A DNA stretch of 15,014 nucleotides from Candidatus Hodarchaeota archaeon (GTDB taxonomy: Archaea > Asgardarchaeota > Lokiarchaeia > Sigyniarchaeales > SOKP01): contig JBHLKM010000011.1 in the NCBI GenBank assembly GCA_048886685.1, forward strand, positions 1-15,014, in the 5' to 3' direction. Below the pieces are notes generated by a model. It worked only from the letters and a program-made list of their open reading frames with translations. It did no database searches and had not been told where the DNA came from. Position numbers and translations under genes: made by a program. Shown here in pieces: positions 1 to 15,014 of the stretch (positions within the stretch are counted from its first letter, which is position 1; every line of letters starts with the position of its first letter).

Positions 1-411
1 AAAATTGATAAAATGTTAGATTTAATTATAGATGAGAACATTGTTAAATTCAGTTATCTTAATAAACTGCAACCAGATATCCCGAAGGAGGAAAAAGATT
101 TACAAACAGCAGAACTACTAGAAAATATTCTAAATGATATCTGTGATAAACTTTTTGACAGAGATATGAAACCAGCCTTAAAGAAATTTATAACCGAATA
201 CATCAACTTTTTATACTCAAAATTTCAAAAAGAATCTTATGCAGATAAATTAATTGATAAATTCAAAGGGTTAGCATTCCAGAATTTAATTAGTTTAAGT
301 TTGGATGATTATGAGAAAATAAAGAAAGAAAAAACCAAATTAACCTCGATTTTAAGAGATTATCCGAAATATGTTATTCTGGATGAAATAAAAAAAAAAT
401 TGAAAAAATAA
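1..411 (+). CDS. Hypothetical helical protein, probably the 3' end of a longer gene entering from the left edge
   Basis: The ORF track gives 13..411, but the frame is open from base 1 (AAA ATT GAT AAA ATG), so the true start may lie outside the window. Charged amphipathic sequence with no recognisable motif. Confidence 0.6.
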   Translation, partial: KIDKMLDLIIDENIVKFSYLNKLQPDIPKEEKDLQTAELLENILNDICDKLFDRDMKPALKKFITEYINFLYSKFQKESYADKLIDKFKGLAFQNLISLSLDDYEKIKKEKTKLTSILRDYPKYVILDEIKKKLKK

Positions 412-421
412 TTAAACTTTC

Positions 422-462
422 TATTCGAACTTTGCGAGAAGTTTCGAAGTTAAATCTAAAAA
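422..462 (+). promoter_or_regulatory. Conserved ~41-bp inverted-repeat element (copy 1) upstream of the Ubl gene
   Basis: tattcgaactttgcgagaagtttcgaagttaaatctaaaaa, with TTCGAA at 424-429 and 443-448. It matches the reverse complement of 9711-9751 at 36/41 positions and ends 47 nt before the Ubl ATG. Confidence 0.6.
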
Positions 463-509
463 TGATTTGTTGATATTATTTAATTATTTAAGAAAAAAAT
501 GAAAACAAA

Positions 510-764
510 ATGAGATTATCAGTAGAAGATACAAGAACTGGTAAGCGAATAAAGTTAGATGTGAAAGAACATCACATAATAGAACGTATTATAGAAATTG
601 TTGTTAAACATATGGGCTTTATTAGCTCAGAACAACGTTCTTATGCATTAGTCTATAAGGAGAAAGAGTTACCGAACGCGATAACTATTAAGGATGCAAT
701 CCATAAATTTGGTTTGAAAGAATATGATATTTTGATGCTTTGGACAAAAGTAATTGGAGGTTAA
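510..764 (+). CDS. Ubiquitin-like (beta-grasp) protein modifier with mature C-terminal Gly-Gly
   Basis: 84 aa ending VIGG-stop. TRTGKRIKLDV aligns with ubiquitin TLTGKTITLEV and LVYKEKEL with LIFAGKQL. Adjacent to E2, E1 and JAMM genes. Confidence 0.92.
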   Translation: MRLSVEDTRTGKRIKLDVKEHHIIERIIEIVVKHMGFISSEQRSYALVYKEKELPNAITIKDAIHKFGLKEYDILMLWTKVIGG

Positions 765-778
765 TAATAAAAGTTTCT

Positions 779-1354
779 TTACTCCTTAATAATAATTATT
801 TCATCCTCCTCATCAACTTTTTTCTCTTTTTCTTCTTCATCACTTTTAAAATTTCTTTTAAGTTCTTCCATTGAATTGTTTTTAAAGAACTCAGCAGCTT
901 CAATACAGATATTATATTGAAGTGGATCCTCAGGATTGGGGTTTTCTACTAATTTTTCTAATGATTTAACTGTAGTTTCTAAATCTGATAATCTTGACCA
1001 TTGTCTTAAAACATTTAAGCAAATATAACCAGTCCCTAGATTATTTGTATCTCTTAATTCAACGGGATGTATATTTGGGTGAAAAATATTTGAATACCAA
1101 GCAAAATCTATTCCCCCTGGATATGGAAAAGATCTGTTAATTTTAATGAAAATTCGGTGTTTTAATTGGGGTTTCACTTTGATTTTTTCCATTTTATTCA
1201 CTACAACAAATCCTAAGGCATTCAAATTGATCCATAATTCTACATTATTTTCTTGCCACCTTGCCGAATTTTCTTCAATGACTTTCATATGTTTTAGAAT
1301 TTTAATTTCATTATTTATTCGTTCTTTCCATATCTCAAATGGTAATTCCGGCAT
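779..1354 (-). CDS. Ubiquitin-conjugating enzyme E2 (UBC fold) with acidic C-terminal tail
   Basis: FPYP motif, FHPNI (H92-P93-N94), GYICLNVL with catalytic Cys112, downstream W, and NPNPEDPL. All are UBC signatures. Confidence 0.95.
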   Translation of the reverse strand: MPELPFEIWKERINNEIKILKHMKVIEENSARWQENNVELWINLNALGFVVVNKMEKIKVKPQLKHRIFIKINRSFPYPGGIDFAWYSNIFHPNIHPVELRDTNNLGTGYICLNVLRQWSRLSDLETTVKSLEKLVENPNPEDPLQYNICIEAAEFFKNNSMEELKRNFKSDEEEKEKKVDEEDEIIIIKE

Positions 1355-1383
1355 CTCTAATTCTTTAAAAATTATTATATATT

Positions 1384-2292
1384 TTAAATGATTTTATTCT
1401 TTGATTTTTTATATGAACAGGTCCAACAATTCGGATCTTTTAATTTATCAATAATAGTGAAATCATTGGTAAGTCCATTATATATTAGTTGTTTTCCAAT
1501 AATCGGTTCTCCTACACTAGGATTCCATTTTTTATGTTTTTTAAAGTAGTCAACACCGAGTAAAAATTTAAGAACTTGTTGTGATTGAATTCCCCCTATT
1601 ATCGAAGTAGTTGTTATGATCGTTGCTATTTTGCTTGTAGTTTCACCATCTTCGGATTTTATTTCTTCTCCAGTACATGAAAATTTTTTCCACATTAAAT
1701 CCAAATCTTGATTAGAAATCCCGCATTGTAAACAAGCTGAATCTCTTATCCCCGAATATACTGCCTGTACTGAACCAAAAAATCCATCTATTCCAGAATC
1801 AACAAAAGGAACTTCATAATAATATGCGTAATTATTTGCTTCTAATCGTGCTTCAAGATTATCTAAGCAAGAACATATTACATCACATTGGCTATAGAGA
1901 TTTTTATCTATCGCGTTTAAATCCTTTTTAATAGGAATTATGTTAACTTCAGGATTTAAGTCTTTACAAGCTTCCTTAATGACATCTGCTTTATATTCCT
2001 TATTGTCTGCAGCTTTAGGATTAAATAATACACCACGACTTAAATTTGAAGTTTCGATGAAATCATAATCAATTAATAATATTTTTCCTACGCCAGTTAG
2101 GGTTAAATTTTTTACAACTTCATTTCCAGTTGCTCCAGCACCAATAACCATGATCATAGCATTCGATATTTTAGCTTGATCCCATCCACTAATTCTTTTT
2201 TGACGATCAAATCTATCTGAATCTATATATTCTTCTCCAATAACATCAATATCATTATTTACTTTTTTACGCACCATATTTAATAAAATCAA
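1384..2292 (-). CDS. Ubiquitin-activating enzyme E1 (ThiF/MoeB-family adenylation domain with Zn site and candidate catalytic Cys)
   Basis: RFDRQ, GAGATG nucleotide-binding loop, DYD..SNLSR, CLDNLEAR, CxxC pairs (C187/C190 and C289/C292) and FSCT Cys206 in the crossover loop. TTG start; the ATG five codons later is an alternative. Confidence 0.95.
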   Translation of the reverse strand: MILLNMVRKKVNNDIDVIGEEYIDSDRFDRQKRISGWDQAKISNAMIMVIGAGATGNEVVKNLTLTGVGKILLIDYDFIETSNLSRGVLFNPKAADNKEYKADVIKEACKDLNPEVNIIPIKKDLNAIDKNLYSQCDVICSCLDNLEARLEANNYAYYYEVPFVDSGIDGFFGSVQAVYSGIRDSACLQCGISNQDLDLMWKKFSCTGEEIKSEDGETTSKIATIITTTSIIGGIQSQQVLKFLLGVDYFKKHKKWNPSVGEPIIGKQLIYNGLTNDFTIIDKLKDPNCWTCSYKKSKNKII

Positions 2293-2301
2293 ATTAATTA
2301 A

Positions 2302-2796
2302 TCAATTTGATGAGATAATTGCACTACTTACAGCTTTATATTTTTTGATAGAATCCTTGTTTAGTGTAAAAAATTTATGTACTTCTCGAATTGGATCTAC
2401 TACTAACGCAACTTGGTAAGATTCAGGAAAAAAAGATTCTTGGGTATGAATATCAGTTGCGGATAAAAAGCTACCTAAACCAATATGAGAATGCCACCAT
2501 CCTACCACTCGCAAATCTTTATCTTTTCTTCTGAGTTTTAATTTTTGAAATTCTTTTTCAAAATCTCCTGCGGTTCCCTCAATTTGGGACGTGATATATT
2601 TATCACTTCTTACTGCATTTTTTACATAAATTTGGTCTTTAATAATAATATATTTTTTGTTTTCCCATTTTAGTATCAAACCAATTAAATAACCAAAAAT
2701 TTCCCTATCTATATTTCTACATAATGTTTTAACTTGATTCAAAATATCTTCATGAATATATACGGGAAATACAAAATCCTTTTCGAGTGATGTCAA
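2302..2796 (-). CDS. JAMM/MPN+ metalloprotease (Rpn11/CSN5-like deubiquitylase)
   Basis: EIFGYLIG carries the catalytic Glu; VVGWWHSHIGLGSFLSATD is an intact HxHx7Sx2D motif; ALVVDP follows. Ends 9 nt from the E1 start on the same strand. Confidence 0.95.
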   Translation of the reverse strand: MTSLEKDFVFPVYIHEDILNQVKTLCRNIDREIFGYLIGLILKWENKKYIIIKDQIYVKNAVRSDKYITSQIEGTAGDFEKEFQKLKLRRKDKDLRVVGWWHSHIGLGSFLSATDIHTQESFFPESYQVALVVDPIREVHKFFTLNKDSIKKYKAVSSAIISSN

Positions 2797-2860
2797 TTTG
2801 ATAACTAAAATAATGATTGTTTTTATTGTTTTTTTTTCATTAAATTTAATTTACAATTTT

Positions 2861-2879
2861 GCCTACAAAAATGTTAGGC
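2861..2879. other. Short inverted repeat immediately after the GTPase stop codon
   Basis: GCCTA-caaaaatgt-TAGGC. No U-tract follows on the minus strand, so a terminator role is uncertain. Confidence 0.25.
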
Positions 2880-3881
2880 TTAATTTAATTTATTAAAGGT
2901 TTTCAATGCCCATTCTGCCTCTTTTTCATAACCCCCATCTTTATACAATTTAATTGCTTTTTCAATCAAATTCCTTATTTTTGGATAATATTTTTCCTTT
3001 CTATTAACCGCACCGGATTTATCAAAGTCTAAGCTAAGTTTTAAAGCTTCACAAAAAATTGAATTTCCTAAAACTAATAATTTTAATTTCTTATCAGAAA
3101 GATGTTCATTGGCTTGATTAAAGAAATTATTTGCTTCTAAAAATTTTTGTGTATTCTTGTATTCCTCAGCAAGTTCCATGCATTCCCATGCCTTACATAG
3201 ATAATATAATGCAGAAATTTCCTCTTGAGCTTGCTCAGAACAAAGTTTTTTGAATTTAGATGCTGCAATTGAAAACTTCTTTGCTGATGAGAAAAAATTT
3301 CCTTCTTTTTCAAATATTCTTGCTTCTTCTATTTCAGACAAGATATTTTTAATATCCTCTTTTTCAATGGAATGAAGTTTTTCCAGATTTGATATTTTGA
3401 GGATTTCCTTAATAATAGCAATTATACCATCCTTAGAATCTTCTTGAATCGCTGAAAATCCAAATGTTTTTTCCTTTAATATATTTTCAACTTTTTCTAC
3501 ACTAAAAGAAATTGATTTTCTATCTTGAAAGTTAGCAATAATATAAAAATCGATTTCAGGTAATTTGTCTCTTAATTCTAATAATAACTCTGCTGTATTT
3601 CCAATATTTCTCTCAGTTGAATCTGTAACAATACAGATAATATCAATAGATCGTAGTAATTCCCAATATGAAACAAAATTATTTGTTAAATCTCTTAAAT
3701 CTATTTCTCTTAAAATGCACGGTTCTACACCTTCTAAATAGGGTACATCAACTGGTTTCTGAAGAATCTCATTTAAATCATCATCTAATTCTAAAATAAT
3801 TTCACCTGGAAATAGATCTAATATTGTTGTTTTTCCCACACCGCTTTCTCCAGTAAGTAGTATATTAAGAGGATTTGCCAC
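2880..3881 (-). CDS. Ras-superfamily small GTPase-like domain (degenerate) fused to a C-terminal TPR/SNAP-like helical domain
   Basis: G1 GESGVGKTT; ICIVTDST strand; G4-like ANFQD; G5-like FSA; no DxxG. The C-terminal half has helical Ala/aromatic repeats (SAKKFSIAA, EANNFFNQA, AIKLYKDGG). GTG start. Confidence 0.8.
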   Translation of the reverse strand: MANPLNILLTGESGVGKTTILDLFPGEIILELDDDLNEILQKPVDVPYLEGVEPCILREIDLRDLTNNFVSYWELLRSIDIICIVTDSTERNIGNTAELLLELRDKLPEIDFYIIANFQDRKSISFSVEKVENILKEKTFGFSAIQEDSKDGIIAIIKEILKISNLEKLHSIEKEDIKNILSEIEEARIFEKEGNFFSSAKKFSIAASKFKKLCSEQAQEEISALYYLCKAWECMELAEEYKNTQKFLEANNFFNQANEHLSDKKLKLLVLGNSIFCEALKLSLDFDKSGAVNRKEKYYPKIRNLIEKAIKLYKDGGYEKEAEWALKTFNKLN

Positions 3882-3984
3882 TAATATTACCGAAATTTAC
3901 ATATATTTAATTAATTTAATTATAGTTAGCCATATTAATTAAAATGATTATAATTTTATTATTGAGAAATCTGAGTGAAACAAG

Positions 3985-4128
3985 CTGAATGAAAAAAAAA
4001 ATAATAATTTAAATGAACATGATTTAAAGCTCTTAAAAATGGAAGTAAAAGAAATTCCAGAACGTAAACCCCCAAATAATAAAATTATCCATTTTACTCT
4101 TGAAGATAATCATAAGGAAAATGAATAA
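3985..4128 (+). CDS. Possible 47-aa hydrophilic microprotein (CTG start), not in the ORF track
   Basis: Open frame CTG AAT GAA ... GAA TAA reads (M)NEKKNNNLNEHDLKLLKMEVKEIPERKPPNNKIIHFTLEDNHKENE. GAGTGA lies 6 nt upstream and the ORF fills an otherwise empty gap. Confidence 0.3.
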   Translation: MNEKKNNNLNEHDLKLLKMEVKEIPERKPPNNKIIHFTLEDNHKENE

Positions 4129-4159
4129 AAAATCTTTCATGAAATGATGAAAAAGAGCT

Positions 4160-4369
4160 TTACAATCTAATTGTAGAATATTCTTCTCTAATTTTTAGAT
4201 AAATTATTAGTCCTATGAAAAAGGGGATTAACCAAATCACCAAGATCCAAGTAAAGGCATTCATATCTCTTTTTTGAGCATCTTTATAAACCCATATTGT
4301 TATAAGGGACAAAATAGAAAAAGGAATTGTTAAAAAAATTATAAGAAGTAATATCAATAGATTAATCAT
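4160..4369 (-). CDS. Small membrane protein, PLDc N-terminal (PLDc_N-like) domain
   Basis: Hydrophobic helices around WVYKDAQKRDMN..W and GLIIYL, the typical pattern of this family. GGAG Shine-Dalgarno-like motif upstream. Confidence 0.75.
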   Translation of the reverse strand: MINLLILLLIIFLTIPFSILSLITIWVYKDAQKRDMNAFTWILVIWLIPFFIGLIIYLKIREEYSTIRL

Positions 4370-4398
4370 TAAGATCTCCTAATATATTTTTGTTTTAA

Positions 4399-5424
4399 TT
4401 AATTTTTCTTATTATTTAATTTATCAATTTTTACAGGCTTGGATTCGTCAAACGGGGTTTCACAAACCCAACACGTATTTTCTAAATTGGTTAATGCTTC
4501 TGAACACTTTACACAATAGAAAGCATTACATTTAGGACAAACATAATTTAATCTCGAAACCTTACTTTTACAAACTAAACATAATCCTTTTTCTCTGTAT
4601 AATTCAATTTCCTCAACTGTTATTGTTGAAGGTTTAGTAAAAATTTTTATAAAATCTTTAAGCTCTTCTTTAACAACCAGAGTTGAACTTTGTGGAGTTC
4701 GAATTTGCTTAGTTATATGAACTATTATATAGATAATTACAGCAACTAGAACAATAATCGAAATCCAAATTATTAATTGACTTATAATAAACAATGGTAA
4801 ATTTGTAAAAACTGTTAATCCTAAGAAAACTAAAATTCCTGCAATTGAGATTAAAACTAGCCAGTTAGCTACATGACTCGAAAAAAACTCCAGATCTATA
4901 ACTATTGGAAATATTGCAGTTAGAGCACCTATTACAATAAAAACTGATGGTATTGCTGGAGAGATAAGATTTAATTCTTTTATTGCCGTCGTTTCGAAAG
5001 CCCATCCTATCAAAACCATAGCAAATCCAATTGTCACTACTGAAGAAATTATTTGAAATTCTTTTTTTGATTTTATAGAAAACCAAATAAACATAATACT
5101 TAAAGATATTATACTTATAAGGATATAAACAAAAAAATATAAATAAAAATAAAGAAGAATATAGTTTTCAATTTCATAAGTTTGGATTATTATGCTTAAA
5201 TCTCCTGTATAAGTTCCTTCTAAGAAATAATCGGAAAAATAAAAGAATGTACGAGTTATAGCTATACTCAACCAAAAGCTTGCAAATCCATACATTAAAA
5301 CTTTTTCATGGATAATCTCTTTCTTACGACCATGGTCCAAATAAAATAAACTACTAACCATTAGTAAAATTATTGCTATACTAGAAAAAAAACGCTCAAT
5401 AGGATCAAAAACAATAAGAAGAAT
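4399..5424 (-). CDS. Multi-pass (6-7 TM) membrane protein with C-terminal C4C4 RING/PHD-like zinc finger
   Basis: The track ORF is 4399..5361; the frame extends 21 codons upstream to an ATT at 5424, behind GGTGAT. The C-terminus has CLVC-x10-CPKC-x4-CVKC-x10-CWVC (4462-4581). The start position is uncertain. Confidence 0.85.
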   Translation of the reverse strand: MLLIVFDPIERFFSSIAIILLMVSSLFYLDHGRKKEIIHEKVLMYGFASFWLSIAITRTFFYFSDYFLEGTYTGDLSIIIQTYEIENYILLYFYLYFFVYILISIISLSIMFIWFSIKSKKEFQIISSVVTIGFAMVLIGWAFETTAIKELNLISPAIPSVFIVIGALTAIFPIVIDLEFFSSHVANWLVLISIAGILVFLGLTVFTNLPLFIISQLIIWISIIVLVAVIIYIIVHITKQIRTPQSSTLVVKEELKDFIKIFTKPSTITVEEIELYREKGLCLVCKSKVSRLNYVCPKCNAFYCVKCSEALTNLENTCWVCETPFDESKPVKIDKLNNKKN

Positions 5425-5591
5425 TGTTTGAAATCACCGAGAAATGAGAATAATTAACTCTATAATAATTAGCTTATAAGAGATATCAATATAAAAAATT
5501 TTCTTCTTATATCTGAAGAATTATTTTAAATATCATTGTCATATATATAATTATTTAAAGAATAGTTTATTCCGGTACCATAGGTTTAACG

Positions 5592-6593
5592 ATGGCACAT
5601 AAATCTATAAAAACAATAATTATAATGGTTATTGTTTGTTTCAGTTTAATTTTTACTATCCCAATTGTTATCCTATCAACTACTCTTTCTCCCTATGGTA
5701 AAATTATTAAATCTATTCGATTCGATTATAAACCTTCGAGCCCTTCATTTATGGAAGAATTGAACATTAATGCGGATTTAGGGAATATTGAAATAAAATA
5801 TATCACTGAACCAGTAGATTATTGTGTAAGAATAAAAATAAATATTGAGATGATTGGTTCAAACTTAGCTGGAAAATCATATTTTGATTATTTTAATATT
5901 GTTTGGCAAAATACTAGCGGTATTGTAAATTTTACTATGAAGCTAAAAACAAATATAGACCACGTTGAAGTATTATCCGTAATAAAGAATGTTAACATAA
6001 CGGTAGCTCTTAAAGCAGATGTAATTTGTGATATAAATGCACTTATATATTTCCAAGGAAATGTTGGTATAACAGTTCCATGGAGGTTTACTATTGGTAA
6101 CATCTTAATAAATATTTCAAAAGGCGATATTAACTATTACTTTTCAAATTGTATTATAGAAGGAGAAATAACGGGAATTGTCCAAGAAACAGGGAGTATA
6201 AAATTAGAAACGAATAACGTTGAATACAAGAACAATAGTTTATGGACTCTTACTGCTGAAATTGGAAACATTGTTATAGAAATCAATCAAGATAAAACTA
6301 TGGGTGCGAATATAACTGGTACAGTCGTGACAAACATAGGAAATTATAGATTGGTTTATTTAGATAATAATGTGGATGTTGGTGCTCAATTTATATTATG
6401 TGCAAATCAAGATGATGTACCATTCCATCAAAAACTTACTGAAATCGTCGGATTTGAAGAGCCTGTGTTAAATGTTGTTGATGGAATTGATGTTTATACA
6501 TTAAACTCTAATGATTATCCGACATTAAATAATTATAATTTATCTTTTAGTTTACCAAATGGTTATTATGATATCGATCTTCAAAATAGTTGA
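5592..6593 (+). CDS. Membrane-anchored extracellular beta-strand-rich protein (DUF4097/adhesin-like)
   Basis: Single N-terminal hydrophobic helix followed by repeated units such as INADLGNIEI, INISKGDIN, LTAEIGNIVI and VVTNIGNYRL. Many N-x-S/T sequons. Confidence 0.7.
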   Translation: MAHKSIKTIIIMVIVCFSLIFTIPIVILSTTLSPYGKIIKSIRFDYKPSSPSFMEELNINADLGNIEIKYITEPVDYCVRIKINIEMIGSNLAGKSYFDYFNIVWQNTSGIVNFTMKLKTNIDHVEVLSVIKNVNITVALKADVICDINALIYFQGNVGITVPWRFTIGNILINISKGDINYYFSNCIIEGEITGIVQETGSIKLETNNVEYKNNSLWTLTAEIGNIVIEINQDKTMGANITGTVVTNIGNYRLVYLDNNVDVGAQFILCANQDDVPFHQKLTEIVGFEEPVLNVVDGIDVYTLNSNDYPTLNNYNLSFSLPNGYYDIDLQNS

Positions 6594-6675
6594 AAAGATT
6601 TAGTGTCCTTTGATTAGATGGAATTACTTTGTTGGTACAACTTCGCTAGAATATAATTAACAAGGTAAAATTTAT

Positions 6676-8496
6676 TTAATCCTTGAAATACATGTTTTTA
6701 TATTTTGAACAAAAATGATTAAATTGTAACCCCTTTACATTAGATCGATAAATGTTAAAATGATGTTTGCTATAAAGATAACACATTGGAAAAACCTCTT
6801 CAATTAACCTTTTTTGAATTTGGTAATATAATTCTTCCCTCACGGTTTCGTTAGTTTCTCCTATAGCTTCTTCCATCCTTTGCTGTGTTAGAGCGTCATT
6901 AACTTGACAATAATTTAAATCTAACGATTTATTTGAACATAAGATATTGATAATACTACTAGGATCATTAAAATTAGGAACAAAATTCATCCAGCCAATT
7001 TCAACCATGTTCAAGTGATAAGGAGGTATTTCCATATATATATTAAAATATTCTCCAATTGTTACATTGGCATCTACTACTTTGATACCTATTTGTTTTA
7101 AATTTTCCGTTAAAATAGCCAAAAGCGTATCAGAAAATGGTGATGGAATAGTTGTATAGTTGTATGTAACTAGGGGGGTCCCATCATCTACTAGCTTTCC
7201 CCATTCATTACCCACAGAAACATTATCATCAGCAGTTAAGGCTCCAGCTATTCCAGCCCAGTTAACGTCTTTTAGCGTTTGTCGCGCCATTGAAACATTA
7301 TAGTAAGGAATATCAATATTGGTAGTATTTGAATATAATATTCCTTCTGGTATGGGAGATTTAAGCCTTGTTCCATGACCATTTAACCATTTATCAATAA
7401 AAGCTGAGTAATTAAAAGCATATGAGATTGCTTTTCTCATAGTTACATTGAGTAATTCGTTGTTCATTATTAGATAACAAAAGACCGTAGCTGGGGGTCC
7501 TTCTTCCACTATAATATCAGGATGATTTATAAATGTGTCTAGGAGGTCTTTATCATAATAGATATTATTGACGTAGTCTGTATCCATTAATAACTCTACG
7601 TTTCCACTCAAAACTGAAAGATCTCCCGATAATATCGCATCATATCTAGCTTCATTAGTATCATAATTTTTGAATATTAATTTATCAATCTGGGGTTTGT
7701 CGCCCCAATAGTTTGGATTGGAAGATAATGTGGTATTTATACTAAAGGAAAAATTTATAATTGGATTATATACAAAGGTAGTTGAATCATAAATAAATGG
7801 ACCCGTTCCGATTATCTTTTCAGTTAGGTGATCAATAAAAAGATCACTTGGGGTGGAAGTAGGAGATAATATAAATGCAGTATGAGACGCTAATAATGCA
7901 GTGAGGGGAACATAGGGCTTATTTAATATAATCTTCACATTATAATCTCCATCGGATTCCGTCCTGTTTATAATTCGATTTTTATAATTCGTTCGATTCC
8001 CATCGGGAAATATCCAAAATTGTGCCTTCGTCCAATGCATTTTACCATTGTCGATTAAAGCGTATATCCTTTTAATATTCCATTGAACTGCTGCAGCATT
8101 AAATGCAGTTCCATCATGGAACTGAACCCCTTGTCTTAGTTCACATGTTAATTCTGTATAATTTCCATTCCATGTATGATTAATAGCAAGGTTATGAATT
8201 ACACGAGACTGTTCACCAGCAATGTTATGAGTAAATAATCCTTCAGCAGCTTGACTTATTATCTCATAATCAGTTGGAGCCCAAGTTTGAAGAGGATCAA
8301 TCCCAATACCTAAACCCATATATGACACATAAAGAATTTTTTTTTTTGGTATTTTTGTAAAAATAACTATTCCACCAATAATTCCTGCTATAGCTACAAC
8401 AGCAATTATTCCAAGACCTAAAATTGGTTTTTTCTTTAACAATCGGACTTCCTTTTTAGGAAGTTTTTTCTTTGGTGCTTTATGATCTATACTCAT
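6676..8496 (-). CDS. ABC transporter substrate-binding protein, family 5 (DppA/OppA-like), N-terminally membrane-anchored
   Basis: EGLF, LRQGVQFHDGTAFNAAAVQWN, GTGPF, NPNYWG, MRKAISYAFN, LKQIGIKV and REELYYQIQ are family-5 motifs. A basic stretch plus TM helix forms the N-terminus. Confidence 0.93.
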   Translation of the reverse strand: MSIDHKAPKKKLPKKEVRLLKKKPILGLGIIAVVAIAGIIGGIVIFTKIPKKKILYVSYMGLGIGIDPLQTWAPTDYEIISQAAEGLFTHNIAGEQSRVIHNLAINHTWNGNYTELTCELRQGVQFHDGTAFNAAAVQWNIKRIYALIDNGKMHWTKAQFWIFPDGNRTNYKNRIINRTESDGDYNVKIILNKPYVPLTALLASHTAFILSPTSTPSDLFIDHLTEKIIGTGPFIYDSTTFVYNPIINFSFSINTTLSSNPNYWGDKPQIDKLIFKNYDTNEARYDAILSGDLSVLSGNVELLMDTDYVNNIYYDKDLLDTFINHPDIIVEEGPPATVFCYLIMNNELLNVTMRKAISYAFNYSAFIDKWLNGHGTRLKSPIPEGILYSNTTNIDIPYYNVSMARQTLKDVNWAGIAGALTADDNVSVGNEWGKLVDDGTPLVTYNYTTIPSPFSDTLLAILTENLKQIGIKVVDANVTIGEYFNIYMEIPPYHLNMVEIGWMNFVPNFNDPSSIINILCSNKSLDLNYCQVNDALTQQRMEEAIGETNETVREELYYQIQKRLIEEVFPMCYLYSKHHFNIYRSNVKGLQFNHFCSKYKNMYFKD

Positions 8497-8740
8497 TTTA
8501 AGATATCCTTAGGTTATGTCTCATTAATATAATTGTTAATTTTTTATTTAGGCTTCAAATTTATAATATAAAATAATTTAGATGGATCCATAATTAAGGT
8601 TTTTGATTATTAATGGATTGCAATCTACAGAAAGTATAGATAACTGATTGTAAATCACCTTTATTTCAAACCAAGTAATGGATTTGATTAGGTTTCACTT
8701 AGTTTTTCCTATTATTTTAAGAAACTATTGATAAAAACAC

Positions 8741-8837
8741 AAAAATAAAAAAAAAGAGAGATAGAATAGGAGGAAAGAGTTTAGAAAAAAAGCATCTCGC
8801 ACACCCTGATCCAAACTAATAATCCTCCCCTTTCTAT
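8741..8837 (-). terminator. Long structured hairpin followed by a U-tract, downstream of the secreted-protein gene
   Basis: Minus-strand nested pairings ATAGAA/TTCTAT, GGAGGA/TCCTCC, AGTTTGG/CTAAACT (one GU) and AGGGTGT/ATGCTTT (GU-rich), followed by a T-run (plus-strand A-run 8741-8755). Confidence 0.5.
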
Positions 8838-8918
8838 AGTTTTTTTAGAATTCTTTGGAAAGAAAAATTTCACCCAAAATAGGCTCCCTGCAATTAGCAT
8901 TACTCCGATAAAATCTAT

Positions 8919-9659
8919 TTAATACAATTTTATGAAGTTGCAAGGCCATATTGGCCAAAATGGATCTATAAAATTATATCCCTTCTTTGCGGATCCATAC
9001 GTAGCTCCTACTACTTTTGCAACATCTCCAAGCTCTAAACCATTCCAGTCATTAACCATTTCTCCTTTACCTGTACCGATAAAGAGCACGCTTACAAACT
9101 CCAATCCAAACTCATACCACATAAGAGCATCAAAAGCAAGAGGCAAATATCCAGGTAGTATAACATACCCTGTCTCATCATCAAAGCCATCATCATCTAA
9201 CCATGGTACTAACCAAGGCGGCCATTCTTCTAAATCAACTATGAATCTTAACTGAAATATATAATCCATTTTCCCTACAAATAGTGTGATGATATTACTA
9301 GGATCAGGATCATATGTTTCGACTAGTACCGGCGCTCCTTTTACTCGTATGTGGACTGTTATCATATGTCTTCCATCAGGCAATTCTCTTTCAAGGATGT
9401 GTCCATGATAATCGCACTCCAATATAGATACGAAATTCCAATAAGGATCATATTCGCGATGTGGGCAGATTACTAACTGTTCTGAAGCCCAATATCCTAT
9501 ATGATCATTTAAAGGAGTTACGCCATCAACTGATATGAGCCAATCATCTTCGAGAGATCTTTTTATAGTACCGTGTCCCAGAACTGTAGGTAAAAAGCAA
9601 ATTACTAAGAGCCCTAGAGCTACACTTAATAAAATTTTTTTATTTTTCATTTTTTTCAT
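8919..9659 (-). CDS. Secreted hypothetical protein with signal peptide
   Basis: MKKMKNKK, a hydrophobic core, then TVLG as a likely cleavage region. AAGAGG lies directly before the first ATG. The mature part is rich in Trp, Pro and Asp; no family recognised. Confidence 0.8.
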   Translation of the reverse strand: MKKMKNKKILLSVALGLLVICFLPTVLGHGTIKRSLEDDWLISVDGVTPLNDHIGYWASEQLVICPHREYDPYWNFVSILECDYHGHILERELPDGRHMITVHIRVKGAPVLVETYDPDPSNIITLFVGKMDYIFQLRFIVDLEEWPPWLVPWLDDDGFDDETGYVILPGYLPLAFDALMWYEFGLEFVSVLFIGTGKGEMVNDWNGLELGDVAKVVGATYGSAKKGYNFIDPFWPIWPCNFIKLY

Positions 9660-9710
9660 CCTCTTTCTTTTTTTAAATTAGTGTTAACTGAAATTTAACA
9701 CACAAATTAA

Positions 9711-9751
9711 TTTTTAGATTTAGCTTCGAAACTTTACACAAAGCTCGAATA
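9711..9751 (-). promoter_or_regulatory. Conserved ~41-bp inverted-repeat element (copy 2) upstream of the secreted-protein gene
   Basis: The minus strand reads tattcgagctttgtgtaaagtttcgaagctaaatctaaaaa, 36/41 identical to 422-462. It ends 51 nt before the ATG at 9659. Confidence 0.6.
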
Positions 9752-9866
9752 TTGATAAATTAAAGCCTTATTCATGAAAAATATAGGTATTAGACAAAAG
9801 AATGTAAAAATTTCTTTTTGTAAAAATCATATAGAATTTACCAAATTGTGATAAAAAGGTATTCTA

Positions 9867-10574
9867 TTAGTTAAGAATAAAATACATTCTTCGGTTATTT
9901 TTCCCCTTGTTTACTGTCTTAATTACCTCAATTTTTCCAATTTCGGAGAGGCGGTTGACATGAGTCCCACCATCCACTTGTTTATCGATATCTCCTATAT
10001 TTACAATGCGAAATTCTTTAATATTTTTAGGTAATCCTACAGCTAATCGAGCTAATTCTGGTTTTCTTAGAACATCTTGTCTTGCCATATATTCTACGGT
10101 AATAGGCAGATCTTGCTCTATAATTTTATTGGCTTCATCTACATACGTTATTAATTTTTCTGGGGAATAATCAATCATAGAAAAATCCATTCTTGTTTTG
10201 TCTAATTCAATTTGATTACCTGTTATCTTAGCACCGGCTCTATTATAGAGTATATTTGAAATAAGATGAGATGCTGTGTGATATCGCATATATGTATATC
10301 TTCGTTCCCAATCTAACTCACAAGAAACTATATCACCTTCTTTCAATCCCGGTTTATCAACTTCGTGGCTAATTTCTCCAGAAAATTTACCAACGTAAAC
10401 AACTCTATACTTTTCATTATCCTTAATAATATAACCCTCATCCCAATTTTGTCCACCCCCTTTAGGGTAGAAGGCGGTTTGATCAAGTATAATAAATTTT
10501 CCATCTTTAACGTTAGTAACCTTGGCATCCCAACTTTTAAGATAGGAATCATCCATATATAACGCTCTTGCCAT
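9867..10574 (-). CDS. alaXM: Alanyl-tRNA editing protein AlaX (AlaX-M type)
   Basis: LYMDDSYL, LDQTAFYPKGGGQ, LDWERRY..MRYHTASH (HxxxH) and DGGTHV. 235 aa, with no aminoacylation domain. Confidence 0.93.
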   Translation of the reverse strand: MARALYMDDSYLKSWDAKVTNVKDGKFIILDQTAFYPKGGGQNWDEGYIIKDNEKYRVVYVGKFSGEISHEVDKPGLKEGDIVSCELDWERRYTYMRYHTASHLISNILYNRAGAKITGNQIELDKTRMDFSMIDYSPEKLITYVDEANKIIEQDLPITVEYMARQDVLRKPELARLAVGLPKNIKEFRIVNIGDIDKQVDGGTHVNRLSEIGKIEVIKTVNKGKNNRRMYFILN

Positions 10575-10621
10575 GAAGAGTAAAAATGTTTTTAAACTTA
10601 AAAGTTTTTAATCTATATTTT

Positions 10622-10780
10622 TTAGTCTTTTTCATGGATTTCTGAAGGTTTTACACCATCAAACAATTCAAGTTTTAAGAACCTCTTCTCTTTTTTACAA
10701 TTAGGACAAAAGTAATAACCTGGTTCTTTATTCCTATAACTAAAACCACATTCCTTACATACTGCGTAAAACAAAGACAT
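10622..10780 (-). CDS. 52-aa Cys4 zinc-ribbon microprotein (paralog A), not in the ORF track
   Basis: Translated by hand: MSLFYAVCKECGFSYRNKEPGYYFCPNCKKEKRFLKLELFDGVKPSEIHEKD*. CxxC-x13-CxxC. Confidence 0.85.
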   Translation of the reverse strand: MSLFYAVCKECGFSYRNKEPGYYFCPNCKKEKRFLKLELFDGVKPSEIHEKD

Positions 10781-10807
10781 ATAATAAAAAAAATTATAGA
10801 TGATTAT

Positions 10808-10960
10808 TTAATTTATCTCGTGAAGTTCGTTTGGTTTCGCACCGCAAAAAGCTTCGAACTTGAAAAACTTCATTTCTTTATTACAATTAGGGCAGAAATA
10901 GGTACCAGGGTTCTTATTCTCAAATGAATACCCACATTCTTTACAAACAATCGTATTCAT
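10808..10960 (-). CDS. 50-aa Cys4 zinc-ribbon microprotein (paralog B), not in the ORF track
   Basis: Translated by hand: MNTIVCKECGYSFENKNPGTYFCPNCNKEMKFFKFEAFCGAKPNELHEIN*. 29/50 identical to paralog A without gaps. Confidence 0.85.
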   Translation of the reverse strand: MNTIVCKECGYSFENKNPGTYFCPNCNKEMKFFKFEAFCGAKPNELHEIN

Positions 10961-11143
10961 ACTTTAACTATCCCAAATAGAATTTTAATAGCTTGTTATT
11001 ATGAAGTAGAAAATTGTATAATTTCAGATATACTTTTAATAAGTTCTTCATAAAGAAAATAAATAAATTAAAAATCGGATATAATTAATTTATATCTAAT
11101 TAATGATATTACATATTACTATCATCTAACTACATCAAATTAA

Positions 11144-12190
11144 TTGATCTTCATGAAATCTGTCGAATGGGCTGGTTCTAAATTTGAAGTTAAAAATGGC
11201 TTCCTTGATTTAGGTCTCTTAGAAATTAAAAATATTGAGGAAATTATTGGCTTAGATAAATTAAAAGATCTTATTAATTTAGAACTTAGCTCTAATGAAA
11301 TCGTTGTAATAAGGGGGTTAGACAATCTAACAGAATTGGAGATTCTAAATTTAGGGAGCAATAAAATAAGAGAAATAAAAGGATTAGACAAACTTGAGAA
11401 TCTTAAAATCTTGCATTTAATAAGCAATGAAATTAAAGAACTTAAAGGATTGCAAAATTTAACTAATTTAAAAGAATTATATCTTAGAGGAAACCAAATT
11501 GAAGAGTTAAAAGGTTTAGAAAATCTTACTTCTCTTCAGAGATTAGATTTATCATGGAACAACATCTCAAAAATCCAAGGACTCGATAATTTGGGTAACC
11601 TCGAAGTTTTATGGATTGCAGGAAATCAATTGCAGAAAATTGAAAACTTAGATAATCAAAAGAATCTACAAGTTTTAAATGTAGCAGGAAATCAAATAAA
11701 AAGTATAGATGGATTTGAAAATTTGAAGAATTTAAAAAGTCTTTATCTTAACAATAATTTAATTTCAGAAATAAAAAATCTTGAAGCATTAGAAAATTTG
11801 GAAACGCTTTGGCTAAATTCAAACGAAATTTCAGAAATAAAGGGATTACGTAACTGCAAGGAATTAAAAATCTTAAATTTAAAACAAAATAAAATCAACC
11901 ATATTAAGGGTTTATATTCTCTCACAAATTTGGAGAATCTTTTTCTTTCAGAAAATAATATAGGTGAAATTAAAGGATTAGAACCACTCATAAAATTGGA
12001 AACACTTGATTTGGGCCAAAATAAGATAATTCAAGTTAAGGGTTTAGAATCTTTATTTAATTTAAAAGATTTATGGATTGCAGAGAATTTGATACCTCAA
12101 AAAATAATTGATCAATTGGGAGGTTTAGATTCTGGCGGGTGTGCAAATGAACCCTTAAAATTTGTTCAATATTGTCTTGTGAACCTTTAA
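11144..12190 (+). CDS. Leucine-rich repeat protein, SDS22-like 22-residue repeats
   Basis: About 12 complete LxxLxLxxNxIxxIxGLxxLxx repeats plus degenerate terminal ones. The start may be the ATG at 11153 rather than the TTG at 11144. Confidence 0.93.
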   Translation: MIFMKSVEWAGSKFEVKNGFLDLGLLEIKNIEEIIGLDKLKDLINLELSSNEIVVIRGLDNLTELEILNLGSNKIREIKGLDKLENLKILHLISNEIKELKGLQNLTNLKELYLRGNQIEELKGLENLTSLQRLDLSWNNISKIQGLDNLGNLEVLWIAGNQLQKIENLDNQKNLQVLNVAGNQIKSIDGFENLKNLKSLYLNNNLISEIKNLEALENLETLWLNSNEISEIKGLRNCKELKILNLKQNKINHIKGLYSLTNLENLFLSENNIGEIKGLEPLIKLETLDLGQNKIIQVKGLESLFNLKDLWIAENLIPQKIIDQLGGLDSGGCANEPLKFVQYCLVNL

Positions 12191-12277
12191 GTTTAGAATT
12201 ATGTTATCTTATTAAATATTTTATATTTACAATTTTCCATTTATGTATATTTATAAGTGCGTAATTTTACTTGGTTT

Positions 12278-12427
12278 ATGATGAGATTAAAAGATAATTC
12301 AACGACTACTATAACCATAGGAAAATGTGAATTATGTGGGGGTAGTGGTAGAATTATTATTTTTCGAAATGACTTAGAAGAATTTGAAGAAATCGAATGT
12401 GAAAAGTGCAATACTAGACGCCATTAA
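12278..12427 (+). CDS. 49-aa Cys4 microprotein with a DnaJ-type CxxCxGxG motif, not in the ORF track
   Basis: Translated by hand: MMRLKDNSTTTITIGKCELCGGSGRIIIFRNDLEEFEEIECEKCNTRRH*. CELCGGSG, then CEKC 20 residues after the first pair. Confidence 0.7.
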   Translation: MMRLKDNSTTTITIGKCELCGGSGRIIIFRNDLEEFEEIECEKCNTRRH

Positions 12428-12581
12428 AGAGAATACAAGATACTGAATCCCTACATATTCTAATAGTGTTTTATCTCTCTTCATTTGGAACCTTTAATAC
12501 TTACTTATTTTAGAAAAAATTATATTATACTAAATGTATTAATTAGATTATCTTAAAATTACAATTTCAAAGTAAAAGAAA

Positions 12582-13835
12582 TTGATAGATATTAATCCTT
12601 TTGAAAGTGCGAAAAAAAAACTCGACATTGCAGCTGAAGTAATTGATTTAAATCCTAACACTCTTGAATATTTGAAAAAAGTAGAAAGATCTTTAATTGT
12701 ATCTATGCCTGTCATGATGGATGATGGTTCACTTGAAATTTTTGAAGGTTATAGAGTGCATCATTCAACCTTACGTGGACCTGCGAAAGGTGGTTTGAGA
12801 TATTCCCCAGATGTAACCTTGGATGAGATAAAAGCACTTGCTTTCTTAATGACATTTAAAACCAGTCTTTTAGGTTTACCTTTAGGAGGATCTAAGGGGG
12901 GAATCTGTGTAGACAGGAAGAAATTATCCTATAATGAGTTAAGAAAACTTACGAGAAGATATACTTCCGAAGTTCTAAATATGATCGGACCGGATATCGA
13001 TATTCTTGCTCCAGATATGAATACTGATGAGCAGATCATGGCCTGGATAATGGATACATACAGTATGAACAAGGGAAGGTCTGTTCCAGGAGTCGTAACT
13101 GGAAAACCAATTGAAATTGGAGGAACTGTAGGGAGAACCGAAGCCCCTGGGACAGGAATGTATTATATTCTCCAGTCTTTATGTGAAAGAGAAAATTTTA
13201 GTTTAACATCAAGTAAAGTAGCAATTCAGGGATTCGGAAAAGTAGGGAGAGTAGTTGCTCAAATATTAAATGATGTTGGTTGTAAAATCATCGCCATCAC
13301 AGATTCAGAAGGAGGAATTCATTCTGAGAAAGGTTTAAACATTAATAAACTAATTAGTTGGAAATTACAAGGTAATTCATTGAAGGATTATAAAGAAAAC
13401 ACTGTTAAAATTATTACAAACAAAGACTTATTCAGAACGAAGTGTGACATTCTTATCCCCGCAGCAACAGAAAATCAGATTTTTAGTGGGAATGCAAATG
13501 AAATTGATTGCCATATTATCTTAGAGGGTGCTAATAGCCCTACAACATCGAAAGCAGACGCTATTTTAAATGAAAAAGGGATAATTGTAATTCCAGATAT
13601 TCTAGCAAATGCAGGTGGTTTATCTGTTTCCTATTTTGAATACATTCAAGACATACATTCATACTTTTGGAACCTTGAAAGAGTAAATAATGAAATGAAA
13701 CGAATTTTACTTAGAGCTTTTGAATTCATTCTAAACTTATCAAGCGATAGAGAGATATCATATCGTACTGCTGCTTATGCAATAGGAGCAGAAAGATTAG
13801 CTAAAGCACATGAATTGAGGGGGTTATTTCCATGA
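12582..13835 (+). CDS. gdhA: Glutamate dehydrogenase (Glu/Leu/Phe/Val dehydrogenase family), copy 1
   Basis: GPAKGGLRY, MTFK, LPLGGSKGG, APDMNT, VTGKP, QGFGKVG, EGAN, PDILANAGG and SYFEY. TTG start. Confidence 0.95.
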   Translation: MIDINPFESAKKKLDIAAEVIDLNPNTLEYLKKVERSLIVSMPVMMDDGSLEIFEGYRVHHSTLRGPAKGGLRYSPDVTLDEIKALAFLMTFKTSLLGLPLGGSKGGICVDRKKLSYNELRKLTRRYTSEVLNMIGPDIDILAPDMNTDEQIMAWIMDTYSMNKGRSVPGVVTGKPIEIGGTVGRTEAPGTGMYYILQSLCERENFSLTSSKVAIQGFGKVGRVVAQILNDVGCKIIAITDSEGGIHSEKGLNINKLISWKLQGNSLKDYKENTVKIITNKDLFRTKCDILIPAATENQIFSGNANEIDCHIILEGANSPTTSKADAILNEKGIIVIPDILANAGGLSVSYFEYIQDIHSYFWNLERVNNEMKRILLRAFEFILNLSSDREISYRTAAYAIGAERLAKAHELRGLFP

Positions 13836-14395
13836 AGTTAATGAAAATTTATTTGAAATTTAATAGAATTCTAAAGGTGAAAAATTATAGAATTAAATCC
13901 ATTTGAAGTAGCAAAAAAACAAATTGATATTGTAGCAGAAGAAATGGGATTAGATCCTAATGTCACTAAATTTCTTAAAAGGGTTGAAAGAGCTTTAATA
14001 GTGAGCATTCCAATTATTATGGATGATGGCTCACTTCAAATTTTTGAAGGATATCGGGTTCAACATTCAACTGTGCGAGGACCAGGAAAGGGAGGTATGA
14101 GATTTGCTCCTAATGTCAACCTCAATGAAGTTAAAGCATTGGCTACATGGATGACTTGGAAGTGTAGTCTTTTAAAATTACCATTAGGAGGTGCTAAAGG
14201 AGGAATATGCGTAAATCCAAGAGAATTATCAAGAAATGAACTAGAAAAACTGACAAGAAGATTTACAACTGAGATAATAAATATTATCGGACCTGACATA
14301 GATGTACCCGCTCCAGATGTTAATACAAATGCTCAGATCATGGCCTGGATAATGGATACATACAGTATGAACAAGGGAAGATCTGTTCCAGGAGT
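13032..14395 (+). repeat. Direct repeat between gdh paralogs: 13032-13093 and 14334-14395 (61/62 identical, 47 bp perfect)
   Basis: cagatcatggcctggataatggatacatacagtatgaacaagggaag is identical in both genes, followed by one mismatch and tctgttccaggagt. The offset is 1302 nt. Confidence 0.9.
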
Positions 14396-15014
14396 AGTGA
14401 CTGGAAAACCTATAGAGATAGGAGGATCAGTAGGTAGAAATTCAGCCACAGGAATGGGTTTATATTTTGTAATTGATACCATGTGTGAAAAACTAAATAT
14501 TAAATTAGAATCTCAAACCATTATTATTCAAGGCTTCGGTAACGTAGGGGGGTGGATTGCCAAGCTATTATATGACCGGGGTTGTAAAATATTAGCTGTT
14601 TCAGATATCTCTGGTGGCCTATATCATTCTGAAGGATTAGAAATCAATAAATTATTAGAATGGACACGGGAAGGAAATTATTTGAAAGATTATAAGGATG
14701 ATAGATATAAACTTATTACTAACTCTGAATTGTTAACAACAGAATGCGATATATTAATACCAGCAGCTCTTGAAAATCAAATTACAAAAGAAAATGCGAA
14801 TAATATTAATTGTAAAATTGTATTAGAAGGCGCTAATGGCCCTACTACACCTGAAGCAGATCAAATTCTATTTGATAAAGGGATACATGTAATTCCAGAT
14901 ATTCTTGCGAATGCTGGAGGTGTATGTGTCTCATATTTTGAATATGTCCAAGATATTCATGCCTATTTTTGGGATTTAGACAGAATTAATGAAGAGTTAA
15001 AAAGGATTATGATT
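13884..15014 (+). CDS. gdhA: Glutamate dehydrogenase, copy 2 (3'-truncated by the window end; absent from the ORF track)
   Basis: The frame reads IELNPFEVAKKQ...GPGKGGMRF...MTWKC...GGAKGG...PAPDVNT...GRNSATG...QGFGNVG...EGANGP...PDILANAGG...SYFEY to the edge. The proposed start is ATT 13884; the first ATG is at 13944. Confidence 0.93.
   Translation, partial: MIELNPFEVAKKQIDIVAEEMGLDPNVTKFLKRVERALIVSIPIIMDDGSLQIFEGYRVQHSTVRGPGKGGMRFAPNVNLNEVKALATWMTWKCSLLKLPLGGAKGGICVNPRELSRNELEKLTRRFTTEIINIIGPDIDVPAPDVNTNAQIMAWIMDTYSMNKGRSVPGVVTGKPIEIGGSVGRNSATGMGLYFVIDTMCEKLNIKLESQTIIIQGFGNVGGWIAKLLYDRGCKILAVSDISGGLYHSEGLEINKLLEWTREGNYLKDYKDDRYKLITNSELLTTECDILIPAALENQITKENANNINCKIVLEGANGPTTPEADQILFDKGIHVIPDILANAGGVCVSYFEYVQDIHAYFWDLDRINEELKRIMI

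Follow-up and report, generated by a model that had tools for sequence, protein, structure and literature searches.

A predicted promoter module shared by a ubiquitin-like modifier gene and exported-protein genes, with an adjoining winged-helix regulator, in a Lokiarchaeia archaeon

Described systems and the present locus

Ptr2 and EarA are archaeal activators, and their geometry is like that of the element reported here, which lies upstream of a ubiquitin-like modifier (Ubl) gene and of genes for exported proteins. Eukaryotic polyubiquitin genes are preceded by the heat-shock element, an array of TTC-nn-GAA units, through which a winged-helix factor induces the modifier separately from its enzymes. 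The present locus has in common with that system the TTC and GAA triplets, a winged-helix factor and a modifier gene separate from the enzyme genes, but this likeness is an analogy only. That is, we rejected a reading of the element as HSE-like, since the spacing differs (the TTCGAA found here has no spacer) and no homology was found.

The site of TFB-RF1 (PF1088) of Pyrococcus furiosus, TCTG-N5-CAGA, is located just upstream of the BRE and the TATA box (PMC5937170). As in that system, a palindromic operator stands here directly 5' of the BRE and TATA positions, the core is apparently non-consensus, and a predicted small regulon with membrane or export targets lies beside the regulator gene. 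The element is not a TCTG-N5-CAGA site; it is a 26-bp site, and its predicted regulator has 447 aa with two or three winged-helix (wHTH) domains. The weak part is the TATA-like box in the element, whereas it is the BRE in TFB-RF1 promoters.

In the operon described for Caldiarchaeum subterraneum and for Asgard archaea, Ub, E1, E2 and a small RING protein are encoded together with Rpn11 (PMC5654768). The present locus likewise clusters Ubl, E1, E2 and JAB, but the Ubl gene is convergent to E2-E1-JAB and has its own predicted regulated promoter. Moreover, in this genome the Ubl ends in GG without a pro-peptide, and the candidate for the RING protein spans the membrane several times instead of being small and soluble. 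Almost nothing is known about the control of eukaryote-like genes in Asgard archaea, and our search of the literature, whose coverage was incomplete, yielded no publication that treats the regulator family, the motif or the transcriptional control of Asgard Ubl genes. The present analysis offers, for a ubiquitin-like modifier, a specific candidate regulator, a 26-bp site and a predicted promoter.

The element and the island around it

The window, that is, the whole stretch of DNA analysed, covers 15,014 nt (positions 1 to 15,014 of contig JBHLKM010000011.1, assembly GCA_048886685.1) of a Candidatus Hodarchaeota archaeon. The genome has a size of 4.4 Mb and a GC content of 31%, and its close relatives belong to the Promethearchaeia (Lokiarchaeia). 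An earlier note on this window had claimed that positions 422-462 (+ strand) match positions 9711-9751 (- strand), and we confirmed this: 36 of the 41 positions are identical, whereas the best 41-mer match in four Markov-shuffled windows was 30-31 of 41. A repeat search also ranked this pair first in length among the inverted matches of the window (47 nt, 85%). It is also correct, as had been claimed, that the N13 spacer holds three of the five mismatches between the two copies and that 'atttgt' lies 3' of both.

The operator of the element is TTCGAACTT-N6-AAGTTTC (AAGTTYC as the consensus) lengthened to CGAAG, a 26-bp imperfect palindrome. The two TTCGAA arms that had been described are present, but the dyad at the level of the family is TTCGAACTT-N6-AAGTT, and the second TTCGAA is an extension belonging to a subfamily. 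The operator is followed on its 3' side by a BRE-like run with a weak TATA-like box, AAAT-CTAAAAAT, and then, after about 32 nt more, by an initiator-like motif; the CGAAG extension ends 1-5 nt from the BRE. In copy 1 the operator occupies 424-449 (+), with the left arm at 424-432, the variable N6, the inner right arm at 439-445 and the subfamily extension up to 449. The BRE-like run and weak TATA-like box of this copy occupy 450-463 (+), and CTAAAAAT stands at 456-463, an offset equal to that of CTATATA in the paralog promoters described below. In copy 2, according to the motif comparison within the genome and with relatives, the operator lies at 9724-9749 (-) and the BRE-like run with the weak TATA-like box at 9710-9723 (-), the C of the box being at 9717. 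An initiator-like TTAAC follows at 9683-9687 (-), which would place the transcription start at about 9685 and give a leader of 26 nt.

The C of the box was invariant (65/65 sites), and the conservation of the 3' box exceeds that expected of an AT-rich flank. At +30/+31 from this C, T[AG][AG]C was present in 30 of 41 exported-gene promoters; the same comparison gave no clear initiator motif in the Ubl promoters. A genome-wide TATA consensus could not be cleanly derived from gene starts and tRNA promoters, which are too noisy for this in DNA of 69% AT. The gaps from the two copies to the ATG codons (510; 9659) are indeed 47 and 51 nt, but this near-equality is partly incidental, because the distance from box to ATG is 47-157 nt in relatives, unlike the distance from the box to the initiator-like motif, which is fixed.

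The whole genome contains four full copies of the element. The two beyond the window, C4:1236 and C4:2706 on another contig (7-9 mismatches), each have an additional operator-only unit 44 bp upstream, and the next-best matches have 11-13 mismatches. All four copies are intergenic and lie no more than 12.5 kb from the regulator gene. The window and contig C4 begin with the same 77 bases in opposite orientation (one run is the reverse complement of the other), which joins the two contigs and brings every copy of the element into a stretch of 12.5 kb. Thus, two unrelated genes of the window do share the element, as had been noted, but their loci are not independent, belonging to one island of 12.5 kb around the winged-helix gene. 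The regulon that had been proposed includes the Ubl gene but is local (four copies, one island), not genome-wide.

When the joined contigs are read in order, the C4 side carries an exported protein, a peptide-binding protein, an exported protein with the element, a beta-helix exported protein with the element and, divergently, the tandem winged-helix gene. The last of these extends into the window, where 1-411 (+) encodes the C-terminal third of a regulator of about 447 aa in all, the remainder being on C4 (contig overlap, Pfam, AF2 model and tree); its stop codon is 13 nt 5' of copy 1. On the window side follow the element and the target of copy 1, the Ubl gene (510-764, +; 84 aa, weak ubiquitin/NEDD8 matches), which reads toward the E2/E1/JAB operon. 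This operon (779-2796, -), with E2 at 779-1354, E1/ThiF at 1384-2292 and JAB at 2302-2796, has no element upstream. Next come a degenerate small GTPase with a helical tail (2880-3881, -), a 69-aa membrane protein (4160-4369, -) and the multi-pass membrane protein with a C-terminal C4C4 RING-like finger (4399-5361, -; zf-C3HC4_3 with E 0.001 in an ortholog); these three genes (2880-5361) are conserved neighbours and normally lack the element.

The far end of the island is a second exported/peptide-binding/exported block, which closes with the element at 9749. Its genes for an exported protein (5592-6593, +) and a family-5 peptide-binding protein (6676-8496, -) form a unit (5592-8496) that has a duplicate on C4 with about 65% DNA identity. 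The target of copy 2 (8919-9659, -) encodes an exported protein of 246 aa with a signal peptide and a beta-rich fold (predicted model, pLDDT 87.5). This protein had no match in Pfam or in the Atlas, and a structure search (best Z 5.7) gave no clear match to its fold. On the 3' side of the gene, a long imperfect hairpin with a T-run (8761-8837, -; -27 kcal/mol) is a probable terminator, and similar hairpins were found behind most exported genes of the regulon. A conserved small ORF across this 3' hairpin was considered and rejected, the frame being broken in five of six scored copies.

Distribution of the element and the family of its regulator

Of 120 genomes of the order, 22 gave matches to the element in a pattern search; these belong to two genera and mostly have 2-5 copies at a single locus. 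The reversed pattern, used as a control, matched none of the 120. In the scan of the genome and its relatives that the earlier note had suggested, the orientation was fixed, and 61 of 67 sites lay 5' of a same-strand gene for Ubl or an exported protein. The targets of the 61 sites were Ubl (19), beta-helix exported proteins (14 + 2), the 246-aa family (13 + 1) and a third exported family (12), all being genes of 84-460 aa. The remaining six precede a deleted-gene remnant, a Ubl pseudogene (a weak site), a RING gene 217 nt off, or nothing.

The short regulator (about 450 aa) was present in 17 genomes, all of them motif-positive, and the 98 genomes without the motif all lack it, although these counts overstate the association, because the regulator lies on one island with its sites and the genomes are related to one another. 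In five motif-positive genomes no short regulator was seen, and in two of them the site is at a contig end. Where the regulator is absent, the sites are often decayed or the target gene is gone (G021, G105, G134). Among independent contigs with homologs of the 246-aa exported protein, the element is present on four of five, and an operator of the paralog type on the remaining one.

The expectation that the element is kept upstream of Ubl orthologs held for one clade of them, but not for the whole set: 21 of the 43 scored Ubl homologs have it. In the tree, one branch (support 86/87, not firm) separates these 21 from the 22 without it, so that a single gain or a single loss of the element suffices. 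Relatives differ in which exported gene occupies which slot, and empty slots exist. The leader 3' of the element stays alike even where the gene behind it differs, and identity along the flanks gives no sign of a crossover at the element. The similarity of the leaders before different genes suggests that whole promoters were duplicated and that genes were swapped behind them.

The regulator matches HTH_45/HTH_34 of Pfam. In its AF2 model, two wHTH domains are MarR/PadR-like (Z about 10), a third unit is wHTH-like and the tail is helical, and a recombinase fold is not present; the Pfam domain search gave no TPR match for the short regulator. The top Foldseek match, RPC62 (E 7e-4, TM 0.14), was set aside because it reflects the tandem wHTH only. 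A homodimer prediction scored 0.29, which weighs neither way.

The start codon of the regulator is probably ATC at C4:1010. In the 21 regulator copies examined, the conserved N-terminus is reachable only or best from ATT (14), ATC (6) or ATA (1), with GGTG 10 nt before the start, a normal spacing in this genome. The long paralogs, unlike the short regulator, start mostly at ATG. That the codon has never gone back to ATG would fit selection that keeps an activator without a sensor at a low level. The lack of a TPR tail and the ATT/ATC/ATA start suggest that what sets the output of the regulator is probably its own scarcity or a partner, rather than a TPR ligand.

The short regulators form one side of a 100/100 branch, on the other side of which are paralogs of 630-1000 aa with TPR tails, present in all genomes of the genus. 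The promoters of unlinked long paralogs are enriched for a related palindrome. An arm-only matrix (element positions -1 to 8 and 14 to 20) found a site in 25 of 38 unlinked TPR-bearing paralog promoters, compared with 2% in the background, in a held-out test. When these promoters are read toward the divergent gene, AAAA-CTATATA stands outside the matrix at the exact offset of AAAT-CTAAAAAT, and the distance from the operator start to the C of the box is 32 nt in both the element and the paralog promoters. The reverse test, with a matrix from paralog promoters of other genomes, gave 13 hits in this genome, all intergenic and including all four copies of the element. Of the 40 genomes of the genus, 31 had the shared operator-box pattern, compared with 1 for the control.

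Because the same operator is found in promoters of unlinked paralogs, the confound of linkage is removed, and the matrix tests in both directions suggest that the element is a subfamily-specific form of the family operator. Compared with the latter, the element adds CGAAG, which creates the second TTCGAA, and has a poorer TATA-like box. The copies of the element score 17-26 bits with the family matrix, while cognate sites score up to 40; the long paralogs, which would recognise nearly the same arms, could cross-bind the element. The operator and a C-type TATA box at fixed spacing represent a genus-wide promoter class for an expanded regulator family.

The RRNPP regulators of Bacillota, such as Rgg/SHP and PlcR/PapR, sense peptides. 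The long paralogs are like them in their DNA-binding and TPR architecture and in having tiny divergent ORFs; these micro-ORFs, of 23-30 codons, face the long paralogs only. The regulator of the element differs from RRNPP in having no TPR, no adjacent micropeptide gene, and wHTH instead of HTH_3. As judged from its predicted domains, it is not an RRNPP receptor.

Predicted mode of action and alternative readings

The element is, as predicted from these comparisons, a promoter module, and not an RNA hairpin, a mobile end or a recombination site. That this module is real and conserved appears well supported, and an operator beside a weak promoter is an ordinary kind of element. The proposal of a shared operator or promoter defining a regulon with the Ubl gene gained support from the fixed orientation and position upstream of genes, the clade-level conservation at Ubl genes and the presence of a putative cognate regulator. 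In some Asgard archaea of the Loki type, one regulator very probably switches the Ubl gene along with exported-protein genes, the set of which varies.

We hold with considerable confidence that the element would be the binding site of the adjoining winged-helix protein. That this protein activates rather than represses seems probable, because the operator directly upstream of the BRE together with a weak core corresponds to the TFB-RF1 geometry. As a whole, we think it likely that the element is an activator-dependent promoter, read by the adjacent TPR-less regulator, which would run a small regulon of Ubl and exported proteins. In this mechanism, the tandem winged-helix protein would bind TTCGAACTT-N6-AAGTTYC and CGAAG, abutting the BRE-like run and the poor TATA box, and would recruit TFB/TBP, so that transcription would begin about 32 nt downstream of the box C. 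In this way the regulator would switch on the Ubl gene together with genes for exported or surface proteins, two to four in number and interchangeable, with feedback through the sites in the regulator's own divergent promoter.

The same operator and regulator might instead serve repression, the protein blocking TFB at the BRE until a signal releases it, which is the habit of MarR/PadR-type repressors. The wHTH domains do match MarR/PadR folds, and the CGAAG extension does reach the edge of the BRE. However, a repressed promoter is expected to have a good core, whereas the TATA-like box is poor at every site, with C in its invariant position; the operator lies wholly upstream of this box, although it would be expected over the TATA or the start; and the targets decay where the regulator is missing. 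We consider repression unlikely.

It could also be supposed that the long TPR-bearing paralogs are the main readers of the site and that the short protein is a competitor or an antagonist. The operator arms and the recognition helices are nearly identical in both groups, and every genome of the genus has long paralogs. Nevertheless, the extended site is almost confined to genomes with the short protein, and the features that mark the element (T at +8, CGAAG and AAAT-CTAAAAAT) are missing from the paralog sites, which makes this reading very unlikely.

A site for site-specific recombination of the loxP, dif or attC kind, shuffling cassettes or inverting the 9.3-kb segment, would account for the swapped exported genes, the empty slots and the inverted copies in the window, and the arms presumably resemble those of loxP. 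Column conservation shows, however, that the arms are asymmetric and that the variable stretch of 8 nt is not centred on the dyad, so that dif-like and loxP-like readings fail on arm symmetry. Further, the genome has one tyrosine recombinase (PF00589), which is on another contig, and no resolvase (PF00239); the conserved neighbour protein folds as wHTH; there is no identity break at the element; and the same arms are present in unlinked promoters. Recombination is thus highly improbable. The two remaining suggestions of the earlier note failed and are scarcely credible: a leader RNA hairpin, in spite of a median fold energy of -5.1 kcal/mol (z -1.6), shows no covariation across the 65 sites (pairing of variable columns 0.40, against 0.44 expected for independence; A-C mismatches at 17), has no relevant match in an Rfam scan and would lie upstream of the inferred start, while a small dispersed repeat or mobile-element end does not agree with non-random placement confined to one island.

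In the activator-dependent reading, E1, E2, JAB and the membrane RING would stand outside the regulon, and tagging would therefore be set by the supply of the modifier. That is, the regulated part so indicated is the modifier and not the enzymes, and the Ubl system is tied to exported surface proteins. The purpose may perhaps be a programme of surface remodelling or scavenging with Ubl-dependent turnover at the membrane, a suggestion that we make tentatively. We further speculate, with much doubt, on a closed circuit in which a signal from outside the cell would be sensed by the membrane RING, which, together with E1/E2/JAB and the GTPase-like protein, would tag or untag the activator or its inhibitor, and the activator would induce the surface proteins and more Ubl. 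If true, this would be a case of a prokaryotic relative of eukaryotes controlling a transcription factor in a ubiquitin-like manner, with feedback, and the Ubl circuit would replace the TPR sensor of the regulator's paralogs.

Several Ubl genes that lack the operator have AAATTTAAAAAT, a T-version of the box, at -63 to -68, a place similar to that of the box in the element. By eye, the AAATTTAAAAAT of these promoters resembles the tRNA promoters of this genome.

The 3' hairpin and empty cassettes

Most of the exported-protein genes that stand behind the element, that is, the TTCGAA inverted repeat, possess a long imperfect hairpin with a T-run at their 3' side. Copies were located at 8761-8837 (-) of the window, at C4:2476, C4:3484 and C37:160-234 of the source genome (G000), and in many relatives. 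The outer stem is conserved (ATAGAA..GGAGGA / TCCTCC..TTCTAT), and the interior is variable, about 10-50 nt long and often GGCTTCTCGAATGACC. A pattern search of the genome gave 4 copies in G000 and 0 in the control. The hairpin is probably a terminator or a 3' stabiliser.

Empty or gutted cassettes were also found in relatives (L067:7805-8030; L083:9713 and 9897; L081:9843). In one form, the element is directly followed by the 3' hairpin; in another, two elements stand without any gene; in a further form, the gene body is deleted, leaving the signal peptide fused to the hairpin.

Start of the short regulator and the Ubl leader

The apparent start codon of the short regulator, the TPR-less tandem winged-helix protein, was ATT, ATC or ATA in every copy (G000 C4:1010 and 20 orthologous copies), with GGTG 10 nt upstream. 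Gene callers truncate the protein within the first wHTH helix. In the relative G005, truncated extra copies of the regulator adjoin additional elements (L065:6817-7572; L064:9041-9451), and one of these lies about 940 kb away from the main island.

Ahead of the Ubl gene, a 4-codon upstream ORF (window 499-513 (+), ATG at 499) overlaps the Ubl ATG with its stop; it is present also in G099 and G119.

Operators of the long paralogs and neighboring genes

The long wHTH-TPR paralogs have family-type operators that drive tiny ORFs, either 23-30 or 63-95 codons long (G000 C2:80897, C9:123680, C5:253497 and C7:70401; L096-L135 in relatives). One family of the encoded peptides shows conservation between genomes. 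One homolog of the 246-aa exported protein (L170:7840-8000) carries an operator of the paralog type where the element would stand, which amounts to a promoter swap between regulons.

Elsewhere in the window, two mutually similar zinc-ribbon ORFs (CxxC...CxxC; 50-52 aa) lie in tandem at 10622-10960 (-), and the pair was also found in L171. A leucine-rich-repeat gene (348 aa; 11144-12190) precedes two tandem glutamate-dehydrogenase-like genes (12582-15014 (+)), whose DNA identity is 69% across 300 nt. ARAGORN called a tRNA-SeC at G000 C1:221073-221165.

Follow-up and report, generated by a model that had tools for sequence, protein, structure and literature searches.

A Lokiarchaeia ubiquitin-like module with a candidate membrane-embedded RING ligase

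Results

Organization of the locus

An accessory ubiquitin-like (Ubl) pathway of Lokiarchaeia, distinct from the core one, is encoded at the start of a contig (C11) in a 4.4-Mb archaeal genome whose relatives are named Promethearchaeota/Lokiarchaeia. In the reading that we favor, and hold to be fairly probable, an E1, an E2 and a membrane RING E3 conjugate the Ubl and a JAMM peptidase reverses the modification. The stretch of DNA analyzed (15,014 nucleotides; the window) carries the genes listed in Table 1. The intact catalytic motifs and the strands of the four core genes, which had been described in an initial annotation of the window, were confirmed by open reading frames, Pfam and ortholog alignments, as were the distances of 9 nt between JAMM and E1, 29 nt between E1 and E2 and 14 nt between the stop codons of Ubl and E2. 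The same layout, with JAMM, E1 and E2 in a row and convergent with the Ubl, recurs in 24 of the 26 loci of relatives in which all four genes are present.

Table 1. Features of the locus (positions counted from the first nucleotide of the window)
Feature	Position	Strand	Remarks
Tandem winged-helix regulator, 3' end	1..411	+	~440 aa; 5' part on contig C4
Inverted-repeat operator, then TATA-like box	424..463	+	TTCGAA-N13-TTCGAA, upstream of Ubl
Ubl modifier	510..764	+	84 aa, C-terminus VIGG-stop; mature form ends GG
E2 (UBC fold)	779..1354	-	Pfam UQ_con 3e-10; HPN, catalytic C112
Compact E1 (ThiF/MoeB fold)	1384..2292	-	Pfam ThiF 1.6e-48; 302 aa; TTG start
JAMM/MPN+ isopeptidase	2302..2796	-	Pfam JAB 2.7e-10
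Pseudo-GTPase	2880..3881	-	degenerate Arf-like G domain + helical/TPR-like repeats; directly upstream of JAMM gene
Small two-TM protein	4160..4369	-	weak PLDc_N-like match; usually adjoins TM-RING gene
TM-RING, candidate membrane E3	4399..5361	-	6-7 TM + C-terminal C4C4 RING-fold finger, C261-C300
Second operator copy	9710..9750	-	upstream of secreted-protein gene 8919-9659

The starts of C11 and of contig C4 share an exact overlap of 77 nt, which joins the two contigs. Neither the window nor the adjoining 22 kb of C4 contains a recognizable ESCRT gene or soluble RING, so the E3 or ESCRT genes that might have been expected just outside the window are not seen on that side; the ESCRT genes of the genome are found on C10 and C3, unlinked to the Ubl module, and no Vps4, ESCRT-III or Vps25 gene lies within 10 kb of it. 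Ubiquitin and ESCRT loci are normally apart in Lokiarchaeia/Lokiarchaeota (PMC9192718), so the missing linkage is unsurprising in itself. The initial annotation was right that soluble E3 and ESCRT genes are lacking from the window, but a reading of the locus as having no E3 at all is probably wrong, given the gene for a membrane protein with a RING fold.

The neighbors of the module are genes for secreted proteins, OppA-like binders and housekeeping functions. No defense-island setting was found in the 40 loci in which the gene context was surveyed, and PADLOC returned no defense matches for the neighbors tested except generic E1/JAB domains. No relatives of the E2 or the Ubl turned up in the plasmids, phages and IMG/VR sequences searched with module queries. 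No RNA holder was listed for the locus, which has no bearing on its expression. The literature, of which coverage was incomplete, yielded no description of this type of locus or of the membrane RING family in Asgard archaea.

The modifier and its enzymes

The Ubl profile matches ubiquitin/NEDD8 and aligns with Asgard ubiquitin (hhalign P 97.7%), and G83-G84 are invariant across orthologs. In most orthologs a propeptide of 1–7 residues follows the GG, and it is because of these short tails that a maturation role is assigned to the JAMM protein, whose E32, H102, H104, S112 and D115 are invariant across orthologs. Motifs and context make it a candidate isopeptidase for both the maturation and the deconjugation of the Ubl.

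The E2 is a canonical HPN...C-L-x-x-L-x-x-W UBC protein, with the PNxxxP motif and C-terminal helices, and no His is found downstream of C112. Its HPN and C112 are invariant across orthologs, and so are helix 1, loop 4 (FPYP) and loop 7, a putative E3-binding surface. An insertion of ~10 residues ahead of C112 and an acidic tail are additional features. In the E1, for which the ATG at 2277 is an alternative start, C206 in the crossover loop and the Zn cysteines 187, 190 and 289 (two Zn CxxC pairs) are invariant across orthologs. A C-terminal UBL/UFD domain is missing, all orthologs stopping about 10 residues past the last CxxC; other Asgard E1s are longer (312–361 aa). The best NCBIfam matches of the E1 are ThiF/MoeB, every one far under its cut-off.

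Distribution and ancestry

The proposal in the initial annotation of a second, distinct Asgard Ubl pathway is borne out by the genome itself, which holds two further E1/E2 loci, one on C1 (two Ubls, E1, E2 and JAB) and one on C13, as well as separate MoeB and SAMP-like genes. The core E2 of C1 is present in 107 of the 124 family genomes, mostly with 87–98% identity within the genus, while the module Ubl is present in 65 of them and the module E2 is 58–71% identical in most same-genus genomes. Among the Asgard genomes searched, the module E2 is confined to two families of the order, with no match in the 161 searched outside the family, and many near-complete genomes searched are without the module. 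A reading of the module as housekeeping, suggested by 30 of 35 same-genus genomes, did not survive the class-wide survey and the control with the core E2.

Relatives of the E2 outside the group were sought among 1.84 billion proteins, and the nearest ones include archaeal E2s encoded in ThiF-RING-JAB-Ubl-E2 loci, the E1 family of which is named Micrarchaeota. In the trees, which leave out Caldiarchaeum's own sequences and contain no named bacterial E2 references, all three components are separate from ESCRT-linked Asgard ubiquitin and from the other E1/E2 loci of the genome. The window-type E1s are sister to the Micrarchaeota E1s in the maximum-likelihood tree (UFBoot 100), share with them the catalytic motif W-K-K-[FY]-S-C, and stand apart from the ESCRT-linked Asgard E1s and from those of C1 and C13; an AU test rejects their monophyly with other Asgard E1s (p-AU 0.003). 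The Micrarchaeota Ubls form the sister clade of the module Ubls (98), and the E2 shares a clade with those of Micrarchaeota, Thermoplasmatota and Theionarchaea, at a distance from the eukaryote-like and ESCRT-linked E2s. On these trees the module is related by ancestry to Micrarchaeota/Thermoplasmatota systems and not to the Asgard system linked to the origin of eukaryotes, and a horizontal transfer from or to DPANN is likely.

A membrane protein with a RING-fold finger

The gene for the candidate membrane E3 (TM-RING) is on the same strand as the enzyme genes, at a distance of 1.6 kb from JAMM; its true start is possibly up to 24 codons further upstream. The finger has the form C-x2-C-x10-C-x2-C-x4-C-x2-C-x10-C-x2-C, and across the family seven Cys are invariant and ligand 5 is C or H, which makes eight Zn ligands. 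Its predicted structure is confident (pLDDT 89) and matches almost only RING/U-box folds, with modest structural scores (best Z 5.0, rmsd 2.6 over 52 residues; Foldseek best E 0.03). Its ligands are spaced as in Asgard srfp RINGs (hhalign P 69%) and also as in TFIIH p44-type fingers, which are without clear E3 activity. No linchpin Arg/Lys follows the last Cys, the position being E301 here and E, D, N, Q or G across the finger family; the equivalent linchpin, R69, matters in the Caldiarchaeum RING (PMC5654768). The model of the full-length protein has low confidence (pLDDT 58), the fold search with it gave generic helical bundles only, and an Atlas search with TM-RING found only unnamed Promethearchaeota clusters.

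A predicted complex between the E2 and the finger scores 0.64 (best control 0.00); 58 of 80 solved complexes attain the mark, as do 2 of 110 mismatched pairs. RING and E2 being a textbook pair, the score may stem from likeness to solved structures and does not in itself demonstrate binding. The runs have at least 58% of the contacts in common, and the pLDDT of the partners is at least 71. In the predicted interface, helix 1, loop 4 (P77) and loop 7 (121–124) of the E2 face loop 1, the central helix and loop 2 of the RING, the same E2 and RING surfaces that experimentally matter in Caldiarchaeum (PMC5654768). The models point to TM-RING as probably being the membrane-embedded E3 of the module. 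That a finger should stand near the module by chance, its family being expanded, was ruled out for this genome, in which TM-RING is the sole full copy and only 0.3% of random loci have a finger gene of this kind at 5 kb or less.

Co-inheritance of the finger family and the module

Presence and absence of the finger and of the E2 are concordant in 59 of 60 relatives. In a larger set of 149 related genomes, which as kin are not independent, the finger and the Ubl are both present in 66 and both absent in 66, with Ubl only in 3 and finger only in 14, many of the latter being fragmented assemblies; two near-complete genomes (G111 and G107) do have finger homologs without a Ubl. Kin not being independent, a Fisher p-value was disregarded. 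The joint absences are interspersed when 58 chosen genomes are placed on an rpoB tree, in which some nodes are weak and gains are indistinguishable from losses; parsimony requires 15 changes, and a genome at least 90% complete is included in about 14 of the absence groups. Module-positive genomes have 1–23 finger matches each, often over several contigs, and most module-negative genomes have none, so a single linked deletion cannot account for the joint absence. The closed chromosome G005 has one module-type E1, three Ubls and five fingers. This phyletic pattern is the independent support for the link between finger and module. Together with the closeness of the RING-fold candidate and its predicted binding to the E2, it speaks against the suggestion in the initial annotation that conjugation is E3-independent or uses a distant E3.

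Pseudo-GTPase, satellite cassettes and operator

The pseudo-GTPase retains the P-loop, has lost DxxG and has NFQD in place of NKxD; here its G domain is joined to helical repeats, and in most relatives to a longin domain. Of the 149 genomes, 64 have the family; 62 of these also have the Ubl, and all 64 have the finger. Both this protein and the nearby RING-fold candidate track the module, with about a dozen independent joint absences, and the module is not the self-contained unit that it had been taken for. By its gene context, the pseudo-GTPase is the leading candidate for a substrate or an adaptor.

Several genomes contain satellite cassettes without JAMM, E1 or E2, in which the genes for TM-RING, the small TM protein and the pseudo-GTPase run in this order toward a convergent Ubl gene preceded by a winged-helix (wHTH) gene; G005 is among the genomes with RING, pseudo-GTPase, Ubl and wHTH genes so arranged in cassettes lacking E1/E2. 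The locus in the window is such a cassette with the enzyme genes inside. Block duplication with OppA-like genes accounts for part of the synteny, which is stricter for the four-gene core than for the finger gene.

The wHTH gene at the window start stops 98 nt ahead of the Ubl, on the same strand, and the join of C11 and C4 yields a single open frame of 457 codons for it. The protein, whose family matches wHTH/MarR, has 80–89% identity with the wHTH encoded ahead of the Ubl in another locus (L089). The operator element also precedes the Ubl in 7 loci of relatives. Genome-wide it has 7 matches (1–2 in shuffles), of which 6 fall in a region of about 13 kb that surrounds the wHTH gene, and the clustered copies stand before the Ubl and three secreted-protein genes. 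A scan for sigma-70 promoters did no better than chance; the sigma-70 model does not apply to archaea. The initial annotation had deduced from the convergent arrangement that the Ubl has its own promoter. Convergence alone is no proof of this, because the same-strand wHTH gene ends so close upstream, but the idea itself is supported by the conserved operator and TATA-like element, which makes a control of Ubl supply separate from that of the enzymes plausible. The wHTH protein is probably the reader of the operator.

Discussion

Relation to known systems

The module has the same component list as the Caldiarchaeum Ub/E1/E2/srfp/Rpn11 operon and the ESCRT-linked Asgard ubiquitin systems (PMC5654768, PMC9192718, 10.1101/2023.07.25.550441) and presumably follows their chemistry. 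The srfp-like RING spacing, the PY of E2 loop 4 together with loop 7, and pro-Ubl tails accompanied by a JAMM are common features, and the catalytic Ubl-GG, E1, E2 and JAMM of these Clusters I/II are all present. The E1, however, is missing their UBL domain, the E1, E2 and Ubl are not monophyletic with the ESCRT-linked homologs, and the module is accessory and not core, has no ESCRT linkage and has a finger without the linchpin Arg. The small soluble srfp is absent from the window, from C4:1-22 kb and from the loci of relatives, where a RING fused to TM segments is found instead. Judged by sequence, the module would work like the Caldiarchaeum cascade, yet it is outside that clade.

In PMC5654768 Supplementary Note 4, Cluster III is described as having an E1 without UBL domain and E1/E2 apart from Clusters I/II. 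The module, with its clustered Ubl, E1, E2 and JAB, its E1 lacking the C-terminal UBL and its position outside Clusters I/II, is like the archaeal Cluster III and, judged by that description, probably belongs to this kind (Hennell James 2017); it differs from what is described there by the polytopic membrane RING family, the pseudo-GTPase and the operator-controlled Ubl. A further mark of Cluster III is an E2 that groups with bacterial E2-like homologs; the clade of the module E2 comprises Micrarchaeota, Thermoplasmatota and Theionarchaea, in trees with no named bacterial references. Only small RING proteins are reported from archaea in this one biochemical study (PMC5654768). The Micrarchaeota ThiF-RING-JAB-Ubl-E2 loci, which provide the sister clades for the E1 and the Ubl and E2s of the same broad clade, have a soluble RING at the end of a 320–370 aa protein, with no TM segment and no pseudo-GTPase.

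The comparison with the bacterial Bil systems made in the initial annotation holds for gene content but not beyond. BilABCD (10.1101/2023.09.26.559546) likewise combines Ubl, E2, JAMM and an E1 without UFD. Its E1, however, is of Type II (IAD-AAD-CYS), whereas that of the module has a single adenylation domain with a short crossover loop and no IAD or helical CYS, and its E2 is of the CEHH type (C138/H151) without C-terminal helices, in contrast to the canonical HPN UBC found here. Gene order, the RING E3 candidate and the lack of a defense-island context also set the module apart. By E1 architecture, E2 type and context, the module is not a Bil member; Bil structures are not among the listed PDB sequence matches, which does not decide the matter either way.

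Hrd1, MARCH/Doa10 and RNF43/ZNRF3 are eukaryotic polytopic RING ligases that combine a TM domain with a cytoplasmic RING. TM-RING is alike in this combination, and fold searches with the finger recovered the Hrd1 RING among others; no homology to these ligases was found for the TM part, and the likeness looks like an analogous, lineage-restricted architecture and not an ancestor.

Alternative readings

A role in antiviral or anti-symbiont defense, in which invader proteins would be tagged and the TM-RINGs would act as variable sensors, concerns the function only and is compatible with the E3 mechanism. We consider it rather unlikely. It would fit the patchy spread of the module Ubl and the faster evolution of the module E2, both relative to the core E2, the likely transfer from or to DPANN and the expansion of sensor-like genes, but not the secreted, OppA-like and housekeeping neighbors, among which PADLOC recognizes only generic E1/JAB domains, nor the mostly single-copy E1/E2 in a context stable over many genera, nor the absence of the defining features of Bil.

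Conjugation might also be E3-independent, as in Bil, SAMP or Ubc9-like systems, with E1 and E2 attaching the Ubl alone and the TM-finger protein being a co-regulated sensor or a substrate. Bil E1 and E2 do conjugate without an E3 (10.1101/2023.09.26.559546), and the insertion before C112 and the acidic tail of the E2 could pick substrates directly; the missing linchpin Arg and the stricter synteny of the four-gene core are in line with this. The E3-binding helix and loops of the E2 are, however, invariant, the RING-fold finger is predicted to sit on that very surface, and the related Micrarchaeota loci carry a RING gene too, and we regard E3 independence as unlikely.

The module could be a plain paralog of the Asgard/Caldiarchaeum ubiquitin operon feeding ESCRT or the proteasome, as the homology of its Ubl to Asgard ubiquitin and the known separation of ubiquitin and ESCRT loci in Loki genomes (PMC9192718) would allow. 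This reading is largely refuted by the grouping of the E1 with Micrarchaeota and the AU test, and the E1 without UBL domain, the lack of any match to the E2 in the 161 non-family Asgard genomes searched and the absence of the module from many near-complete genomes searched make it highly improbable. Sulfur-carrier chemistry of the ThiS/MoaD type instead of protein conjugation is scarcely credible: the E1 is ThiF/MoeB-sized with ThiF/MoeB as its best, if sub-threshold, NCBIfam matches, and some bacterial Cluster III relatives serve sulfur pathways according to the PMC5654768 supplement, but a RING and an E2 whose catalytic Cys is invariant are encoded at the locus, the Ubl is ubiquitin-like and unlike ThiS/MoaD, sulfur-pathway genes are not nearby, and MoeB and SAMP-like genes exist elsewhere in the genome.

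Proposed mechanism and implications

In the favored reading, conjugation with a membrane RING E3, the compact E1 would adenylate the C-terminal GG of the Ubl and form a thioester at C206, as its motifs suggest, and the Ubl would then be handed to C112 of the E2. The ~7-TM protein and its paralogs would recruit the charged E2 through their cytoplasmic RING, as the predicted fold and binding suggest, and the Ubl would be placed on membrane-proximal targets, which from gene context would most likely be the pseudo-GTPase or partners that it delivers. JAMM would cut the propeptides and strip the tag, and the level of Ubl would be set separately via the operator, of which the adjacent wHTH regulator is the probable reader. 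In relatives, TM-RING, pseudo-GTPase and Ubl copies are expanded around a single E1/E2, which would fit receptor-like signaling or membrane-protein sorting over bulk turnover.

We tentatively suggest, as a possibility that goes further, that a Lokiarchaeia lineage acquired a DPANN-type Ubl cascade and, on this basis, evolved independently a receptor-like ubiquitin signaling system, with an expanding family of up to ~20 7-TM RING ligases per genome served by one E1/E2, a dedicated longin/TPR pseudo-GTPase that is modified, and paralogous Ubls from operator-controlled satellite cassettes. If true, this would be a prokaryotic convergence on membrane E3s and GTPase control. In any event the locus offers a candidate prokaryotic family of polytopic RING E3s that can be put to the test, and its soluble parts (84–302 aa, and a 78-aa finger) are of a size that permits direct reconstitution. 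Asgard ubiquitin genes are as a rule treated as one group of eukaryotic signature proteins; this Loki cascade should be left out of arguments on eukaryogenesis, because its ancestry is different and common with DPANN.

Other Ubl, E2 and RING-like genes of the genome

The genome that carries the window (G000) encodes additional Ubl, E1/E2 and RING-like proteins. The two Ubls of the core Loki locus (L009) have acidic N-terminal tails and end in STAG, not in GG, and the TM protein encoded with them bears a Ubl-like domain at its C-terminus. The E2 of this locus is present in 120 of the 149 genomes of the class. The best match in G000 to canonical Asgard ubiquitin (E 1.8e-6) is the stand-alone Ubl on contig C5, near which no E1 or E2 was found.

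Features of genome G000 (contig:positions)
Feature	Location	Content
Core Loki Ubl locus (L009)	C1:127668-133021	two Ubls, TM protein, E1, E2, JAB
Stand-alone Ubl	C5:78465-78689	74+ aa, ending GGI
544-aa protein	C13:124925-126559	E2/UEV-like repeats and C-terminal RING-like finger
Predicted operator regulon region	C4:1194-2740; window 424-463 and 9710-9750	TTCGAA operator matches

Variants of the module and unusual proteins in relatives

In some relatives (L041:3668-6310, and also L042-L045), the longin-pseudo-GTPase at the head of the operon carries fused TPR and C-N hydrolase (nitrilase) domains, giving a protein of ~880 aa. The module is dispersed in the sister family f4 (L059, L060, L091 and L093), with the E2 and the Ubl apart; in G038, of this family, the E1 still adjoins the pseudo-GTPase. 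Related archaeal E2s include Ubl-GG-E2 fusion proteins (P0128, P0129, P0140, P0141 and P0144 (L243)), one of which is adjoined by a JAB gene; the fusions are probably JAB-processed precursors. The window E2's family also contains a tandem double-E2 protein (P0121, L264:3398-4456), in which the two catalytic cysteines are both apparently replaced, and one domain of a 542-aa protein (L100:6911-8539) is 44% identical to the Ubl over the full Ubl length.

Within the window, a convergent pair (5592-8496) encodes an unknown membrane-anchored protein and an OppA-like binder; in many relatives this pair and the Ubl cassettes have been duplicated together. Two paralogous small Zn-ribbon ORFs of 52 and 50 aa (10622-10960) lie 5' of an AlaX-like gene.

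The wHTH regulator and the operator-Ubl unit

An exact 77-nt overlap of contig ends (C11:1-77 and C4:1-77) joins the two contigs head to head, restoring a tandem wHTH gene of ~440 aa. Around this gene, the TTCGAA operator is found 5' of the Ubl and of three secreted-protein genes, a set that the shared operator predicts to be a local regulon. The TM-RING gene also has the operator upstream at L087, which belongs to another genus. The window Ubl is 94% identical to the copies at L087 and L088 of that genus, compared with 73-79% for E1/E2 and 81-82% (nt) for rpoB, which suggests that the operator-Ubl unit was recently transferred or converted.

Follow-up and report, generated by a model that had tools for sequence, protein, structure and literature searches.

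The window analysed here, the whole stretch of 15,014 nucleotides, contains a set of genes for ubiquitin-like (Ubl) modification and, close to them, a gene for a multi-pass membrane protein that carries a Cys-rich finger in its C-terminal tail (Table 1). On the minus strand the order is finger gene, TM69, GTPase, JAMM, E1 and E2, with the Ubl gene alongside. The initial annotation, made from the sequence alone, had put the finger gene on the strand of the JAMM, E1 and E2 genes and 1.6 kb from the E1/E2 cluster. Both statements hold: 1,603 bases separate the finger-gene stop from the JAMM start (2796), and the shared strand extends to TM69 and the GTPase gene.

Table 1. Features of the Ubl locus and its surroundings, with the evidence for each assignment.
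Feature	Position	Strand	Evidence
132-aa protein, conserved neighbour of the Ubl gene	13..411	+	Without match in Pfam and NCBIfam; next to the Ubl gene at many loci
84-aa ubiquitin-like protein (Ubl) with Gly-Gly end	510..764	+	Translation; weak TUG-UBL1 match
Divergent E2: UBC fold, HPN motif, Cys112, acidic tail	779..1354	-	Pfam UQ_con, 40.2 bits, above cut-off; Rad6/UbcH5 matches
E1-like activating enzyme, ThiF family	1384..2292	-	Pfam ThiF, E 1.6e-48
JAMM/MPN deubiquitinase-type protease	2302..2796	-	Pfam JAB, E 2.7e-10, above cut-off
P-loop small-GTPase-like domain with helical C-terminal half (GTPase-TPR)	2880..3881	-	Weak P-loop matches; Arl1, E 0.054
TM69, small membrane protein of 69 aa, 29 bases downstream of the finger gene	4160..4369	-	Weak PLDc_N match, E 0.0016, below cut-off
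Finger gene (seven TM helices and C4C4 RING-like finger)	4399..5424	-	ORF list and translation
C4C4 finger, CLVC-x10-CPKC-x4-CVKC-x10-CWVC	4462..4581	-	Sequence, AlphaFold2, fold and profile matches
Seven predicted TM helices, N-terminus outside, C-terminus inside	4699..5403	-	AlphaFold2 helices, hydropathy, positive-inside pattern
Membrane-anchored protein of 333 aa	5592..6593	+	Upstream of the finger gene in 23/26 orthologue loci
Family-5 solute-binding protein (SBP5)	6676..8496	-	SBP_bac_5, E 8.4e-49

This arrangement recurs elsewhere. TM69 adjoins the finger gene in 25 of the 26 loci with orthologues of at least 44% identity, and the GTPase gene is found in 22 of them and in nearly all E2 loci. 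The 333-aa protein and SBP5 often occur as repeated pairs in the orthologue loci. There are many other loci in which the finger and Ubl genes share a strand and the finger gene immediately precedes the Ubl gene, at distances of 66 bases and more. A palindrome is present upstream of the Ubl gene; it does not recur upstream of the finger gene.

The finger protein has 341 residues if counted from a conserved ATT at 5424, and 320 from the first ATG at 5361 (ORF 4399..5361). The upstream in-frame stretch contains no ATG, GTG or TTG. It is kept in frame, with synonymous changes, in most close orthologues, and ATT or ATC is conserved at the position of 5424 across the orthologues, with GTG in its place at one locus (L017). 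A word search recovered 218 relatives and a cluster-representative search 846 (E≤1e-3). The source names shown for them were all 'hypothetical protein' from Asgard MAGs, the sole exception being an 'uncharacterized protein YpmB'. Pfam and NCBIfam gave no match above cut-off for the 320-aa protein.

AlphaFold2 modelling of the protein with 110 sequences (mean pLDDT 84.6) produced seven long helices, at residues 5–31, 35–64, 82–115, 118–140, 154–172, 181–204 and 210–239 when numbered from 5415. A hydropathy scan agrees with them, so that the six hydrophobic segments initially counted, seven with the upstream extension, are recovered by both methods. Helix 1 is encoded by the in-frame stretch upstream of the ATG, and its block-mean pLDDT is 85–98. 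Loops 1 and 3 and the tail are rich in K/R, a positive-inside pattern, and the topology predicted from these data places the finger in the cytoplasm, within a tail that covers residues 226–320 when counted from the ATG. Seven helices with an outside N-terminus are the topology required of seven-helix receptors (GPCR-like, 7TMR-DISM, HisKA_7TM).

The membrane domain was compared with known structures. Foldseek with the whole model returned nothing at E≤0.001, and its bacteriorhodopsin and GPCR rows have TM-scores of at most 0.27. VIA-align placed adhesion-GPCR 7TM domains on top (CD97, ADGRL3; Z 11, rmsd 2.8–2.9, 151–153 residues aligned), a score below the bound of roughly 13 for helical-bundle noise, and the membrane domain is therefore given no fold name. 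The role of a sensor, suggested initially for the membrane part, stays hypothetical, its fold matches being within noise. Among 110 family members one matches 7TMR-DISM_7TM. An ESM Atlas search with residues 1–260 gave best scores of 0.84–0.85, with HisKA_7TM on 10% of one cluster, which is a lead only. Membrane domains of Hrd1, Doa10 or Pex proteins do not occur among the matches listed for the whole model, an absence that in itself proves nothing.

The ligand pattern of the finger and its conservation can be read directly from the sequences. CxxC-x10-CxxC-x4-CxxC-x10-CxxC had been located at 4462–4581, and these coordinates are exact (codons 4581..4462). The eight Cys of the pattern are the only ones in the protein. 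All eight are invariant in two alignments, one of 25 full-length proteins and one of 84 finger sequences, which excludes chance as the source of the pattern; Y57 and W73 are likewise invariant in the 84 sequences. RING ligands follow the consensus C-x2-C-x(9-39)-C-x(1-3)-[CH]-x(2-4)-[CH]-x2-C-x(4-48)-C-x2-C, with which the spacing of the finger agrees.

The models favour a cross-brace, binuclear RING fold for the finger (ligation by pairs 1+3 and 2+4) over two ribbons. AlphaFold2 modelled it as one compact beta-beta-alpha domain with block-mean pLDDT above 90. Foldseek matches listed for it are mostly RINGs (TRIM37, RING1B, HRD1, Rad18, EL5; best E 0.06). VIA-align compared it with 48,161 chains; RING and U-box domains make up almost the entire top 50 (highest Z 4.5), superposed at rmsd 1.7–2.5 Å over 47–52 residues; they include Prp19 (Z 4.5, rmsd 1.7, 47 aligned) and RNF4 (Z 4.1, rmsd 2.0, 51 aligned). 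Fold scores this low (Z≤4.5, Foldseek E≥0.06) are expected at about 50 residues but are not decisive, and the pairing of ligands to the two Zn sites is suggested by the superpositions only.

Sequence profiles point the same way. Searched against PDB sequences, the family profile matched the TRIM37 RING (E 5.8e-4), the TFIIH p44 finger (0.001), RBBP6 (0.0017) and RNF4 (0.002), and phmmer with the finger alone gave marginal matches only (E≥0.037). Alignment of the family by hhalign with four zf-RING_2 fingers of the same genome reached 88.4% probability (E 2.8e-6) with the eight ligands in register. The Pfam RING models all stay below their cut-offs (zf-C3HC4_3, 21.4 bits versus 27), and zf-C3HC4_3 matches 38 of 110 family members at E≤0.01, the best at 2.3e-5. 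The likeness to cross-brace RING-type fingers perceived by the initial annotation is supported in silico by fold matches, profiles and hhalign. Its remark that Cys replaces His at ligand 5 was also correct, in that the zf-RING_2 fingers of this genome carry His at the aligned position.

Active RINGs contact helix 1 and loops 4 and 7 of an E2 with a surface made of a hydrophobic residue that follows ligand 1, of the central helix and of the residue that follows ligand 7. Modelling of the finger with the cluster E2, a step proposed from the outset, gave ipSAE values of 0.75, 0.75 and 0.74 in silico, against 0.00 for the best control. The pLDDT of the partner was 80–82, and the runs have at least 67% of contacts in common. 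When the tool was calibrated, 116 of 157 solved complexes and 2 of 215 mismatched pairs attained the ipSAE mark; this calibration is only roughly valid here, since the runs used alignments of our own and two riding Zn. The modelled interface comprises residues 2–5, 8, 11–12, 15–16, 19, 121–122 and 124 of the E2, which belong to helix 1 and loop 7, loop 4 not being named among the contacts. On the finger it comprises L37–S41, K60, C61, A64, L68, E69, W73 and V74. The contact residues are the most conserved non-ligand positions of the finger (L37 76/84, V38 80/84, K40 82/84, E69 83/84, W73 84/84), and helix 1 is largely invariant in 31 E2s. The complex model thus has the finger bind the neighbouring E2 by way of the canonical RING surface, although its score may, as the tool cautions, reflect likeness to solved E2–RING complexes. 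In many, not all, RING E3s a basic 'linchpin' residue after ligand 8 primes E2~Ub. No basic residue follows ligand 8 in this family: position 76 is E in 31 sequences, N in 24, D in 17 and G in 5, with minor others, and R or K in 0 of 84.

Gene order and co-occurrence were then read from genomic sequences. Loci seeded with the finger contain the E2 in 24 of 75 cases and at least one of Ubl, E1, E2 and JAMM in 33 of 75, in several different gene orders. When loci were seeded with the E2, a finger ORF was found within 4.4 kb in at least 21 of 34. A further four had finger matches by tblastn only (three beside the Ubl gene, one about 8.4 kb from the E2). In five of the nine left without a finger, the contig breaks off on the Ubl side. 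In a sample of 80 genomes, the finger is present in 33/33 with the cluster E2 type and in 7/47 without it, and 40 genomes have neither; these counts overstate the evidence, as the sampled genomes are related and not independent. Four genomes (G022, G066, G071, G075) have strong finger matches and no cluster E2 type. Conversely, a genome rated 100% complete (G052) contains canonical E2s and RING-H2 proteins and lacks both the cluster E2 type and the finger. These data support, in silico, the proposal that the finger family tracks the cluster E2 type in gene order and in presence or absence. Paralogues and their synteny had been singled out as informative by the initial annotation, with the caveat that similar fingers might be widespread and unlinked to the locus. 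The caveat was apt: genomes contain from 1 to 24 finger matches, and most members of one large group of paralogues of about 400 aa are not near the cluster.

The same genome encodes two further canonical E2s (UQ_con 91–92 bits, versus 40 bits for the cluster E2) and four RING-H2 proteins above the Pfam zf-RING_2 cut-off. The finger is therefore not the only RING of the genome, nor the cluster E2 its only E2, and the initial suggestion that the protein may be 'the missing E3' does not hold for the organism as a whole. It is, for the same reason, the E3 candidate of the accessory Ubl cluster. The zf-RING_2 fingers (RING-H2-like, C4HC3) share with our finger the four residues between pairs 2 and 3 and the ten before the last pair; they differ in that ligand 5 is His, CPxC stands where our finger has CWVC and the helix contains a Trp, and in passing the Pfam cut-off. 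Such proteins are also found in genomes without the cluster and therefore probably serve the canonical E2s.

Several known systems resemble parts of this one. Multi-pass membrane domains with a cytoplasmic RING are the layout of eukaryotic Hrd1/gp78, Pex2/10/12, RNF-type and Doa10/MARCH (RING-CH) ligases, and HRD1 (6a3z, Z 4.2; 6f98, Z 3.5) and Pex12/Pex (7t9x, 7t92) RINGs are among the fold matches of the finger. However, the ligands of those proteins are RING-H2 or RING-CH rather than C4C4, and among the listed matches only their RING parts appear; common descent of the whole architecture is not indicated. CNOT4 (1ur6) and the C-terminal finger of TFIIH p44 (1z60) also use Cys for every ligand and separate ligands 4 and 5 by four residues, and CNOT4 with UbcH5B aligns with our finger over 49 residues (Z 3.5, rmsd 2.1). 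In contrast to the finger protein, CNOT4 and p44 are soluble nuclear or cytosolic proteins of eukaryotes, and sequence similarity to them is marginal. Of the C4C4 fingers, that of p44 is the nearest match by sequence; its role is mainly structural. In Archaea, RING E3s of ubiquitin operons are known only as small RING proteins that were purified and are active in vitro, namely srfp of Caldiarchaeum subterraneum (PMC5654768) and the Helarchaeial RING E3 (bioRxiv 10.1101/2023.07.25.550441). In both cases, as with the protein discussed here, the archaeal RING-type finger has genes for Ub/Ubl, E1, E2 and a JAMM/Rpn11 protease as neighbours and is proposed to stimulate the operon E2. Compared with the srfp-type RINGs as described, ours is larger (320–341 aa), with seven predicted membrane helices and a finger of the all-Cys C4C4 type; its family has 1–24 matches per genome, its locus a divergent E2, and it is a candidate ligase known from sequence and models.

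Taken together, our results make the finger protein a credible candidate membrane RING E3. We consider it reasonably probable that the protein serves as dedicated E3-type ligase, or at any rate as E2-docking subunit, in an accessory Lokiarchaeial Ubl system that also comprises the Ubl, the E1, the divergent E2, the JAMM protease and small GTPases. In such a system the E1 would load the Gly-Gly-ended Ubl onto Cys112 of the E2. The RING would bind the E2 at helix 1 and loop 7, using the Leu/Val that follows ligand 1, its own central helix and the invariant Trp that follows ligand 7, and would keep the charged E2 at the membrane, where membrane proteins close by, or the ligase itself, could receive the Ubl on their lysines; the JAMM protease would undo the modification. 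The first candidates for such substrates would be the solute-binding protein next to the locus, which has a Lys-rich N-terminal tail ahead of its anchor, the 333-aa anchored protein and TM69. A bolder version is speculative and quite unlikely to hold in full: the seven-helix proteins would form a family of receptor-like E3s, each sensing a ligand or a client protein, within the membrane or outside it, and recruiting one dedicated E2 to tag membrane proteins, with the neighbouring solute-binding and anchored surface proteins as candidate clients. Such a system, with small GTPases in the module, would be a prokaryotic forerunner of ubiquitin-controlled turnover or sorting of membrane proteins.

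Other explanations concern what the finger is and what it does. The eight Cys might instead build two independent, sequential zinc ribbons, that is, a double zinc ribbon, which is common in prokaryotic membrane proteins and which the initial annotation had named as the arrangement incompatible with its proposal. CxxC-x10-CxxC indeed occurs twice, and there are weak Pfam matches to DZR (14.1 bits for the finger protein, below the cut-off of 27.3, E 0.053; 4/110 members at E≤0.01) and DZR_2 (4/110). This arrangement is nonetheless highly improbable, given the single compact domain modelled with high confidence, its superposition on RINGs at about 2 Å over about 50 residues, the register of all eight ligands with RING ligands and the mere four residues between pairs 2 and 3. 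No zinc ribbon is among the listed fold matches, an absence that does not by itself exclude one. We also regard as distinctly improbable a juxtamembrane zinc module for lipid or protein binding (C1-, FYVE-, B-box- or TFIIH-p44-like) with no relation to Ubl transfer, its linkage to the cluster reflecting shared regulation or membrane biology. Sub-threshold Pfam matches of the 110 members to C1_2 (37, about as many as to zf-C3HC4_3), ANCHR-like B-box (5), FYVE_2 (1) and TFIIH C1-like (1), the p44 match in the PDB profile search and the many paralogues unlinked to the cluster all fit such a module. They are countered by the near-exclusive RING and U-box fold matches, by the hhalign alignment with bona fide zf-RING_2 fingers, by the complex model with its null controls, and by the occurrence of the finger in every sampled genome with the cluster E2 type, both being lost together within genera.

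A possible, though rather unlikely, alternative accepts the RING fold and denies it catalysis. Here the module would dock on the E2 or the Ubl, the membrane protein would be a substrate, receptor or scaffold (for example, a tagged cargo or adaptor), and transfer would be carried out by another protein or by the E2 alone. The lack of a basic residue after ligand 8 is in keeping with this, as are the Lys-rich tail that follows the finger and the frequent position of the finger gene elsewhere beside the Ubl gene rather than the E2 gene. Moreover, some loci (L003, L006–L008, L016, L020, L021, L024) retain the finger gene, TM69, GTPase-TPR, the Ubl and the 132-aa protein with no E1, E2 or JAMM nearby. 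On the other hand, the predicted interface is the exact E2-binding surface of active RINGs, its residues are nearly invariant, and up to 24 finger matches per genome facing usually one cluster-type E2 is the usual pattern of E3s. We retain the dedicated ligase, or E2-docking subunit, as the preferred reading.

In the literature searched we found no description of this seven-helix finger family, which supplementary tables of the main Asgard genome papers may list. RING ligases with multi-pass membrane domains count as eukaryotic machinery, used in the quality control and sorting of membrane proteins. A predicted RING-like inner tail beside Ubl enzymes in an Asgard archaeon suggests that the tagging of proteins at membranes may be older than eukaryotes. 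If our reading is true, the finger protein would fill the E3 position in a Lokiarchaeial cluster of 'hypothetical protein' records, and the locus would offer, in the closest archaeal relatives of eukaryotes, a compact, testable system in which one could ask whether membranes were sites of ubiquitin tagging before eukaryotes arose.

The minus-strand open reading frame 4399..5361, taken from its first ATG, yields 320 aa and encodes the ligand pattern CLVC-x10-CPKC-x4-CVKC-x10-CWVC in codons 4581..4462, exactly where the initial annotation had placed it. These eight cysteines are the only ones in the protein. They are invariant in a full-length alignment (n=25) and, together with Y57 and W73, in an alignment of the finger (n=84). 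The hydrophobic segments previously noted are also real: the AlphaFold2 model, built on a 110-sequence alignment (mean pLDDT 84.6), has seven long helices, in agreement with a hydropathy scan. The K/R-rich character of loops 1 and 3 and of the tail predicts an external N-terminus and a cytoplasmic finger.

Helix 1 is encoded 5' of the first ATG, by an in-frame stretch with no ATG, GTG or TTG, and is modelled with block-mean pLDDT of 85-98. The sequence ..FDPxERFFSS.. is kept with synonymous changes in most close orthologues, and most of them (loci L001-L026) have a conserved ATT/ATC six codons before F-D-P, with GTG in L017; in a sister subclade, ATG stands immediately before [IVT]FDP or FDP. 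Given the in-frame conservation, the conserved ATT/ATC and the modelled helix, the ATT at 5424 is the probable start codon (product of 341 aa), as originally chosen. The orthologue sequences further suggest that AUU/AUC initiation is conserved in this gene.

Features of the window and of related sequences, with coordinates (C, contigs of the window's genome, G000; L, other loci)
Feature	Coordinates	Strand	Remark
47-nt element, two copies	422-468, 9705-9751
Ubl	510-764	+
E2	779-1354	-
E1	1384-2292	-
JAMM	2302-2796	-
GTPase-like	2880-3881	-
TM69	4160-4369	-
Finger gene, helix 1 region	5362-5424	-
333-aa anchored protein	5592-6593	+
Family-5 solute-binding protein	6676-8496	-
246-aa protein	8919-9659	-	secreted-looking
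AlaX-like editing domain protein	9867-10574
LRR protein	11144-12190
Glu/Leu/Phe/Val-dehydrogenase-like paralogues, tandem	12582-13835, 13944-15014	+	300-nt direct repeat between them, 69% identical
68-aa soluble finger protein, G000	C12:77234-77440 (L077:1453-1659)	+
Canonical E2s, G000	C13:88439-88864, C1:131685-132161		UQ_con 91-92 bits
zf-RING_2 proteins (four), G000	C27:28099-28227, C4:251475-251606, C13:36421-36555, C33:4185-4316		above Pfam cut-off
Interrupted finger ORF, G024	L096:10712-11011	-

No curated model matched the finger protein at threshold. The score for zf-C3HC4_3 was 21.4 bits (cut-off 27), and C1_2 (E 0.0025) and DZR (E 0.053) were likewise sub-threshold; among 110 family members, matches at E<=0.01 were to zf-C3HC4_3 (38), C1_2 (37), Prok-RING_1 (7) and DZR (4). 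Searched against PDB sequences, the family profile retrieved the RING of TRIM37 (5.8e-4), the C4C4 finger of TFIIH p44 (0.001), RBBP6 (0.0017) and RNF4 (0.002). The zf-RING_2 fingers of the same genome have spacing equal to that of the window finger, with His at ligand 5, and hhalign aligned the two families with 88.4% probability (E 2.8e-6) and all eight ligand positions in register. An AlphaFold2 model of the tail (84 sequences) has a RING-type beta-beta-alpha core, and its block-mean pLDDT exceeds 90 throughout the finger. In the Foldseek search that the initial annotation had called for, RINGs made up most of the matches listed, the best E-value being only 0.06. RING or U-box domains accounted for nearly all of the best 50 in an exhaustive VIA-align comparison with 48,161 chains (Z at most 4.5; rmsd typically 1.7-2.5 Å over 47-52 residues), among them HRD1, Pex12, RNF4, RING1B and the C4C4 RING of CNOT4. 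The finger is accordingly predicted to adopt a RING fold; nothing in these searches and models supports two independent zinc ribbons, the outcome that the initial annotation had named as refuting.

The cluster E2 has the UBC fold, an HPN motif and Cys112, and its acidic tail aligns with that of yeast Rad6. Modelling the finger with this E2 and two Zn (alignments of 84 and 31 rows, respectively), as had been proposed, gave scores of 0.75, 0.75 and 0.74, versus 0.00 for all three controls, with partner pLDDT of 80-82 and at least 67% of contacts common to the runs. In calibration, 116 of the 157 solved complexes attained the score mark, as did 2 of the 215 mismatched pairs; this calibration is only roughly valid here, and the pass may reflect likeness to solved E2-RING complexes. 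The predicted interface is canonical, joining E2 helix 1 and loop 7 to the finger loop after ligand 1 (L37, V38, K40), the central helix (A64, L68, E69) and the residues after ligand 7 (W73, V74). These finger residues are the family's most conserved non-ligand positions, and helix 1 varies little among 31 E2s. A basic residue after ligand 8 occurs in none of 84 sequences (E in 31, N in 24, D in 17), which argues against a fully classical RING mechanism.

Relatives of the finger protein numbered 218 by word search and 846 cluster representatives at E<=1e-3 by exhaustive search. All named relatives come from Asgard MAGs (Promethearchaeota, Lokiarchaeia and bins labelled Thor-, Hermod-, Hod- or Odinarchaeota), nearly all as 'hypothetical protein'. 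Within the available DNA of finger-seeded loci, the E2 was found in 24 of 75 and one or more of Ubl, E1, E2 and JAMM in 33 of 75, in several gene arrangements. Of the 26 loci whose orthologues share 44% identity or more, 25 have TM69 after the finger gene, 23 have the 333-aa protein upstream of it and 22 have the GTPase-like gene. Conversely, among 34 E2-seeded loci (33 genomes), 21 have one or more finger ORFs no further than 4.4 kb away, with tandem arrays of up to four; the finger gene often directly precedes the Ubl gene on the same strand. In four further loci the finger was detected by tblastn only, three times adjoining the Ubl gene and once ~8.4 kb from the E2; of the remaining nine, five are truncated on the Ubl side by the end of the contig and four lack the finger despite ample flanks.

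When both were searched in one 80-genome sample of the class, the finger was present in all 33 genomes with the E2 type and in 7 of the 47 without it (three by weak matches), being absent from the other 40, counts that overstate the evidence because related genomes are not independent. Within two genera, too, the presence and absence of the one vary with those of the other. A FastTree phylogeny of 95 finger proteins, biased towards linkage because E2-seeded loci were included, had cluster-linked genes in two clades with a deep split between them (linked rows: 26 of 31 in the clade of the window's gene, 25 of 36 in the other). Only 2 of the other 28 rows, mostly ~400-aa paralogues, are linked, so the earlier caution that similar fingers may occur away from such loci was justified.

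In the window's genome the finger profile clearly matches just one further protein (E 6.5e-9), the 68-aa soluble one, whose related finger reads CxxH-x10-CxxC-x4-CxxC-x10-CxxC. Beside a Ubl-E2 cluster in another genome (G024), a finger ORF has an in-frame stop at the invariant Trp after ligand 7 (C*VC), leaving 99 aa open, which probably reflects gene decay or an assembly error.

As for the neighbouring genes, the two copies of the 47-nt element, 85% complementary, lie upstream of the Ubl gene and of the 246-aa protein. Each contains a TTCGAA-N13-TTCGAA palindrome (2 matches vs 0.07 expected), which is not present before the finger gene. At the N-terminus of the solute-binding protein, a Lys-rich run of ~25 residues precedes a hydrophobic anchor; related loci have one to three copies of this protein's gene, paired with that of the 333-aa protein, upstream of the finger gene. 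The dehydrogenase-like pair and the LRR and AlaX-like neighbours are kept in several related loci.

The organism has ubiquitin machinery beyond the window cluster: the genome encodes two further E2s, at 91-92 bits to UQ_con versus 39.9 bits for the window E2 in the same search, and four zf-RING_2 proteins (open frames of 114-695 aa). Together these seem to form a core ubiquitin system distinct from that of the cluster. Canonical E2s and RING-H2 proteins also occur in genomes lacking both the cluster-type E2 and the finger; one such genome (G052) encodes an 84-aa RING 2 kb away from a canonical E2. The initial description of a "missing E3" thus stands only for a candidate E3 of the accessory cluster, the genome having other RINGs and E2s.

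The finger protein is proposed to work by analogy with two known E3s, srfp of archaeal ubiquitin operons (PMC5654768) and the RING E3 of Helarchaeia (10.1101/2023.07.25.550441); unlike either, it is polytopic, all-Cys and multi-copy, and the E2 it is paired with is divergent. Its likeness to eukaryotic polytopic RING ligases is in layout only, and among the matches listed by whole-model fold searches none was to them for the membrane domain. In the available part of the survey by Hatano et al. (PMC9192718), the Lokiarchaeota Ub and ESCRT regions are separate, E3s are defined via a UFM1-ligase InterPro entry and the finger family is not mentioned.

Taken together, the original observation is confirmed and its interpretation partly supported. 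In the proposed mechanism, the cytoplasmic C4C4 RING of the seven-helix protein would bring the E2, once charged, to the membrane, promoting Ubl transfer onto nearby lysines, and the JAMM protease would undo the modification. The sequences themselves show the ligand pattern, how well it is conserved, the gene linkage and the co-occurrence, and the models predict the fold, the topology and the E2 interface. We infer catalysis, and likewise substrates and any sensing by the finger protein; speculatively, the conserved neighbours, namely the solute-binding protein with its Lys-rich N-terminus, the 333-aa anchored protein and TM69, might be clients. With other E2s and RINGs in this genome and in genomes without the cluster, the window's Ubl system is therefore accessory and patchily distributed, tracked specifically by the membrane finger family, and the finger protein is a credible candidate for its membrane RING E3.
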